DNA of 64,000 nucleotides, taken from a virus. Both the position numbers and the translations under genes were made by a program. Positions within the stretch are counted from its first letter, which is position 1; every line of letters begins with the position of its first letter. Shown in pieces: positions 1 to 64,000 of the stretch. Location: the IMG/VR virus record IMGVR_UViG_3300027832_000010, positions 6,298 through 70,297 of that record. One strand, written 5' to 3'. Under the pieces are notes generated by a model. It was not told the DNA's origin. It saw only the letters and a program-made list of their open reading frames with translations, and did no database searches.

Positions 1-227
1 TCTCTAACATCTTTATAGATGCTGACGTTTAGAAAGTCTAGTTTAAAGTAGCCACGTTCTTCAGCAGTCTTGTAGTCAACGGTGGCTAAGTTGTCTACAG
101 GGTTGTGTGGAATTTCAGTTGCATAGACTCCTGTGTTATGCTTCTTGTCTGAGTCAAGTTTAGCAACACGGTGCTTGAGTTGTGCAAGCACAATTGTTCT
201 GTCAGCAAAGTCTATATCAATATCCAT
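1..227 (-). CDS. dnaE: DNA polymerase III alpha (DnaE/family C)-like subunit, 5' part; runs off the window start
   Basis: Not in ORF track. Manual translation MDIDIDFADR...KKHNTGVY...AEERGYFKLDFLNVSIY matches DnaE motifs PDxDxDF, KHAAGV and GLxKxDFL. AAGGAGG SD just upstream. Confidence 0.75.
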   Translation of the reverse strand, partial: MDIDIDFADRTIVLAQLKHRVAKLDSDKKHNTGVYATEIPHNPVDNLATVDYKTAEERGYFKLDFLNVSIYKDVR

Positions 228-311
228 TTACGCCTCCTTGCACTTTGCGCCGTGCCAACGCAAATAATTTTGTTTTGTTATTTGCTTTCCGCAATGCTCG
301 CAAATCAGGCA
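228..311 (-). pseudogene. C-terminal relic of a free-standing homing endonuclease
   Basis: Start-less frame CLICEHCGKQITKQNYLRWHGAKCKEA*, resembling the CxHCxK..NxxRWHxxxC tail of phage HEGs. Lies between an orphan ATG CCT GAT (312-304) and the present dnaE ATG GAT (227). Confidence 0.55.
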
Positions 312-725
312 TTATAGTTTACCTTGTTCTCTTAGTTGTGCTCTAATTTGTGTAGCACTTATATTATGTATCTCTTCGCCTAGGTCATGTTGCGTAAATG
401 TATATCCTACGCCACGACCATAACTAATATCTACAATGTTTGGTACTTGCATTATAACATATTCGTTGTTATATGTAAAGCCCTCATTAAACAATGCAGC
501 AATAATATTATTCTTTACAGTTTCAAATTCAAAAGGATTGTCGTCTTGTTTTGTTGCAGTTCTATCAGCGCCAGCGTCAGTTCCAACAATGCCGCCAACA
601 TCACGAATTTGAATACAAACTTGTCCAGTCTCTAGCAATGCTTTTTTAAATAGTGCAGTGTGGCCAGGATGCCAAGGTTGCCATCTTCCTAGCATCTGTG
701 TTGTAGGTTTTTTATAATCAAACAT
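312..725 (-). CDS. HIGH-motif nucleotidyltransferase (cytidylyl/adenylyltransferase family)
   Basis: MLGRWQPWHPGH (GRFQPxHxGH-like) and terminal ISATQIR (KMSKS-equivalent). Confidence 0.75.
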   Translation of the reverse strand: MFDYKKPTTQMLGRWQPWHPGHTALFKKALLETGQVCIQIRDVGGIVGTDAGADRTATKQDDNPFEFETVKNNIIAALFNEGFTYNNEYVIMQVPNIVDISYGRGVGYTFTQHDLGEEIHNISATQIRAQLREQGKL

Positions 726-921
726 TTTGTCCCCAAGTTATTTTATTCCAAATTCTTTCATGAGCATAATATAACAAGGTATTTGCAACAAGCTGAATTA
801 ATGCAATAGATCCCGCTGCGGTAATATTTCCTAATATCAAATATGAAATTACAAACGTTGCGCCGCTTCCTGTGAACCTCCAAGTAATTGTTTTAGTAAG
901 GCTTCGTTTATTTGAGTCCAT
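718..921 (-). CDS. DUF2061-like small membrane protein
   Basis: RSLTKTITWR...LYYAHERIWNKITWG signature with two hydrophobic segments. Confidence 0.75.
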   Translation of the reverse strand: MDSNKRSLTKTITWRFTGSGATFVISYLILGNITAAGSIALIQLVANTLLYYAHERIWNKITWGQNV

Positions 922-1336
922 TGTGTTTCATGTAAGAAGTTATAACTTGCATAAGTTGTAGGTGTGTGTCATTAAACCATTTAGCAACATGATAATTAAA
1001 GTTGTCAGGTTTCTCAAACATCTTGTTAGTGTCTTCAAATCTACCTGCTTTAATTGTGTCCATCCAAACTGTAAAGTCTGGATTAAACTCCGCTCGAGCT
1101 GCTTCTGTAGGACAAACAAAGTCTGCAATAGCAATCTTGCCTGCCTTAACAACACCGTCTGCTAAGAATTTCATACGCATTGCTTGCCGCATTCGACCTT
1201 CAGGAGTAAAGTCCCAGTCGTCGTATTCTTTGCGTACTGCATCTGCATTAAGCCATATGCCGCCTACTAGTTTAGCAAACGGTTCTGCTAGTGTACTCTT
1301 ACCGCTTCCGGGCAATCCAAATATTAAAATTTTCAC
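908..1336 (-). CDS. cysC: Adenylyl-sulfate kinase-like P-loop kinase
   Basis: GLPGSGKST Walker A; LNADAVR, DWDFTPEGRMRQ, ADFVCPT and FEKP motifs of short APS kinases. Confidence 0.65.
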   Translation of the reverse strand: MKILIFGLPGSGKSTLAEPFAKLVGGIWLNADAVRKEYDDWDFTPEGRMRQAMRMKFLADGVVKAGKIAIADFVCPTEAARAEFNPDFTVWMDTIKAGRFEDTNKMFEKPDNFNYHVAKWFNDTHLQLMQVITSYMKHNGLK

Positions 1337-2079
1337 AAATTACTTTCCTTAGCTACATCTTTAACAAGTTGTACATCAGTGGGTTGTTTCTTAAATCGCA
1401 TAGCCCAATGCTGCGGATCAACAATATTATATATCATACTTAATTGTTCGTCATTAAACTTACCTAATAATTCTTTTCCGCTCTTACAATTAAGAACCAA
1501 CCACGGACTAATCTTTCCGTCTCTAATATTCCACACTGCCTTGTTCAAACTTACATAGTTAAAATAATGATTCCACACGCTGTTGTTTTCAGTAGCCCAT
1601 TCAACCATAGTATTAACGCTGCGCTCTAGGGCAGTTTCAACACCTTCTTTTTTAATTAGCTCAACTGCATATGCTTCATACATTTCTTCTCTGCACCATT
1701 GGTCAAGTTTAACCCCTGACGTTACTACATAATTGATATACTTCTCAGGATATAACGGTTTTACATTTGATACAAAACTACCAAACTTTACAAATGCATT
1801 ATAGTAACTGCTCTTGCAAAACTCTTCGTATGTTTTATCTTTCTTTGACCCAGCACTTAATTTATAGAATTGATTAAATGCAATGTAACCTAACTGTACT
1901 CGCTTCTCGCCCTTTTGTAAAGCTCTACGTTTTTGCTCACACATATGTACTATGAGAGTTTTCTCACGGCTATATCCTGTTCTGCAATATTCGCAAACGT
2001 ATGGTTTCTCAGAGCTTGATATCAATGTCGTAATCTTCTGCGAGTTGTTTAAGTTCTTTTTTTGTAGATATTCCAGCAA
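1333..2079 (-). CDS. Conserved phage protein with N-terminal zinc finger (probable true start TTG at 2025)
   Basis: CEYC-x12-HMC motif; long open frame coupled to both neighbours. Confidence 0.6.
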   Translation of the reverse strand: MLEYLQKKNLNNSQKITTLISSSEKPYVCEYCRTGYSREKTLIVHMCEQKRRALQKGEKRVQLGYIAFNQFYKLSAGSKKDKTYEEFCKSSYYNAFVKFGSFVSNVKPLYPEKYINYVVTSGVKLDQWCREEMYEAYAVELIKKEGVETALERSVNTMVEWATENNSVWNHYFNYVSLNKAVWNIRDGKISPWLVLNCKSGKELLGKFNDEQLSMIYNIVDPQHWAMRFKKQPTDVQLVKDVAKESNL

Positions 2080-2476
2080 GTTGTTCTACCTCTTTCATTT
2101 TCATATTAGGATATACTTGAGATAACAATTTAATTGCTGCGTTGTTACCGGCTTCTTTTTTCTTAAAGCCAATATAAGGATGGTATTCGATCTTACCTGT
2201 TGCTCCACTTGCACACAATAGCTGCCACATTAGATGTTGATGTCCGTTCTCTTTGCCAACGCCAATGTCGTTAAAGTGTTTGTTATAATATTCATTAGTT
2301 TTAAACACAGCAAGCTCTTGTGCTTCTCTATTACCTTGTACAGCACTTACATATCTGTTTAGCAACCAAAAGCTAACTTGCTTCTTTTCTTCATCAGACA
2401 ATTCTTTCCAAACGCTTTTTGCGTTCATGTCAACTGCTGCAAGTATGTCTTTAGTTGGAAGTTTCTTATCACTCAT
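2009..2476 (-). CDS. Clamp loader small subunit, T4 gp62-like
   Basis: FWLLNRYVS, NEYYNKH, LMWQLL and IKLLSQVYPNMKMKE align by eye with the gp62 pattern. Confidence 0.55.
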   Translation of the reverse strand: MSDKKLPTKDILAAVDMNAKSVWKELSDEEKKQVSFWLLNRYVSAVQGNREAQELAVFKTNEYYNKHFNDIGVGKENGHQHLMWQLLCASGATGKIEYHPYIGFKKKEAGNNAAIKLLSQVYPNMKMKEVEQLAGISTKKELKQLAEDYDIDIKL

Positions 2477-2482
2477 GTTTAT

Positions 2483-2511
2483 ATTTTACACTAATTAATT
2501 AAATTTGTCAA
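2483..2511 (-). promoter_or_regulatory. Sigma70-type promoter, probably leaderless
   Basis: TTGACA-N17-TAAAAT then 6 nt then the ATG at 2476. Confidence 0.8.
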
Positions 2512-2613
2512 ATGAATACCAAACAATATCATCAATTACTTTTTCAAAATCTTTGTAGTATTAGGCAATGCTTGCCCGTAAGTATTACTACAACCAAATG
2601 CAACTAATCTCAT
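2495..2613 (-). pseudogene. Internally deleted SGNH/GDSL-hydrolase-like gene
   Basis: MRLVAFGCSNTYGQALP (SGNH block I, FGxSxTxG) joined out of frame to a C-terminal YKDFEKVIDDIVWYSFDKFN*. ATGA overlap with the upstream gene. Confidence 0.6.
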
Positions 2614-2864
2614 TTGTTTTCCTTCACTGTATAATAAGTTACTACCAACTTATCTAATAGTTTTTTTATAGTTGGATATGTTAAACTTAGTTCGCACAGC
2701 TCTTGCCATTCTTGATAACACAACAGATCGCCCTGTGCTCTTGCAATACCAGCAGGGTCACCGCCGATGATCCAACGGGGAATTTTATTGTGAGGAGCAT
2801 CTCGATAACGAGCATACACAACGTTGTCGTTCCGCTCATATATCAATGCTTCACCGGGGATCAT
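2610..2864 (-). CDS. Hypothetical protein
   Basis: Start moved to ATG 2864 (MIPGEALIYER), directly after the cupin stop codon. Confidence 0.6.
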   Translation of the reverse strand: MIPGEALIYERNDNVVYARYRDAPHNKIPRWIIGGDPAGIARAQGDLLCYQEWQELCELSLTYPTIKKLLDKLVVTYYTVKENK

Positions 2865-2865
2865 C

Positions 2866-3219
2866 CTAGCCAACTGCTGTTCCTGATGAGCGTCGCTTGA
2901 TGTCATTGTGATTAAACTCTGCCCAATACAACTCAAATGCTACTCCGTCTTCAACACCTTCGAACTGATGAATCTTACCTGGTTTAACTTGTGTAAAGTC
3001 GCCTGCTTCAAGAATAGTTTCATCAATTAATCCTTGATCGTTGTGCCAAACACGCACAATCATCTTGCCCGACTCTACAAAGAACCCGTTCCATTTAAAT
3101 TCGTGTTCATGCTCTGAACATTTATATCCTGCTTTGAACTTGATACGATGAAACTCTAGTACACCGTTAGCGTGAATCATCTCTGTTGATCCCCAAATTT
3201 TTCCTGATTTAATACTCAT
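2866..3219 (-). CDS. Cupin (mannose-6-phosphate isomerase-like)
   Basis: CSEHEHEFKWNGFFVESG and PGKIHQF cupin motifs. Confidence 0.75.
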   Translation of the reverse strand: MSIKSGKIWGSTEMIHANGVLEFHRIKFKAGYKCSEHEHEFKWNGFFVESGKMIVRVWHNDQGLIDETILEAGDFTQVKPGKIHQFEGVEDGVAFELYWAEFNHNDIKRRSSGTAVG

Positions 3220-3228
3220 ATTGTTTCC

Positions 3229-3735
3229 TTACATTAGCATAGTAAAATCTATTGTTTCACTTTGTCTACTGATATCTTTTACAAAAAATGCACACAATGG
3301 ATTCTTGCCATCCGTAATAGGAACACTTAGTAGTTGTCCGTTTTTCATTTTAGGAAAGTACCACTTTACATCATTGTAAAAATTTACAACTTTTAATGTA
3401 CCAAAGTCAAATTTGAAACTTTTTAAAGGATTAAAAAGAAATACTTCAAACCCTCTATCATTAATACTAGTTAGTGGCAGTACTTCTAAGTCGTTACCAC
3501 TTTGAGAATCGCCTACTGCAATATGCCAATCGACTGGCATCATTACTTCGTGTCCGTTAATTTCTAATACAATAGCAGGAGCGCTAAATGATTCTAGAAA
3601 GATAAGTGGTACAAAAAAGAAATCTGGATCTTTAGGATCACTATTGTCTAATACACTAAAGCGTACATCTTCGTCGAGCTCATCAGGAAGATTGTTAAGC
3701 ATAAAGCATTCGTTATCTAATGTTAATATTTTCAT
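3229..3735 (-). CDS. Conserved hypothetical protein
   Basis: 168-aa ORF abutting the UvsW C-half; no motif recognised. Confidence 0.65.
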   Translation of the reverse strand: MKILTLDNECFMLNNLPDELDEDVRFSVLDNSDPKDPDFFFVPLIFLESFSAPAIVLEINGHEVMMPVDWHIAVGDSQSGNDLEVLPLTSINDRGFEVFLFNPLKSFKFDFGTLKVVNFYNDVKWYFPKMKNGQLLSVPITDGKNPLCAFFVKDISRQSETIDFTMLM

Positions 3736-4575
3736 TTAATTCCAATCCACTTTTTCAATTGTAAATGGGTACTGTGCTTCGGCATAAAACTTCTTACGCT
3801 GAGTCAAGTGCCGCTTCGCAAACTTGCACGTTGAAGTCAAGTCCCATATTTGTACGAAGTCTTTGTCTTTTGCTTTTCTTACACCCCGGCCAATGCTCTG
3901 GATAACTCTAACAAAACTTTTGCCAGGTTCAAGAAGAACAAGATTAAAGATCCGCGGTATATTAAGTCCAACAGCCGCAACACCATAGGTTGCAATAATA
4001 ACCTCGTTAGTGCCTTCACGGATAGTGTCATACGTTTCTTTTCTATCTTTAACTTTAACTGCGCCACTTACAAAAGTGCTGCCAGGCATAAGTTTCTGTA
4101 GTTCTTGACCTGCACTAATCCGATCTACCAAAATAAGTGTGTTACCAGTCTGTGATACCTTGTTCATCATCTTACCAATGTATGCTAGTCTTGCAGTATC
4201 AGTTGTTAGATATTTTAATTCTGATTGATAATCAGTGTGTACCACAACATCAATTAACTGACATACATTAACATGGCATTCTGATAGTACGCCTTTGTCT
4301 TGTAATGACTTTGCACTGATACTTCCAATCACCGGACCAAGACTAGCATGAATGCTTTCAAACTCAAACTTCTCTTTAGGTACAGTGCCAGTTAGTCCCC
4401 AACGAATCGGAGCGTTGCGCAAGTTACGTGTAAGCAAGTTTTTAAGAACTTCTGCTTTAGCTTGGTGACAATTTGCAACAACAGCATCATTTGCAACATA
4501 ATTATGATCATTTTTAATGTGTAAATTGTAAACCTCTGGTAGGTTACTAATTACTGTTTTCTTAACTAGTTTCAT
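3736..4575 (-). CDS. uvsW: UvsW-like SF2 helicase, C-terminal half preceded by split-intein C-fragment
   Basis: True start ATG 4575. After the intein: CHQAKAE, GLTGT (motif III), ATYGVAAVGLNIP (V), QSIGRGVR (VI). Confidence 0.92.
   Translation of the reverse strand: MKLVKKTVISNLPEVYNLHIKNDHNYVANDAVVANCHQAKAEVLKNLLTRNLRNAPIRWGLTGTVPKEKFEFESIHASLGPVIGSISAKSLQDKGVLSECHVNVCQLIDVVVHTDYQSELKYLTTDTARLAYIGKMMNKVSQTGNTLILVDRISAGQELQKLMPGSTFVSGAVKVKDRKETYDTIREGTNEVIIATYGVAAVGLNIPRIFNLVLLEPGKSFVRVIQSIGRGVRKAKDKDFVQIWDLTSTCKFAKRHLTQRKKFYAEAQYPFTIEKVDWN
4471..4575 (-). mobile_element. Split intein C-fragment (35 aa) of UvsW
   Basis: MKLVKK...EVYNLHIKNDHNYVANDAVVAN|C: block F (VYNL, HNY.AN) and block G ending in Asn, +1 Cys; penultimate Ala instead of His. 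Confidence 0.92.
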
Positions 4576-5470
4576 ATAATTTCCTAATTTTATTTTTTGT
4601 ATTATCGTCAAAGTTGTCTAAGTTAGTAGGAGGCTTTTTGTTAATAAAATATTCTTTATTTGCTATTATAACAGCATATCCATTAGTTGTACTCCATTCT
4701 TTTGCAGCATTAATCTTTGCTTTAGTTTTTTCGTCATACATTAGTTCTTCTGGCTTTACTTCTATTAATGTCTTTGTATCATGATTTACAAAGTCAACAA
4801 TGTAAATGTGTTCTTTATTATTATAAACGTAAGGAATTCTGATAGTTTCGTATTCTGCATCTTTATCAAAGTATTGGTATAATGCTTCCCAAGAACTTCT
4901 ATATTTTTTATTTTTATAAAATGTATCCCAATGCGTATTTCTATTATTTGAGTTAGGAGTAAAAGTACCGTTTAATATTTTTTCTTTCATGATATTACTA
5001 CGATGAAGTTTGTCTTCGGCTGACATAATTGTTCCATACATGCCATTTTTTGAACCAGTGTTGGCTGCACTAATCTTTTCTTTAGTTTCGGCTAGCATTG
5101 TGTATGCATACGGATAGTCGCCTTTTGTTCCTTTGTTCCATGGTATTCCTGTATTTAAATTGTGTTTTATTATTTCTTTATGCATCAACTGGCAATTAAT
5201 TCCACCTTGCTTTGAGGTAACACTTCTTGCTTGTTTTTCTGCTGCAATACGAGTAGATTTGTGTATACTATAAATATCATCAAAATTTTGTCTCCAACAA
5301 TTGTGTCCAGTTAATACTCTTTTCTTACACAATCGAACATCTTGCTCCGAAGTTAATGATAATCCGTTTGATAATTCAATTTCTTTTCCTGTTATCTTAA
5401 CTGCATATACAGTTTGATTAGCTGTAGACAATAAACTATTAAACTTATTAATATCAAATTTTTTCGCCAT
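4562..5470 (-). CDS. Free-standing endonuclease: NUMOD3-type motifs plus TnsA/gp4-like PD-(D/E)XK domain
   Basis: PWNKG and ETKEKISAANTGSKNGMYG; YRSSWE...IRIPY...YIVDF...LIEVKP, paralleling gp4 at 25156..25590. Own ATAAATA (5495-5501) and GGAG SD. Confidence 0.85.
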   Translation of the reverse strand: MAKKFDINKFNSLLSTANQTVYAVKITGKEIELSNGLSLTSEQDVRLCKKRVLTGHNCWRQNFDDIYSIHKSTRIAAEKQARSVTSKQGGINCQLMHKEIIKHNLNTGIPWNKGTKGDYPYAYTMLAETKEKISAANTGSKNGMYGTIMSAEDKLHRSNIMKEKILNGTFTPNSNNRNTHWDTFYKNKKYRSSWEALYQYFDKDAEYETIRIPYVYNNKEHIYIVDFVNHDTKTLIEVKPEELMYDEKTKAKINAAKEWSTTNGYAVIIANKEYFINKKPPTNLDNFDDNTKNKIRKLYETS

Positions 5471-5483
5471 AAATACCTCTCCG

Positions 5484-6515
5484 TTAGCTATATGTATTTA
5501 TGTCTACAATTTCTAAATCTTCAGTTAATGCATCTGCTCTAACCCATCCATGATTAGTTAAAAATTTATGGTTTGCGGTGACTTGTATTATTACCCCATT
5601 ATTAAACTCTAGTTCTAGCATTTTTTCACTATTGCTGTGAGATAAATTTTTATGAACTCTAACAACTGTATCTTCTTTGTATTGCTGTGTTTTTTCACAA
5701 AGATTTATTACTTTGTCGCCGGGGATTAAGTCCTTGATGGCAATTTTACCTAACGGAGTAGTAACTAATGTGTCGCCTGCAAGGCATTCATCAACAATAA
5801 CAGCGGTTACACCTTCAAGGAACTCTGCAAGACTTAACACTGCGCTGCCGTCCTTGTTCTTCTTGTCAAGAATATTCAAACTCTGCCAAGTGCAAATAGT
5901 GTGAGTCTTACCTAGCATCTTTCTGTCGCCGAAGTACACTCCAACGTCAAGTCCGCAATTAATATAGTCTTCTTCAGTTTGTTCAACAAGTGATTTATTT
6001 GGAACAATGATTAGGCTACGTCCATAGGGCTCTACCATGTGCGACAATGTTGCTGTCGTAATCGTCTTACCTGCACCAGTAGCAATCTGTTGCAAGCTCT
6101 GTGGGTTAGCAAGGAAATTATTAATTGCTTCGACTTGATAGTCACGCAGAATAATTTCTGTACCTGCTACTGGATGTCCTTCTGGCCAACATACGCCTTG
6201 GTCTGCCCAGTAACGTTCGGTTACTGGTACAAAGTTTAATTTAATAGGGTGTCTGTTATCTTGGATGTCTACGATTTCTACATTGTTCTTTTGTAGAATA
6301 TCACAAACAACGTCAAGATGATTAACGTAACCACTGCCGCCGATACCAAAGAACGCAACCTTGCCATCCCATCGTCCAAGTTTGTACTGAGGCATGTGCT
6401 TTGCATATGGCACTTCAAACTTTAATGCGTTTGCAATTTTACGTCGAACGTCTACCTCTAAGCCTTCTAGCTTAATGTTGACTTCGTCTTCAATAATTAA
6501 TCTGCAACTTGCCAT
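5484..6515 (-). CDS. uvsW: UvsW-like helicase, N-terminal half ending in split-intein N-fragment
   Basis: LRDYQ (Q motif), ATGAGKT (Walker A), VIVDE followed by intein CLAGDT. Confidence 0.92.
   Translation of the reverse strand: MASCRLIIEDEVNIKLEGLEVDVRRKIANALKFEVPYAKHMPQYKLGRWDGKVAFFGIGGSGYVNHLDVVCDILQKNNVEIVDIQDNRHPIKLNFVPVTERYWADQGVCWPEGHPVAGTEIILRDYQVEAINNFLANPQSLQQIATGAGKTITTATLSHMVEPYGRSLIIVPNKSLVEQTEEDYINCGLDVGVYFGDRKMLGKTHTICTWQSLNILDKKNKDGSAVLSLAEFLEGVTAVIVDECLAGDTLVTTPLGKIAIKDLIPGDKVINLCEKTQQYKEDTVVRVHKNLSHSNSEKMLELEFNNGVIIQVTANHKFLTNHGWVRADALTEDLEIVDINTYS
5487..5786 (-). mobile_element. Split intein N-fragment (100 aa) of UvsW
   Basis: Block A CLAGDTLVTT; block B IQVTANHKFLT (TxxH). 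Confidence 0.92.
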
Positions 6516-7735
6516 TAAATTTTCTCTATTACTTGTGGTGTACTGTATTTTTTAAACGGACTAATATCAGTGTCATAATGAATAACTAAATCTAATTCTT
6601 GTAAATATGTATCCATCTTAGTAGAACGAATACTCCCCATTAGTATAGCTGCCTGAGGACGCCAACTAGATTTTAGTAATGTCTTTGACATCTTATTAAT
6701 ATTAGTATACACTATTTTAGAATTAATTGCAAGAGGATTGTTCAGATTATTGTCTTTAATATATTGATTAAATTCAATATTTTCTGCAACATCATTTTCT
6801 TTTCTGTAGAGTGTACAGAAGTCATTGTTGCCAAAAATATTTCTAAAACTATAATGCACTGTTTGTAAACTACTAAAATCATTGCCGTCATTCAAACAAA
6901 CCAATAAAGGATATCTATTAAGTTCTAGTAGAGACTCTGCTACTCTATCAAATGTATGTTCAGTATTGTTAACTAATATAAGCGGGCGTGTTCTTTTTAC
7001 AATTTTTTGACTAAGTGTTGTTAGTTTATTAATGCTGCTATTTAAATCACCTTCGTCAAAATGTTTAATACCAAATAGTTGGCTTCTATCTTTATACAGT
7101 GCTAGATTATCAACATCAGGATTTCCGACAGACGATATCATATAATCTATTGCTTTAGTGTGTAAGTTTTGTAATTTAAGTCCGTATATACCGGGAATAT
7201 AATTGTTTTTGTTGTTATGCATCATTTCCAATAAATTGTATCTTTCTTGTAGTTCTAACTCTATTTCAAAACTTTTATCTTTTAATTCATTTATTACTTT
7301 ATGTAGATTAATTTCGGTAAAAATAAAATAATGTATTTTTTCAACGGTGTTATATAGTCCTCTTTCTTCTATGTTAGAAAGAACTTCTATCGCTGATATT
7401 AATTTTTTATTGAATGTAAATCGAACACCGATATATAATTGATCTTTAATTAAGGCTGTGCGAATCCATCGAGCCCTATCGATATGCCTAATAGGTATAC
7501 GAGTATTTTTGATTGCTTCGTGTATTGGATATTCTAATGCTGTAAATTGATCAGCATAGGATAGTAGTTTTTCTTTTACTACTTCATACTGTCTATCAGT
7601 TAACCCGACTCCTTTATGCACTTGTCGTGCAATACTATTGAGTATGGTAAAATCACTAGGCTGGATTGTGAAGGTTTCATTACTGTCAAACCCAGTTAAT
7701 AATTCAAGATATGATTCAATTGTTTTCTCAGTCAT
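6515..7735 (-). CDS. Conserved hypothetical protein
   Basis: 406-aa ORF with its own sigma70 promoter; TAATG-coupled to uvsW-N. Confidence 0.7.
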   Translation of the reverse strand: MTEKTIESYLELLTGFDSNETFTIQPSDFTILNSIARQVHKGVGLTDRQYEVVKEKLLSYADQFTALEYPIHEAIKNTRIPIRHIDRARWIRTALIKDQLYIGVRFTFNKKLISAIEVLSNIEERGLYNTVEKIHYFIFTEINLHKVINELKDKSFEIELELQERYNLLEMMHNNKNNYIPGIYGLKLQNLHTKAIDYMISSVGNPDVDNLALYKDRSQLFGIKHFDEGDLNSSINKLTTLSQKIVKRTRPLILVNNTEHTFDRVAESLLELNRYPLLVCLNDGNDFSSLQTVHYSFRNIFGNNDFCTLYRKENDVAENIEFNQYIKDNNLNNPLAINSKIVYTNINKMSKTLLKSSWRPQAAILMGSIRSTKMDTYLQELDLVIHYDTDISPFKKYSTPQVIEKI

Positions 7736-7741
7736 ACTAGT

Positions 7742-7770
7742 AGTATAACGTATTACAGCTTATCTGTCAA
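7742..7770 (-). promoter_or_regulatory. Sigma70-type promoter, probably leaderless
   Basis: TTGACA-N17-TATACT then 6 nt then the ATG at 7735. Confidence 0.85.
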
Positions 7771-8604
7771 GTGGTTAAGTGGAATGCCTTGTGATATTTC
7801 TTGCACTGTCCATTCAGTATGTGCATAGTCATTAAGCCACTGTTGCCTATCTGGCATTAACGGTGCTTCTATATCGTGCATGAAGTCTATGTCATTACCT
7901 ACGTCATACGCCAACGAGCTGGCGCCTACAAACGCTGGAATGCCGTTACGTATACTATGTATGCCCGGATTGCTAGAGTAGCTTACAATCGCGTGTATGT
8001 TATTAAAACGCATGTCGTAGTCGTCATATGTGCCGTTTAACTTCATAGGATGTTGCCTACGTACATTTTTAAATTCATGTTCAATGTTAGGCAAGAGACA
8101 ACGAGGATGGGGCCGGAATAGTATAGGACGATCGCTATGCTTTCGAATTTCTTTTATAGTGTTCATTATCCACTTACTCATAGTTGGCATATTTTGCCAT
8201 TGCAAGCTCTTGTCATGCTGCCCGCAGATAAGAACAAACTCTCCGCCTGTGCTCCAAGGCTTTAACGACAGGCCCAATAGACGATGGCGATCATTGTTAT
8301 TATTAGTGGGCCCAAAGTAAGCATCTCTATTAATCCCATTTAGACCTACCTTCCATGTTGTTCCACGCTGTATGCCGCCAACTTCTAAAACTATAGTTGG
8401 CTTAGCGTTAGTAGAGTTTTTCTCCCAGATAGCTTTGTTAGCAGCCATTCTTCCACTAAACAGTACGCTCCAAATAACATCAACGTCGGCGTTATTGCTA
8501 TTATCGACGCAAGTAAACCCAAGGCTGTGACAGCCTTGCCTAAAAGCATTAAAGACAGGTTTACTGTTTAGTGCGCCGTATTGTGTCCAAAGACTAAACT
8601 TCAT
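7753..8604 (-). CDS. Glycosyltransferase-like (capsule polysaccharide biosynthesis-like) protein
   Basis: FRPHP, VSYSSNPGIHS and WLNDYAHTEWTVQEISQG motifs shared with 9436..10347 and the C-domain of 10334..12028. Confidence 0.6.
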   Translation of the reverse strand: MKFSLWTQYGALNSKPVFNAFRQGCHSLGFTCVDNSNNADVDVIWSVLFSGRMAANKAIWEKNSTNAKPTIVLEVGGIQRGTTWKVGLNGINRDAYFGPTNNNNDRHRLLGLSLKPWSTGGEFVLICGQHDKSLQWQNMPTMSKWIMNTIKEIRKHSDRPILFRPHPRCLLPNIEHEFKNVRRQHPMKLNGTYDDYDMRFNNIHAIVSYSSNPGIHSIRNGIPAFVGASSLAYDVGNDIDFMHDIEAPLMPDRQQWLNDYAHTEWTVQEISQGIPLNHLTDKL

Positions 8605-9439
8605 TCCAGTATGCTTCTGTTCTATTAACCATTATGTCTGAACGCTTTGATTTACCATCTTTCTTGCGCTCGCCTTTCATATGGTCCATGTATTTGCCTA
8701 GCTCAGTATTAATTAACGGATGTCCGCCGCCGCCACTTTTAGCTTCACTCATATACATTTGTGCAGAATAATCATAATCCGCATTAAACTGTTTAAACTG
8801 TTTCAACACTTCTCCAAAGATATAACTGTCATGCCATTCGGGTAATAAGAACATGCCTTTCTCAGCATCCTCATACATACGTTCAAATTCTTCTAAGAAA
8901 CTATGACACACAGGATGATTCATATTCAGTCCGTAGAATCCACATTCTGGCCATGTCTGTGATCCTTTGCCTCTACCAACATACGTGATATATTTGTTTT
9001 CGGGTAATAAGTTTTTAAATGCAGCATAACTCCAGTTACTGTGAATATAACTATCTGCATCCATCCACACTATCCAGTTGCCTTCCCTTTTATTGCATGC
9101 ATCAAACACTGCGTACACTTTGTTTGCAAAGCGAACTGCATCCCACTTGAATGCTTTTTTACTATCTTTGCGTTTGCTTCTAATTGGATCTGAACTTATA
9201 TTGCCATTAGCTTTTGGAATGTCTTTCCAAGTTTCTTTAAACACATTTAATTTAAGTAAAGTTGCTTTTGCATCTTGTATTATAATCTGTCTAGGATCTG
9301 GATTTGCAGGTGTACAATCTTCTGCGTAGACAATTAGTTTGATATTTTTGTCAACTCGCTGTGCAAAGCTGTCTATAAATCGTTGCCCGTATGTTGTTAA
9401 TCCTTCGTGATGGAACGTAGTTACTACTGTTATTGTCAT
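8594..9439 (-). CDS. Putative GT-A glycosyltransferase
   Basis: DAVRFANKVYA, WIVWMDAD (DxD), WHDSYIF, MDHMKG; start moved to ATG 9439. Confidence 0.6.
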   Translation of the reverse strand: MTITVVTTFHHEGLTTYGQRFIDSFAQRVDKNIKLIVYAEDCTPANPDPRQIIIQDAKATLLKLNVFKETWKDIPKANGNISSDPIRSKRKDSKKAFKWDAVRFANKVYAVFDACNKREGNWIVWMDADSYIHSNWSYAAFKNLLPENKYITYVGRGKGSQTWPECGFYGLNMNHPVCHSFLEEFERMYEDAEKGMFLLPEWHDSYIFGEVLKQFKQFNADYDYSAQMYMSEAKSGGGGHPLINTELGKYMDHMKGERKKDGKSKRSDIMVNRTEAYWNEV

Positions 9440-10347
9440 ATAAATTTTCTCATGTGATTCCAGCAACTGCCATCTTCTAGTTCACTAAACTTCCAATGAA
9501 ACATGCTAATTCTTTCTAACCATTTTTGTCTGTCAAACTCTAAAGGTGTTTCTATTTTACTAAAATCTGTATTGCTAACTTCTGCGCACTGGCTATCAAT
9601 AGGGTCAGTTAAGAAACAATGATATCCTTGAATGATAGGTCCGACGGCTGCACTACTGTTATGATTAATAACAGCCCACGCATTATTCAAGTCTTGTTGT
9701 AATGCAGTTCCGATATTACTTATAGTAACGTTTCTCATATATTGCAATACTCGCAATAGCGACTGTGTATAAGTACGCGCAGTTTTGTCTCCCGGATGTG
9801 TTCTTATCACTATTGGCCTATTAGTATATTTACGCAGCTGATTAATTATATTTACTGTCCATTGCTGCACGTCTGTACCTTTGAGACTCCATCCTTTATT
9901 TCGTTGTAATAATAACACAATATGTCGGCCGTTAGTTTTATAGTTCTTTAATTGTATTGTAGTATCTTTAGAAATTTGTTGCCATCTAGTCGGGTCAATC
10001 TCTGTATCGCAATATATCCCTGTAGTAGGAAATATTCCATTAAAACTATATCGTATATAACCGTGCGGGTTAGTTTTATCTTTATATAAAAAAAGATTAG
10101 CATCACCTGATACTACAGTTTGTGTATCTATTAATTGTTTTCTTAACTTTAAATGGGGGCTACTAATATCAGAATATACCCATCCCTGTATTATTGCTAC
10201 GTCAGAAGGTTGGGCAATATCACTGTTACTAACTATTCCGTTATCGCCGCAAGCATTTACGCCTTGTATAAATTTTCTTAATATTTCAGGCTTTTGCAGA
10301 TTAGAGTTCCTTGCCGGAACTGTTTTTAAATAACTAATTACTTTCAT
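9436..10347 (-). CDS. Glycosyltransferase-like paralog
   Basis: IRTHPGD, INHNSSAAV, WLERISMFHWKFSELEDG. Confidence 0.6.
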   Translation of the reverse strand: MKVISYLKTVPARNSNLQKPEILRKFIQGVNACGDNGIVSNSDIAQPSDVAIIQGWVYSDISSPHLKLRKQLIDTQTVVSGDANLFLYKDKTNPHGYIRYSFNGIFPTTGIYCDTEIDPTRWQQISKDTTIQLKNYKTNGRHIVLLLQRNKGWSLKGTDVQQWTVNIINQLRKYTNRPIVIRTHPGDKTARTYTQSLLRVLQYMRNVTISNIGTALQQDLNNAWAVINHNSSAAVGPIIQGYHCFLTDPIDSQCAEVSNTDFSKIETPLEFDRQKWLERISMFHWKFSELEDGSCWNHMRKFI

Positions 10348-12028
10348 TTAATATACTCCACGCATAGCCTGTCCGAATTTCACGCGGAGTAAATTGACAG
10401 TAACTAAGGTGCGCTGCAAATGCAGTAACTTCATCTGCTGTCGGAATGTGCAAATTGTTAATTTGCTCTATTGCTGTATTACATAACATTCTAGCTGAAT
10501 TTGGAGCAAGTGCTATGGCAGGTAATCCGTATAGTATTGCTTCAGTAGCAGCAATACTATTGTATGTTACTACACAATATGCGTTCTCCATAGCTTGTTG
10601 AATTGTATTAGTTGTTACCCGTTCAGTGCGACCTGGCTTTAGTCTAATCGTAATCGGTCTATTGGTGTATTTTTTAATTTCTGCAACTGTAAAAGTCATC
10701 CAAGAATCAAGATCATGTCCGTAAAATTTCATAACTTTTTCACTAGGAGGAACAACTAAAATGTGTTTTCCCGGTTTATGTTTTTTATAACGCCACTTTA
10801 GTATACTTAACCTATCAGTGTCTCTTTCAATTATCGGTCCTAAATTTTGTAAATTATTTTTAGTAATACGATGATAGTCTTTACGTGTTGAAGGTTGCAA
10901 ATATCCAGTGTCAATTGCATAATAATCTATATTATTTTCTATGCAATACCGTAACGCTTTCTGGCTTCCGCCGCCAAGGCCTCTTATTACTAAGGTGTTG
11001 TTTGTGCCTTTTTGCAAGTCGAAGCTGCTAATCTTGCCGCCGGCTCCTATAATAAAATCTTGCAAATAAGAATCATATTCTAAGCCTTTTTTACTAAGAT
11101 CAAAGTCATCTGCTGTTGGTGCGATCGCCGCCACTTTTATTCCCATATTTTCTTCCAATATCTGTCTTATTGTCTCTTTTGTTTTATATATTTCTTCATC
11201 AGGATCTATAAGATTGTGTAAGTAGGCAGCTAACAGTGTTTTAGTTTTCTTAGGTAATGTTAAATCATCTATTTCAAATGTTCTAGATTTTAAATTTTGT
11301 ATTTCTTGAGTTAACTCATTTACTTTAGTTGCATACATCTTAGATTGCATTTGGTACCACTCAGATGAATATTCACAGTTTTTATAATTATCAAACCACG
11401 GGCCACCTTCAGTATAATGTAAAAACTTAGGTTTACCATCTGTAGGTTCTTTGTACCAGCCAACTAACCAATTCCATTCGTGACTTAGTTTGCCTATTTC
11501 ATTATCCTTAAGCCAACTAAATCTATGCAGATATTTCCCATCAATTTCTGGATTATTCACAAACTCTGCTGATAGTTTAGCATTACTAGGATGAGCACAA
11601 TTAATTAACATCATGCTTGACCAATTCTTACGTGGATACACAGTTTGTTTCTCACCATCCATTTTTGTACCTTCTTTAGGAGTATAGTCGTGGTGAGCAC
11701 ACATTACAGCGTACTTGTCATTACGTTGGTCAAACAATTTTTTAACATCTTCTAATGCAACAAAGTCACAATCAATAAACAATGCCCAACCCATAAAATC
11801 TTGAAGAGTAGGCACTAAAAATCTAGTAAACGTAAATTCTGTGCTAGCCAGTTTGTCTTTTTCTCTCCAATAGACTCCTTCGCTCTTTAAAACTTTTTGC
11901 TTCAATGGTATTATTTCAACAGGAACAGTTGCAGTATCAAGTATACTTTTTTTGCATACTTGATAAGCAATATCTTCTCGGCTGTCCCATCCTATAAAAA
12001 TTTTAAACGGTTTAATCTCTTCGTTCAA
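10334..12028 (-). CDS. Two-domain glycosyltransferase (GT8-like N-domain plus capsule-biosynthesis-like C-domain)
   Basis: IFIGWDSRE, STEFTFTRF, LFIDCDF, RKNWSS, HYTEGGPW; C-domain VVTYNSIAATEA. TTG start at 12028 with GGAGG SD. Confidence 0.75.
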   Translation of the reverse strand: MNEEIKPFKIFIGWDSREDIAYQVCKKSILDTATVPVEIIPLKQKVLKSEGVYWREKDKLASTEFTFTRFLVPTLQDFMGWALFIDCDFVALEDVKKLFDQRNDKYAVMCAHHDYTPKEGTKMDGEKQTVYPRKNWSSMMLINCAHPSNAKLSAEFVNNPEIDGKYLHRFSWLKDNEIGKLSHEWNWLVGWYKEPTDGKPKFLHYTEGGPWFDNYKNCEYSSEWYQMQSKMYATKVNELTQEIQNLKSRTFEIDDLTLPKKTKTLLAAYLHNLIDPDEEIYKTKETIRQILEENMGIKVAAIAPTADDFDLSKKGLEYDSYLQDFIIGAGGKISSFDLQKGTNNTLVIRGLGGGSQKALRYCIENNIDYYAIDTGYLQPSTRKDYHRITKNNLQNLGPIIERDTDRLSILKWRYKKHKPGKHILVVPPSEKVMKFYGHDLDSWMTFTVAEIKKYTNRPITIRLKPGRTERVTTNTIQQAMENAYCVVTYNSIAATEAILYGLPAIALAPNSARMLCNTAIEQINNLHIPTADEVTAFAAHLSYCQFTPREIRTGYAWSILNESN

Positions 12029-12777
12029 TGTCTTCCTCCACACATGCTTCGCCGTATTGTATTTCTACAAGTTTTAATGGCTTAGTAGTTTCATTAGCTA
12101 GCATATGCCATTGCGTCTTAGGGATATGTAATGCTTGATGTTTAGTGAATGTTCCTACTAACTCAGTATCAGTACTGCTGTCTAATGTGTACACACTAGC
12201 AGTGCCTTCAACAACAAACCAATGCTCTGCACGATGTTGATGTCGTTGCATTGATAATGTTTTGCCCGGACCTACAGTAAGTTCTTTTACTTTAGTGTGT
12301 TTATCGTATTCGTGTATCACACGATAGTATCCCCATTGTCGTTCTGTCTTAGGTGCTTTCCATTCAGTAAGGATCCAACTTGAGCTATTCTTTTTATCCT
12401 CTCCGCCGACCCCAAACACAAACTCTAAGTTATTGTCCACTAAGTCCATCTCTGGAATGTTTTCTTTAGTACGATCGCCGCCATTGGCAAATATAATTGT
12501 AGCGTCTGGATACATTGCTCTAACACCAGTAATAGTATTTTTACTGCTGTCATCTGCATCAGGGTAGCACACAACTTTATCTACAACTGCTAATGATTCT
12601 ATAATGCGACAACGTTCGTACACGTCCATGAAAGGCCTACCTTTTTTACGAGTAAGCCATTCGTCTGAATTTAGACCAACAACTAAATGGTCGCCTAATT
12701 CTTTTGCTGCTTTGAAGTAGGCAATATGCCCAGAATGCAATGGATCAAAAGCCGCCTGTAACTAGAACTATATTCAT
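12012..12777 (-). CDS. Cytidylyltransferase (HIGH) fused to mannose-6-P-isomerase-type cupin; +1 frameshift after codon 10
   Basis: ATG 12777 reads MNIVLVTGGF then TGA. Removing one T from GGC TTT TGA TCC restores GGFDPLHSGH. C-terminal WGYY...SMQRHQHRAEHW...EIQYG cupin. Confidence 0.8.
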
Positions 12778-13433
12778 ATTACGCCTCCTTTCTTCGTTGG
12801 ACGTCCAACAAACCAACCGGGTGGCTGGGTGTTTTCATAATGATATTTTGTTTCACCTAGATAATTATGATAAATTTTCATTCCTTGTATTTTATTACAC
12901 GTAGTTCGCCGGATTTCAATTTGGGCTGGGTCTTCAAATTGTTTTTTATTTCCTTCTCTCCATCGTTGTAATGTCTCTTCAGAATATATCTTGCCTGGTC
13001 GGGTTGGCATAATCTGAAGTGCTCTTTTGGCTCGCATCTTGGCCTTTACTTCTTCTGAATGAGTTTTTCCATAATATGGATTATTTTCTCCAATTAGATA
13101 TTTAGAAATATTATTTCTTGTGTTTGAGATTATAGCATTATAAGTTCGAGAACTAATCTTGTATCGTTGTTGATACGAGTTTTCTTGATTGATTAAACAT
13201 CTAATAGCATATGACATTTTCATCTTATCTTTTCCAATAGTCATTTTTACTAATAATCTATGGCAAATAAAGTGCTCCCTAGCAGTCAATGCAACAATAT
13301 TTTCTTTTTTGTTACTTCCGCCAAGGCTTTTTGGAATAATATGATGTTTTTCAACATACCCTACTCTAGGATTGGTTTTCCTATTCTCAATAATGCGATA
13401 GTAACACTTTGAATATTTGTTTGTAATAAACAT
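12774..13433 (-). CDS. HNH homing endonuclease (Mob-like) with NUMOD3
   Basis: EKHHIIPKSLGGSN...LTAREHFICH; GENNPYYGKTHSEEVKAKM. Own ATAAATA (13452-13458) and AGGAG SD. Confidence 0.9.
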   Translation of the reverse strand: MFITNKYSKCYYRIIENRKTNPRVGYVEKHHIIPKSLGGSNKKENIVALTAREHFICHRLLVKMTIGKDKMKMSYAIRCLINQENSYQQRYKISSRTYNAIISNTRNNISKYLIGENNPYYGKTHSEEVKAKMRAKRALQIMPTRPGKIYSEETLQRWREGNKKQFEDPAQIEIRRTTCNKIQGMKIYHNYLGETKYHYENTQPPGWFVGRPTKKGGVI

Positions 13434-13465
13434 ACTGTCTCCTGTATGTTTTATTTATCTGACTT

Positions 13466-13554
13466 GGGATCAAATCCGCCAGTGCAAAGTACAATTTTCA
13501 TTTTTTAATAATTCTCCCTTTTATATATCCGCCAGTGCAAAGTACAATTTTCAT
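13466..13554 (-). repeat. 28-bp direct repeat; two orphan copies of the cytidylyltransferase 5' end
   Basis: atccgccagtgcaaagtacaattttcat at 13474-13501 and 13527-13554; on the minus strand this encodes MKIVLCTGG. Confidence 0.9.
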
Positions 13555-13581
13555 GTAGTTATTTATGTACGCAGTTAATAC

Positions 13582-14208
13582 CTACCAACCAAAAATGTAA
13601 TCTTTTCTAACATTGATTAATTCTATTGCGCCTAACGATTTAAGATAATCACCTGCACAATATTCAGTGTCACGATGTTGTTCACAAACAATAATAGGTT
13701 TGTATTTTAATAATGTTTCTGTAGCACCCTTTAGTACTTCTAATTCGTGTCTTTCGCAATCTATTTTAATTAATCCAAACTTAGGAAGATCTAAATCGTC
13801 CATACGTTTTAATTCAATAGTACCTGTGCCTAGTGTATTCATATCAACATGACTCTGGCCAGTATTTTCACTGTCGTAAATCATATCAATAAACCCAGTA
13901 GTACTGCTAAGTGCAAACCGATTTATTTCTACAGGTAGATCTTTTACATTTAATTCTAAACATTTGTACACATGATCAATTGGCTCGTATGCAATAACAC
14001 GATTAAATTTTTCTGTTAATGGCCTAGCCCATAATCCTACATTAGCACCAACATCAACACATATATTAAAGTCTGTAACATATTTGTATGCAGCATCTCT
14101 AACATCATCTTGATATTCTGCGGGGCCGCCATTCATAATACGCTTTGCAATCAACCGTTCAAAATGACTATCAGTATCAGGCATCCAATAATTGTAAACT
14201 TGTTTCAT
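13582..14208 (-). CDS. FkbM-family methyltransferase
   Basis: VDVGANVGLW, AYEP, LIKIDCERHELEVLKGA. Confidence 0.88.
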   Translation of the reverse strand: MKQVYNYWMPDTDSHFERLIAKRIMNGGPAEYQDDVRDAAYKYVTDFNICVDVGANVGLWARPLTEKFNRVIAYEPIDHVYKCLELNVKDLPVEINRFALSSTTGFIDMIYDSENTGQSHVDMNTLGTGTIELKRMDDLDLPKFGLIKIDCERHELEVLKGATETLLKYKPIIVCEQHRDTEYCAGDYLKSLGAIELINVRKDYIFGW

Positions 14209-14210
14209 TA

Positions 14211-14447
14211 TTAGACCTTTTGTAAATACACAATATATTTTGTAACATGTCGCGGTGGACCTTTTTTTACAGTAGCATGTCTCTCTGTAATTTCTTCACT
14301 AATAATTTTCCAACCAAAATCTAAAATTGATTTAATATTGTTTTTAGTAATTAACGCTTTTACATCTTTAGGAAGTGCCGATGTATTTCCAAATGTTTTT
14401 TTACTATGTAAAGTTTGTAGTTCTTCTAGATACTTTTCTGAATGCAT
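14211..14447 (-). pseudogene. Internally deleted class I SAM methyltransferase
   Basis: Motif I truncated at SILDFG and fused directly to a C-terminal segment (WKIISEE...); only 78 aa. Confidence 0.6.
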
Positions 14448-14457
14448 TTATATGTTC

Positions 14458-14913
14458 CTATATGCTAGCATCTTCCATGCCTGCTACTCTGAGCTTAACT
14501 ACGTTTGTAATTTGCCATTGCTTTTGATCAAGACCTTTTAGAAGACCTAGCCATTTATTGCGTAGCAATGCAAACTCGTTAATAATCTTTTCATAGTCAA
14601 CAACGTCTGCCTCACCGTCAACGTATTTTTCAACGTCACGACTGCTTAATGCTCGTTGATAGTTTTCGAGGTATTTCTTAAAATACGAACTACGCAATCT
14701 ACGTAGTTCGATATTTAAATAGTTGAGGATTGCTTCGATCTCTTGGAGTTGATTAAAGCGTTGTTCAACAATGCCTGGCATTTCAGCCGCAGCACGTTCT
14801 ACATTACCTTTGAGTTTGACCTCATGTTTTGCAGACAACAGTTCGTTTTCATAATGCGCTACTGCATCAGGAATTTTAGAAATGTCACGCGATACGATTG
14901 AATACCAGCCCAT
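14458..14913 (-). CDS. uvsY: UvsY-like recombination mediator
   Basis: Helical protein with ALSSRDVEKYVDGEADV, adjacent to uvsX. Confidence 0.75.
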   Translation of the reverse strand: MGWYSIVSRDISKIPDAVAHYENELLSAKHEVKLKGNVERAAAEMPGIVEQRFNQLQEIEAILNYLNIELRRLRSSYFKKYLENYQRALSSRDVEKYVDGEADVVDYEKIINEFALLRNKWLGLLKGLDQKQWQITNVVKLRVAGMEDASI

Positions 14914-14915
14914 TA

Positions 14916-15152
14916 TTAATCCTCATCTTCCCATGAATCGTCATCAGCAAAATTTTCTTCGTCGATATCTAAGAAGTAATTAATTGCACCGTCTAGCACC
15001 GCATCAGAACCTAGTGTATTAGTTAGGGTGTCATCTGCTACGCCGTAGTCAGCTAGCAAATCAACAAACCGCTCTGCTGCAAGTTCATGATTCTTTTTAT
15101 CAATGTACTCTTTAAATAAAGTCCACACTTCTACAATTTGACTCTCGTCCAT
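14916..15152 (-). CDS. Small acidic hypothetical protein
   Basis: 78-aa ORF in the operon. Confidence 0.7.
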   Translation of the reverse strand: MDESQIVEVWTLFKEYIDKKNHELAAERFVDLLADYGVADDTLTNTLGSDAVLDGAINYFLDIDEENFADDDSWEDED

Positions 15153-15155
15153 AGA

Positions 15156-16238
15156 TTATTCCTCAAAAGTTTCTTCGATTAAATCAGCTGTATCTTCAAC
15201 AACTTCACCGGTATTTACCACAGTAGCTGTTTTTTCTTTGTACTCTGACATAATCATTTCAAGTTTAGGACCATTCCATTGCTTACGATAATCGATATGC
15301 TCGACACCAGCTAAGTCAATGTACTTGAGTCGATTGCCTTGCTTAACCAATAAGTTTTTCTTCTCAAACAATTCAACTAAACCAGAGTAAGGATTCATAC
15401 CAGTTTCATAAGGAATCTTAACCTGCACACCTTCAAACGGTTTTGCATAGCGTGTCTTCATTACTTTACAACCAGCGCGGATACCCATAACTTCTGTGAT
15501 CTTATTGCCGTCTTCGTCTTCTTTTAACTTCATCTTTTTCATTGCAACAACAATACTTGATGCATAGATAAAGCCACTACCGCCTGAGATCTTATCATCT
15601 GGGTCAAACATGTCCTGCGATGCATATGTGTGGTTAGTACAAACTAGTCCAACATTGTAGCTGCCGATCATGTTTACAGTGTTACGAACTAATGAAGTAA
15701 GTGCTTTAGGCTTACGACCCATATCGCCCTTCATATCACCCTTTTGGAACTGATCGACGTCAGTAGGTGTTAGTAACATACCCAAGCTGTCAATAACAAA
15801 CAATACTTTAGGACGATCTTCTTCGTTCATTGCTTTGTAGTCAATCATGAAAGTTGAGATAGTTTTTGCTACGTCATCAATCATTGCCATATTAAGTTTA
15901 AGCAATTTGTCTTCGCCAGTCTGCACACCTAGTGCATGCAACCAGCTTTCGTCAAGTGCATTCTCTGAGTCAACTAGGACTACATAGATACCTTGCTCTT
16001 GTGCGTTCTTTACAATGTTGCCACTGCAAAAATACGACTTGCCTGCACCTGATTCGCCTGCGAATACAGTTACTTTACCCAACGGAACACCTTTGTTAAA
16101 GTCTCCTGAAATAAGCAAGTTTAATGCGTATGATCCTGTTGAAATCCAATCAGTAGGATCGTTAAATCCAGCACTCACGCCTGAGATACTTTTAGTCAAG
16201 TCCTTACGGAACTTACTAACATCAAATGATTTAGCCAT
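15156..16238 (-). CDS. uvsX: UvsX/RecA-like recombinase
   Basis: AGESGAGKS Walker A, VIDSLG Walker B, ISGGSGFIYASS. Confidence 0.95.
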   Translation of the reverse strand: MAKSFDVSKFRKDLTKSISGVSAGFNDPTDWISTGSYALNLLISGDFNKGVPLGKVTVFAGESGAGKSYFCSGNIVKNAQEQGIYVVLVDSENALDESWLHALGVQTGEDKLLKLNMAMIDDVAKTISTFMIDYKAMNEEDRPKVLFVIDSLGMLLTPTDVDQFQKGDMKGDMGRKPKALTSLVRNTVNMIGSYNVGLVCTNHTYASQDMFDPDDKISGGSGFIYASSIVVAMKKMKLKEDEDGNKITEVMGIRAGCKVMKTRYAKPFEGVQVKIPYETGMNPYSGLVELFEKKNLLVKQGNRLKYIDLAGVEHIDYRKQWNGPKLEMIMSEYKEKTATVVNTGEVVEDTADLIEETFEE

Positions 16239-16310
16239 TATTTCTCCTATTTAAAGCCAAGATAACTAGGGCGTATGCTTATAGCACAGAGGCCCCAGCC
16301 GTGTTGTTTA

Positions 16311-17300
16311 TTAAGCCTGCTGTTGACGTGCGCGGATCATCGCTAGGATGTCGCCTGCACCACCAGTTGCTGCCGGGGCAGGTGCTGCTTGTGCTACTGG
16401 AGCAGGTGCTGCTTGTGCTACTGGAGCAGGTGCTGCTTGTGCTACTGGAGCACTTTGGCTAGTTGCAGTTGCACCTACACTTGCGGCTTTCATAGGATCG
16501 CCTGTGCGAGCTTGCATACCGCTTGGTCGGAAGTATTGGCTCCAACGATCTGCATCATATGCTTCACCATCTACTGATGCTTCAAACATTTCTTTCATCA
16601 CTTTAATAGCAACGTCGTCTGGCTTCTTAGGAAGGAAGTCATTCATGTTATACAATCCATGAGTCTGAACTGCTAACATTTCTGCATCACTCAGTGGACG
16701 ATCTCTACGTGCCCAAGTGCTTGTACCATAGTCTGCGTATCCACCTTTAGACGTTTTGTTAAGACGGAAGTCTACGCCTGCAGTATAGTCTGTTGGTAAT
16801 TCTTCCATGTCTGGATCCATTAATGCTGCTTTAATGATCTGGAAGATCTGAGGACCAATGATGAATCGTCGAATTGGATTTTCTGGCTTTTCTTCTTGCA
16901 AGGGATTTTCTGTTACAAACCCTTGGAAAATGTAAGAACGTTTTTTCCAGTACTTACGACCCATATCTTCTAATGAAGCGTCCTTAAACCAGCCGCGAAC
17001 TTCCTGTAGAATAGGACATGCTTCGCCGTACATTTCCATACATGGAACTTGTACTTGTACAGGGCGTGAATCAGTTTCACCTTTAATGCCTGCAAATGGA
17101 AGTTTAATAATCAAACGCTCTTTCCAGAAGAAAGTGTTTTCAGTGTCGCCATCTGGAAGGAAACGCATCGTTGCCGATTCGCCTTCTTTAATATTCCAAA
17201 ATGGGTAAATTGCGTTATCACCGCCGCCTTGGGTATTATTGCCCCCTGTGCGTGATTCTTGCTCTTTGAGCTTTGCTCGGATTTCTGCTAATGATGCCAT
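16311..17300 (-). CDS. Single-stranded DNA-binding protein, gp32-like
   Basis: MRFLPDG, CPIL, YWKKRSY, DFRLNKTSKGGYADY; Ala/Pro-rich linker. Confidence 0.9.
   Translation of the reverse strand: MASLAEIRAKLKEQESRTGGNNTQGGGDNAIYPFWNIKEGESATMRFLPDGDTENTFFWKERLIIKLPFAGIKGETDSRPVQVQVPCMEMYGEACPILQEVRGWFKDASLEDMGRKYWKKRSYIFQGFVTENPLQEEKPENPIRRFIIGPQIFQIIKAALMDPDMEELPTDYTAGVDFRLNKTSKGGYADYGTSTWARRDRPLSDAEMLAVQTHGLYNMNDFLPKKPDDVAIKVMKEMFEASVDGEAYDADRWSQYFRPSGMQARTGDPMKAASVGATATSQSAPVAQAAPAPVAQAAPAPVAQAAPAPAATGGAGDILAMIRARQQQA
16378..16449. repeat. Coding tandem repeat, 3 x 24 nt (APVAQAAP)
   Basis: gcaggtgctgcttgtgctactgga three times exactly. Confidence 0.95.
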
Positions 17301-17379
17301 AGTTAATGCCTCCTAAAATGTTGCCTATGTGCAGTAGCGTTATTGCTACTAGTGCCTTAAAGTGTATAGCACAGTTACT

Positions 17380-17408
17380 ACTATACACTGATATTTAGCA
17401 GACGTCAA
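17380..17408 (-). promoter_or_regulatory. Sigma70-type promoter of the gp32/uvsX operon, overlapped by an inverted repeat
   Basis: TTGACG-N17-TATAGT; agtgtatag (17361-69) and ctatacact (17381-89). Confidence 0.7.
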
Positions 17409-17437
17409 GTGATATCTGCTGAATTTTTGAATTTATT

Positions 17438-18961
17438 TTATATGCCTGATAGTCTACGGATACTGTTTAGTTCGTCGTCTTGTTCGACTGTTGGTTCCAT
17501 CATAGTTCCAGCAGTTGGTTCATCAAACTCAATTTCCTGTATTGCAGGGCCTGCATTAAGTTCTTCGTACTTTGCATTGATTGCTTCGATAAACGCTTTA
17601 GCCGGGTTAATGTATTGTTCGCCGTAGTCTTTTTCTATTGCTGTTAATATTGCTGTTTCGCCTTTTGGAAACTGTCCTGTTTCACGATCGAACATGCTAA
17701 GGATGTATTCAGTCACTGGTGTCTTTTGTTCTTTTTCAAGTGTAATTTCATCACCGTCGGGGCCGTCAATCTTGTCGCCTTTTTTCTTGCCGTTCATTTT
17801 GGCCTGTTGCACTGCTTGTGCATATGCATTGCCTTCTTCAAAATCATCATCTTTAGATTCTGCAAACTGTCCCATCATTTCTTCAAATGCATTATTAATA
17901 TCTGATTCATACGCTTTAACTCCGCCAGGTGACACTTCTGTGCCAACTCCAGAGACAGTATCAGCCTCACCTAGTAAATCTTCAGCTGTTAGTTCTTTTG
18001 CTCTTGTTGCTTCACTTACTAGTTTGTAGATGTATGGAAACACATCTGATAGTTCTTCGTTAAACTGTTTGATAGTTAATTGATCAATCCAGTTTTCTTT
18101 AACATCTGCAGGAACATCTTCCATAACTGCTACTTCAAAAGAACAAAATGCTTCTGCATAGTAGTTTGGTTTTTGTAGACTTTCGATAGTCTTTTTAACT
18201 GACTTAATACGATCGTTTACTACACTAGTATACCCAGCTAAACTTTCTGCCATTACAGCACTGCGGCCCATGTAAGATTTAAACTTGCGGAGTTTATTCA
18301 TTTCTTCTGATAAGCCAACAATGTGTGTACCAAAGTCATCAAATGGTTTGCCGCCTTCTGCTACGTGACGTGCCATTGCTCTTGCACCACTTAGATGCTT
18401 AAATGGATATATGAAGCGCTCGCCGTCTGCGCTTTCAATATATATCTTTCCAATACTGCGTGTGCGGCCACCTGCAAGTTCTGTGTTAACACTTTCAGTA
18501 TGTTTAACTACTATTCTTGCTCCATCAACCTTTTGATAGCTCACACGGTTTGTTCCGTACATCTTTGATTCACTCATTGTTTCTTCTCCGCGATTTTGTG
18601 CTAAAAATTTATAATCTCTTTTGTCGAGGTTTGACTTGTTTATGTTACGAGTGTCAAACGTCATTAATCTTTTCTTGCTAAACTGTCTAATTTCCTTTAG
18701 AAAATTGTACCAATTTTGTTTTGTAATTTCGTCTTGTTCTGAAACAAAACTATCACTGTACATAATTTCAACACTTTTTTCAGATAAACTTATGCTAATT
18801 TTTCCTAAGTTTGCAGCACCTTCTTTGTAATCAAAATCAAAGAATCGTGCATCTGTAGGAACGTTAGTAACTTTGCCTTCGCCGTCACCTAACGTAACAC
18901 TTGGAAACCGTCCACGTATTTTATTAAAAAGTTCTTCTGCTATTAGATCTAAATTTTTCAT
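17438..18961 (-). CDS. Conserved hypothetical protein (possible head/core protein)
   Basis: 507 aa with acidic C-terminal half; ATAAATA 7 nt upstream of the ATG. Confidence 0.6.
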   Translation of the reverse strand: MKNLDLIAEELFNKIRGRFPSVTLGDGEGKVTNVPTDARFFDFDYKEGAANLGKISISLSEKSVEIMYSDSFVSEQDEITKQNWYNFLKEIRQFSKKRLMTFDTRNINKSNLDKRDYKFLAQNRGEETMSESKMYGTNRVSYQKVDGARIVVKHTESVNTELAGGRTRSIGKIYIESADGERFIYPFKHLSGARAMARHVAEGGKPFDDFGTHIVGLSEEMNKLRKFKSYMGRSAVMAESLAGYTSVVNDRIKSVKKTIESLQKPNYYAEAFCSFEVAVMEDVPADVKENWIDQLTIKQFNEELSDVFPYIYKLVSEATRAKELTAEDLLGEADTVSGVGTEVSPGGVKAYESDINNAFEEMMGQFAESKDDDFEEGNAYAQAVQQAKMNGKKKGDKIDGPDGDEITLEKEQKTPVTEYILSMFDRETGQFPKGETAILTAIEKDYGEQYINPAKAFIEAINAKYEELNAGPAIQEIEFDEPTAGTMMEPTVEQDDELNSIRRLSGI

Positions 18962-18974
18962 TGTAATATATTTA

Positions 18975-20372
18975 TCAATAGTTTGTGCTTATGAAGATTG
19001 GCATTGGTGCATCGTAATCTTCCATATTTTCAGCTTGTGTAAACGTGTTATAGATTCTAGGATCCCAATCTTTTAATACCGCCATCATTCTTATAGCAAG
19101 CAGTGTGGCACTAACAAGATCATCACTTTGTCCTGCTTTTGATTGATAACTTGATCCTGTTGCAACAAAGTTTTTAAGCTCAGATATAAATGGCTTACTG
19201 TGTATAATCATTTTGTCATTTTCAAGCATAGTTTTAAGTCTACTACAAGCAGTAATTTTACTACCATGTGTAGTGTTGAAACCTTTACGGAATTTCCTGA
19301 CGTGCCCTTTTCTAATTGGTTCGCTCACAAATAGACCTGGAATGTTCTCTTCACCAAAGTCGTTTATAACGATTAGTGCTGCTTCGCCGATACCGTTGTT
19401 TTCAACACTCCAGTAAATTCCGTTCTGGTTCCCTGTTTCCTGTGCAAGGTACTTACATATATCTGCAAGCACTCTTATCTGCCCGGGAATAGCAGTGGTG
19501 TTATGTTGCCATTCTGCAACTTGTTCATAACTTGGTAATTCAAATACTTGTATTGCAGCATTGTCGCCACCTGTGCCCATACTCGGATCAAGTGCTACTG
19601 CATACGTATATTGGCTTGTAGGTTTCTTATACCAGCGTGTTTGTCCCATATTAACTAGCGGAGTATCACCTGCCATGGTAGCAAGTTTAATGCTGCTAAC
19701 AAGTGTTTCGTCAAATACTAGGAATTCACAGTCGTATTCACGACGGAATCGTTCTTCGCCGATACGTCCTAGTTCTTCCTGTTTCCATTTTTCATCTCTA
19801 TCTGGATGTTCTGTCCAATAACTACGGAAGCTGTGGAAGCCGTTAATTCCTAATTCTTGTTCATTGCCGTGCTCGTCAAACTTATCTTCTGCCTGTTTCC
19901 AAATAGTAGCAAATGTATCTTCATCTGAGTTTGGTGTGCTTGTAAGAATAGCACGGCCACCAGTTGCTAGTGTAGGAGATATTGATGTCCAAAAGTCTGT
20001 AGCTACGTTAGGCTGCACAAACGCAAATTCGTCGCATTGATGAGAGTTAATATTATTTGCAATTATTACATGATTTTCTGCATTAAATATTTCATAAGTA
20101 TCTTCTAAAACCAAGTATGTTAAGTCTGCGACAGTTTTAACAGTAGTGTGCGAATCTACCTCGTCACCTACACATATATCATTTACTTTTGTTTCTGTGC
20201 CATTAATAAAAAACCGATGTTCTAACGTTGCAGTAACAAACGTACTGTCTGTAAATGTTATTTTACAAGATTCTTTATTTGCATTTTCATTTAAGAAAAT
20301 GCCTTCAAAGTCTTCCCACCCGTTAGGAGTTAATATTTGATATTCTGTATTAGGTGCGTATATTTGTTTCAT
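18975..20372 (-). CDS. Terminase large subunit (gp17), C-terminal half preceded by long split-intein C-fragment
   Basis: After the intein: CDEFAF (Walker B), TSTPN, FRREYDCEF, ALDPSMG, DDLV (nuclease). Confidence 0.95.
   Translation of the reverse strand: MKQIYAPNTEYQILTPNGWEDFEGIFLNENANKESCKITFTDSTFVTATLEHRFFINGTETKVNDICVGDEVDSHTTVKTVADLTYLVLEDTYEIFNAENHVIIANNINSHQCDEFAFVQPNVATDFWTSISPTLATGGRAILTSTPNSDEDTFATIWKQAEDKFDEHGNEQELGINGFHSFRSYWTEHPDRDEKWKQEELGRIGEERFRREYDCEFLVFDETLVSSIKLATMAGDTPLVNMGQTRWYKKPTSQYTYAVALDPSMGTGGDNAAIQVFELPSYEQVAEWQHNTTAIPGQIRVLADICKYLAQETGNQNGIYWSVENNGIGEAALIVINDFGEENIPGLFVSEPIRKGHVRKFRKGFNTTHGSKITACSRLKTMLENDKMIIHSKPFISELKNFVATGSSYQSKAGQSDDLVSATLLAIRMMAVLKDWDPRIYNTFTQAENMEDYDAPMPIFISTNY
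20037..20372 (-). mobile_element. Atypical split intein C-fragment (112 aa) ending in His-Gln
   Basis: QILTPNGW, TATLEHRF (block B lies in the C-fragment), TYEI...IIANNINSHQ|C. Codons TCT CAT CAA TGC checked. Confidence 0.9.
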
Positions 20373-21246
20373 TAAACTCCTTTACCAATCTTGCTCCGCT
20401 TACTGGTGCTGATTCATGCATATCGGTATTAATCATCTTAGCAAACATGTTAAACTCGTACAATGATTTATCAATAGTATAACTAGCGTTAGTTAACAAT
20501 AGCCCTATTGTAATACTACATGCACTGTGTTTTGATACGTTTTCTTTCCACGGAAGCATTTGTAAATTATGTACACTTCCTATAAGCAACGGACTAACAT
20601 GATCTTTGTATCCTTGCATGATAGAAAATATATGGTCTATGTGATACGCTCCGGCGACTCCCGCAAGTCCAGTTTTATAACCTAATGTTATTGCTGACCT
20701 GTGCTGTTCGGTGACATACGTTACTATTGACTTATAACGATAAAACTCATTACGTTGTGACGGTTCTAATATAAGACCATTAGCTGCTTTTGTTGCGTTA
20801 CCTTTAGTAATTGCAAGAGTTGCTAATTGCGAATAACCGTTACGGCCAAACGCGTCGATATTGCTCATATGCGTTGCTCTAGTTTTTTGACCTTTTTTAC
20901 TATATCCGCTAATGCCATCGGCGTCTAGCTTAGATAGTGTTTGTCGGGCAGTAACTTGCGATGTTTCGTAAGCAGTTAATCCAGTAACATCGTCAATTGT
21001 ACTTAGTCCTTTTTTAATGTTTGCTGTTCGTGCATTGCTAACTCCCCGAACCCCCGGGTGTAGCTTGTCGTACTCTGCTACGCTCATGCATAACACCCGC
21101 TCAATGTACGATGTCTTAATCATACTAAGACGTTCGTTGCTCACAGGACATAATATATAATCTATGCCTGATTGTAATGACAATTCGTACAAGTGCGCGT
21201 TACGTCTTCGATTTCGTTTCTTAAATGCTTGTATTTTTATATCCAT
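20350..21246 (-). CDS. Free-standing HNH endonuclease between the TerL halves
   Basis: YHIDHIFS...HNLQMLPWKENVSK. Start moved to ATG 21246, 4 nt after TATAAATA (21251-21258). Confidence 0.85.
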   Translation of the reverse strand: MDIKIQAFKKRNRRRNAHLYELSLQSGIDYILCPVSNERLSMIKTSYIERVLCMSVAEYDKLHPGVRGVSNARTANIKKGLSTIDDVTGLTAYETSQVTARQTLSKLDADGISGYSKKGQKTRATHMSNIDAFGRNGYSQLATLAITKGNATKAANGLILEPSQRNEFYRYKSIVTYVTEQHRSAITLGYKTGLAGVAGAYHIDHIFSIMQGYKDHVSPLLIGSVHNLQMLPWKENVSKHSACSITIGLLLTNASYTIDKSLYEFNMFAKMINTDMHESAPVSGARLVKEFNETNIRT

Positions 21247-21272
21247 ACTGTATTTATACAAATGCAAACTTA

Positions 21273-21911
21273 TCACACGATAATTATGTTAGGGTTGTGT
21301 AGCCTAATGTACAAATCTCGAAGAGTTATATCTTCTTCAACAAGGGTATGCTTATTACGAACTTTAACAGTAGTTGTATCACCATCTAAACAATAGAGTA
21401 ACGAGATACTCATACCACGTCCTGTGTTGCCTGTTGTAGTAGCACTAACAATACGACTTCCATTTTCAAATTCGATTGAGCCTTTGTTGTAGTTAGTAAC
21501 ACCTGCTCTAATGTGATCTGGGCATAACTCATAAATGTAACGGATGCGCTGCATAATCTCTTGCGCACCTGTGTACTTGTGTGCAGCAATAAGGATTGTT
21601 TGATCGGGTACAAACATTGCATACCATGCTAAGTAGATTGCCGCACATGTAGTCTTGCCTGTTTGACGAGGTAACATGTTGATATTAAAGCGAAAATTAT
21701 GATAACTTTGTAACAAGCGTTCTTGATACTCATACGGATCAAATAGCAACTTGCCTTTTACTGGATGTTGTATGTATGCAAACTTACGAGCAAAATACAA
21801 ATAGCCGTCTACAGGATCCATACACTTAAAAAGGTCAGCAATCTGCGCTTCAGTAAACGTTTCCTGCCTGTTTGCTTTTTTAATTAATACGCCGTCTAAT
21901 GATTTTGCCAT
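21273..21911 (-). CDS. Terminase large subunit, N-terminal half ending in short split-intein N-fragment
   Basis: YEYQ, LPRQTGKTT (Walker A), IEFENGSRI, GRGMSISLLY then CLDGDT. Confidence 0.95.
   Translation of the reverse strand: MAKSLDGVLIKKANRQETFTEAQIADLFKCMDPVDGYLYFARKFAYIQHPVKGKLLFDPYEYQERLLQSYHNFRFNINMLPRQTGKTTCAAIYLAWYAMFVPDQTILIAAHKYTGAQEIMQRIRYIYELCPDHIRAGVTNYNKGSIEFENGSRIVSATTTGNTGRGMSISLLYCLDGDTTTVKVRNKHTLVEEDITLRDLYIRLHNPNIIIV
21276..21392 (-). mobile_element. Atypical split intein N-fragment (39 aa)
   Basis: CLDGDTTTVKVR...ITLRDLYIRL*; block A only. Confidence 0.9.
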
Positions 21912-21919
21912 ACGTTTAT

Positions 21920-22270
21920 TTAACCTATTTTATCACTGTAATATCCGATGTCGAAGCGCAGATCAAATAGCTTGCGTCTATCTTGTTGGATTAAAATATG
22001 CGTAGGAGCAGCATGTTTGCCGTATCTAGGCTCGCTCCATAACCATTCATATTGCAAACTAGTATCTAGCTTACTACAAAGTTTCTTTAACCGTCTACGA
22101 TTATAGTTGGGCACAATGTAAACAATTGCTTGGTTATTTTCTAAGTGTTCCCACTTCCCACACCATCGTGTAACTTTAATTTCGCCCTTTTTCCACGCTG
22201 CTGCGCTCCAAGGACAAACAGGCTTTATACTATCAAAGTATGCTGTCCAATTAATATCGTCTTTTACCAT
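21920..22270 (-). CDS. Conserved hypothetical protein
   Basis: 116 aa, VCPWS motif; TAAATA 5 nt upstream of the ATG. Confidence 0.7.
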   Translation of the reverse strand: MVKDDINWTAYFDSIKPVCPWSAAAWKKGEIKVTRWCGKWEHLENNQAIVYIVPNYNRRRLKKLCSKLDTSLQYEWLWSEPRYGKHAAPTHILIQQDRRKLFDLRFDIGYYSDKIG

Positions 22271-22287
22271 ATAACTATTTACTCAAG

Positions 22288-22313
22288 CAAATAGGCCCCG
22301 AATGACCTATTTG
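22288..22313 (-). terminator. Probable hairpin terminator
   Basis: caaatagg-N10-cctatttg downstream of 22347..24083. Confidence 0.45.
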
Positions 22314-22346
22314 GTTAGTACATCTAATTACTAAGACTTACTATTT

Positions 22347-24083
22347 TTACTTGCCGCGGCCACGTCCAGCCATTAACTTGTCTTTACCACGTCCGGCCAT
22401 TACTTTACCACGACCTTCAGCAGTTTTTGTATCTTCAACTTTCTTTTTACCACGTCCACGTCCGGCCATTACTTTACCACGACCTTCAGCAGTTTTTGTA
22501 TCTTCAACTTTCTTTTTACCGCGGCCACGGCCTTCAGTAGTTTTCTTCTCAGTCAAAGCTGCCCAAAGTTGAGTTTTAATTGATTCAACTGCCATTGCGT
22601 TGTCACCGTCTTGTGCTTTAGCATATGCTTTCTTAGGACGGTTAAGACCACCAGCTAAGTCATTGAGCATATAATTAGCATCTTTATATTCTTCGTCTGG
22701 ACTGTTGTCCCACTCTGCAACTACTGCATCATATTCAGAGGTGTCTTCACTGCATGACATTTCTTCATGTACGTAGCCGCAAACGCTGCAAGGTTTTCCT
22801 GGGCCTTCCATTTCGTCGCCGCCTACCATATTAATAAAGTCAGCCATGTTATCTTGATTAGGTGCCGCTGCTCCCATTGGAGGCGTCGGTGCCATCATAC
22901 TACTTACAGGTGCTGCATCTGACATACCTGCATTTTTTAGCAGCTTCATTAGTTCTGCAACTTGATCAGCAGTGTCAGCTGTCATTGATACATTCATTGA
23001 AGCTGATTCGTTCATTGCTTTTTTCATGTTATAGTCCTTACTTTGATTTTGTTGTGTTGGTGCTGTTGCCGGCTTGCCACCATTTGGTGCTCTTCCAAGA
23101 ATAAATTGATCGTTGATGTCCGGCTTGCCGCCGGCGCGTGTTAACCATTCTTGATCTTCCGGGCTTAGTTTTGAAAACTTATCTGCGTCTGCCCCAGCAT
23201 ACGGATTTGGTGTTTTCGGAGCTGCTGGAGGTGTTGCTGCTGTTGCTGCCGGATCTGCTTCATCTGGGTTATTACCTGCTGGAGGTGTTGCTGCTGTTGC
23301 TGCCGGATCTGCTTCATCTGGGTTATTACCTGCTGGAGGTGTTGCTGCTGTTGCTGCTGGTGTTGCTGCTGGTGTTGCTGCTGGTGTTGCTGCTGGTGTT
23401 GCTGCTGGTTCCGCTGCTGCTGGTCCACCTGATTTTGCTATCAGTGCTTTAATAGTGTTAGGACCAGTTTGTCCATCGGCTTTTAAACCGTTCGCCTTTT
23501 GGAAATCTTGTACAGCTTTAAATACACCGTTACCGTATATACCATCAATTTTACCTGGATCAAACCCAGCACGTGATAATGCGGTTTGTACAGTTTTAAC
23601 TTGATCCATTGGCTGCTTGCCGCCATCTTGGTAATCTTTCATCAAGTTAGCTGATGTGATTTGACCTAACTTAGCAGGTAAGTTACTAGTTTGTTGTCCA
23701 GGACGTGCTGGTGGTGCTGTTGGGCCTCGACCACGCCGTTTGGGCGCTGCTGGTTCCGCTGCTGCTGGTTCCGCTGCTGCTGGGTTAATTTTTGCCAATG
23801 TGCTGTTAAGTCTTTGTAACTCAGTGCCACTCATTTCAGCTCGTAAATCAGCAGTAAGATCTGCGTTTCTATACATAGTTTTATATACATCAGACACGCT
23901 TTTAAATTCTTCAGGTGATTTAATCTGAGCCAATGCTTTCATTATAGCCTGTTCATCTGTTCCAAATGTTTTGCCAGAGCCTGCATTATAGAGGCCTTTT
24001 GCTAATTCCTGTGCGGATGCCTCCAATAGTGTATATTCGCTATATAAATTTGTAATATTAATAAAATCTTTAATATCGCTCAT
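22347..24083 (-). CDS. Multidomain protein: annexin-like repeat, peptidoglycan-binding domain, Ala/Pro linkers, Arg-Gly-rich tail
   Basis: GKTFGTDEQAI...ADLTADLRAEMSG (annexin-like); VKTVQTALSRAGF...IDGIYG...VQDFQKANGLKADGQTGPNT (PG_binding_1); GRGRG repeats. Confidence 0.75.
   Translation of the reverse strand: MSDIKDFINITNLYSEYTLLEASAQELAKGLYNAGSGKTFGTDEQAIMKALAQIKSPEEFKSVSDVYKTMYRNADLTADLRAEMSGTELQRLNSTLAKINPAAAEPAAAEPAAPKRRGRGPTAPPARPGQQTSNLPAKLGQITSANLMKDYQDGGKQPMDQVKTVQTALSRAGFDPGKIDGIYGNGVFKAVQDFQKANGLKADGQTGPNTIKALIAKSGGPAAAEPAATPAATPAATPAATPAATAATPPAGNNPDEADPAATAATPPAGNNPDEADPAATAATPPAAPKTPNPYAGADADKFSKLSPEDQEWLTRAGGKPDINDQFILGRAPNGGKPATAPTQQNQSKDYNMKKAMNESASMNVSMTADTADQVAELMKLLKNAGMSDAAPVSSMMAPTPPMGAAAPNQDNMADFINMVGGDEMEGPGKPCSVCGYVHEEMSCSEDTSEYDAVVAEWDNSPDEEYKDANYMLNDLAGGLNRPKKAYAKAQDGDNAMAVESIKTQLWAALTEKKTTEGRGRGKKKVEDTKTAEGRGKVMAGRGRGKKKVEDTKTAEGRGKVMAGRGKDKLMAGRGRGK
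22387..22520. repeat. Coding tandem repeat, period 69 nt (GRGRGKKKVEDTKTAEGRGKVMA)
   Basis: Two near-exact copies starting 22387 and 22456. Confidence 0.9.
23223..23410. repeat. Coding repeats: 54-nt period (about 2.5 copies) plus 12-nt gctgctggtgtt run
   Basis: Units start 23223, 23277, 23331; encode ATAATPPAGNNPDEADPA and ATPA. Confidence 0.9.
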
Positions 24084-24598
24084 GATATTTCACCTTTCGG
24101 TGCTGCTGCCATTGGGTCAATGTCGCGTTCTTTACGAGACATTTCTAATTCTTTTAACAAGCTCATTATACGTTCGCCGCCTACGTCTGCCTGTGCGCTT
24201 TCACCGCCCATATCTTCAGTTGCTAAAAGTGCTTCATATGGCTTATTGTCTGCTGCTTCCTCTTGCTGAGCCTCAACAGGATCACCTTCGCCACGTACAA
24301 TAAGGTAACTATGCGGAATTCTGCAATTGTCAACTAGGTAATGTTCAAGTACGTGTGCAGTAACAGGATACTTTAATTCTGCTTCGTAATGTGTAACTTC
24401 CATATTTTGTAATCTTGGAAAGTCTGCAGGCTTTGCTGTAATTGGAGCTCTCTTGCCGGCGCTCAGTTTTATTACTTCGTACTTTGCTAAACTGGCCTTC
24501 ATACGATCTACAAATCCTTCGGGTACCTCGCCTGCTACTCGGATTTTAAATTTGTAAGTTTTTGTAGACTCGGTTAACAATTCTTTAAATGATTTCAT
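24080..24598 (-). CDS. Hypothetical protein
   Basis: 172-aa ORF starting MKSFKELLTES, in the operon. Confidence 0.65.
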   Translation of the reverse strand: MKSFKELLTESTKTYKFKIRVAGEVPEGFVDRMKASLAKYEVIKLSAGKRAPITAKPADFPRLQNMEVTHYEAELKYPVTAHVLEHYLVDNCRIPHSYLIVRGEGDPVEAQQEEAADNKPYEALLATEDMGGESAQADVGGERIMSLLKELEMSRKERDIDPMAAAPKGEIS

Positions 24599-24619
24599 GA
24601 CATGGGTTCCCTGTTATAC

Positions 24620-25117
24620 TTATTTATCCATGTTTTTAAGTTTTTCGAGTAAACTGTTGCGGTCTGTTACTACGTACCCGTCGCCATTTACTACGTCACC
24701 ATCTGGATTTGATTTTTGATCTATTGCTTGTTTTTTAAGTTGTAGCTCAACCATTTTTAATTTCTTATCTAGTTTAGCCACTTTAGCATCTAGACTAGTT
24801 TTAAGCATTCCGCCGGCTACTTCAAAAACTCTACTTGCATAACGGCTTTCTACGTTCATACCCAAGTCCATTAAGTCTTCGTATGAGGCCATTGCCTTAT
24901 CAGCAATTTCGTTAAGTTCGGTATCAGCCATTTCGCCTAAGCCTTTAACACTCGGTAATGCTGCTGCAATTTTATCAAATTCTGCAATATCGCGGAAAGT
25001 GTTATGCTGGTCTACTACAGCAACTTTTGCTCTACTCTTTTTTTCTTCTGCCTTTGCATCATCTACAATTTCTTTAGAGTCAGGCAAATTTAGTAATTCT
25101 TCAAGTTTTTTTGTCAT
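24620..25117 (-). CDS. Probable terminase small subunit (gp16-like)
   Basis: Helical/coiled-coil, C-terminal VVTDRNSLLEKLK, located in the packaging region; start moved to ATG 25117. Confidence 0.5.
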   Translation of the reverse strand: MTKKLEELLNLPDSKEIVDDAKAEEKKSRAKVAVVDQHNTFRDIAEFDKIAAALPSVKGLGEMADTELNEIADKAMASYEDLMDLGMNVESRYASRVFEVAGGMLKTSLDAKVAKLDKKLKMVELQLKKQAIDQKSNPDGDVVNGDGYVVTDRNSLLEKLKNMDK

Positions 25118-25155
25118 GCAGACTTTATCCTTAATATACACACTTATTTAGTATG

Positions 25156-25590
25156 TTATCGTCTACCGCCGTGAAAAATATCGTGTTCAGTTACTATGCG
25201 GAATTTTATACCGTTTTGTTTGCAATATGCATTTGCTGCTTCCCATTTAGCAGCGTTAACTACAGCGTGTAATTGATTGTGTCTACTCTTTCCTGCTTCT
25301 TTTAAACTAGTTTGATTTGAAGGTTTTACTTCAATAAGTTCGACAAACTGTTTACCAGTTTTATCTGCATACGCAATAAAGAAGTCTGGTACATAGATTG
25401 TGTGCTTGCCAGTTAACGGATTACGATATGGAATACGTATTGCTTCGCTTGCCCATTGTGTAACATTAGCATTTTCGTCACAAAATTTCATAAATGCAAA
25501 TTCCCAACCTGACCGATATGTTGGAACTTTGCCGCCTATATATTTTGCTGGATTTTTGCAGTTGAATTTACCTTGTGCAAACCTTGACAT
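25156..25590 (-). CDS. Head completion nuclease gp4 (TnsA-like)
   Basis: KNPAKYIG, YRSGWE, WASE, YVPDF, LIEVKP. Confidence 0.9.
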   Translation of the reverse strand: MSRFAQGKFNCKNPAKYIGGKVPTYRSGWEFAFMKFCDENANVTQWASEAIRIPYRNPLTGKHTIYVPDFFIAYADKTGKQFVELIEVKPSNQTSLKEAGKSRHNQLHAVVNAAKWEAANAYCKQNGIKFRIVTEHDIFHGGRR

Positions 25591-25591
25591 G

Positions 25592-25960
25592 TTATACCGC
25601 TATGTTTCGCTTTTCCAAAGTATTGGTATTTGTAGTATTTTTAAATCCAAGTACACTAGTACTCAATCTATTATAATTTAATACTTCTGCAACAACTGCA
25701 CTCAGTTTTGCTTCGTCAAAACCTTTAAGGGTATCTAATAGTACAAATACTTTAATATTGTCTAACTTTGCTTGTTGCAAAAGAATAGATCCAGTACTAA
25801 TAGCTGCTGACTTTTCAAAACCTCTTTTTTCAAAAAATGCAACAACTGCATCAACTTCATTAGATGCAAATTCTAGCTTTGCAGTAAAATACTTATCAAA
25901 GAATGAAGTTACACGTTTGTCATTTGTTTGTGTAGTAACTGGTAAGCTGCCGTTATTCAT
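25592..25960 (-). CDS. Hypothetical protein
   Basis: 122-aa ORF in the operon. Confidence 0.7.
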   Translation of the reverse strand: MNNGSLPVTTQTNDKRVTSFFDKYFTAKLEFASNEVDAVVAFFEKRGFEKSAAISTGSILLQQAKLDNIKVFVLLDTLKGFDEAKLSAVVAEVLNYNRLSTSVLGFKNTTNTNTLEKRNIAV

Positions 25961-27244
25961 TTATAATCCTAATTTTTTATCTAGTGCAGCCATGGCACTT
26001 GGATTGTTTTTAGTTGCGGCATACGCTGCTGCGCCCAGTGCAGCTGACCCACCACCTGCTGCTTGGAAATTTTTAATTGATTGACGTTGTCTTGCACTAT
26101 CTAATGCTGCGGCATTGGTTTTAAGAGCTTTTATTGAACTAGTTACAGCTGATGCAAGGCCAACACCTGCTGCCGCTAATAGTACATCTTTGCCGCCACC
26201 TTTTCCGCCGTTCTTTGGAAAGAAAGTCTGTGCTACACCACTAACATTAATTCCAGTTGCTTGACCAATTGCTCCTGTAAGAATATTAAATCCTTCTTGA
26301 CGTAATCCTTCTTTTGATAAATTTCTTATATTACCAATTAACTGAGCACCCTGTAATATACTAAGCAATGGATTATTATATGATTCGCCACTAGCAATAA
26401 ATTCATATAGGTCTAATGCGCTACCTATTGTGCCGCCTAACCCTAACTTGGCTCCACCTTCTAATGATATAGGACTAGGTGTCGTATCGTAATGATCTTG
26501 ACCAAATCCGACAGGATCGCCTTGCGGGCCTGTAGTAATACTGTTTTGGCTATAAAACACTGCCTCATATGCTACTTGTATACTGTTACTCATAGTGCCA
26601 GCGCCGTCGCTGTTGTTAACACTATCGTGACTCCAGCTAGTTAGTATTGGGTTTACTAATGTATATGTAGTGTACTCACCTCTAGCTAGTACACTTATTT
26701 TAATGCTTTTAAAGAAAGGTACTCCTGGATTGTTTACATCCATACCAAACTTATAATTATTACGAGAGCTACCTTGGTACGTACTGTGAGGTGCAACAGC
26801 ATATGCTCTACCAGAATCTTTTTGTTGATTACCGTCTGCAAAATAGTATCTATAATATGCTTGTAATAATGCAGTGGTAATGCCTTCATTGTCATCATGT
26901 AACTCAATGTTTACAGGTTCATAACTTATTGAAGTTTGTGCATTTTTTACTCTGTTATATTTTTTCTTAGTTTCTATTTGAACACTAAATTTAGGCAAGT
27001 CTGCACTTTTTACAAGCATACCTATTTCGTTTAACGTAGACCCCGTAAACAACTTAGGAGCAATTCCTTTTGCAACATCTGATACTTCAAACTGCACATG
27101 ATAAAGGAATTTAGTTTTTGGCGCAAGGGCCATATCTCTATCAGTATACAGCCGTGCAGCATGTTGCCAATCGGCCATATTGCCTTTGGGACTTAATATA
27201 CCGTTTGAAATTGAATCTAATAAACCGTTAAACTTATTTGCCAT
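25961..27244 (-). CDS. Tail-tube-like baseplate/tube initiator protein (gp54/gp48-like)
   Basis: VKSADLPKF, YEPVNIELHDD, LVNPILTSW..D tube-fold pattern; follows gp19. Confidence 0.55.
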   Translation of the reverse strand: MANKFNGLLDSISNGILSPKGNMADWQHAARLYTDRDMALAPKTKFLYHVQFEVSDVAKGIAPKLFTGSTLNEIGMLVKSADLPKFSVQIETKKKYNRVKNAQTSISYEPVNIELHDDNEGITTALLQAYYRYYFADGNQQKDSGRAYAVAPHSTYQGSSRNNYKFGMDVNNPGVPFFKSIKISVLARGEYTTYTLVNPILTSWSHDSVNNSDGAGTMSNSIQVAYEAVFYSQNSITTGPQGDPVGFGQDHYDTTPSPISLEGGAKLGLGGTIGSALDLYEFIASGESYNNPLLSILQGAQLIGNIRNLSKEGLRQEGFNILTGAIGQATGINVSGVAQTFFPKNGGKGGGKDVLLAAAGVGLASAVTSSIKALKTNAAALDSARQRQSIKNFQAAGGGSAALGAAAYAATKNNPSAMAALDKKLGL

Positions 27245-27285
27245 ACAAATATTTATCCTTTAGTATTAAGTACGTATATAAAGGT

Positions 27286-27308
27286 AAAGGGAGCCGAAGC
27301 TCCCTTTT
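27286..27308 (-). terminator. Intrinsic terminator with cUUCGg tetraloop
   Basis: Minus strand AAAGGGAGC-TTCG-GCTCCCTTT after the tail tube gene; T-runs on both strands. Confidence 0.85.
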
Positions 27309-27332
27309 GTTTTAGACTAAATGATAATAGTA

Positions 27333-27962
27333 TTAAACGCCGCCGCCTGTAACGGAAGTATTAACTGTACGTCCAACTGCTGTACCAATACCAGTACCGT
27401 TTGGTGATTGTAATGCGTTATCGTAACGGATGTTAAGTGTAACACTAACTGGATCAGTTGAGTTAGAATATGACAAACTGTTGTAGTTTGCACTTTCTAC
27501 ATAGCAACCGTAAAGTTCAAAAGTTTCAAGTACGTTTGGTGTGTTAGCACCGTTGCCGCCATCTAAGATTTCAATGCGTGTTACGAATTTATAATCTTGT
27601 CCTGATGCTGCACTTGATTGCTCGTAAAAGTCGAACTGCTTCTGTAGCTGCTCGCCAACAAGTTTTTGCACATTGTTGTTAACATCTTCACGTAAGTTAA
27701 GCGTAATTGGTTCCCATGTATGTTTACCTGCTAGGTATACTCTTGAGTTATATACGTCAATTGTCATTTGTTCAAAACTTACGTTAGGACGAGTTACGTC
27801 AATAACTTGTTTTGTAAGTTCTGTAGTCGGTGTTGATACACCAAAGTTTTCCAGTGACACTCTAAAGCGATACTGGAGTTTTGGCATCAATAGTCCCTGA
27901 CTACTAGCGGAATCTCCGCTAGCTAGGGGAACTGATATTTTTGATAATGTTGAAATAGCCAT
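27333..27962 (-). CDS. Tail tube protein (gp19-like)
   Basis: PKLQYRFRV, YLAGKHTWEPITL, LNIRYDNA; follows the sheath gene. Confidence 0.9.
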   Translation of the reverse strand: MAISTLSKISVPLASGDSASSQGLLMPKLQYRFRVSLENFGVSTPTTELTKQVIDVTRPNVSFEQMTIDVYNSRVYLAGKHTWEPITLNLREDVNNNVQKLVGEQLQKQFDFYEQSSAASGQDYKFVTRIEILDGGNGANTPNVLETFELYGCYVESANYNSLSYSNSTDPVSVTLNIRYDNALQSPNGTGIGTAVGRTVNTSVTGGGV

Positions 27963-27995
27963 TTAGTCTGCTCCTGTTCTATAAGTATTTATCGT

Positions 27996-30900
27996 TTAAA
28001 GTCCGTTGATTTCGCCGGTGTTTTTCAAGCGTAATGGAATGTAGATAAATTCAACTGCTTTAACAGGTTCAATAGCTATGTCTAAGTATAGTTCATTTCT
28101 ATCAATTCTGCTTGGAGTATTATTTGACTCATCACAAACAACTAGGTAATCATAAAGACCACGTTGTCCAACTAATTCAAGTAATAAACTCTCTGCTGCT
28201 TGTTTAATCTCATTGCGAGTAATAGTATCATTTGGCTCAAAGATGTAAGGTTTAGCAAGCGTGTTTAGCTGACTACGTAAGTAGATAACCAGACGTGCTA
28301 CGTTAATACGATCTAATGCACTTGTACCTCTTGCACGAGTTTTCTGTCCAAAGTTAACAAGTCCGGCACCACTAATAAACGTAATTGGGTTTATGTTGTT
28401 GCTGTACAATGTATCGCGTTGACCTTCGTTTAGTGACACACTTTGGAATTCGCCTTCGCTTGTGATATAACCAGTTGAACTTGCGTTAGTAACTCCGCCG
28501 CGTCTTGTACCTGCTGGTGCAAACCATGGATAGCTAACCTGGTCGCTTAGTGCAACTGTTCTTAACATCATGTGCGAAGCTGGAACTACAACGTTGTTAC
28601 CAAAGTTGTCACTTGTAAATCCACATGGATAAAACACGCCTAGGTATTCATCGCGACTAACAAGACCATCATCGTTGTCTTCTACTGCTAGGTTAACGTT
28701 AGTTGCCCACTCGTTTAAGCTAGTAGCATCTGGTGTTAAACGGAATGGACTATCACCTAGGATAAATGCTGTTAAGCCTCTATCGTAGTTTAAGCTGATC
28801 ATTTCGCCGATTAGTTCTGAATAACCTGGGCAAGCCATTAAGTTGAACAAGCGTGATTCATCATCACGTATTTCGTCATTTGAGTTAACAACTGCTTGTA
28901 GAGCTTGTACAACAACTTTACGCTGTGCCTTGCGTCCAAAGCTACCTGCACCATTTTCTTGGTTACCTGATTCAGTAACCCAACGGTGCGGATAGTAACC
29001 TGACATCGGGTACTCGCCTGCATCACCTAAGCGTAGGTTGTCTGCATTTGTATCAATATAGTTGCGCTCAAAACGTTTTACGTTGAATCCACTTCTGCGT
29101 AAGTTCCATAGTAGCATACCTTTTGGATATAGTGCTGCTTGTGGTGCATCCGGGTCTAAGTAGTTGCTTACACGTAATTCAGCAATACTTGCGTCTGTCA
29201 TAACTTCAGTTGTTCCGCCGCTTACACTGTAACGTGCATCAGCAAATAGGATACCTTCTTCAGTAGTTTGATCGCTAGCATCTAGCGGTGATCCCCATTT
29301 TTGCGCTGTTGTACCTGCAACGTTATTGTTATAACGATAAATTGTTGGGTAGTTTTCTAAGTCAGCTGTACTAACCCATAGATCACCTGTTACTAGTGTG
29401 CTGCCATCTGATTGTACTAGTGGCATACTTGCTGCAACAATTGGACCTTCGGCATCTGCATCTGGAAACGCAGTTGCATCGTTATATCCAACCCATGTTG
29501 TACCGTTGTGATACATAACATCAACTTCGTCAACAATCGAGTTGTACCATAGTTGTCCGGCAGCTGCCAATGAGTTTGGTGCATTATCGCTTGGTGTATA
29601 CGTTAGTATGCGCCAGTTAGTTGCAGCAAATTGTTTTGGTGATGTGTCAACAGTTGTACCGTCTGCATATGCTAAGTTAACAGTGCTGTTTGATGCAGTT
29701 GCAATATACGGAGTAAATCCGATAGCGTTTAACAATCCGTTGGTGTCAACAAAGTTAATTTCGCCACCTAATGCATGTGTAATTACAACTTTATTTTGCG
29801 CATCAACTGTTGCACTTACGTTAGCAACACCTGCTGATGTAATTGCACTTGCAATTAATACTGCGTCGCCGCTTGCACTGCCTGTTGTTGCAGGCACAGT
29901 TACTGTTACTGGACTACCCATTGTTGCAACACCCGCAACAATTGTAACAACTGACATAGTGAATGTTTTAGTTGCTGATGAACTATTGCCTGGCGCTGCG
30001 CCCGTTATTGCTGCACTTCTTATAACAGTTGCACCACTTGCTTGTCTACGATAGATTGTAAATGTGCCCAATGGTTGAGCGTCTGCTGCAACGTTTGTTT
30101 TAGCAAACAATTCACCAACTGCTAGGTTTACGCCGCTGCCAGTACTGTCTAAACCGTACACTGCTGCTGCATTGTTGTCGTACATTGGTGTTGTTTTTTC
30201 GTCCCAAAGTAATGTCTCTGAATTCCAAAGTTTTACTTTTAAATTTCCGCCGCCATTTGGAGCAGTTGTTTTAACCCAAATACTACCTGTTGGGCGAGTA
30301 TATGTATCAGTAATTTTAAATTGTGGAACACTTGTATGTGCCGATACTTGTACTGCTGGTGGGTAATAAGTTCCTGAGCTAATGCCTAATAGTGCTAATT
30401 TAGCAGTATCGCCGCCAATGATGACTGGACCGCCACGTGTACTATCATCTGCACCTGAACTTTCACCAGTGCTATAAATTTCAAGGAATCCGTCTACTGC
30501 TGCTGATGTAATACCAACACTTGCTAAGAAGCTAGTAATTGAACTTGCAACGTCAGTAATTGTATTTGCACCAACTGAAATAGCAGTACCGTTGATTGTA
30601 ATATCAGCCGGTGGACTGCCAAGTGTAGGATTAGCTATAGTACTTTTAACAGTTGGCCAGCTTGCTGTCCAAGCATCACTGCCTACTTCAACCCATGCGC
30701 CTACTGCATTTTTAAACCAAGTGCGGTTTAATGTAGTAACTGCAACAATTGCATAGTCACCAATAGCACCAATACTAGCTAGTGGAGTATAATCTTCGTC
30801 TTCATAGTCAACTACTCCGTCTGTTGTTGTAATAACAATTGGAGTTTTAGTTGTAAACGTTTGACCACCAATTGTAGTAAATGCTGCACCGTTCCACTGT

Positions 30901-31340
30901 TGAATTCCGTATTTTGAATTTTCTGTATCGAACCAGTATGTATTTGCTAATGGATCTGCACTAGGAGCAGTTGCAGTTGGTGCTAATTCAGCTAAGTCGA
31001 TATCTGCACGTACGACCCATGCTCTGTTACTAACACCTAACAAACTGTAGGCTGCTTGTAAGCCGTATTCATTACGCTCGCCACCGTGAATTGGATTGTT
31101 GTTTGCATCAATTTGGAAAAGTGGATCACCAAATGTATCCGCTAAATCTCTTTGTGATGTAAGTAAGTAAGGTTTCCCTGCGTTAGCTTTTAATGTGCCC
31201 TGTGCAGTTCCTGTTCCAGCTGCATTAGTCTTATTACTTGCAGATGCAACAAAAACCATTGGTACTGTACCTGGTTCAGCCGGAGTGTAGAAACTCTCGT
31301 CAATTACGCTAACCTGTACGCCTGGTGATGTCAATGCCAT
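27996..31340 (-). CDS. Tail sheath protein (gp18-like) with large insertion domains
   Basis: Start ATG 31340 MALTSPGVQVSVIDES; WFAPAGTRRG, INPI, GQKT, LDRINVARL, FEPND, AVEFIYIP. Confidence 0.95.
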   Translation of the reverse strand: MALTSPGVQVSVIDESFYTPAEPGTVPMVFVASASNKTNAAGTGTAQGTLKANAGKPYLLTSQRDLADTFGDPLFQIDANNNPIHGGERNEYGLQAAYSLLGVSNRAWVVRADIDLAELAPTATAPSADPLANTYWFDTENSKYGIQQWNGAAFTTIGGQTFTTKTPIVITTTDGVVDYEDEDYTPLASIGAIGDYAIVAVTTLNRTWFKNAVGAWVEVGSDAWTASWPTVKSTIANPTLGSPPADITINGTAISVGANTITDVASSITSFLASVGITSAAVDGFLEIYSTGESSGADDSTRGGPVIIGGDTAKLALLGISSGTYYPPAVQVSAHTSVPQFKITDTYTRPTGSIWVKTTAPNGGGNLKVKLWNSETLLWDEKTTPMYDNNAAAVYGLDSTGSGVNLAVGELFAKTNVAADAQPLGTFTIYRRQASGATVIRSAAITGAAPGNSSSATKTFTMSVVTIVAGVATMGSPVTVTVPATTGSASGDAVLIASAITSAGVANVSATVDAQNKVVITHALGGEINFVDTNGLLNAIGFTPYIATASNSTVNLAYADGTTVDTSPKQFAATNWRILTYTPSDNAPNSLAAAGQLWYNSIVDEVDVMYHNGTTWVGYNDATAFPDADAEGPIVAASMPLVQSDGSTLVTGDLWVSTADLENYPTIYRYNNNVAGTTAQKWGSPLDASDQTTEEGILFADARYSVSGGTTEVMTDASIAELRVSNYLDPDAPQAALYPKGMLLWNLRRSGFNVKRFERNYIDTNADNLRLGDAGEYPMSGYYPHRWVTESGNQENGAGSFGRKAQRKVVVQALQAVVNSNDEIRDDESRLFNLMACPGYSELIGEMISLNYDRGLTAFILGDSPFRLTPDATSLNEWATNVNLAVEDNDDGLVSRDEYLGVFYPCGFTSDNFGNNVVVPASHMMLRTVALSDQVSYPWFAPAGTRRGGVTNASSTGYITSEGEFQSVSLNEGQRDTLYSNNINPITFISGAGLVNFGQKTRARGTSALDRINVARLVIYLRSQLNTLAKPYIFEPNDTITRNEIKQAAESLLLELVGQRGLYDYLVVCDESNNTPSRIDRNELYLDIAIEPVKAVEFIYIPLRLKNTGEINGL

Positions 31341-31447
31341 ATCGTTTTCTCCTATTGGATTGTTATTGCTAGTATTTAGCATACTACGATAAATTTATAC
31401 GAGTTATAGTGGTATAAAAGGGACCGAAAAGGTGAGGTAAATACAAT

Positions 31448-31783
31448 ATGAGACCATTATGCCAATGTAACCAACGTCCTGCGGCAATAAACTATCGTAA
31501 GGACGGAAAAATACACTATCGTAAGTTATGCGAGCGTTGCTTACGTAGCGGAGTTAATCACGGCGTACCTAAATGGAAGCAAGCTGGTTACGAAAAGAAA
31601 CCACTGTGCGAAAAATGTGGATTTAAATCAAAACACTCAGAGCAGTTTAATGTATTTCATATAGACGGCGAGTTAAACAACTGCCGTATTAGTAATCTTA
31701 AAACTATATGTGCTAACTGTCAACGCACTCTTCAAAAGGAAGGCGTTAAGTGGAAGCAGGGCGATTTAGTACCTGACTTCTAA
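31448..31783 (+). CDS. Small Zn-finger/HNH-like protein
   Basis: CEKCG...FHIDG..NN...NLKTICANC; HNH His residues partly degenerate. Confidence 0.7.
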   Translation: MRPLCQCNQRPAAINYRKDGKIHYRKLCERCLRSGVNHGVPKWKQAGYEKKPLCEKCGFKSKHSEQFNVFHIDGELNNCRISNLKTICANCQRTLQKEGVKWKQGDLVPDF

Positions 31784-31784
31784 T

Positions 31785-32288
31785 TTAAGCGTCTAAGAAT
31801 TTCATTAACTGATCTATGTTAAACTGTAAGTCTTCCAAGGTGCCGTTATTATCAATAGTATAATCAGCCATCCACTGTTCTAAGCTCATTGAGTCTTTTG
31901 CTTCAAGTGGTAAGTAATCACTACGATCAACCCAGATAGCATAATCAAATACTTCGGTGTTACGCATAGCATGATATTCTTTTTTATTGCGTAGGCCGCA
32001 ATAGATATCATACGCATTAAACATTTCGCGTCCTAGACGCGCTGGGTCAGGAACATTATAAGCGCAGATAGCATCATACCATTCTGCTCTGTGATTATGC
32101 CTGTCAGCATAACACTCTTCCTCATTAGCATATCCATACTTTTCCTTTAAGTCGTTATAGATAAAACGTTTTGAACAAAATCTACTACTACTTTCAAAAC
32201 TGTAATTATACTTGTCACGCAGTATTTCGCATACAGTATCTTTGCCGTGACGTCCGTGACCGATAATTAGTAGTTTAAGTTTGTTCAT
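31785..32288 (-). CDS. Deoxynucleoside monophosphate kinase-like P-loop protein
   Basis: IIGHGRHGKDTV Walker A variant. Confidence 0.7.
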   Translation of the reverse strand: MNKLKLLIIGHGRHGKDTVCEILRDKYNYSFESSSRFCSKRFIYNDLKEKYGYANEEECYADRHNHRAEWYDAICAYNVPDPARLGREMFNAYDIYCGLRNKKEYHAMRNTEVFDYAIWVDRSDYLPLEAKDSMSLEQWMADYTIDNNGTLEDLQFNIDQLMKFLDA

Positions 32289-32311
32289 ACAAATGATCCA
32301 ATGTTTCTATT

Positions 32312-32339
32312 AGTATAACAGAAATTAAAGCATTGTCAA
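32312..32339 (-). promoter_or_regulatory. Sigma70-type promoter
   Basis: TTGACA-N16-TATACT with TG extended -10. Confidence 0.7.
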
Positions 32340-32346
32340 GTAGTTT

Positions 32347-33096
32347 TTAACCTATTAAAAATCCGAATCCGGTGCCGCCGGCCATTGCCATAGCAACTTC
32401 ATTTTCAAGTTTATCCATTTCAGCTTGTGCTTCTGATTTTAAACTTGATCCGTTAAGACTAGTGCCGCCTTGTGGTCCTGCAATAGTAGCAAATTTTTCT
32501 CTTGCTTCTCCTAGCATATATTTGCAAGTTGCAAGAGTATAATCTTTAATCCACTGTTGTGCCATATAATCGTTTAGTAATTCTTCATCTGGACGATAAT
32601 TATAGCAATATAACATTAGAGTTTCATTTGCTCTAGGACGCTGAAGCATGGTAAGTTTTTTACTAGAACTATTCCATTTAAATTCAATAAAGCTACCAAA
32701 CATACGGCCTACTAGTTCTTGATATTGTGAAAACATATCATATGTTGCAAGACCGCCCATATTACTAGAACTTAGCAAGTAAGTATTTGTATACGCCATG
32801 TTAAACGGTTCAAACAAACTGCCGCCATCACCGCCGCCTGTACGAGCGCCAATGCTTCTACGGAATATTTGTCTTACTTCGATTACTTCTTGAGGCAGGA
32901 TGTATTCGTTTTGATCAAGTATAGTTGGCAGGAACAAATACGATTCTTCAACTGAATTATTGCTACGCTGTCTAAATCTAGTTAATGATTTTTTTAGTGC
33001 CGTTTCATAATGAATTGGATCGAGTTCAACATCGACCATACCTCCGCCTAGCAGCGTGTGTACGTAATCATATACTTCTTGTTTTGTTGTTGCCAT
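32347..33096 (-). CDS. Neck protein (gp13-like)
   Basis: LGGGMVDVELD, WIKDYTLA, GPQGGTSLNG. Confidence 0.88.
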   Translation of the reverse strand: MATTKQEVYDYVHTLLGGGMVDVELDPIHYETALKKSLTRFRQRSNNSVEESYLFLPTILDQNEYILPQEVIEVRQIFRRSIGARTGGGDGGSLFEPFNMAYTNTYLLSSSNMGGLATYDMFSQYQELVGRMFGSFIEFKWNSSSKKLTMLQRPRANETLMLYCYNYRPDEELLNDYMAQQWIKDYTLATCKYMLGEAREKFATIAGPQGGTSLNGSSLKSEAQAEMDKLENEVAMAMAGGTGFGFLIG

Positions 33097-33149
33097 TTTA
33101 ATGTCTCCCTAGTATTTATCGTTACAGTGGTAAGACGCTAAATATGTAT

Positions 33150-34286
33150 ATGCCACGATTAAGTTTATATAAACCACAAAAAGGTAACGACTACCACTTT
33201 ATAGACAAGCAAGTGCTTGAAATGTTTACTGTTGGCGGTACCGATCTTCATATACACAAGTACTTAGGTACAGATAATCCAACGGATGCAAATGCAACTG
33301 CGGATCAACCTCAATACGATAGTGTAAAACCAACTAATATACAAGACTTACTATTTCTTGAAAATAGGGATAGAAAGTACGATCCAGATATCTACACATT
33401 ACGTGGAATTTATAACGTACAAGATATTGACTTTAATTTAAGCCAATTTGGATTGTTTATGACCAATGACACGTTGATGCTTACTATACATATTAATAGC
33501 AGTGTTAAAACAATTGGTAGAAAAATTATAGCAGGTGACGTAATTGAATTACCTCACTTAAAAGATGAATACGCACTAAACGATCACAGTGTAGCACTTA
33601 AAAGGTTCTATGTTGTAGAAGATGTTAATCGTGCAAGTGAAGGATTCAGTCAAACTTGGTATCCGCACTTGTATAGACTTAAACTTAAACAAATTATTGA
33701 CAGTCAAGAATTTAAAGAAATACTTGACCTCCCTGCAGAAGAAGAAAATCCAGGTGGCAATACATTACGTGATTTGCTTTCAACATATGATAAAGAGATG
33801 CAAATCAATAATGCTGTTATAGCGCAAGCAGAAGTAGATGCTCCTAAATCAGGATACAATACTAATCATTACTTTAGCCTACAACTAGATGCAGATGGTA
33901 ATACCCAATTAGTTGACACTGATGCCGATAATATTCCTGATACAATGCAAACAGTAGAACGTTCTGGATATAACGGTTATTTACTAGGAGATGGTATTCC
34001 AACAAATGGAGAAGCATTTGGATTTGGAATTACGTTTCCGGGTGTGCCTATTACAGGAGATTTCTTCTTACGCAATGATTTTGCACCTAATAGATTGTTT
34101 AGATATGACGGAGTGCGTTGGGTTAAGCAAGAAGATAATGTTAGAATGACACTAACAAACACTAATATACGCAGTACGCAAAAAGGTACGTTTGTTAATA
34201 ATACTAGTACCGACACTATCGGTGGTGAAACAACTACTGAAAGACAGAGTTTGTCTCAAGCACTTAGACCACGGGCGGATAATTAA
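33150..34286 (+). CDS. Neck/head-closure protein (gp14-like)
   Basis: LLFLENRDRKYD, LSQFGLF, GDVIELPHL; start ATG 33150, 5 nt after TAAATA. Confidence 0.8.
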   Translation: MPRLSLYKPQKGNDYHFIDKQVLEMFTVGGTDLHIHKYLGTDNPTDANATADQPQYDSVKPTNIQDLLFLENRDRKYDPDIYTLRGIYNVQDIDFNLSQFGLFMTNDTLMLTIHINSSVKTIGRKIIAGDVIELPHLKDEYALNDHSVALKRFYVVEDVNRASEGFSQTWYPHLYRLKLKQIIDSQEFKEILDLPAEEENPGGNTLRDLLSTYDKEMQINNAVIAQAEVDAPKSGYNTNHYFSLQLDADGNTQLVDTDADNIPDTMQTVERSGYNGYLLGDGIPTNGEAFGFGITFPGVPITGDFFLRNDFAPNRLFRYDGVRWVKQEDNVRMTLTNTNIRSTQKGTFVNNTSTDTIGGETTTERQSLSQALRPRADN

Positions 34287-34567
34287 TGCAAATTTACAAA
34301 TGTACACATATCGAAAGCGGAAAATGCTATATAGGTCAAACTATACAAAGTGTTGATCGCTGCAAGTATGAACACCTTTCACATTCAAAACATTCTAAAA
34401 AAACATATCACTTTCATAATGCGTTAAGAAAAGACGGTGGACCAATGAAGGGGAAAACTTGCTCAGAGGAACATAAAAGAAAAGTAAGTTTAGCAAATAA
34501 AGGCAAATTTAAAAACAAGACTTGGAAGCTAATCGACGGCAAACGTGTTTGGATGGAGGCAGAATAA
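34286..34567 (+). pseudogene. Internally deleted GIY-YIG/NUMOD3 homing endonuclease
   Basis: IYKCTHIESGKCYIGQT...HNALRK joined directly to DGG..KGKTCSEEHKRKVSLANKG; the segment carrying the catalytic Glu is missing. Confidence 0.75.
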
Positions 34568-36099
34568 TGGGATATCAACATTTTTACGATGGTCAAATAC
34601 GCAGATACATAACGCAGCTTGTGCGTATGATGAGTAACTTTAGTTATAAAGATGGCAAAGGTGCTCTCACTCAGATTCCAGTTATGTACGGTGATTTAAC
34701 TCGGCAAGTTGCCAACATCATTAGAGAAAACTCAGAAAATAAGATTCCAAGCGCACCAAGAATGGCTGTATATATTACTGGTCTTGAAATGGATGTCAAT
34801 CGTCTAAGTGACAGCAGCTACGTTAACAAAGTAAATATTAGAGAACGTGCATATGATGCAGCTGGTAAAGAATATTTAAATACTGAAGGTAAAAATTTTA
34901 CCGTTGAAAGACTGATGCCTACTCCATATACACTAACTGTTAATGTTGATGTGTGGAGTTCAAATACAGATCAAAAGCTACAAATATTAGAACAAATTTT
35001 AATGTTGTTTAATCCAAGTTTAGAGATTCAAACAACTGACAACTACATTGACTGGACAAGTTTAAGTGTTGTTAATATGACAGGGCTAACATTTAGCAGC
35101 AGAACAATTCCTACAGGAACAGAAAGCGATATTGATATTGCTACGTTAACTTTTACTACACCTATTTGGATTAGTCCACCAGTTAAAGTTAAACGGCTCG
35201 GAGTCATTACGCAAGTCATACACAGTATTTTTAATGAAAGTGCCGGAACAATTGATCTTGATTTGTCAAGAGGTGGAGTAGGCCATACAACAAATCCTTC
35301 AGCGACGACAGAAGCTGATATTAGAACTAAAATAGTAAAAGATCAAACCGGAACAACTTCAATAGATAGCGGAGTTAAAGAAGTAATTAATCTTGAAAGC
35401 ACTTGGATAAGTGATGTTGATGCTTCTTTAATATCTTCACATGATAACTACAGTCTACTAGTATTAGGCACAACTGCTAAATTAGTTAGAAAAGGTATTG
35501 TGGGTGCAGAAACTTGGACAGGATATTTAAAATCTATGCCGTTTGAATTTGATAGTGGTATTACAGAGTTAAGATTAACTAGACGAGATTTAGATAACGA
35601 AATCGTAGGCACTGTTGTGGTTAATCCATTAGACCAGTACGAATTAGCAATTGTATGGGACGGCGATACATTACCTGCAGACACAGTAATGTCAGGCCCG
35701 GGTGTTGATCGCAATAAGATTGATTATATTATTAATCCTTATAAAACTAATCCTACAGACTTAAAAGCAAGTAATCCTCGTATACTAATACTTGCTGATA
35801 TTAACGATAGTGATAATGTAGGCCAAGATGCAGGATATGAAACGCCCGACAACTATGCATACGATGGCCCAGATGCTTGGAAAAATAACGACGGTTCAGA
35901 CTTTGTTGCAGGCGCTAATGACATTATCGAATGGGATGGTGTTCGCTGGCATGTAGTATTTGACGCTAGTACGCAGGACGATACTGTTGTGTATACATCT
36001 AATCTTAATACCGGCAAACAATATAAGTTTGAAGCAAGCGAGTGGATACTAGCATACGACGGTGAATATCCAAACGGCACATGGAGACTTGCATACTAA
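34567..36099 (+). CDS. Tail terminator/sheath stabiliser (gp15-like) with C-terminal extension
   Basis: FYDGQIRRY, PVMYGD, QKLQILEQILMLFNP; start ATG 34567 with GGAGG SD. Confidence 0.85.
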   Translation: MGYQHFYDGQIRRYITQLVRMMSNFSYKDGKGALTQIPVMYGDLTRQVANIIRENSENKIPSAPRMAVYITGLEMDVNRLSDSSYVNKVNIRERAYDAAGKEYLNTEGKNFTVERLMPTPYTLTVNVDVWSSNTDQKLQILEQILMLFNPSLEIQTTDNYIDWTSLSVVNMTGLTFSSRTIPTGTESDIDIATLTFTTPIWISPPVKVKRLGVITQVIHSIFNESAGTIDLDLSRGGVGHTTNPSATTEADIRTKIVKDQTGTTSIDSGVKEVINLESTWISDVDASLISSHDNYSLLVLGTTAKLVRKGIVGAETWTGYLKSMPFEFDSGITELRLTRRDLDNEIVGTVVVNPLDQYELAIVWDGDTLPADTVMSGPGVDRNKIDYIINPYKTNPTDLKASNPRILILADINDSDNVGQDAGYETPDNYAYDGPDAWKNNDGSDFVAGANDIIEWDGVRWHVVFDASTQDDTVVYTSNLNTGKQYKFEASEWILAYDGEYPNGTWRLAY

Positions 36100-36112
36100 G
36101 ATAATTATTAGT

Positions 36113-36550
36113 ATGAGTCCAAATACTATCATTTGCAGTGGCGCAATTGTATACGCCCTTAACACTAAACGCTTTTTATTCTTACATAGAGTAAAAGGTC
36201 GTTCGGGTGATTTATGGGGATTAGTTGGTGGCACAACTGAAAAAGCCGAAACTCCTTGGGAAGGCCTAAAGCGTGAAATCTTTGAAGAAATTGGTGAAAT
36301 TTCTATTAAGAAAACAATGCCCTTAGAAACGTTCATTAGCAACGATACCCAATTTCACTTTCATACATATCTGTGTGTAGTAGAAGAAGAATTTATGCCT
36401 CTACTAAATAACGAGCACGACGGTTATGCATGGGTAGAGTTTGGTAAATGGCCTCGTCCACTACATCACGGATTAAACAACACCTTACAAAACAAAGTTA
36501 ATTTAAAAAAACTTGAAACAGTTTTTAAAGTTATAGATTTATTAGATTAG
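36113..36550 (+). CDS. NUDIX hydrolase
   Basis: Complete Nudix box GTTEKAETPWEGLKREIFEEIG. Confidence 0.9.
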   Translation: MSPNTIICSGAIVYALNTKRFLFLHRVKGRSGDLWGLVGGTTEKAETPWEGLKREIFEEIGEISIKKTMPLETFISNDTQFHFHTYLCVVEEEFMPLLNNEHDGYAWVEFGKWPRPLHHGLNNTLQNKVNLKKLETVFKVIDLLD

Positions 36551-36560
36551 AGAATATTAA

Positions 36561-36896
36561 ATGAACGACACAGTTATTAAAACTGATTACGGATACGAAA
36601 TTGTATGGGCAGACGCCGAAACATATTGTGGGAAAATTTTAGTATTTGAAAAATCAAATAGTAAAATGCCTTTGCACTTTCACAAGGATCGATCAAAAAG
36701 CTGGTTTGTTAATGCTGGTAAATTTAAAATACAATGGATAGACACTACAGACGGAAAAACGTATGCTCAAGAATTGCTAGAAGGTAGTGTATTTCACATA
36801 CCAGAACTAATGCCAGTTATGCTAGAGAGTTTAGCAGATAATAGTGCAATAGCAGAAACAAGTAATAACAACAGCAATTATTTTAGGTTAAGCTAA
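36561..36896 (+). CDS. Cupin-fold protein
   Basis: WADAETYCGKILVF, LHFHKDRSKSWFV. Confidence 0.7.
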   Translation: MNDTVIKTDYGYEIVWADAETYCGKILVFEKSNSKMPLHFHKDRSKSWFVNAGKFKIQWIDTTDGKTYAQELLEGSVFHIPELMPVMLESLADNSAIAETSNNNSNYFRLS

Positions 36897-37153
36897 TGTT
36901 AAAATTAAGTCAATCAACTAAATTTCAAAAAGAATTTAAAAGATACAAGTCTGTTATTGATAAAATAGAAAACGAATCTGTGCGCCAACGTAATTATAAA
37001 CTGTTAGACGAATTAAGACACCAATGCAATTTAATTGACGAAACACACAGTACAAATAATAAAAGTATTGATCCAACAAAAGTGCGTGAAAATGTAGAAA
37101 AAATGGTCAGTATAAGAATGACATTAAATCAACTAGTAAAAGATTTTAAATAA
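36896..37153 (+). CDS. Hypothetical helical protein
   Basis: 85-aa ORF, TAATG-coupled. Confidence 0.65.
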   Translation: MLKLSQSTKFQKEFKRYKSVIDKIENESVRQRNYKLLDELRHQCNLIDETHSTNNKSIDPTKVRENVEKMVSIRMTLNQLVKDFK

Positions 37154-38123
37154 CGCTTAATCGCTTAATAGTAATTCCGCCTACCATTGCCACGTGCAAT
37201 TGACACTGATATCTGTAAGTTCCGAATATAGATTCCGGAACTCTCCAATATAATGTTCCGCTAGATTTATCTTGAGCTGCTGCTCCGATAGATACTACCC
37301 CTGTAGTTGACACATGTACTAATCCAGTATTATAAGGAGCACCTGCAGAATCTTGTATTTGAAAAGGATGTCCAGGAACAGCACTTAAATCAAATGCAAT
37401 TGTTGTTCCTGCTAGTACATATATTGTAGGATTATTGCCTGCATAATGACTATTAAATGTATATACTGACGTTCCTACATTATCAACTCTTAGCATTGCA
37501 ATAGCAGGCTCGTATATCTTATCAATGGTTAAACTTGCAGTCGATGCGTCTGTTAATGTTGCAAACGTAGTAGAAGCGGCAGCGGAAGTGATTGTAATAT
37601 TACCTTCTGCATCGCTGCTAGTAGTAATTCCGGTGCCGCCAATAATTTGTATACTTTCGTTAGATGATATAATTCTTAATGTAGAATCATCAGCAGCTAT
37701 CGAAAATAACTCTGCAGATCCCAATGGTATTCCTGTAGATAATAATATAGCATTATCTACGTAAGCCGCTGTAGCATAACCTGCTAAACTAGGTATTGTA
37801 GGAGTATTTATTAAATCGTTATAACTGCCACTAGTTGCAACTGTTGCAAAAGTTGGTTTATTATTAACATTATCCCATTCAACTCCGCCTGTACTACTAA
37901 CTCCGGCAGCAGTTGCTTTTGCTAAAAAATTTGTATTTGAAACATTATTAAGATCAGCACGAGCAATTTCAAAACCACCGGCAATTTTTCCGTTATACAC
38001 TCGAAGGCTACTAGAATCACTATTAAAATAAACTTGACCGTTAGAACCTACGTTACGATCTAAGAAATCGTTAGGTCTTGGTATAATTCTAATTCTATCT
38101 ACAATTGGTGCTGATGACGCCAT
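37146..38123 (-). CDS. Fibre-like structural protein with C-terminal cupredoxin domain
   Basis: GQVYFN..SLRVYNG; NKPTFATVATSGSYNDLIN fibre motif; GHPF...YQCQLHVAMVG (His; Cys-x2-His-x2-Met). Confidence 0.7.
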   Translation of the reverse strand: MASSAPIVDRIRIIPRPNDFLDRNVGSNGQVYFNSDSSSLRVYNGKIAGGFEIARADLNNVSNTNFLAKATAAGVSSTGGVEWDNVNNKPTFATVATSGSYNDLINTPTIPSLAGYATAAYVDNAILLSTGIPLGSAELFSIAADDSTLRIISSNESIQIIGGTGITTSSDAEGNITITSAAASTTFATLTDASTASLTIDKIYEPAIAMLRVDNVGTSVYTFNSHYAGNNPTIYVLAGTTIAFDLSAVPGHPFQIQDSAGAPYNTGLVHVSTTGVVSIGAAAQDKSSGTLYWRVPESIFGTYRYQCQLHVAMVGGITIKRLSVI

Positions 38124-38246
38124 GCTGTTGCTGTCTCCTATATTGTATTTATTACCTACAAGCCAAAATGTATAATCAGTAAAAACTTGTACAATAAATA
38201 TGTTAGAGGAGCTAATTCATATCTAAAAGATTATTGAAAAATTGCT

Positions 38247-38254
38247 TATAAAAT
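38247..38254 (+). promoter_or_regulatory. T4-type late promoter for groES-groEL
   Basis: Exact TATAAATA, followed by AAAGGA SD and ATG 38277. Confidence 0.75.
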
Positions 38255-38276
38255 AAACAATTAAAGGAAAAGATAT

Positions 38277-40251
<1,975 letters not shown>

Positions 40252-40260
40252 ATAAGGATA

Positions 40261-40290
40261 AAAAAGCAGAGTTAAACTCTGCTTTTTTTT
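40261..40290. terminator. Bidirectional intrinsic terminator
   Basis: AAAAA-GCAGAGT-TAA-ACTCTGC-TTTTTTTT between convergent genes. Confidence 0.9.
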
Positions 40291-40726
40291 ATGGCTTAGT
40301 TGGCCACTGTGGATCCCAGGGATAACCTTGTTGTTCCGTTACATCTCGCAGTGCCTGGCGATAAGTTCCCCATTCAGCAATTTTTTCTGCGATCATTTTT
40401 TCTTGAATTGAAGGAAATTCAGTATAATCACTTTCAACAAGTAATTGAGTTCTCTTCTTGAGAGCCGCTTCTTCCAATTCTAGCTGATTGGGCGGTATTG
40501 TAATATACCACTCCCCAATTCCTTCAGTAAGTTCGCCGAACTCGCCGGCCTTCAACCGAACATACATGTCAGACTGAAAACTATCGCTAAACGCTTCAGT
40601 TGCATAAAATGGAATCGAATTCTGACATCCTTTAAACAGTACGGTACACCAAACTGCATCTACGCCTAGCATACTAGCAGCCTTAGTAACTTCTTGAATA
40701 TCATCTATTGTAAATACCTTTGACAT
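40289..40726 (-). CDS. Tail fibre assembly chaperone-like protein
   Basis: C-terminal KRTQLLVESDYT...WGTYRQALRDVTEQQGYPWDPQWPTKP. Confidence 0.8.
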   Translation of the reverse strand: MSKVFTIDDIQEVTKAASMLGVDAVWCTVLFKGCQNSIPFYATEAFSDSFQSDMYVRLKAGEFGELTEGIGEWYITIPPNQLELEEAALKKRTQLLVESDYTEFPSIQEKMIAEKIAEWGTYRQALRDVTEQQGYPWDPQWPTKP

Positions 40727-40752
40727 AATTCCTCCTAGTATTAATTGTATCT

Positions 40753-41358
40753 CTAGTTATTTATCCCAGTTGTTAATACTCCTAGTTTTGGGCGTTTATC
40801 AAACGCATATTCTGGGTAAAACGGGCCATTGACATCGATATAGTGAAAAAATGCCTGCACTTGATAGCTGGTGTTACTTGCTACAAACGGATCTCTCCAA
40901 TGCTCAACATCACATCCTCTATAAATTATAGCATCTCCCGGATCTTGATTAATTAACATATCAGGTTCAACATACATCCCCCAACGATAATCTGCAGGGG
41001 TTGATTTATAGTTAAATCCAAAACATACAGTTGTGCTTATTTCGCAACTTGGCCTATCTCGATGTCTATGCAACTCCATACCTGGTCGATATACGCGGTA
41101 ATATGTATAAGTGGGACATAGTTTTAAACCGGTATTTTTTTCCATGTGCGGTTGCAAAAAATGTATCATTGTTTCCATTAATGTATCGCCGTAGACTGAA
41201 TGAGAATTTTCTACTTGCGCAGTAGTACCTAAATCTGGTGAAAATTCTGTTTCTTCTTTTAGTAGAGCGTATCGTGTAATTATACGGCATAAATCAATAG
41301 GAACTAATTTTTTTACATCAATGTATTTGTTTTTTTTAAATAGATCTGGGTTATTCAT
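40753..41358 (-). CDS. 2OG-Fe(II) oxygenase
   Basis: HRD (HxD), EISTT, HWR, QAFFHY. Confidence 0.85.
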   Translation of the reverse strand: MNNPDLFKKNKYIDVKKLVPIDLCRIITRYALLKEETEFSPDLGTTAQVENSHSVYGDTLMETMIHFLQPHMEKNTGLKLCPTYTYYRVYRPGMELHRHRDRPSCEISTTVCFGFNYKSTPADYRWGMYVEPDMLINQDPGDAIIYRGCDVEHWRDPFVASNTSYQVQAFFHYIDVNGPFYPEYAFDKRPKLGVLTTGINN

Positions 41359-42143
41359 TTAAATGGTGCTCCTAAACTCCAGCTAACTAAACTATATCTA
41401 GTACCGCAAGTAACTGGTGTTACTTGATGAGGGACGTGTGAAGGAAATACTATAATTGATCCTTTTGGTCGAATTTCAGTACAAGTATGATATTGATCTG
41501 GGCGATGCGCTCCTAAATCAAATTTTAAGTTACCTCCTTCATAGTCGTCGGGATTGTTAAGGCTAATAGTTACACTAAGTTTGCGTATTTTTCCAATCAT
41601 ATTGGAATTATCTGTTGCCTGATGATCCTCTGGAGATGTTTCTCCAAAATGATTAGTATACGGAGATCCGTTGGTATTTTTACGAATGGAGTCAACTTCA
41701 GGGTTAAATAGTCGATACGGCAATTCTGATGAATCAGAATGCCAACCGTAGAATTGATCAACACTGTACTTTGTAAATTGCATGTCTTCGGTATAATCCC
41801 AATCAAAGTTCCAGGCAGCACGCTGATTGGCTTCTCGAATAAAAGGCCATACAAGATCATATAAATTTGGATCATTTAAAAATGTTACCGACGAATCTCT
41901 AAGATATACATTATCAATGTCAATGCCTTTGTTAACCAAATTTGCAGCAGTTTCAGTGTTTGAAGGAATTTTATCCTTACCAGCTTGCTTTTGTCTCCAT
42001 CCTCCAGTTGTTCCTGCTATTACATGGTCTCCAAATTTTTTACGCTCGTCGTGCATTTTCCTTAAACCCATTTCGACTATTTGGTCGCAGATATATTCGG
42101 GAATTGCCGATTTAAAGTACCAGTAATGATATTTTAGTATCAT
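41355..42143 (-). CDS. Prolyl-4-hydroxylase-like 2OG-Fe(II) oxygenase
   Basis: WHSD, RKLSVTISL, YEGG, FPSHVPHQVTPVTCGTRYSLVSW. Confidence 0.92.
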   Translation of the reverse strand: MILKYHYWYFKSAIPEYICDQIVEMGLRKMHDERKKFGDHVIAGTTGGWRQKQAGKDKIPSNTETAANLVNKGIDIDNVYLRDSSVTFLNDPNLYDLVWPFIREANQRAAWNFDWDYTEDMQFTKYSVDQFYGWHSDSSELPYRLFNPEVDSIRKNTNGSPYTNHFGETSPEDHQATDNSNMIGKIRKLSVTISLNNPDDYEGGNLKFDLGAHRPDQYHTCTEIRPKGSIIVFPSHVPHQVTPVTCGTRYSLVSWSLGAPFK

Positions 42144-42757
42144 TTAAATATTGCTCCATGAACATGTCCTACTATAATACGTTTAACTCCATTAGTTACA
42201 GCGTTAATTTTGTAAGGCATGTATGATGGAAAAATTAAACAAGCGCCTTGATCGTTCAATTCCGATTGTGATGTATCGATATTTAAAAATTCAATATCAC
42301 CGCCATTGTATGTTGTAGGATCAGACAAATTGATTATAAAGGTAATTTTTCTAGAAGGGGCCATCGGCGTTAATTCTAAATGCATGTTATAGAAATCGTC
42401 TTCTGAATATGTAAATACTTGGGGGAAGTCTTGGTCAATAATTCCTATAAGATTGAAATCGTAAATTTCGGTATTTGCATTTTTTGTAATTTCTCTAATA
42501 TTTAGAAAAGGAAATCCAGCAGTGTCGCCGCGCAACTTTTGTCTTTTAGATTGATGAAATTCTTTAGATCCTATAACAGTTGACGGTAGCCATAATTCTT
42601 CAACGCAAGTAGATAGAATCTGATCACACTCGTCCTTAGAAAACATCATAGCTTTATTGATTGATGTAATTTCTAATGTTGGTATGTTTGTTGTAACGAG
42701 TTCTGCCGGGTCAGTAAAATTACTGTCGGACAAAGTTTCTAGATTGTCAGTAGTCAT
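42140..42757 (-). CDS. Prolyl-4-hydroxylase-like protein with degenerate iron triad
   Basis: HLE instead of HxD; FPSYMPY has Tyr where the neighbour has the distal His; start moved to ATG 42757. Confidence 0.75.
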   Translation of the reverse strand: MTTDNLETLSDSNFTDPAELVTTNIPTLEITSINKAMMFSKDECDQILSTCVEELWLPSTVIGSKEFHQSKRQKLRGDTAGFPFLNIREITKNANTEIYDFNLIGIIDQDFPQVFTYSEDDFYNMHLELTPMAPSRKITFIINLSDPTTYNGGDIEFLNIDTSQSELNDQGACLIFPSYMPYKINAVTNGVKRIIVGHVHGAIFK

Positions 42758-42896
42758 TGAGGCACTCCAATTTGTTGTGTTGATGTTTATTCTAATATTT
42801 ATTAGTTTACATAGACTAGTATGTAAATTATGAGTTATCGCTTTCAACATTGTGTAACTAGCAGCTTAATAAATACTTCATAATAGAAGGTAAAAA

Positions 42897-43508
42897 ATGA
42901 GTACCCCGATTTTAACAGACTCAAGTATAACACATGCTCAAGTTCAAGTAACGCCTCGAGAGAATGAATTTATTGAACATTATGTGTTAGGGCCGCACTT
43001 TCCTTGGTTCTGGCAAGATCATCAGACATTTAAAGACGATCCAAACTTACCTTTAGAAATTAAAGAAAATCTTAAGTTTTATAACGGACCGTTCTTAAGT
43101 CATACACTACTACATCGATTCGAGGATGAGAGTGTAAAGCATACCGAACGAGATAGTAAACACATTAGTACACATTTTGAGTTTTTTTTAGAAATATTTC
43201 ACCGATTTATGTCCAACAATGGGCTTAAATATAGTAATATATTTAGAGCAAACTTAAATTTAACTTGGCACTCTAGCGACTTACATTCAGCACCCCATTT
43301 AGATCATACCTGGCCGCATAATAATTTTATTATGTATCTTACTACTTGTAAAGACGGACATACAATTATATGGTCAGAAGATTTTTTAACAAGCTACATG
43401 ATACCGTGTGAAAAATATATTGCAGCAACTTTTAGACAACAATGGCATGCACAGAGATACCCTGCACCAAGTTCTAAGCGAGTTGTATTAGTAATTACAT
43501 ATATATAA
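42897..43508 (+). CDS. 2OG-Fe(II) oxygenase
   Basis: PHLD, QWHA, RVVLVITY; ATAAATA at 42869-42875. Confidence 0.8.
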   Translation: MSTPILTDSSITHAQVQVTPRENEFIEHYVLGPHFPWFWQDHQTFKDDPNLPLEIKENLKFYNGPFLSHTLLHRFEDESVKHTERDSKHISTHFEFFLEIFHRFMSNNGLKYSNIFRANLNLTWHSSDLHSAPHLDHTWPHNNFIMYLTTCKDGHTIIWSEDFLTSYMIPCEKYIAATFRQQWHAQRYPAPSSKRVVLVITYI

Positions 43509-43523
43509 TATTAGGAAATTTAA

Positions 43524-45083
43524 ATGAATATAGTTATTGTTGGCGGAGGAACAGCTGGATGGGCAACTGCTATGATGGCTGCTAAACGACATCCAGCCCA
43601 TAGTGTCACAGTTATAGAATCTTCTAAGATTGGAATTATTGGGGTCGGCGAAAGCACTACTGGTCGTATGACTGACTTACTGATGAACTTGTTTGACGAT
43701 TATGGCTGTGACATGAATGAGTTTATCGAAGAAACTGGCGCAACTTTAAAATATGGTATTGAGCACAAAGGATGGACTGATAATATTGATCAGTCATACT
43801 TTGGTCCTATTGACGGTAGTTGGACACACGCTAGTGCTCCTGATCCTATATTTTCTTGGGGACTTAAAAAGTTATCGCATGATAAATTACTAACTACTGC
43901 AAAATGTGGATATTGGATTGATAACGGTATATCAACTTTTAACAGAGATACTATGTCATTCTTAACTCCTAATAATGCTATGCATGTAGATGCGCAGTTA
44001 GTAGGAGAATATTTCAAAAGAAAATGTTTAAATAATACAAATGCTAGACATATCGACAGTGAAGTGGTAGACGTTAGTCTTGATTCAATTACAGGAAATA
44101 TTAAAAGTGTTAAATTGCGCAGCGATGAGATAGTCAATGGTGATTTTTTTATCGACTGTACTGGATTTTCAAAAGTATTAATGAATAAATTAGATAGCAA
44201 ATGGATAGGGTATCGAGATCAACTGCCGCTTAATACTGCTATTCCTTTTTGGCTGGATTATGAAAAAGATGAGATACCAGCTATTGCTTCTGTTGCGTGG
44301 GCACAAAAAAACGGATGGATGTGGCAAATTCCGCTGATGGATCGTAAAGGGGCGGGCTATATATTTGATGATAGATTTACTACTGTCGAAAAAGCTCAAG
44401 AAGAAGTTGAAACAATATTAGGTTGCCCGGTCGACGTACGAAAGGTTATAAAGTTTGATGCAGGTCGACAAGAATCATCTTGGATTAAAAATTGTCTGGC
44501 TATTGGTCTATCGTCAGCATTTTTAGAGCCATTAGAAGCAACTTCGATTCATTCAACAATTGTACAAGCACACATGTTCTTGTATCAATACGTAAAACCC
44601 ACGATCGAAGAAACATTAAACGACGGTGCAAGAAAAATTCACAATCAACGAGTTCGTCAGATGTATGACGATATCAAAGATTTCTTAGTCATGCATTATA
44701 TGGGTGGAAGAAGCGATAGTGACTTTTGGAAGTACGTTAAATTTGATATTGACAAACCAGAGTATATATTGAATCTTGTTGAGTTGTCAAAATCAGGGAT
44801 GCCTAATACGCACGAATTTCCTAGCTATCAGGGATCAGCAGGTTGGCCTCTTTATAGTTATGTTATGGCAGGGCTTGGGCTGATAAACAAAGAAGCTGCA
44901 TATGCAGGATTAAATTTTAATCTTTCAGGATATGGCAATTGCGAACAGGCAGCTGCCCATGCATATTATGAATTACAAGATACATGGAAACAAGATGCTA
45001 AAGCCTGTTTAACCTACAAAGAATTTATTCAACATTTTAGAGAGTTAAGATTTAAAAATGGCTTTTCAAATAAACAATATTAA
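43524..45083 (+). CDS. Flavin-dependent tryptophan-halogenase-family enzyme 1
   Basis: GGGTAG, GVGEST, ATLKYGI (catalytic Lys), GWMWQIP, FLEPLEATSI. Confidence 0.92.
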   Translation: MNIVIVGGGTAGWATAMMAAKRHPAHSVTVIESSKIGIIGVGESTTGRMTDLLMNLFDDYGCDMNEFIEETGATLKYGIEHKGWTDNIDQSYFGPIDGSWTHASAPDPIFSWGLKKLSHDKLLTTAKCGYWIDNGISTFNRDTMSFLTPNNAMHVDAQLVGEYFKRKCLNNTNARHIDSEVVDVSLDSITGNIKSVKLRSDEIVNGDFFIDCTGFSKVLMNKLDSKWIGYRDQLPLNTAIPFWLDYEKDEIPAIASVAWAQKNGWMWQIPLMDRKGAGYIFDDRFTTVEKAQEEVETILGCPVDVRKVIKFDAGRQESSWIKNCLAIGLSSAFLEPLEATSIHSTIVQAHMFLYQYVKPTIEETLNDGARKIHNQRVRQMYDDIKDFLVMHYMGGRSDSDFWKYVKFDIDKPEYILNLVELSKSGMPNTHEFPSYQGSAGWPLYSYVMAGLGLINKEAAYAGLNFNLSGYGNCEQAAAHAYYELQDTWKQDAKACLTYKEFIQHFRELRFKNGFSNKQY

Positions 45084-45708
45084 AAACGAAATACTCGTTA
45101 TAGATAATGTTGTGCCTGCTACTTTTCAACTAGCAATTATCAATAGAGTACAAGGTGTAAATCATTTCCCATGGTTTTTACTACATCGTATCGGACATCC
45201 TGATCACTATGGGATAGGAACAACTTCTAATTATGTTGATCCAAATATAACTGATGACGTTGGGTTCTTTCATATGGCATTTGATGGTAAAACTACTTCT
45301 CCTCATTATGATTTTTTTAGAACAATTTTAGAATTTTTTGCAGAGAAAACAAATATCAATGTAGGAAATTTACTAAGAATAAGACTTCGTTATACACATA
45401 AAGGGCAAGGTCATACTGAGCACAAATATGCAGCCCCACATGTGGATTTTAATACTGGAAAACCTTACAGTACGCTTATCTATTATGTAGATGACAGCGA
45501 TGGCGATACTATTATATTTGATAAAATTTTTGATTCTACTCAAGAAATATATAATCCAGCATCGGCTGATCCTCTACCAGAGTTGCTAAGGATAACTCCT
45601 AAAAAAGGGTCAGCATTATTTTTTAACGGACATCGATATCATGCAGGAAATTATCCAATAACCTGTAGTTCTAGAATAGTAATTAATTTTGACTTTGAGC
45701 AACTATGA
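45058..45708 (+). CDS. 2OG-Fe(II) oxygenase
   Basis: PHVD, SDGDT, RYHAG, RIVINFDF. Confidence 0.85.
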   Translation: MAFQINNIKNEILVIDNVVPATFQLAIINRVQGVNHFPWFLLHRIGHPDHYGIGTTSNYVDPNITDDVGFFHMAFDGKTTSPHYDFFRTILEFFAEKTNINVGNLLRIRLRYTHKGQGHTEHKYAAPHVDFNTGKPYSTLIYYVDDSDGDTIIFDKIFDSTQEIYNPASADPLPELLRITPKKGSALFFNGHRYHAGNYPITCSSRIVINFDFEQL

Positions 45709-46361
45709 CACATCCGTATAAAAACTATTTCATTTGCAGAGATAGCTATTTTGAAAAACCAGAAGATGTTATTGAATTATCAAAAACTCTAAACTACGCT
45801 AGATCTACATATTATCCAGGAGAGCGTACTGGCAACTTGTTAGGATTTGAAGATCCGGAAATTAAAAAATTTGCCGACTGGTTTGCCAATAGACTTAGTC
45901 ATGATATATTTCCAGGTATTAGCATGTATGAATTATATCTATGTTTTCATGTTAATGTTCCTTGTAGTGATCCGCGCTATAATAAAGGATGGATACATAA
46001 TGATTACGGAAATCTAGCAGGATTAGTATATCTAACACCAGGCGAAGACAACCTAAATACAGGAACTTCAATTTTTAACAGCGACGTTAATGAATTATCA
46101 AATATTGAAGAATTGAAAACTGATGCTGCTGCATTAAAAGAGTTTTATCTTTACAATAAGATCACACCCGAGTTTATTACAGGTTTTGAAAATAATCGTC
46201 AAATGTTTGAGGATCAAGAAACTATTAGGATAGGCAATAAATTTAATAGAATGATTGCATACGACTCTAAATTTTGGCATAGACCTAATAGCTTCACTAC
46301 AACATTAAATACCCCTAGACTGTCGCTACTGTTTTTTGTATCACAATTTAATTATAACTAA
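45705..46361 (+). CDS. 2OG-Fe(II) oxygenase (DUF6445-like)
   Basis: YPGER, WIHND, AGLVYLTP, FNRMIAY..FWH. Confidence 0.8.
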   Translation: MTHPYKNYFICRDSYFEKPEDVIELSKTLNYARSTYYPGERTGNLLGFEDPEIKKFADWFANRLSHDIFPGISMYELYLCFHVNVPCSDPRYNKGWIHNDYGNLAGLVYLTPGEDNLNTGTSIFNSDVNELSNIEELKTDAAALKEFYLYNKITPEFITGFENNRQMFEDQETIRIGNKFNRMIAYDSKFWHRPNSFTTTLNTPRLSLLFFVSQFNYN

Positions 46362-46384
46362 GTAGTAAACAGGACATATTATAA

Positions 46385-47851
46385 ATGCACACATTAAAAA
46401 AGATTTCAGTAGTTGGTGGGGGGACCGCAGGATTTGTTTCTGCGTTGATTCTAAAAACTCGTTTCCCTCATTTAGACATTAATATTATCCGATCTAAAAA
46501 AATTGGAATCATCGGAGTAGGCGAAGGTAGTACAGAGCACTGGAATGAATTCATGCAGTATATCGGAGTTCCGTTTCAAACTATTATTAAAGAATGCGAT
46601 GCTACCTTTAAATGTGGAATTATGTTTAAAGGATGGGGAGACGATTATATGCATAGTATTGGGCCAGAAAATGATATTAAAAATGGACAATATGCATCGG
46701 TCTATGGCAAATTAATTGGAGAGCAATCTCCTGCAAAAACAATAAATCCTAGTTTTTCTTGGAATAGCAGAGTATATGCAAATAGATTAGACCCTGCTTC
46801 TGGGTCTCCGTGGAATCAATATCATTTCAATACCAGTAAACTTAACGATTTTTTATTAAAGGTATCCCTTAATAAAGGTATTACTATGGTAGACGACGAA
46901 ATACTAGATGTTGTATTGTCTGAATCTGGAGAGATAGATTATCTTGTTGGCGAACTAGCCCAATATCCTGCTGATTTTTATATTGATAGCACAGGATTTA
47001 GTAAAGTATTAATATCAAAGTTAGGTGCCAAATGGCAATCGTACGGCGAATATCTCAAAATGAAAGCTGCTATTGTATTCCCATTGGGAGATACTGACGA
47101 GTATAATATGTGGACCCTGGCACAAGCAATGGACTATGGTTGGATGTTTAAAATTCCGGTATGGGGTCGTAGCGGAAATGGATATATTTTTGATAGTGAT
47201 TATATAACTCCGGAGCAGGCTAAGGAAGAAGTTGAAAAATTACTAGGGCACGAAATTCAAGTTGCAAAAACTCTTAAATTTGATCCGGGCTCATTAGATC
47301 GAGTGTGGATTAAAAATTGTTGCGCAGTTGGGCTGAGCGCTAGTTTTGTTGAACCGTTAGAAGCTACTAGTATAGGTACAAGTATTCAACAGGCATTTTT
47401 ACTAATGCACCGATTGCCAAATTATGACGAAGCAACAATAAACAAATATAATAAAGATGTTAACGATATCTTAATTAACATTAGAGATTTTGTTATATTG
47501 CACTATATTACAAAAAAAGATAATACTCAATTTTGGCGTGATATACAAACAATGCCAGTTCCAGAAAGTCTTACAGAAAATTTAAAAAAATGGCGTAAGA
47601 ACTTGCCTATTGCTGATGACTTTAAAGGCACTACTGATTACAAATTATTTAGCGAAGCGCATCATATTCATATCCTTGCTGGATTAGACCTGTTTGATAC
47701 AGAGTTAATTAGACAAGAATACAATATGATGCATCCAAAGATAAAAGAACAGGCTGAAAATTTTATTAGAGAAACAAGAACATTTGAAAAAATAAACCCT
47801 ACCGTAGGACACAAGCAGTACATTGCCCATGTTCGTAGTACCAAATATTAA
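46385..47851 (+). CDS. Flavin-dependent tryptophan-halogenase-family enzyme 2
   Basis: GGGTAG, GVGEGS, ATFKCGI, GWMFKIP, FVEPLEATSI. Confidence 0.92.
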   Translation: MHTLKKISVVGGGTAGFVSALILKTRFPHLDINIIRSKKIGIIGVGEGSTEHWNEFMQYIGVPFQTIIKECDATFKCGIMFKGWGDDYMHSIGPENDIKNGQYASVYGKLIGEQSPAKTINPSFSWNSRVYANRLDPASGSPWNQYHFNTSKLNDFLLKVSLNKGITMVDDEILDVVLSESGEIDYLVGELAQYPADFYIDSTGFSKVLISKLGAKWQSYGEYLKMKAAIVFPLGDTDEYNMWTLAQAMDYGWMFKIPVWGRSGNGYIFDSDYITPEQAKEEVEKLLGHEIQVAKTLKFDPGSLDRVWIKNCCAVGLSASFVEPLEATSIGTSIQQAFLLMHRLPNYDEATINKYNKDVNDILINIRDFVILHYITKKDNTQFWRDIQTMPVPESLTENLKKWRKNLPIADDFKGTTDYKLFSEAHHIHILAGLDLFDTELIRQEYNMMHPKIKEQAENFIRETRTFEKINPTVGHKQYIAHVRSTKY

Positions 47852-48429
47852 CTAAAGTTCATTGCAATTGATATTCTTGGATCTACATTTGTTCCTTGTT
47901 CTACACAATGTCGAAGATACGCTCTAAATATAATCAATGTACCTGAAGTTGGAGTGTATGAAATCCTAGAATAACTTAATGTATTCTTTTTAGTGAGACT
48001 TTTAAGTGGGAACATATCTGGTTCTTTAGGATCTTCAAATATTATTCGGCCTGAGCCTTCTGGAGCAACAGGGTAATATACAGCACTAAAAATATTTGCA
48101 TTGTGCGTGTGAAATTCTTGCCAGGATTCTTTATTAGAGATATTCATCCATGCGTAGTTAGTTTCATAAGTCCCATCACAGTTATGCATCTTTGCAAATT
48201 TATGTACATGCTGAGTTGTAGCTGCAATAAGTGGATGTATTACTGGGTCGTCAAGAAGATTATGTGTTTGGTGAGTGTTATACGTTCCCCCTAACCACTC
48301 TAATCCTCCGCTAGGAGTATGTTTCTGAATGTCTAAACAATGTTGTTTAATTTTTTCATTTTCTTCAGCAGACATTAGAGCATCTTCTGTATAAACAGCT
48401 ACTGGAAACCACATTTCAATTTTTTGCAT
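47848..48429 (-). CDS. 2OG-Fe(II) oxygenase (TIGR02466-like)
   Basis: FHTH, FSAVYY, FRAYLRHCV, RISIAMNF; start at ATG 48429 or 48432. Confidence 0.85.
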   Translation of the reverse strand: MQKIEMWFPVAVYTEDALMSAEENEKIKQHCLDIQKHTPSGGLEWLGGTYNTHQTHNLLDDPVIHPLIAATTQHVHKFAKMHNCDGTYETNYAWMNISNKESWQEFHTHNANIFSAVYYPVAPEGSGRIIFEDPKEPDMFPLKSLTKKNTLSYSRISYTPTSGTLIIFRAYLRHCVEQGTNVDPRISIAMNFS

Positions 48430-49027
48430 CATTATCCGCCCATATGTTAAATGAAACAGATATTCTATTTCTATTAGATTTATTTTGTTGTACAGTATGT
48501 TGTAACCACGATTCAAATATCAACATTTCCCCCACTACAGGGCTATATTTTACATGACTGTAATTGTATTGATTATCTGCTTTTTTAATTCTGTCAAAAA
48601 AAGTATTTGATGCTCTTCGAGTTTCTAATGGATTATGAAATAGAATATCCCCAGAATTTTCTGGGACTTCTAAATAAAACACTCCGCTTATCAATGCGCC
48701 ATAATGATCATGTCTAACAAAATATGAGCCGGGTTGATTGTATTGTAACCAAGATGTTATTTCTACATAGCATCGTGGATCGTACCCTATTAGATCTAAA
48801 TACTCTCGAGATGCATTGTTAATATAATTTAACAAAGTTATATCACCTAATTTTCCTAAAAAGTCTTTATCTTTATAAAATGTGGTTAGCAATTCACCAG
48901 GTGCCGTTGGGTGAGAAAAATTAGTATCCGTAATAAACTGATTAACCAATTCGGTTGTATTTTTTACTATTTCATCGTCTACTACATATGTAGCAATAGG
49001 AATTGGAAAAACATTATCAAATTTCAT
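48416..49027 (-). CDS. 2OG-Fe(II) oxygenase (TIGR02466-like)
   Basis: RHDH, ISGVFYL, FESWLQHTV, RISVSFN. Confidence 0.88.
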   Translation of the reverse strand: MKFDNVFPIPIATYVVDDEIVKNTTELVNQFITDTNFSHPTAPGELLTTFYKDKDFLGKLGDITLLNYINNASREYLDLIGYDPRCYVEITSWLQYNQPGSYFVRHDHYGALISGVFYLEVPENSGDILFHNPLETRRASNTFFDRIKKADNQYNYSHVKYSPVVGEMLIFESWLQHTVQQNKSNRNRISVSFNIWADNDAKN

Positions 49028-49641
49028 AGCGGTAACAAATTAAGATTAATAATTACTCGATTGGTGCTTTCTATAGGATTACTAGCAGTATGATACTGCA
49101 ACCCGTTGATCCACACTAATCGATTAGCTTTAGGAGTTACTCTACTTTGCGTAGTAAACGAGTCTGGACCTAACGGCAGCGTACCAGTAGGCGTAGCCCA
49201 TTCATTAAATATTCTAGTATCTCCATCACTGTCATTAAGATAAAAAATAAATGATTCGTGAGGGAAAAAATAATCAACATGCGGTATGTTATAGTTATCA
49301 CTGGTAAACCCTTGCTTTTGAAATTTTAAACTAAGTCTTGCTCTAACTAGATGCTGCTGAGTAAATCCAAATTCTTTATTAATTTTTTCAAAGAACGGTT
49401 GTAAATATTCATAAGTAAAACTCTTAACATTCCATTCTTGTTCAAAAACTGAATGGTGAAATCCCCAAGTTTCTTTAGCTAAGGGATCTTTTATTAATGC
49501 AGAGTCGCTAGGATCAAGAGAGACATGTTCTCCAAAGAACCAAGGAAATTTTGGTCCTAGTACAAGTTCAGCTAGTTTGTTAAACTCTGCACTATCAAGA
49601 AAATTATCAAAAACTTGTAAACTGTTGCTCATGCTGATCAT
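49024..49641 (-). CDS. 2OG-Fe(II) oxygenase
   Basis: PHVD, SDGDT, QYHTA, RVIINLN; start ATG 49641, 4 nt after ATAAATA (49646-49652). Confidence 0.85.
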   Translation of the reverse strand: MISMSNSLQVFDNFLDSAEFNKLAELVLGPKFPWFFGEHVSLDPSDSALIKDPLAKETWGFHHSVFEQEWNVKSFTYEYLQPFFEKINKEFGFTQQHLVRARLSLKFQKQGFTSDNYNIPHVDYFFPHESFIFYLNDSDGDTRIFNEWATPTGTLPLGPDSFTTQSRVTPKANRLVWINGLQYHTASNPIESTNRVIINLNLLPL

Positions 49642-49697
49642 ATAGTATTTATGGAAATATTTTTTACCAAGAGTAAAAGTGATAAGTACTATTATTA

Positions 49698-50378
49698 ATG
49701 AAGGCAAAACTAATGAGTCAAAACAGTTACGAACAATACTGGAAAGATGTACATAAAAATAAATTTAAGTTTGCATCTAAAACTAATGTATCAGTGCTAC
49801 CATGGGATATACAAACTCATTATGCTAACCTACAAGAGATACTTGATATTTTTAATTTATCTAGTGGAAATGCACTAGAACTAGGATGCGGAACTGGATA
49901 CGATTCTAAATTTCTTTTTGAGCAAGGTTTCGAAGTTACTGCTATAGACATTTCTGAAGATGCTATTGAAATAGCAAAACACAACACTTCCGAAATTGAT
50001 ATTGACTATATAGTAGGAGATTTTTTTAAGGATCTACCCAACAAACAATTTGATTTGGTATACGATAGAGGGTTTTTACATAATTATCAAAATAATTTTT
50101 TAGAAATCTTTGAAAAATTAAACGATGTGATGGCCGAACATGGAAAATATATTTTTATCACCGGTAATCCAAATCAGCCAATAATCGATACATGTATGCC
50201 TCCTCCAGTCTTTTTAGGAGCAATCGAAAGTTACTCTTCGCATTGGTTTAAGGTTGTATTCGTTAAAGAAATAGTATTTAAGGTTGACAAAAATTATCAA
50301 GACTGTCTAGGATATATATTCTTATTAGAAAAAAGATTACCAAATCCTACAACCGATACAATAGTGAGAAATAAGTAA
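49698..50378 (+). CDS. Class I SAM methyltransferase (thiopurine/halide methyltransferase-like)
   Basis: LPWD, LELGCGTG, AIDIS, GDFF, FDLVYDRGFLH. Confidence 0.85.
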   Translation: MKAKLMSQNSYEQYWKDVHKNKFKFASKTNVSVLPWDIQTHYANLQEILDIFNLSSGNALELGCGTGYDSKFLFEQGFEVTAIDISEDAIEIAKHNTSEIDIDYIVGDFFKDLPNKQFDLVYDRGFLHNYQNNFLEIFEKLNDVMAEHGKYIFITGNPNQPIIDTCMPPPVFLGAIESYSSHWFKVVFVKEIVFKVDKNYQDCLGYIFLLEKRLPNPTTDTIVRNK

Positions 50379-50382
50379 TATT

Positions 50383-51852
50383 ATGAAAGTAGAAACTCTA
50401 ACAATAGTAGGAGGCGGAACAAGTGCATGGATGGCTGCAGCCTATATATCACATAACCATCCTGCAATTTCAGTAACTGTTATAGACAAAGAAGTAGGAA
50501 ATTCAATAGGAGTAGGTGAAGCTACACTATTAACTTTTCAGCCATTTATGGAAGAATGCGGATTTCCTATAGATGATTGGTTTACAAAAATAGATTGCGG
50601 ATATAAGTCTGGAATTTTATTTGCTAACTGGAGGGAGAAGGGTAATAATATTTGGCATCCTTTTTTTAAAGGTAATAGAAGAATTACAGAACACTACCAT
50701 TTATGGGACGTATGGTCTCTAGTTCAAGAATTAGATTTTAAAACATATAGTACGGGCAGCTATAGCTCTAGTATACTACACAATACTGTTGACTCTACTA
50801 ATCTTCACAGTTATGCTTCTCACATTGATTGCGGAAAATTGGTTTTATATATTCAAGATCAATTAAAAAATAAAATTAAAATTATAAAGTCTGATGTAAT
50901 TATAGTCAATAAAGATGACAAAGAAAATGTAGCTTCTTTAGAACTTAAAGACGGAAGTATAATCTCATCTGATTTATACTTAGATTGTACAGGATTTCAT
51001 AGTATATTGAGGAAATCTAAGAATAAAGTAGATTTACTAGGAAGACTATTTGTTAATACTGCTGTAGTATGTCAAGTACCATATCAAGATAGACCAAACG
51101 AATTTAAACCATATGCAGAATGCGAGGCTGTTGACCACGGATGGATTTGGAAAATTGGGGTGGCTTCTCGTATTGGTAGCGGGATGGTTTTTAACAGAAA
51201 TATTACTGATCCTGAAGAAGCAAAGGATTACTTTGTTGAGCATTGGAATAATCGAATCAAGAAAGAAAATGTTAGAATAATTAATTGGGATCCTTTTTAT
51301 AATACAGATCCATGGTCCGGAAATGTAGTTCAAATTGGGTTAAGTAATGGATTTATAGAGCCGCTAGAAAGCACAGGCATAGGTTTGATTACAGTAGGAA
51401 TTACTCAACTAAGCAATGCAATAATGGAACAATGGTATGGTGATAATGATGTTGCTAATTTTAATTCACAATTGAATACACTGTATGAAGATTGTATTGA
51501 TTTTGTAAGTATGCATTATGCTAACAACAATAGAACTAGTAAATTTTGGAATTATGTTAGAGATACATTTGTTCCTTCAGAAAGAATGTTACATTATCTC
51601 GACAGATTGACTAATCCTAATATTAAAGTTCCTGTTGACGGGAAATATAATTATATGTTTGGTGGAAGCAGTTGGTCTATGCTACTACAACAACTTGGTT
51701 ACGATATTGCTCCTCGTACCATTCCGTACTCGAAAGAGTATGCTACGGAAGTTATGGCTAGAAACTATATTGAGTATGAAAAAAATAAACATATCTGGAG
51801 TCGGCATCATAGCAGCGAAATTGATAGAATTATTGAACTTGGCAAATTATGA
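50383..51852 (+). CDS. Flavin-dependent tryptophan-halogenase-family enzyme 3
   Basis: GGGTSA, GVGEAT, GYKSGI, GWIWKIG, FIEPLESTG. Confidence 0.9.
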   Translation: MKVETLTIVGGGTSAWMAAAYISHNHPAISVTVIDKEVGNSIGVGEATLLTFQPFMEECGFPIDDWFTKIDCGYKSGILFANWREKGNNIWHPFFKGNRRITEHYHLWDVWSLVQELDFKTYSTGSYSSSILHNTVDSTNLHSYASHIDCGKLVLYIQDQLKNKIKIIKSDVIIVNKDDKENVASLELKDGSIISSDLYLDCTGFHSILRKSKNKVDLLGRLFVNTAVVCQVPYQDRPNEFKPYAECEAVDHGWIWKIGVASRIGSGMVFNRNITDPEEAKDYFVEHWNNRIKKENVRIINWDPFYNTDPWSGNVVQIGLSNGFIEPLESTGIGLITVGITQLSNAIMEQWYGDNDVANFNSQLNTLYEDCIDFVSMHYANNNRTSKFWNYVRDTFVPSERMLHYLDRLTNPNIKVPVDGKYNYMFGGSSWSMLLQQLGYDIAPRTIPYSKEYATEVMARNYIEYEKNKHIWSRHHSSEIDRIIELGKL

Positions 51853-52595
51853 ATATAGTTAATTGGTCTTTTATTACCAGCCAGCAGGTTAATATAGATC
51901 ATCTAACATGCATTACTAAATTATTGGACGAAGATTATTATCCCTTCAAACACCTATCATCTGATATAGTTGCTAATAGGAAAGGTGCTGCTTTTTTAAA
52001 ATGCCCTGCGCATACTGATTTTTTAAAAAACACATTTATCTTTTGTGCGCCATTTGATTTAACTATAGAGTTAGATATTTGTAATGAAACGAATACAGTT
52101 AAAATATACTGCGAGAATATTTCTCAAGAAGCATTTGAATCAATTATTGATACTAGATTTTTATATGATAAAAATCGCGGAGTTTCCGAATATCCTCTGT
52201 TAGGAATTGATTGGCTAACTGTATTCATTGCTGATCAATCAACTATAATTCAGGTATTCCCAGCATTTATGCATCGAAATGATTTTACAGAAAAAACTAC
52301 TATTGTTCCTGGCGAGTACGACATTAGTAAATGGACCCGTCCTATTGAAACAGTCTTTGAAATTAAAAATATCAAAGAAAAAATTATTATTAAAAAAGGT
52401 GATGCTATTTCTTATATCAAATTCATAACAGACGATATTACTAAGTTAGAACAGATTAGCACACCGTGGAACGATATTATTACATGTCATAATATTGTAA
52501 ATTCAAATAGACTTAGACCGTTAAAAGAACGATATAAATCATTAGAAGAGATAAAATTAAATCAGGAATGTCAGTATGATTCAAAAAATAAATGA
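51849..52595 (+). CDS. Hypothetical protein (KCP...APFD family, possibly dUTPase-like fold)
   Basis: FLKCPAHTDFLKNTFIFCAPFDL; coupled between halogenases 3 and 4. Confidence 0.55.
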   Translation: MNIVNWSFITSQQVNIDHLTCITKLLDEDYYPFKHLSSDIVANRKGAAFLKCPAHTDFLKNTFIFCAPFDLTIELDICNETNTVKIYCENISQEAFESIIDTRFLYDKNRGVSEYPLLGIDWLTVFIADQSTIIQVFPAFMHRNDFTEKTTIVPGEYDISKWTRPIETVFEIKNIKEKIIIKKGDAISYIKFITDDITKLEQISTPWNDIITCHNIVNSNRLRPLKERYKSLEEIKLNQECQYDSKNK

Positions 52596-54087
52596 AATTG
52601 TTATACTCGGAGGCGGCTCTGCTGGTTGGCTTACTGCACTATATTTAAAAAAAGTTTTTCCGGATAATAACTATACACTCGTCGAGGATCCCGCTACTCC
52701 TCCAATAATTGCAGGAGAAAGCTCGGCTGCAATTTTAACTTCATTTTATAATTTTTTAGAAATCGATCAAACTGATTGGGCTATAAAAACACATGCATTA
52801 CCAAAATTAGGTAGTAAATTTATAGACTGGAACGGTGTTGGTACAAATTTTATTCATGGTTTGATTTCAGATCAATATCGCACTGCTTATGATAGTAATT
52901 TTTTGTCAACATTTAATTTAAATAGAGATTTTATATCCTGTGCTCTTGCAGAAAATATAAAAATGGAAAATATTTTTTATTGTTCTGAAATGATCAAACA
53001 AGATAAATTGCCAATAATACAAAAATCTAACAACACGTTTGAAGCACTACATCGTTTTATGTGGCATTTCAATAGTAGAGAAAACGCTGCATATTTAAAA
53101 AATCTAGGGCAACAGCGAGGAATTAAATTAATTAAGAAAAAATATGTTAAATCTAATCTAGATGCATTGGGTAACATATCATCTGTAACTGTTGACGATG
53201 CTACTAATATTGTCGGGGATTGGTTTTTTGATTGTAGTGGATTTGCAAGGTTATTATTACAAAAAACTCTAGGGGTTACTTCAACGGATTATTCTAATTT
53301 ATTTCCAGCTAGAAGTGTTGTGGCTTGGTGGGACAGTAATACTACATTAGTAAACTATACTGCTGTGACTGCAATGAAATATGGGTGGTCTTGGAGAATT
53401 AATTTAGACGATCGAACCGGCAACGGGTATGTGTTTGATCCCGATCACATTACCCCAGATCAAGCTGTGGAAGAAATAAAAAATAAATTTAATACTGACA
53501 TAGTGCCAGTTGCAAATTTAAATTTTACACCATCATTGGTAAAAGAATATTGGAAAAATAATGTAATTGCTATAGGAATTAGTAGTGGGTTTTTAGAACC
53601 GTTAGAATCTAATGGTCTTGGGCAGGTAATTACACAATTAATACTATTAGAAAAATTTTGGAATCCTACTGAAACTGGACTATTCGATCAAAAATTATAT
53701 AATGATGAAGTAACTAGTCAAATGAAAGAAATTATTAATTTTTTATCATTGCATTATAAAGGACATCGTAGAGATACAGATTTTTGGAAAAGTCATTCGT
53801 TTGATTCCAATAGAACCAACGACTATCTAAAAGAAAAAATTGAACAGTGGAATGAAGGTATTCTTGTTGACAATGATCTTACTGTGTATCCGTTTGAAAG
53901 CTACGTTACTGTAATACAAGGGCTTGATTTAATTAATTTAGACAAGCTAAAAAAGCGATTATGTACTCGACCTAACATATTTAAAAATTTTTATAAATCG
54001 TATAACAATACAATGTTAGAAAAACAAGAAATTATTGATCAGAGTTTAGATTTAAAAACATGGTACCGTTTAATGTTTGACAAATAA
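52576..54087 (+). CDS. Flavin-dependent tryptophan-halogenase-family enzyme 4
   Basis: GGGSAG, IAGESS, ALPKLGS, GWSWRIN, FLEPLESNG. Confidence 0.9.
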   Translation: MIQKINEIVILGGGSAGWLTALYLKKVFPDNNYTLVEDPATPPIIAGESSAAILTSFYNFLEIDQTDWAIKTHALPKLGSKFIDWNGVGTNFIHGLISDQYRTAYDSNFLSTFNLNRDFISCALAENIKMENIFYCSEMIKQDKLPIIQKSNNTFEALHRFMWHFNSRENAAYLKNLGQQRGIKLIKKKYVKSNLDALGNISSVTVDDATNIVGDWFFDCSGFARLLLQKTLGVTSTDYSNLFPARSVVAWWDSNTTLVNYTAVTAMKYGWSWRINLDDRTGNGYVFDPDHITPDQAVEEIKNKFNTDIVPVANLNFTPSLVKEYWKNNVIAIGISSGFLEPLESNGLGQVITQLILLEKFWNPTETGLFDQKLYNDEVTSQMKEIINFLSLHYKGHRRDTDFWKSHSFDSNRTNDYLKEKIEQWNEGILVDNDLTVYPFESYVTVIQGLDLINLDKLKKRLCTRPNIFKNFYKSYNNTMLEKQEIIDQSLDLKTWYRLMFDK

Positions 54088-54106
54088 TTTTAGGATGATT
54101 AATAAT

Positions 54107-54762
54107 ATGACAAAAATAAATTTATTCTCACCTATCTTTTACAAGTCTAGAATGGATCCGTTACTGTATAATAAAGATGAACTTTATTTAGATTTAAAAC
54201 ACAATTACACATTAAACAATTCTAGAAAAGTTGAAGAAGCTGCGGCGGATTATTTTCCCGACACTAATTTTCATGTATATTATAAAGATTGGGATAATTT
54301 AAATTATAAAAAAATAGATTTTACTTTGCTATACAATCAATATACTCAAGTAATTGAAGAATTTTTGTCTACTATTGGTTTTAATAATAATATAGAATAC
54401 AAATGGTATACTGTTAATATTAATGTAGCTAAAAATGGATTCTTAGATGAACATGACCATAACGGATCAATTCAGGAATATAAAGATTGGCCACATCAAT
54501 TTTCTTTAGTACACTATTTTTCATTAAAACCACATCACTCTACTACATTTTTAAATCCAATAGGAGCTTGCACAGGGTTAGGAAAAAATTAGATAATACT
54601 GCTATAGAAAATTCATCGTATTTTCAAAATTTTAACTTGCCTATGTTGGAAGATGATATTATTATCTTCCCCTGTTATATTAGGCATAGAGTTGATGAAA
54701 GCAAAATAACTACAGATGATTTACGAATTACTGTTGCAATAAACATAACAATTAAAGAATAA
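54107..54762 (+). pseudogene. TIGR02466-like 2OG-Fe(II) oxygenase split by a -1 frameshift at an A6 run
   Basis: Frame 1 (EHDH, FSLVHYF) stops at GGA AAA AAT TAG (54592); the -1 frame continues KKLDNT...FPCYIRHRV...RITVAINI. Confidence 0.8.
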
Positions 54763-54795
54763 TTACATCACAAAATCAACGCTACCTAAGAAAAA

Positions 54796-55932
54796 TTAAT
54801 ATTTTACAATAACTACGCCAGAACCGCCGGTACCTCCGTGTGCTCCGGATCCGCCGCCTGTGTTTGCTCCTCCGGGGCCGCCGCCCACAATAACACCGCA
54901 GGTGTTGCCTGTGTTAAGTGCTTGTCCGCCGCCCATAAATTGACGACCTTGAGCGCCGCCTGTTAACGGATTATTAGGGTTTGGCGCAGCTTGACCTCCG
55001 TAAGGTCCTGCATGATGATAGCCACCGCCGCCACCGCCGCCAACGCCTCCGGCATAGGTTCCCCATCCTAAATGGCCACCACCACCACCACCGCCGCCCC
55101 AGTAAAGTGTTGGTCCTAGTGTGTCTGCTGCACGACCTACTCCGCCGGTTACTTGATCACTTCTAAATGATCCTCTATAATTTTGTCTACCATCCGGAGC
55201 ACTAGCGCCGCCACCACCTGCTCCACCACCACCACCACCGTTGTGAGTGTTTTCATTATCTACGTTAAATCTAACACCGCTTCCGCCTGGATAACCTTGG
55301 CCGCTAACACTCAATCCACCATAATTGCGGGTGCGACTGTCAATGCCATCACCTGTGTTGGCACCTCCGCCCCCAGAACCGCCTGGGCGCCCTGCTGTGG
55401 GTGTGCCTAAGCCCCCTGGTTGAGAATGGTTCCAAGTACCTCCTTGGCCGCCGCCCGTGCCTGTCAAACTTGAAAATACCGAGTTTGATCCGTTATTGGT
55501 GCCGCCACCGCCGCCGCCTACTGTTACTGCATATCCTGTACCGGCTGTTACTGGAAAACTACGATTAAGTATTACGCCACCGCCACCGCCACCACCTCCC
55601 CAAGAGCTGCCGCCGCCGCCGCCACCGCCAACAACTAATACTTCAACAGTACCTGTAAATGTGGGCGTAAAAGTATGGCCGCCTACACCAGTAAACATAT
55701 GAGCAATGCCACCTCCGGGAATATATGTTATTGTGTCGCCGCCTGTTCCTACAAGACCTGGACTGTATCCAGTTACAGGACGCCAACCTGCATTATCATA
55801 AAATTCTAGTGTGTTCTGTCCGTTTGTTGTATTGAGTCTAAGTTTTGCTGTACCTACACCGGTACTTGTGGCATTGCTTGGTAAACTCAGTGCCGATGTT
55901 GCTGTAAACGTAGTATTTTTTAAAATTGCCAT
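54796..55932 (-). CDS. Glycine-rich (polyglycine II) fibre-tip/adhesin-like protein 1
   Basis: LEFYDNAGW, VEVLVVGGGGGGG, GQGYPGGSG, LYWGGGG, terminal GGSGVVIVKY. Confidence 0.8.
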   Translation of the reverse strand: MAILKNTTFTATSALSLPSNATSTGVGTAKLRLNTTNGQNTLEFYDNAGWRPVTGYSPGLVGTGGDTITYIPGGGIAHMFTGVGGHTFTPTFTGTVEVLVVGGGGGGGSSWGGGGGGGGVILNRSFPVTAGTGYAVTVGGGGGGTNNGSNSVFSSLTGTGGGQGGTWNHSQPGGLGTPTAGRPGGSGGGGANTGDGIDSRTRNYGGLSVSGQGYPGGSGVRFNVDNENTHNGGGGGGAGGGGASAPDGRQNYRGSFRSDQVTGGVGRAADTLGPTLYWGGGGGGGGHLGWGTYAGGVGGGGGGGYHHAGPYGGQAAPNPNNPLTGGAQGRQFMGGGQALNTGNTCGVIVGGGPGGANTGGGSGAHGGTGGSGVVIVKY

Positions 55933-55944
55933 AGTGTTTTTTCC

Positions 55945-57078
55945 TTAATATCTTACAATCACAATGCCTGATCCACCGTTTCCAGCAATGCCGTATGCGC
56001 CCCCACCTCCACCACCTGTGTTATCTCCAGCACTGCCGCCATGATAATGTTGATTTCCGCCGGCTCCAGAATTTAACGCCATTCCGCCGCCAACTCCGTT
56101 GCCGTGGGGCGAGCCTGGATAGTTTGGGCCGCCGTGTGTTTGAGTTGAGCCGCCACCGCCGCCGATGCCGCCACTAGATGATAGAGTACTGTTACCATGG
56201 TGCGTTGCACCGCCACCGCCACCACCCCAGTATAAGGTATATCCCATGATGCTGTTAGCTATTCCAGGGCCGCCGTCCGCTAACAGCCCTTGTTGCTTAT
56301 CATCTTCGCTACTAAAACCAGGACCTCCTGCACCGCCGCCGCCACCTGCGCGGTGACTGTCTTCGCTTTGACGATTAAAACGGATTCCGCTACCGCCAGG
56401 AAAGCCTTGTCCTGCAACTCCAAAGCCTCCCAAATTTTTATTACGACTATCATTAGGACCGGTATGTCCATTAGAACCGGCGCCGTTTGATCCTGGGTTG
56501 CCGCCTCCGCCTGATCCCCCTGGGCGTCCAGCATATCCGTCCCAAGATCCACCACCACCACCACCTTGGGCAGTGATAGAGCCAAATACACTATTTGATC
56601 CGTTAGTTGACGATTGTGCGTAAGCAGGTGGTCCTGCTGCTGTTCCAGCTACTGTGATTGGAATGCCAGAACCGGCACTTACAGGAACCGCTCTGCTACT
56701 TATTATTCCTCCTGCACCACCGCCTGCTCCTAAATGTCCACCGCCTGAACCGCCACTAGCGATTACTAACACTTCAACAGTACCTGTAAATGTCGGAGTA
56801 AATGTGTGTGCTCCTGCTGAAGTAAACATATGTACTACACCGTTGGCTCTTCCTACATTTGATCCTGCGTATAAAATAGTATTTCCACCAGTTCCAATAG
56901 ATCCTTTACTAATACCAGTAATTGGGCGCCACCCTGTTGCGTCATAAAATTCTAATAAATTGTTTGCATTATTAAGACGAATCATACCTGGAGTAGGCGA
57001 TGGTCGCTGAGCAGTATTACCACTAGGTATAGTTATAAATCCTGTGTCGTTGATAGATGTGTTTTGTAGAGTTGCCAT
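55945..57078 (-). CDS. Glycine-rich fibre-tip/adhesin-like protein 2
   Basis: PSGNTAQRP..GMIRLN..LEFYD; GQGFPGGSG; LYWGGGG; GGSGIVIVRY. Confidence 0.8.
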   Translation of the reverse strand: MATLQNTSINDTGFITIPSGNTAQRPSPTPGMIRLNNANNLLEFYDATGWRPITGISKGSIGTGGNTILYAGSNVGRANGVVHMFTSAGAHTFTPTFTGTVEVLVIASGGSGGGHLGAGGGAGGIISSRAVPVSAGSGIPITVAGTAAGPPAYAQSSTNGSNSVFGSITAQGGGGGGSWDGYAGRPGGSGGGGNPGSNGAGSNGHTGPNDSRNKNLGGFGVAGQGFPGGSGIRFNRQSEDSHRAGGGGGAGGPGFSSEDDKQQGLLADGGPGIANSIMGYTLYWGGGGGGATHHGNSTLSSSGGIGGGGGSTQTHGGPNYPGSPHGNGVGGGMALNSGAGGNQHYHGGSAGDNTGGGGGGAYGIAGNGGSGIVIVRY

Positions 57079-57089
57079 TTATTAATTCC

Positions 57090-58157
57090 TTAGTATCTAA
57101 CTACGACTATGCCAGAGCCGCCTGCGCCATGTGTTGATCCACCATTGCCGCCGCCGCCGCCGGTGTTAGCTCCACCATTGCCGCCAAATCGAGCATGGCT
57201 GTCACTGTTAGATGCATTTCCGCCTTGATTATATGCCTGGCCGCCGCCTCGACCATTACCTAATCCTGGACCAAACCCCGGAACATAGTGAGCAGCGCCA
57301 CCACCACCACCACCTACTCCGCCGTCACCACCACCGCCATCACAAATGTGTGGGCCGCTTGCGCCGCCGCCGCCCCAGTAAAGAATTTCGCCTAAAATAT
57401 CGTGTGCAATACCGGGACCACCGTGTGTGGCTTGCTGTTGATTTTCATCTTGACTGGCTAGTCCTGGACCACCTGCTCCACCACCACTACCACCATTATG
57501 TGTGTTTTCACTGTCGTCGTTAAATCTTACGCCACTACCGCCAGGAAATCCTTGTCCAGTAATACCCGGTCCTCCGGAGACTCTAAATCTATTTCCAGTT
57601 ACTCCGTCACCACTATTGCCACCTCCGCCGCCTGATCCGCCTGGACGACCCGGAGTGTTACTATTCCATACTCCGCCAGTGCCGCCACCAGTTGCGCTGT
57701 TAGGACCAAAGTTGCTTGCGCCGCCTTGTCCACCTGCGCCGGCTCCGCCGCCTACAGTTAAAGGAATTCCAACACCGGCACTTACAGGAAATGCTCTGTT
57801 AAATACTACGCCACCGCCACCACCACCACCACTCCAACTGTTTGCTCCTGCTCCTGCACCACCTGCAACTACTAATACTTGTACCCAACCGGTAAATGAT
57901 GGTGTAAAGGTGGCTGCTCCAACTGCGGTAAATTCATGTACAATACCATTACCTTTTTGATATATAGATCCGCCGGTGCCTATTGTGCCCTGACTATAGC
58001 CAGTAACTGGGCGCCAATTAGTTCCGTCGTAAAATTCTACTAAGGCAATAGTTGTATTATATCTCATCATTCCATATGCTGGACTTGCTGGGCGCTGTGC
58101 AGTTGTACCCTGAGGTAACGTTAAGTCTGTAAAAGATGATGCTAGGAGATTAGCCAT
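57090..58157 (-). CDS. Glycine-rich fibre-tip/adhesin-like protein 3
   Basis: PQGTTAQRP..GMMRYNTT..EFYDG; GQGFPGGSG; LYWGGGG; GGSGIVVVRY. Confidence 0.8.
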   Translation of the reverse strand: MANLLASSFTDLTLPQGTTAQRPASPAYGMMRYNTTIALVEFYDGTNWRPVTGYSQGTIGTGGSIYQKGNGIVHEFTAVGAATFTPSFTGWVQVLVVAGGAGAGANSWSGGGGGGGVVFNRAFPVSAGVGIPLTVGGGAGAGGQGGASNFGPNSATGGGTGGVWNSNTPGRPGGSGGGGGNSGDGVTGNRFRVSGGPGITGQGFPGGSGVRFNDDSENTHNGGSGGGAGGPGLASQDENQQQATHGGPGIAHDILGEILYWGGGGASGPHICDGGGGDGGVGGGGGGAAHYVPGFGPGLGNGRGGGQAYNQGGNASNSDSHARFGGNGGANTGGGGGNGGSTHGAGGSGIVVVRY

Positions 58158-58991
58158 TTATTTGTTGCCTTTGAGTTGATAAATTTCGTCATTTAAACTC
58201 TTAACTGCTTCAATTAGATATGCTGTTAGTTTTGTATAATGAATTCCGTCATCTTTTACAAGATTAGGTAATACTTTTTCTACTTCTTCTTTGATTAAAC
58301 CTGCTTCGCCTTTAGTACTACCATCTTTACGATCGTATGTAACACCCACTAGTTGAAGGATTGCATCGAGTGCATTTGTAATAGGAGTTATATTTTCTTT
58401 GTACGCAATACTTGAAGTTTCAGTAATAGTTGTAAATCTACCAGTACCTGCTGTAGTTGCACCAACATTAGCACCGTCAATAGACCCGCCGGAGATTATA
58501 GCCGAACCAGCTGTAATTGCTGTTACGCTTAGTCTTCCAGTGCTCGGTACAAATGATAGTTTTGAGCTTGAGGTATTAACTTCAGCAGTTGTGCCACTAG
58601 TACCTGTAATTATTGTAGGATAGTATACTGTTCCATCAGCTACTTGATCAGTAATTGATACAAATGGAGCAGCCCATGTTAATACACCGCTACCATTAGT
58701 TTGAAGCATTTGAGTATTGTCGCCGTCATTTGCTGGAAATGTCAATGTATAACTAGCACCTAATGTTGCAGGTGATTTAAAAGCAACATATGCACTAGAA
58801 TCATCATCAGCAAGTCTAAGTGCGCTACCGTCGTTAATTTGCAAATGTGCTGTAGATTCAACTATTCCAGTACCGTTAGGTTCTAGTACAACATTTGTAT
58901 TTAAAACAACTGATCGCAAACTGTTATTTAATGCAGTTAATGATCCTAATATAGACCTTCCTGATATTCCTGATGTTATTCTTCTAGCCAT
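58158..58991 (-). CDS. Short tail fibre with C-terminal intramolecular chaperone (peptidase S74-like)
   Basis: ETSSIAYKENI...GVTYD...GLIKEEVEKVLP...YTKLTAYLIEAVKSL coiled-coil end. Confidence 0.85.
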   Translation of the reverse strand: MARRITSGISGRSILGSLTALNNSLRSVVLNTNVVLEPNGTGIVESTAHLQINDGSALRLADDDSSAYVAFKSPATLGASYTLTFPANDGDNTQMLQTNGSGVLTWAAPFVSITDQVADGTVYYPTIITGTSGTTAEVNTSSSKLSFVPSTGRLSVTAITAGSAIISGGSIDGANVGATTAGTGRFTTITETSSIAYKENITPITNALDAILQLVGVTYDRKDGSTKGEAGLIKEEVEKVLPNLVKDDGIHYTKLTAYLIEAVKSLNDEIYQLKGNK

Positions 58992-59004
58992 AATCTATTT
59001 TCCT

Positions 59005-59334
59005 TTAAGCGGTTACTGTTTCTATACCGTATACCATTGCTACAGTGTTAGCAGCCGATGAATAAGCATATATTCTTCTTCCTGCTTCAAAAACTAAACC
59101 TGTTCTTTCTAACACACCACCTGGTAGAATTTGTGCATCATATTCAAAATAATCATCTGCTGCCGGTGTTGAAGCATTTGCCGGTTTTGTAGCTGCTAAT
59201 CTAACAGTTATTGATGTTGCATTCTTATTACAAAAACTTACTGTTACTACACTAAAAGTACTAACCGGTACTTCGTAAACTTCTGTATCTGTTGTTGCTA
59301 ATAGATCTGCCGATCCTAATATTCCGTTTGCCAT
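59005..59334 (-). CDS. Small virion structural protein
   Basis: 109 aa, beta-rich, within the fibre operon. Confidence 0.65.
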   Translation of the reverse strand: MANGILGSADLLATTDTEVYEVPVSTFSVVTVSFCNKNATSITVRLAATKPANASTPAADDYFEYDAQILPGGVLERTGLVFEAGRRIYAYSSAANTVAMVYGIETVTA

Positions 59335-59349
59335 TTTTAATCTCCGTCC

Positions 59350-62300
59350 TTATCTTAAGAAATAGTTATATGCTAGAGGTAAACCAAGTACAGTTCCACT
59401 GAATACCACGTTCGCTCTTATATTTAGCACACTTCCGCTCAGCGTTGTAATAGTATCGGTCCCAATAAACACGTCACCTGCTGTCACGCTGTTAACGTTA
59501 AGTGTTGCGCCGCCGCCACCAATTTGTGCTTCGATGTATGCTTTAACTGCACGTTGAGTTGGCACTACACTATCACTATTAGCAGTAAAGAATGGGTCAG
59601 TGCTAAACTCGTTAATACTTGCACTGTTACCGCCTAGTGTTACTTCGCCTAGTGATAGTTCTTGCAGTCCGGCAATATTAAACGCATCAGCATTCAATGT
59701 TGCAACACCAGTACTTTGCTCAATGCTAAACAAATCGCCAACTCTAAAGTTACCGTCTTGATCAGTTGCTGTAAAGAACACTCGTCCGCCGTTTGCGTTA
59801 ACAGTTTCGTTAGATTGAACTGGTTGCTGTAACGGGGTATTTGGATAGTTAGTACTCGTAAATCCACCAGTACCAATGTCTAAGAAATCGTGACCTGTTA
59901 ACCGTGCTTGACTAAATCTAATACGTAGTTCTACAGTGTCACCGTCTGGTAGTGAGTCTTTAACTGCTATAGCAGGACTAAGTTGTAAAAAGCCTGTGTA
60001 TGTTCCTGCATTAGTGCCTATAAAACTAATAGTATTAACTAGTTTATAAAATTCACCTGGTAAACTAGCAAATTCAATATTTGACCCGTTAACTGGTCTA
60101 GCACTTAGGCGTCTAACAGCAATAAACGTTCCGGTTTGTGGGAAGTCAGCACCACCATTTGAATTTTGTGCATCAACTTCTGCTGTTGAACTTGTAAAGC
60201 CTGTACCCCTGTTAACAAATGTTGGCTGTCCTAATACTCCGTCACCTAGTCTTGGTACTAATATAACATCGACAATATTGTTAGGATCTGTTACTGTAAC
60301 ACTTGGAGCAGTTGCGTATCCTGAACCAGGTTCTATAATTCTAACTTCAAATATTTGCTCATTTGCTACACTTGCGCGACCTTTTGTAGTTGCGCCAATC
60401 TTAGCGTATACTCCGCCTGTGCCGCTTGCATTCGGAAGTATCACAAACTTACCTTCTCTAGCAGGATTACCAAATGCTATTGCATTGTAGCCGCCTGTAA
60501 TAGTTGTAGTAAGAGTGTATGCTTGCCAGTACAATCCGTCTTGCGAGTATAGAACTTGATCAGTATCATCTGATGTTATAACAAACATACCTTGTCCATA
60601 TGCAAGTCTACGTTCGGTTACAGTCAATGGCAATGTTAGTGCATTTTCATACCATGTAACACCGTCTAAGCTGAACATAATACCGTTAGTGCCACCTAGT
60701 GCCACAAACTTACCGTTACCCCATACAATGTCTGTTACTGCTGCAAATACTGCTGGAGCAGTTGCGCCTATCCAAGTAATACCATCTGCACTATATGCTG
60801 CACTAGTAGTTCCGATATTAATAGCAACAAACTTGCCTGCGCCATATGCTATGTGATCGAATCCTATATTACTTAATGCATCTGTTGTTAGTGTCCAAGT
60901 AGCGCCGCCGTTATCACTATATGCAACATCTCTGTCTGCACTACTAATAACAACAAATCTATTAGTTACTGAGCCTACAACATTTCCGTATGCAATTCTA
61001 GTTTCTGCACTAGTATCCATTCCTACTGGTAGAGTTGATGTATTCCAAGTATCAGCATCTTCACTGTATGCAACAGTACTATCGCCGTCAGCTACAAGTA
61101 CTACAGCACTTGGCTGGAAGGTTGATGAACCATCATTTTGTAAACCGCTTGCAATTCTGCTCCAAAAACCTGCCCCTAGTGAAGGAAGTGTTTCTATACT
61201 CCATGATTCGCCATCTACGCTTAACGCACCATTTGTACCTGCACCAATAGCAAGGAACTTACCTGTTTGTGCTAGTCCGGTAAAGTCATAGTCGACTACT
61301 GCACCACTAACACTGTTAAGTGTAGTTAATGTTACAGTAATATTGTTAGCTGTGCTTGCGCCACCGACGGCTGTACCTGCAATAGTTACAGTATTTAAAC
61401 GTGTATAATCTGTACCAGCATTATTAACTGTTAGGTAATATTTACTGCCGTTACGTGTTACATCAAACGTTAATCCACTGCCGCTGCCGCCTGTTGCGCT
61501 AATGCTAGTATATTGAGCTGCTGTTTCAATATATTTAACATCGCCCCAAGTAGTGGCTGCTGGTAATGTTATTGCAGCATTTGATTTTGCAGGAGCAGTA
61601 AATGCAATTCTTGGTTCAATTTTATAGGTCGAACTTGAGTTAGGTGCAATAATAGGCGTACCTGATACATAATGATCCCATCCTGCTATTCCGTCGCTTT
61701 CTCGAATAACTGTTGCTTCTTTAGTACCAGAATTGTATGTATTAACAATAGCGTATTGGCCGTTTGCTGAGCCACCGCTAATAACTATTTTCATACCTGG
61801 ATATGTACTACTTAGATTGCCGTCAGTTGCAGCTAGGAATATGCCAGTGGTACTTCCGCTTTGTGCAGTATTGCCTACTACTAGATAGTTACTACCGCCT
61901 ATGATTACATCGGGATCTGCATCTTGATCTACAAATGCATAATTTACAGCATTATCACGGAATTCATCAGCAACTAGTACTTCACCTGTTCCTGGACCAA
62001 ATATATTTATTGCTGCTTCAGTATAGTCATTACCTGCATGTCCGTATTCAAGTACAAGAATTTGATTTTGGTCTACATTAACAGTACTAATAGTAGCATT
62101 GTACTGTGTACGATTATCAACAATAGCTGTTACTGGAGTTTCATCAGCGTCGGTGCCTTCTGCAACAGAGCCAAATTCACCGTAACTATTGTTACCGTTA
62201 GTAGCACGTATACGACCACCATTTTCTGCCAAGTAACCGATATGCGAGTAGTATGTAAACACTGACACAAGTTCTGCTCTACCATTATTAGTAATCCACG

Positions 62301-64000
62301 CACCAATACCGTCACTAATAACTTGTGTAAAGTCGTTAGACACGATTGAGTCATTGCCACCGTTGTGTAAATGGCCATCAATCTTTTGACCAATTGCTGC
62401 ATTACCAAATGTAGTTAGACCTTGAACATATGGCGATCGTGAAATAATCCATGTTGTAAAATCGTCTGGTCCCCATCCTGGATCAAGACTTGCGTAAGCG
62501 CCAGCAGTAACACGACTTGTACCATATATGCCTGCAGGAGTTAAATCACCGTTTAATCCTAGTAATGTGCAATCTCTTAAGCCAGTTGCATCTCTTAGAT
62601 AGAACATGTCTTCTTCTCGGCTACCTGTTACTGCATTAGCATAATAACGAGCAACATAGCGTGACTTGTAGTTACCTGGATATTTTAAATCATATTTTAA
62701 TGCATCAATATACGTACCGACGTCTCTTAAACATAACGATAAGTTGTAAGTATAAGAACTAAATGTATTAGTAATGTATGTTGTAACATTAGTTGGTATG
62801 AAACTGTTAGCAGTCTGTATTGCACTAAATGTACTTTGTATTGTTGCAGTTTCACCTGTTGCAACTGGATAAACTTTAGCAACTGTTCCTGCACCGTTAG
62901 TAACGATTGCAATTACATCATCTGCATTGCTTTCGACTGCTGCCTGGCTTGTTGCTTCTGCATCTGCAGATAGCAACGATTTTAGTTCTGTAAGAGCTGC
63001 CAGTGTTGCTGTTTTTTCATCTCCATCGCCAATTTGCAGAGTACCGTATGAGTAGTAACTATCACCAGCAATAACTGATTGATAATTTCCACCATATAAT
63101 ATGTCGAAAGTCGCAGCGTCAACAATATAGCCAACATCGCGCTGGCATGTTGCTTGACCGCCTGCGCCTAGTGCAACCCACTGTGCATTGTAGTTAGTGT
63201 TTAGATAACTTGAAATGCTAGAAACATAAGTTGCTCTATTTGCTATAAATGTTCCAGCAGTTGTACTATCAGCAGCTACCGAAGTACCATTGTCTGGGAA
63301 TGTATAAGTAGGTACTGCTGTTAACCCATTTTCAAGTATGTCTAAAATAATTGCATAAGATCGAGCAATATTAGAATATAAGCTAGAATCAGTAACTTCA
63401 ATTGTCAATCTTCTTGCTTCTTTAATAGCAGCAATTGTTTGTTTTAACTGATTGTTAACAACATTTTGTGCAGATGCAACTGCTCTATAATATGCTGCGC
63501 CGGCAACACTTGATGCAAAGTTAGAACCAGTAATTAAATCATAACTTACAGCATCAATAATGTAACCAATATCACGAGCACAGGTTGCTGAATTATAAAA
63601 GTCATCAAAGTTTACATAGTTATAATTCATCCATGCAGTAACTTCTGATATAATAAACTCTCTATTGCGCTCTAGCTGTAGCATTGCATAGTATGCATTT
63701 TGATCTTCAACTTGACATACACTACCTTCATTAGTAGCGCCAAATATCATTTGATCAATTATAGTAGCACTTAAATTAATTCTAGCAATTGCAGTAGTGT
63801 TACCACCTACGTTTGCTACTGCTTCTGTACTTAGTGCATATTTAATTGCAGCTCTAGTTACTGCTTTTTGATTTAATGTGTAAACTTCAGTAGCAGTCTT
63901 TCTTAGGTATGCATGTGCAGATTTAAGTGTCTGCCAATTAGAGTTAAACATAAAGTCAAATCTAACTGCTTTAAGAATAATACCAATGTCTCTTGAACAC
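59350..64000 (-). CDS. Giant structural protein (baseplate/fibre), 5' end outside the window
   Basis: Frame is open from 63999. Repeated C.RD.G.I.DA..YD motifs, a beta-helix-like SPYVQ...NDFTQV segment, six Asp-box (SxDGxTW) repeats. Confidence 0.8.
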   Translation of the reverse strand, partial: CSRDIGIILKAVRFDFMFNSNWQTLKSAHAYLRKTATEVYTLNQKAVTRAAIKYALSTEAVANVGGNTTAIARINLSATIIDQMIFGATNEGSVCQVEDQNAYYAMLQLERNREFIISEVTAWMNYNYVNFDDFYNSATCARDIGYIIDAVSYDLITGSNFASSVAGAAYYRAVASAQNVVNNQLKQTIAAIKEARRLTIEVTDSSLYSNIARSYAIILDILENGLTAVPTYTFPDNGTSVAADSTTAGTFIANRATYVSSISSYLNTNYNAQWVALGAGGQATCQRDVGYIVDAATFDILYGGNYQSVIAGDSYYSYGTLQIGDGDEKTATLAALTELKSLLSADAEATSQAAVESNADDVIAIVTNGAGTVAKVYPVATGETATIQSTFSAIQTANSFIPTNVTTYITNTFSSYTYNLSLCLRDVGTYIDALKYDLKYPGNYKSRYVARYYANAVTGSREEDMFYLRDATGLRDCTLLGLNGDLTPAGIYGTSRVTAGAYASLDPGWGPDDFTTWIISRSPYVQGLTTFGNAAIGQKIDGHLHNGGNDSIVSNDFTQVISDGIGAWITNNGRAELVSVFTYYSHIGYLAENGGRIRATNGNNSYGEFGSVAEGTDADETPVTAIVDNRTQYNATISTVNVDQNQILVLEYGHAGNDYTEAAINIFGPGTGEVLVADEFRDNAVNYAFVDQDADPDVIIGGSNYLVVGNTAQSGSTTGIFLAATDGNLSSTYPGMKIVISGGSANGQYAIVNTYNSGTKEATVIRESDGIAGWDHYVSGTPIIAPNSSSTYKIEPRIAFTAPAKSNAAITLPAATTWGDVKYIETAAQYTSISATGGSGSGLTFDVTRNGSKYYLTVNNAGTDYTRLNTVTIAGTAVGGASTANNITVTLTTLNSVSGAVVDYDFTGLAQTGKFLAIGAGTNGALSVDGESWSIETLPSLGAGFWSRIASGLQNDGSSTFQPSAVVLVADGDSTVAYSEDADTWNTSTLPVGMDTSAETRIAYGNVVGSVTNRFVVISSADRDVAYSDNGGATWTLTTDALSNIGFDHIAYGAGKFVAINIGTTSAAYSADGITWIGATAPAVFAAVTDIVWGNGKFVALGGTNGIMFSLDGVTWYENALTLPLTVTERRLAYGQGMFVITSDDTDQVLYSQDGLYWQAYTLTTTITGGYNAIAFGNPAREGKFVILPNASGTGGVYAKIGATTKGRASVANEQIFEVRIIEPGSGYATAPSVTVTDPNNIVDVILVPRLGDGVLGQPTFVNRGTGFTSSTAEVDAQNSNGGADFPQTGTFIAVRRLSARPVNGSNIEFASLPGEFYKLVNTISFIGTNAGTYTGFLQLSPAIAVKDSLPDGDTVELRIRFSQARLTGHDFLDIGTGGFTSTNYPNTPLQQPVQSNETVNANGGRVFFTATDQDGNFRVGDLFSIEQSTGVATLNADAFNIAGLQELSLGEVTLGGNSASINEFSTDPFFTANSDSVVPTQRAVKAYIEAQIGGGGATLNVNSVTAGDVFIGTDTITTLSGSVLNIRANVVFSGTVLGLPLAYNYFLR

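Follow-up and report, generated by a model that had tools for sequence, protein, structure and literature searches.

HNH homing-endonuclease cassettes at the start of a phage cytidylyltransferase gene: serial invasion and a candidate +1 frameshift at one extra T

The window, that is the whole stretch of DNA analysed, is 64,000 nt long and forms part of a 78.9-kb uncultured-virus record (CheckV 22%). All features of the locus lie on the minus strand, and the coordinates given in the first-pass annotation all hold. Reading along that strand, the FkbM-family methyltransferase gene (13582-14208; Pfam PF05050 and TIGR01444) lies upstream of the insertion site. It is followed by the late-promoter-like motif CATAAATA (13560-13567), copy A of a gene start 5 nt further on, 25 nt of relic sequence (13502-13526), copy B of the start, a second promoter-like motif GATAAATA with the Shine-Dalgarno (SD) sequence AGGAG, an intact endonuclease gene (12774-13433), the SD sequence GGAGG, copy C of the start and the enzyme body (12012-12746).

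The three starts described earlier are present: copies A (ATG 13554) and B (ATG 13501) are an exact 28-nt repeat (13527-13554 and 13474-13501), and copy C (ATG 12777) is a 68% copy of that repeat at 12750-12777. Copy A (13498-13554) joins the start MKIVLCTGG to a tail, YIKGRIIKK, that runs to a stop; the full ORF reads MKIVLCTGGYIKGRIIKK. Copy B (13451-13501) ends soon after its GGFDP codons, where it is interrupted as claimed by a cassette of promoter, SD and HNH gene, and its ORF reads MKIVLCTGGFDPKSDK before the stop. Copy C (12745-12777) consists of ten codons, MNIVLVTGGF, followed by TGA. It is preceded by GGAGG at 12784-12788, and its ATG overlaps the stop of the endonuclease gene (ATGA).

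In the window, the motif NATAAATA lies ahead of many minus-strand genes, mostly in the form GATAAATA. ATAAATAA was counted four times where 12 were expected, with two of these occurrences at this locus. The exact motif TATAAATA was rejected as the local promoter: it is depleted, with 2 matches against 10.6 expected, and the local motif is NATAAATA.

The interrupted gene encodes a cytidylyltransferase domain (CTP_transf_like, PF01467, 38.6 bits) and a mannose-6-phosphate-isomerase-type cupin (PF01050). TIGR00125 matched at 47.6 bits (cut-off 27.7), and the rfaE domain II and TagD models scored below their cut-offs. The intact gene inserted into it encodes 219 aa with a NUMOD3 match (PF07460, 39.9 bits; cut-off 20.4), a marginal HNH match (PF01844, 22.1 bits; cut-off 21.4) and the motif HHIIPKSLGGSNKKENIVALTAREHFICH. 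The same NUMOD3/HNH matches were obtained for the endonucleases of three related contigs (L143, L150 and L153), while a GIY-YIG appearance at the N-terminus of a further one (L162) was not confirmed by Pfam. In tblastn searches the endonuclease matched genes annotated as homing endonuclease or mobE in T4-like phages.

Megablast and blastn searches against 50,697 cultured-phage records returned short endonuclease matches and no close relative, and the comparison therefore rests on metagenomic contigs. IMG/VR held 387 relatives of the enzyme gene, 80 of which were fetched. All results are based on metagenomic assemblies, and the common ancestry of the cassettes makes their lineages less than fully independent.

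Four of these contigs (L003-L006) are free of the endonuclease and have flanks 97-100% identical to the window. They carry the copy-A start and its upstream region in continuity with the gene (GGYDPLHSGH): the start ATG AAA ATT GTA CTT TGC ACT GGC GGA TAT GAC CCG TTG CAT, translated MKIVLCTGGYDPLHSGH, is uninterrupted. In the proposed comparison with endonuclease-free alleles, these near-isogenic contigs thus read straight through the insertion site. At one fixed site, then, the endonuclease is absent in L003-L006 yet present in the window. IMG/VR held 38 relatives of the endonuclease, and every one that could be examined lies at the GGFDP codons of the same gene. The HNH and NUMOD3 modules, this fixed-site polymorphism and the spread among backgrounds with co-conversion of flanks, described below, all fit an HNH (Mob-like) free-standing homing endonuclease.

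The relatives split into two sister classes of HNH cassette, each with its own replacement start. Class 1, to which the intact cassette of the window belongs, comprises endonucleases 52-100% identical to that of the window, and the start it supplies always ends in GGN TTT TGA Y. Class 2 endonucleases are 62-69% identical and end in GYIEGRIIKK and a stop, overlapping the ATG of an in-frame start, MKIVLCTGG(Y)DP. In the class-2 start Phe is replaced in frame by Tyr (TAY). The exception is L096, which keeps Phe as TTC, so the change is not found in every class-2 cassette. One solved relative, 3elb, has Tyr at the Phe position (GCYDMVHYGH), and the class-2 allele is therefore plausibly active. In the endonuclease tree the deep branches were not resolved: genes with TTTT are found within the main clade as well as beyond it, and those of the Tyr class group together.

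In the window, the class-1 cassette begins with a left arm, GGCGGATTTGATCCC, followed by the promoter-like GATAAATA at 13452-13459, the SD AGGAG at 13439-13443, the endonuclease gene, a second SD, the new start with its putative shift site and 17 nt beyond that site. Each cassette comprises a short left arm ending at the GGFDP codons, a late-promoter-like motif, an SD and an endonuclease gene, and adds a translationally coupled replacement start for the gene that it interrupts. In our reading, this family of Mob-like HNH cassettes homes to the 5' end of the phage cytidylyltransferase-cupin gene.

The unit that was recently transferred could be delimited by comparing contigs. A 751-nt class-1 unit (13480 to 12730) is 100% identical in the window and in L083, and a 5'-deleted copy of it in L008 is identical to the window from 13319 rightward. 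Outside the unit, downstream identity falls to about 55% with L083 and about 90% with L008. Since an identical cassette sits in backgrounds with differing flanks, it has spread recently by homing. The comparison of L088 with L089 agrees, with a dS of 0.008 for the endonuclease and 1.2 for the host gene. Comparison of endonuclease and host-gene dS had been meant to show purifying selection after insertion. It showed instead that horizontal movement of the cassettes far outpaces divergence of the gene, and an intact downstream ORF beside an endonuclease is thus weak evidence when taken alone.

The sequence between copies A and B belongs to an older invader. The 25 nt at 13502-13526 are the C-terminal end of a class-2 HNH endonuclease gene, lying within a 62-nt run (13474-13535) that exactly matches the tail and supplied start of L150/L151. 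These two contigs have the same FkbM synteny and an intact class-2 endonuclease that ends in PGGYIKGRIIKK and a stop, with the class-2 start next. Copy B is accordingly the start that the class-2 cassette supplied. Against other class-2 tails the match was 29 of 32 nt; the 32-nt tail motif was found once in the window, with 3 mismatches, and in none of 100 shuffles. The first-pass annotation had read YIKGRIIKK as an endonuclease tail by its resemblance to GWFVGRPTKK in the intact HNH protein. The reading stands, as the peptide is identical to the class-2 C-terminus of L150/L151, while the resemblance on which it was based is only weak. The associated proposal that the older invader had collapsed to about 25 bp is upheld by the same run, and that of serial invasions at the GGFDP codons is supported, both classes always lying there.

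The junction of the relic with copy A falls inside CTGGCGGAT(AT), which occurs in the Gly-Gly codons of the gene as well as in the tail of the endonuclease; the class-2 gene was therefore lost through these short repeats, by deletion or by unequal exchange. A parallel class-1 event is seen in L008, in which the native start MRKIVLVTGG is fused in frame to the end of an endonuclease, GGSNKKEN. In this phage group the native start reads MRKI[IV]LVTGG (L008, L150), which makes copy A and the start of L003-L006 themselves class-2 in origin. All three starts in the window are, by this comparison, endonuclease-borne, and copy A is not the native start; the serial history proposed earlier is in this respect, if anything, understated. 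The alleles support at least two invasions of the start of this sugar-nucleotide enzyme gene.

By this comparison, a class-2 cassette arrived first. Its endonuclease was then deleted between the CTGGCGGAT repeats, leaving copy A, the 25-nt tail and copy B, and a class-1 cassette next homed into copy B, bringing copy C. A variant of this history, somewhat less probable than not in our estimate, is that a composite block (A-relic-B-endonuclease-C, or relic-B-endonuclease-C) was imported whole in one repair event from a donor that had already been serially invaded. Outside 12730-13677 the window is 100% L003-like, and 13579-13680 is identical to L008 rather than L003, resembling a co-conversion patch, as an import would leave. 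An 11-nt match, CTGGCGGATAT, between the L003-type start and the class-2 tail could also have allowed an unequal crossover to form the A/relic junction. Against import of a block, the 5' untranslated region and copy A (13525-13578) are L003-like again, a patchy mosaic that would call for several exchanges (two or more) or for mismatch repair that was itself patchy. Moreover, the composite block was not found in any contig, the search having returned intact class-2 genes only.

Mismatch maps place this patch at the 3' end of FkbM (about 13579-13680), where the window is identical to L008 and not to the otherwise isogenic L003. The left-flank mosaic is patchy co-conversion of the kind expected at a break-repair hot spot. 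The three stacked starts record with unusual clarity how homing recurred, how an endonuclease collapsed by microhomology and how co-conversion acted patchily at a hot spot of recombination.

Copy C is supplied by the cassette, as the first-pass annotation had stated; it is, however, out of frame with the gene, and the codons listed there ended just before the base responsible. Copy C reads GGC GGC TTT TGA TCC: translation stops after 10 codons, and because of one extra T the enzyme (DPLHSGH...) resumes in the +1 frame. The proposed shift site TTT_TGA occupies 12745-12750, with the run of four T at 12747-12750. Upstream of the junction the +1 frame contains a TAG six codons before and has no start. 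Only the union of copy C with the +1 ORF completes the nucleotide-binding motif, strand-G-x-F/Y-D-x-x-H-x-G-H. A single +1 step made in silico at TTTT gave a 254-aa product that aligns without gaps from residue 1 (98% to L003, 72% to L010), and the PDB relatives 3elb, 5x9q and 1coz align from residue 3-7.

The extra base is a constant feature of class 1. A search with the pattern GGN GGN TTTT GAY CCN NTN CAY NNN GGN CA returned 29 IMG/VR contigs, 26 of them true frameshift alleles and three with in-frame GGG GGT TTT, and the pattern was present in further freshwater and marine metagenome contigs. No frameshift was seen in 78 endonuclease-free alleles. TTT_TGA_Y was present in all of about 17 distinct class-1 start sequences, the endonucleases of which have diverged to 52-82% identity. 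These starts include MNIVLVTGGF, MKIVLATGGF, MNRVILVTGGF, VNKIVLATGGF, MKIVLCTGGF, MQVALITGGF, MRTKIVIATGGF, MKNIVLVTGGF and MNASKIKTIAVVSGGF, and every class-1 start with the site is preceded by a good SD sequence. The Phe codon at the site is always TTT in class 1; endonuclease-free alleles also use TTC.

Coding constraint was found on both sides of the site. In frame 0 the peptide invariably matches the N-terminus of the family, x-[IV]-x-[LI]-x-[TS]-G-G-F, with freely varying Gly codons. Before the extra T, summed entropy at codon positions 1/2/3 of frame 0 was 3.5/1.8/7.6; after it, the values for frame +1 were 14.6/8.1/29.8. Third positions thus vary most on either side, and the register of variation switches exactly at the extra T. 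Synonymous to nonsynonymous codon differences before the site numbered 174:89 in frame 0, compared with 51:203 and 43:197 in the other registers. Non-functional upstream remnants have lost their ATG and show mutations in the otherwise invariant Asp-Pro motif (GGFGP, GGVDP, GGFEP and GGFAS). The shift site also outlives the endonuclease: with the latter reduced to a relic or gone, site and an intact ORF of 239-250 aa are retained in L008, L109, L113, L124/144/148, L127/129, L135/140 and L183. Relic tails beside the retained site read PTGYIPGRHI in L124/144/148 and STKKGGVI in L127/129, each before a stop.

Stimulatory elements were sought around the site. No conserved 3' RNA structure was detected (alifold -0.3 kcal/mol). 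There is no properly spaced internal SD, since the two Gly codons (GGN GGN) lie directly against the shift codon and show free variation (GGT/GGC/GGA/GGG) with no SD-like constraint. The efficiency of frameshifting may thus be low or modest. The sequence features of a 'shifty stop' are present: a P-site codon that can re-pair, an A-site stop codon in the zero frame, and coding constraint that passes from frame 0 to frame +1 at the site. A stimulator is lacking; such elements raise efficiency and do not define the class.

These observations suggest a decoding step similar to that of RF2 genes. While UGA waits in the A site, peptidyl-tRNA-Phe would slip from UUU to the overlapping UUU, the next codon would be GAT (Asp), and the +1 shift from copy C would yield the full enzyme MNIVLVTGGF-DPLHSGH.... 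We consider it likely that ribosomes starting at copy C shift in this way and make the full enzyme. The extra T lies within the predicted target (GGN TTT TGA Y) and would protect the occupied site from cutting by the endonuclease that the cassette itself encodes; in class 2 the same codon is altered in frame, from Phe to Tyr. The first-pass annotation had attributed resistance to recoding at almost every codon. With copy C displaced from the reading frame by a single T, the predicted resistance more likely comes from the change of TTT to TTTT (class 1) or to TAY (class 2) than from general recoding. The extra T is a candidate for immunity because class 2 alters exactly that codon and because T4 gene 60 offers a precedent. 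That the T exists to spoil the endonuclease's own target, with the protein sequence unchanged, we hold at even odds. For the account as a whole (serial cassettes, RF2-like +1 decoding and the extra T as predicted immunity) we estimate a probability of about 0.65, from comparative sequence evidence.

The extra T might instead be a mere lesion, the class-1 cassette inactivating a dispensable gene so that endonuclease-bearing phages make no enzyme. Cassettes are recent in each background, so an intact downstream ORF need not mean selection after insertion; no frameshift stimulator was found; and the genome is partial, which leaves room for a second copy of the gene elsewhere. Yet the cassette has kept an SD, a start and 10-16 codons of the N-terminus down to about 52% endonuclease identity, and change in these codons is mostly synonymous in frame 0 only, in contrast to the decaying upstream remnants. 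Site and intact ORF persist after loss of the endonuclease, and although deletion of a single T would restore the frame, no such revertant was present beside a class-1 endonuclease. Inactivation is thus unlikely. It is less likely still that the gene is expressed with the extra base handled by transcriptional slippage, a four-base-decoding tRNA or re-initiation giving an N-terminally truncated enzyme. All three routes would also tolerate a conserved TTTT, tRNA genes are frequent in T4-like phages, and the window has a TTG two codons past the shift. Known transcriptional slippage sites are far longer than four T, however, and the run here falls far below them, while the window has no tRNA gene. 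In other lineages the TTG position is TTA, CTA, ATC, GTT, GTA, CTC, ATA or ATT. With this codon so variable there is no conserved re-initiation start, nor was any conserved alternative start seen in the +1 frame across lineages, and a product begun at the TTG would be without the strand-Gly-Gly-Phe portion of the motif that binds the nucleotide. An invariant stop immediately behind a slippery codon is the hallmark of +1 shifting at a shifty stop (PMC5009743).

An assembly or sequencing artefact, as the source of the triple start, the extra T or both, is very improbable. The contig is metagenome-assembled, and short repeats and homopolymers are classic trouble spots. The repeat units, however, are 53 nt apart, which is under read length, and the intervening 25 nt match independent contigs exactly. 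TTTT recurs in dozens of contigs from different samples, only with a class-1 cassette or its relic, and in 0 of 78 cassette-free alleles. The +1 shift at UUU_UGA remains the preferred reading of the extra T.

The closest known system is T4 mobA with gene 60, which pairs the HNH endonuclease MobA with a translational bypass of 50 nt (Bonocora et al. 2011, following the accounts in PMC5009743 and in bioRxiv 10.1101/2022.08.31.505936). According to the preprint, MobA nicking is blocked by the bypass insert rather than by the polymorphisms on its flanks; the insert accompanies MobA wherever MobA is found and outlives its loss; and its authors call the cassette unique (bioRxiv 10.1101/2022.08.31.505936). 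At both loci a Mob-type HNH endonuclease of T4-like phages lies inside coding sequence and travels with a recoding signal, here a putative one, in its target; this element always accompanies the endonuclease and is kept by lineages from which the endonuclease has gone; and some metagenomic copies have a different nuclease in place of the HNH domain. The two differ in that the signal proposed here is a 1-nt insertion with a +1 shift at UUU_UGA, whereas T4 uses a 50-nt hop with a nascent-peptide signal and a stem-loop. The insertion here does not divide the host gene between two polypeptides; a duplicate of the first 10-16 codons replaces the original ones. The target here is a cytidylyltransferase rather than a topoisomerase, and protection from cleavage, demonstrated in T4, is inferred here.

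The RF2 gene prfB offers the decoding parallel. Its CUU_UGA_C site, like the site here, ends a short zero-frame ORF at UGA, with a P-site tRNA that can re-pair on UUU and GAY (Asp) as the next codon, and UUU_U is a natural minority variant of CUU_U in RF2 genes (Atkins et al. 2016, PMC5009743). Unlike prfB, the site here has no internal SD stimulator at 3-nt spacing and no RF2 autoregulatory logic, and it lies 10-16 codons from the start, within a mobile cassette. In Aeromonas phage Aeh1, mobE in nrdA resembles the present case, as do other 'genes in pieces' (PMC2988022), in that a free-standing Mob endonuclease sits within a conserved motif and the added sequence preserves function; there, however, two interacting polypeptides result, and here a single polypeptide would be restored from a duplicated start. 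The G-run 'savior indel' of herpesvirus thymidine kinase (PMC5009743) is likewise an indel with a selective advantage, at the DNA level or against a drug, tolerated through low-level frameshifting that supplies some product, but it is a sporadic mutation under drug selection, whereas the extra T is conserved across lineages and carried on a mobile element.

Searches of the literature for this cassette family, or for a programmed frameshift tied to a homing endonuclease, returned nothing comparable. We lean, by a small measure, towards the view that a widespread cassette family of aquatic T4-like phages protects its own site with one T that would be read out by an RF2-like UUU_UGA +1 shift. It would be the second mobile recoding signal after T4 gene 60/mobA and the first plain +1 frameshift serving as nuclease immunity. 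Whether recoding can be the route by which a selfish nuclease alters a conserved target and leaves the host protein unharmed has so far rested on one example. The present locus would be an independent and much simpler case, with a six-base signal, many natural variants and a sister class that takes the in-frame alternative of Phe to Tyr. The decayed stages at the locus reveal the order of loss. In every such phage, gene callers will report the enzyme as truncated or broken.

Decay of a class-1 endonuclease was seen in L008 (identical to L087 and L142), a related uncultured-phage contig. At L008 1500-1560 the native start of the cytidylyltransferase-cupin gene, MRKIVLVTGG, is fused in frame to ...GGSNKKEN of a truncated endonuclease. 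The fusion is a deletion between GGNGGA repeats, through which the HNH motif lost its first His; downstream, the new start and its TTTT site, where one extra T places the rest of the enzyme in the +1 frame, are unaltered. L008 also bears on the window itself. At the 3' end of the upstream FkbM methyltransferase gene, a 100-nt patch (window 13579-13680) is identical to L008 and shows 24 differences from L003, an endonuclease-free near-isogenic contig; outside it the FkbM gene is 100% L003-like. This stretch is a co-conversion patch adjoining the homing site.

A mixed start type was found in L124, L144 and L148. A relic of a third tail type, PTGYIPGRHI*, lies about 60 nt before the start MKIVLCTGGF, which combines a class-2-like peptide with the class-1 frameshift. 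This combination hints that the two putative immunity solutions are evolutionarily connected.

In L162, the frameshift allele MPKQDLVILTGGF, continued in +1 by DPIHIGH, is preceded by a 241-aa gene (372-1094, minus strand). Its product has only the NUMOD3/C-terminal region in common with the HNH family. The N-terminus, IYKVTNLITGKCYIGKS, appears GIY-YIG-like by eye; a Pfam search of the protein reported NUMOD3 as the sole domain and no GIY-YIG match. L162 may carry a swapped nuclease domain on the same DNA-binding module as the HNH family.

The TTT_TGA shift also occurs in shorter, stand-alone cytidylyltransferases of 134-137 aa on marine and freshwater contigs (L166, L174, L204 and L126/L168/L172), and the phenomenon is therefore not confined to the cupin-fused gene. 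In L166 a 26-codon zero-frame ORF is followed by GGT TTT TGA C, with no endonuclease within 1.5 kb. The L204 shift allele is accompanied by an endonuclease (52% identical).

Downstream of the cytidylyltransferase-cupin gene and overlapping its end, a minus-strand gene (window 10334-12043) has a 569-aa product whose N-terminal part is a glycosyltransferase family 8 domain. This gene and the FkbM methyltransferase gene look like a small putative sugar-nucleotide/glycosylation module.

The motif GATAAATA (NATAAATA) was found 5-31 nt ahead of many gene starts on the window's minus strand, for example at 40765, 33120, 27993, 27257, 24628, 18976 and 13459. Exact TATAAATA was depleted (2 occurrences against 10.6 expected), as was ATAAATAA (4 against 12). 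Apparently, a G/C-first version of the T4 late-promoter motif serves this phage, and the motif is avoided at other positions.

Follow-up and report, generated by a model that had tools for sequence, protein, structure and literature searches.

A probably functional, glutamine-ended split intein at the Walker B site of an aquatic phage large terminase

Genes fractured by a split intein and a free-standing homing endonuclease gene were described by Dassa et al. 2009 (PMC2677866), and in MIJ3 PolB an HNH gene likewise accompanies a split intein (PMC6892783). Among large terminases (TerL), AceL-TerL, GOS-TerL, and the consensus intein Cat are atypically split (PMC2677866; PDB 6DSL; reviews PMC11766414 and PMC13014065). 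These three, with VidaL and PolB16, are named as the characterized split inteins that have a short N-terminal part (IntN) (PMC13014065, PMC10189870). Terminal Gln is a rare variant known from other inteins: those of Pab and Pho PolII and of the CIV RNR splice with it, aided by the block F His and the penultimate His (PMC4031507, PMC8175363, PMC8229266), and in the archaeal PolII inteins the native Gln slows splicing (PMC4031507). We found no description of a Gln-ended, atypically split TerL intein in the literature searched. Such an intein at the Walker B site is apparently undescribed, as a first, sequence-only reading of this DNA had suggested for the combination of the two features. No HQ-ended TerL intein has been characterized, so the combination is not already represented by many characterized examples.

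The window, i.e., the whole stretch of viral DNA that we analyzed, is 64,000 nt long and contains a terL gene in two pieces with a third gene between them. The features of the locus are as follows.

21911..21273, minus strand: TerL N-half open reading frame (ORF), 212 aa, consisting of a 173-aa N-extein and a 39-aa IntN
21393..21911, minus strand: TerL N-extein, 173 aa, with Walker A PRQTGKTT; ends in ...GRGMSISLLY, halfway through the Walker B strand
21273..21392, minus strand: IntN, 39 aa plus stop codon TGA (21275..21273), with block A CLDGDT, helix ..LRDLYIRL, and tail NPNIIIV
21392..21390, minus strand: Cys1 codon, first IntN residue
21251..21258, minus strand: perfect match to the T4 late-promoter consensus (TATAAATA), 4 nt upstream of the endonuclease start codon; a candidate by sequence
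21246..20350, minus strand: free-standing gene for a putative HNH-like homing endonuclease of 298 aa (counted from the ATG), between the TerL halves
20377..20382, minus strand: Shine-Dalgarno sequence AAGGAG, 4 nt ahead of the C-half ATG at 20372
20372..18975, minus strand: C-half ORF, 465 aa, consisting of a 112-aa C-terminal intein part (IntC) and the C-extein
20037..20372, minus strand: IntC, 112 aa, with an ILTPNGW motif, block B T49-L-E-H52, block F D91/H101, and block G H111-Q112; ends in N-S-H-Q
20039..20037, minus strand: terminal Gln codon CAA, Q112 of IntC
20036..20034, minus strand: Cys+1 codon TGC, first C-extein residue
18975..20036, minus strand: TerL C-extein, 353 aa plus stop, with Cys+1, the Walker B DE (CDEFAF), the remaining ATPase, and the RNaseH-like nuclease domain

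The coordinates and residues given in the sequence-only reading agreed with ours to the base, including the atypical 39/112 split with block B located in IntC and the His-Gln end before Cys+1. The 3' end of the endonuclease gene and the start of the C-half overlap by 23 nt, and no terminator-like sites were found on the coding strand between the three genes. We did not adopt TATAAATA as a late promoter of the endonuclease gene, given its distance of just 4 nt to the start codon and the scarcity of the motif in the window (2 copies versus 10.6 expected by chance).

That TerL is fractured, and inside Walker B (LLY/CDEFAF, with the slash at the cut point), was borne out by the two ORFs and by the Pfam profile Terminase_6N, which is divided over both halves (the N-half covers its positions 3-102, the C-half 95-201). 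The C-half also matched Pfam Terminase_6C (7.5e-16), and the PHROG matches were phrog_5989 for the N-half (3e-50) and phrog_36964 for the C-half (7e-80). Removal of the cassette left a gapless TerL: the joined exteins (526 aa) aligned with an ungapped junction (SISLVY-LDEMAF) and 281 identical residues to the TerL of Pseudomonas phage PA5oct, an intact protein of 531 aa. Megablast of the whole locus against GenBank phages gave no match, and relatives were found at the protein level. The host is an uncultured aquatic phage, a relative of PA5oct, Atu_ph07, and SCTP-2. As in the genes of Dassa et al. 2009 and in MIJ3 PolB, the order is N-half with IntN, endonuclease gene, and IntC with C-half, in a phage or metagenomic context; the two ORFs carry the intein halves, and the HNH-like gene between them is free standing.

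The intein shares several features with AceL-TerL, GOS-TerL, and Cat: the host protein TerL, a natural split, Cys+1, and a common ..ILTPxG[FW]..F.GI motif. The IntN lengths are comparable (25 to 37 aa in those inteins versus 39 aa here, thus below 40 aa), as are those of the long, block B-containing IntC (104 to 122 aa versus 112 aa), and in our model the split falls after helix alpha-1, at the position defined as S2 in PMC13014065. The parallel to AceL-TerL drawn in the sequence-only reading therefore stands for the atypical split, but it does not extend to the insertion site or to close kinship. Cat-type inteins are inserted before ...CEF(L/I), where the sequence of 6DSL_B continues as SHA/CE, whereas the window intein sits in Walker B and the window's own CEFL site is empty (RREYD-CEFLVFDE). 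By phmmer, the window IntC matched 6DSL_B only with an E value of 0.45, compared with 1.5e-10 for the Cat-like intein of another TerL (P0010; REFAC/..SSN/CEFLVYDE). The terminal residue also differs, being Gln in the window and Asn in AceL-TerL and GOS-TerL, as judged from the Cat construct SHA/C (presumably an N-to-A mutant) and from 32 of 32 relatives at non-Walker B sites. By site and similarity, the window intein is thus neither an allele nor a close relative of the AceL/GOS/Cat-TerL inteins, and its kinship with them appears distant, at the superfamily level only.

The catalytic residues are strongly conserved. All 115 parsed N-halves keep Cys1 and start with C-L-[DE]-G, and their IntN is mostly 38 to 40 aa long. 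In the IntCs of 121 close relatives (median identity, 63%), T49, H52, H101, H111, and Cys+1 are present without exception, and the last residue is Gln in 120 and Asn in 1. The dN/dS values (0.04 to 0.29 for IntC, 0.23 to 0.38 for IntN, and 0.14 to 0.16 for the endonuclease) show, at the level of sequence divergence, purifying selection on all three parts.

For the fold, we modeled residues 206 to 366 of a natural fused relative (P0112) with AF2 and the family alignment (pLDDT, 88.4; pTM, 0.84). In this model, helix alpha-1 (28-35) is followed by a disordered loop (40-44) at the split point, the sole low-confidence stretch. The best 50 Foldseek matches were inteins and related Hint domains (TM up to 0.81). 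The best of them was PhoPolII (7OEC; E value, 1.6e-8; TM, 0.76; 20% identity), and further matches included VidaL (6VGV) and Cat (6DSL_B; E value, 1e-6; 25% identity). The Pfam model Intein_splicing matched the fused relative with an E value of 0.0065, under its cutoff, and IntN alone had no match in the PDB. The element thus has the features of a class 1 intein: Cys1 in block A, T-x-x-H in block B, blocks F and G with Cys+1, a HINT fold (in the model of the fused relative), and an in-frame insertion whose removal restores TerL, as seen both at the PA5oct junction and in a natural empty allele (see below).

In its terminal residues, the intein resembles the Gln-ended inteins of Pyrococcus abyssi and P. 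horikoshii PolII, Methanoculleus marisnigri PolII, and the Chilo iridescent virus RNR, which have His-Gln before Cys+1, a block F His placed for Gln activation, and class 1 features with Cys1. Those inteins are unsplit and reside in an archaeal polymerase or an insect-virus reductase, whereas the window intein is atypically split, resides in a phage TerL, and is a member of a large family with Gln kept in nearly all close relatives. We rejected a special kinship with the PolII inteins that end in Gln: they were the top Foldseek matches, but the margin over other inteins was small. With many inteins scoring within 100-fold, the first rank of PhoPolII does not settle the matter.

The sequence-only reading had called Gln-terminal inteins rare; the design seen here is common. 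More than 110 close clusters have a Walker B intein of this kind, as does the cultured Salicola phage SCTP-2, in which the arrangement is the same, the intein ends in SQ/CDEFAF, TerL is in three pieces, and the fractured Gln-ended gene is the sole terL. An earlier tally of HQ ends (113/115) was biased by a word-seeded search. In an exhaustive search of the superfamily, Gln was a large minority: it ended 34 of 105 Walker B TerL representatives and 0 of 39 elsewhere, and each of the 32 representatives at non-Walker B sites ended in Asn. Within the wider superfamily, at least three groups include inteins with terminal Gln. The best tree of 143 IntCs, which has too few columns, implies 12 Gln/Asn changes and still allows a single origin.

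Next to this conservation, the site has natural alleles of three kinds, and in this it differs from the genes of Dassa et al. 2009 and MIJ3: besides the split form in the window, there is an empty form (L015) and an unsplit form (L007/L008, P0084, and P0112). The empty allele is 99.6% identical to the window (99.5 to 99.8% in flanks covering 2183 nt) and lacks exactly the 1356 nt of the cassette. It differs from the window at seven bases, all silent, at most 15 nt upstream and at most 24 nt downstream of the junction.

21396..21405, minus strand: upstream co-conversion tract, four silent differences from the empty allele (21405, 21402, 21401, and 21396)
20013..20028, minus strand: downstream co-conversion tract, three silent differences from the empty allele (20028, 20016, and 20013)

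At all seven, the window has the same base as L007, a divergent locus that bears the intein. The exteins of L007, whose intein is unsplit, are just 78 to 81% identical to those of the window, whereas the IntC DNA is identical at 336 of 336 nt. Similarly, a further locus (L011) is 88 to 92% identical in the cassette versus 67 to 74% in the exteins. The unsplit L007/L008 allele came from a protein search; pattern scans of viral and metagenome contigs for the 61-nt endonuclease-less joint gave no match, and empty-site and endonuclease-less joints were present in DNA contigs of two runs. The presence/absence polymorphism and the co-conversion tracts show, as a comparison of alleles, that the element is mobile, and the close sequence relationships among the empty, unsplit, and split alleles show recent transfer. 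The alleles fit a proposed gene-breaking model in which an unsplit mini-intein was invaded by a free-standing endonuclease. With a near-isogenic empty allele, an unsplit allele (identical IntC DNA), and an endonuclease-split allele at hand, this model of Dassa et al. 2009 becomes directly testable with natural sequences.

The gene between the halves occupies the spot of a short linker in the unsplit relatives. The sequence-only reading called it an HNH gene, and "HNH-like" is what the data support: all 32 relatives compared share D204, H205, N227, N236, and K239, which form the ..IDH..N..N..K pattern of HNH nucleases, and there is a weak fold match. The model (pLDDT, 91.8) has strands at 201-205 and 228-232, followed by a helix at 233-239; the best VIA match was the HNH endonuclease of phage GVE2 (5h0o_A), weak with a Z score of 4.1 over 70 residues (model residues 161-240). 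Foldseek with the same model returned nothing significant, the weak top rows being rich in Cas9 HNH domains. The protein belongs to phrog_5104 (best functional PHROG match, endonuclease VII; E value, 0.008), and language-model leads point to HNH, all with scores below 0.9. Searches of Pfam and the PDB with the single sequence and a profile gave nothing significant, and none of 151 relatives scanned has a Pfam domain. The endonuclease itself matches no curated HNH family; it belongs to an HNH-like family that Pfam does not model and is not GIY-YIG or Vsr-like. The co-conversion pattern suggests a target site near the junction, with the seven silent bases as the bounds of the probable homing site.

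Very probably, the element is a functional, mobile, naturally split class 1 intein in a phage large terminase. We infer the splicing itself, the Gln cyclization chemistry, and the cleavage of the empty site by this endonuclease as follows. The TerL halves would be translated separately, the C-half from its own AAGGAG ribosome-binding site, and the short IntN (39 aa, comprising block A and helix alpha-1) would dock on the 112-aa IntC to complete the HINT fold. After thioester formation at Cys1, the N-extein would pass to Cys+1, and Gln112 would cyclize to an aminoglutarimide, with His111 (penultimate) and His101 (block F) assisting. The product of the ensuing S-to-N shift would be ...SISLLY-CDEFAF... 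(junction peptide ...SISLLYCDEFAFVQPN...), with an intact Walker B in a 526-aa TerL. Since the ATPase motif is incomplete before splicing, we propose that DNA packaging depends on it; if the protein is spliced, such phages would need a post-translational ligation within the ATPase active site in order to package DNA. The HNH-like gene, inserted in the loop after alpha-1, would be the cause of the split, and its product would spread the cassette into empty terL alleles via double-strand-break repair.

The intein halves could instead serve, without splicing, as a noncovalent dimerization module that joins the TerL fragments, comparable to the HNH-split NrdA of phage Aeh1, which functions with no intein at all. 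Functional genes in pieces without splicing have precedent (cited in PMC2677866), and in the PolII inteins terminal Gln is poorer than Asn as a leaving group. We nevertheless consider this quite unlikely. The break lies in the Walker B strand (LLY/CDE) and would leave a 151-aa HINT domain stuck in the ATPase active site, and the unsplit alleles (L007, P0084, and P0112) must splice to yield any TerL. Cys1, T49/H52, H101, H111, Gln, and Cys+1 are invariant or nearly so at about 63% median identity; a pure docking module would lose such catalysis-only residues.

Very unlikely is a defective, decaying terL, either transient or complemented by coinfecting intein-less relatives, with Gln as a disabling mutation. 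Intein-less relatives do occur in the same samples as the intein-bearing form. Among the 80 closest viral loci, 65 lack the intein, every one with the native Cys (LLYCDEFAF). Against decay, however, stand the Gln in 120 of 121 relatives and in several superfamily groups, dN/dS far below 1 in both halves, the absence of frameshifts and stops from every part of the locus, and SCTP-2, which is cultured with the fractured Gln-ended gene alone.

The CAA codon at 20037-20039 was confirmed, with 0 differences at this site in contigs of four public runs, including an independent salt-lake assembly (X4) that matches 19060-20141 with 0 differences and 20170-21911 with 12. It is extremely improbable that the codon or the three-gene join is a chimera of metagenome assembly or sequencing: the window belongs to a metagenome-type contig (78.9 kb) and the samples hold several allelic forms together, but in a possible source run the entire stretch lies on one contig with 0 differences, and the same three-gene layout recurs in one NCBI 322-kb contig and 8 further viral contigs; loci with this layout are L005, L006, L009-L014, and L030.

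The preferred reading is thus that of a real and probably functional intein, one of many. A broader interpretation is possible, if rather doubtful: Gln-ended, atypically split Walker B TerL inteins may form an abundant undescribed class, with hundreds of lineages among the large phages of aquatic habitats, in which Gln is kept as advantageous rather than as a frozen accident (the path from CAA/CAG to AAY takes two bases), with the alleles as a living record of split-intein birth and an orthogonal short-IntN toolset. Gln might slow step 3 and so prevent premature C-cleavage of the half-assembled trans complex, or it might serve in the timing or gating of terminase activation. His-Gln terminal chemistry may also shift the balance of splicing versus C-cleavage, and this family, with Gln as the rule, offers a mesophilic parallel to the few PolII cases from thermophiles. 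Natural split inteins with a short IntN are wanted tools for protein semisynthesis, and the present locus indicates that another large family of them, apparently not yet exploited, exists at a different TerL site. Walker B and Cat-type inteins occur together in single TerL proteins (P0060, P0084, and P0112), so the two types are probably orthogonal. Pairs at a Walker A site co-occur with them in P0112-like TerLs. As a minor observation, relatives in the family sit on contigs of 320 to 345 kb.

We re-read the genes, coordinates and residues of the terminase locus, and the description given by the sequence-only reading, a large terminase gene (terL) fractured inside Walker B (LLY/CDEFAF, with the slash at the junction) by a split intein ending in Gln, proved exact. 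The locus consists of three minus-strand genes in head-to-tail order:

21911..21273, minus strand: TerL N-half (212 aa), N-extein to ...GRGMSISLLY, then a 39-residue IntN and a stop
ATG 21246 to stop 20350, minus strand: endonuclease-like gene (298 aa)
20372..18975, minus strand: TerL C-half (465 aa), with its own AAGGAG ribosome-binding site

The IntN opens with Cys-Leu-Asp-Gly-Asp-Thr, which is intein block A. The IntC, the first 112 residues of the C-half, holds block B (T49-x-x-H52), block F (D91 and H101) and a block G ending His111-Gln112 (Gln codon CAA, 20039..20037), and is followed by Cys-Asp-Glu-Phe-Ala-Phe and the remainder of TerL. The Pfam profile Terminase_6N is matched over its positions 3-102 in the N-half gene and 95-201 in the C-half gene, where Terminase_6C is also located; PHROG terminase families agreed with Pfam on both halves. 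The closest named TerLs are those of the large phages PA5oct, Atu_ph07, SCTP-2 and GAP32. Joined in silico, the exteins form a protein of 526 aa that aligns to the intact 531-aa TerL of PA5oct without a gap at the junction (SISLLY-CDEFAF in the window, SISLVY-LDEMAF in PA5oct).

The CAA codon at 20037-20039 was found without difference in contigs from four public runs; a single contig from an independent salt-lake run spans 19060-20141 with zero changes. A word-seeded search returned 163 IntC-bearing TerL C-halves, and the junction could be parsed in 115, reading HQ/C in 113, SQ/C in one (Salicola phage SCTP-2) and HN/C in one. When 121 IntCs, with a median identity of 63% to the window's, were aligned, T49, H52, H101, H111 and Cys+1 were invariant, and 120 of them carried Gln. 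The corresponding search for N-halves brought up 304 proteins. In each of the 115 that were parsed, the intein starts with Cys-Leu-[Asp/Glu]-Gly, and the IntN mostly has 38-40 residues. Against five relatives, dN/dS (Nei-Gojobori) was 0.04-0.29 for IntC, 0.23-0.38 for IntN and 0.14-0.16 for the endonuclease, and all three are therefore under purifying selection.

As the first tally was word-seeded, we repeated the Gln count without a word index, using phmmer on 1.84 billion cluster representatives. This yielded 397 clusters at E <= 0.001, and the intein end was alignable in 144 of the best 150.

Terminal residue of TerL inteins by insertion site (144 of the best 150 of 397 clusters)
Directly ahead of the Walker B Asp-Glu (/CDE): n = 82; Gln 23, Asn 59, other 0
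At the Walker B strand start (/C-h-h-h-D-E): n = 23; Gln 11, Asn 12, other 0
All other sites, including Cat-type CEFL: n = 39; Gln 0, Asn 38, Thr 1

Among these best 150 clusters, Gln was a large minority at Walker B sites (34/105) and absent elsewhere (0/39), and at the /CDE site the protein opened directly with the IntC in 65 of 82 representatives, i.e., the intein was atypically split. The Gln forms fell into at least three groups, with the window in a group of nine, on a tree of weak resolution; they may still have a single origin. A sibling intein at the same site (loci L082 and L088) has an IntC just 34% identical and ends TKN/C. We also noted a second Gln-ended group four residues earlier, at the Walker B strand start (HQ/C-h-h-h-D-E), in T4-like gp17-type terminases (representatives P0441, P0452, P0456, P0467, P0480, P0485, P0496, P0500, P0507 and P0508).

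Unsplit forms of the window's intein (150-179 aa) occur in the relatives P0112, P0084 and P0060. We modeled P0112:206-366 from an alignment that pooled IntN tails and IntC parts with unsplit forms (pLDDT 88.4; pTM 0.84), and confidence was low in just one stretch, residues 40-44. This stretch is the exact cut point of the window's intein and directly follows helix 28-35 (..LQELYVRL). A split after helix alpha-1 is the 'S2' position given for AceL and GOS TerL (PMC13014065), so the geometry is the same. The top 50 PDB matches in Foldseek were inteins and related Hint domains, among them PhoPolII (7OEC; E 1.6e-8, TM 0.76), RadA (TM 0.81), VidaL (6VGV) and Cat (6DSL_B; E 1e-6). The score for the Pfam intein model fell under its cutoff, which is why these proteins are labeled hypothetical in sources that name them.

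We rejected the possibility that the intein is an allele of AceL/GOS/Cat-TerL, as it occupies another TerL site and the crystallized CatC chain, which ends ...SHA/CE, aligns with the window's IntC end to end, yet only at E 0.45. The Cat-type site in the window (RREYD-CEFLVFDE) is unoccupied. The second intein of the relative P0010, at ...REFAC/...SSN/CEFLVYDE, matches CatC at E 1.5e-10. In both P0060 and P0084, a 33-aa IntN at a CEFL-type site accompanies an unsplit HQ intein in Walker B, and P0112 has three inteins. Given the different sites and their co-occurrence in one TerL, the two families are paralogous elements able to share a host protein.

The cassette is mobile. In 65 of the closest 80 viral loci, terL is intact and reads SISLLYCDEFAFV, so the +1 Cys is native to the window's TerL clade; the split HQ intein was present in eight, the unsplit HQ intein in two and the KN sibling in one. 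Locus L015 represents the empty allele: across flanks of 821 and 1362 nt it is 99.5-99.8% identical to the window, and the stretch that it lacks is exactly 1356 nt long, running from the Cys1 codon to the Gln codon inclusive. Its seven differences are all silent, at 21405, 21402, 21401 and 21396 (within 15 nt upstream of the junction) and at 20028, 20016 and 20013 (within 24 nt downstream). At all seven, the window equals L007/L008, loci with an unsplit intein whose exteins are only 78-81% identical to those of the window and whose IntC DNA is identical at 336/336 positions. L007/L008 are the likely donor type, and we read the seven-base pattern together with the identical IntC DNA as the mark that homing leaves when co-conversion tracts are short. 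In L007/L008, 21 codons stand where the window has its IntN tail, its endonuclease gene and the beginning of its IntC. The empty and unsplit forms were independently found in DNA contigs of a salt-lake and a freshwater run, as a joint 20034->21391 that skips 1356 nt and a joint 20373->21296 with 61 other letters between. The cassette of the split locus L011 is 88-92% identical to the window's (dS 0.2-0.4), versus 67-74% for the host gene, where dS is saturated. The empty, unsplit and split alleles are, at one site, the three stages that Dassa et al. 2009 (PMC2677866) set out in their gene-breaking model.

None of the 151 relatives of the endonuclease has a Pfam domain. In a 32-sequence alignment, D204, H205, N227, N236 and K239 are invariant, in the order expected for an HNH (H-N-N) motif, and the model (pLDDT 91.8) has two strands and a helix there. 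Foldseek gave no significant match to this model, with weak top rows rich in Cas9 HNH, colicin E9 and McrA; the top match of an independent aligner, the phage HNH endonuclease 5h0o_A, was weak (Z 4.1; 70 residues; model 161-240). From the invariant motif and weak structural matches, we call the protein HNH-like, a putative member of the HNH family. The endonucleases of the TKN/C sibling (L082, 1217-2140; L088, 1249-2250) share their N-terminal ~140 residues with the window's, and the C-terminal half (..AIEYQSSAWHADP..) is unrelated and had no Pfam hit, which suggests a common DNA-binding module with a swapped nuclease domain. About one-quarter of the N-halves in the family (P0133, P0136, P0141, P0146 and others) have a longer tail, ..NP.K[VI]L[STDN]DEF[AG]FV, in which the opening of the C-extein (CDEFAFV) recurs; in L088 (1249-1320), the tail letters are present in another frame immediately before the endonuclease start. 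The repeat may be a footprint of endonuclease insertion.

The data show the anatomy, the conservation, the fold and the mobility; we infer the splicing chemistry, as we do the endonuclease target. By the standard class 1 trans-splicing pathway, IntN would dock onto IntC, an N-S shift would take place at Cys1, the N-extein would move to Cys+1, Gln112 would cyclize, helped by block F His101 and by His111, and ligation would end with an S-N shift. Because splicing completes Walker B, the packaging ATPase should be inactive beforehand. PolII inteins provide documented cases of Gln cyclization in which the penultimate and block F His have these roles, and in the CIV RNR intein Gln supports better splicing than Asn does (PMC4031507, PMC8175363, PMC8229266). 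Gln could be kept because it is favored at the Walker B site; its confinement to Walker B sites hints at such a preference but is confounded by shared ancestry. Gln could instead be a frozen state, since CAA/CAG to AAY takes two base changes, via Lys or His codons.

Fractured genes, atypically split TerL inteins and Gln-ended inteins are each already published, as is an HNH gene inside a split intein (MIJ3 PolB; PMC6892783). In the papers that could be searched, we found no description of a Walker-B TerL intein family both atypically split and Gln-terminated. The window's intein is real, has good support and is one of many; what makes it valuable is chiefly how large the family is, together with the natural allelic series.

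A GenBank example has existed since 2017, SCTP-2 gene 224, annotated just as terminase large subunit. In this cultured 440-kb phage (MF360958), terL lies in three scattered pieces at ~429, ~257 and ~216 kb (L001 3001-5085; L003 1162-2055; L004 1372-1764). Piece 1 ends ..ARQLGK/CVDYETN.., its IntN of ~44 aa lying at Walker A. Piece 2 opens with an IntC that ends SHN/T, and its own end, LLY/CLDGETT.., has an unusually long tail of ~90 aa. Piece 3 opens with an IntC that ends SQ/CDEFAF and also contains an unsplit intein, PTIS/CLAPG...GSN/T. To make one terminase, trans-splicing would have to occur twice and cis-splicing once. The metagenomic P0112, P0060 and P0084 have up to three inteins per single TerL, at Walker A (SHN/T), Walker B (unsplit HQ/C) and the Cat-type site (REYG/C.., short IntN). 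Such TerLs would imply that one protein can hold several inteins orthogonal to one another, some of them split in the atypical way.

The window has a second fractured gene, a helicase (3736-6515, minus strand). Its N-part ends ..AVIVDE/CLAGDTLV.. with an IntN of ~100 aa. Next come an endonuclease-like gene of 302 aa and a C-part joined to a short IntC ending ..AVVAN/CHQAKAE; this intein has a canonical split and a terminal Asn. Exact copies of the T4 late-promoter consensus TATAAATA number two in the 64-kb window, versus 10.6 expected by chance (21251-21258, minus strand; 5269-5276, plus strand). None is close to groES-groEL at about 38.2 kb, and one stands 4 nt upstream of the ATG of the HNH-like gene.
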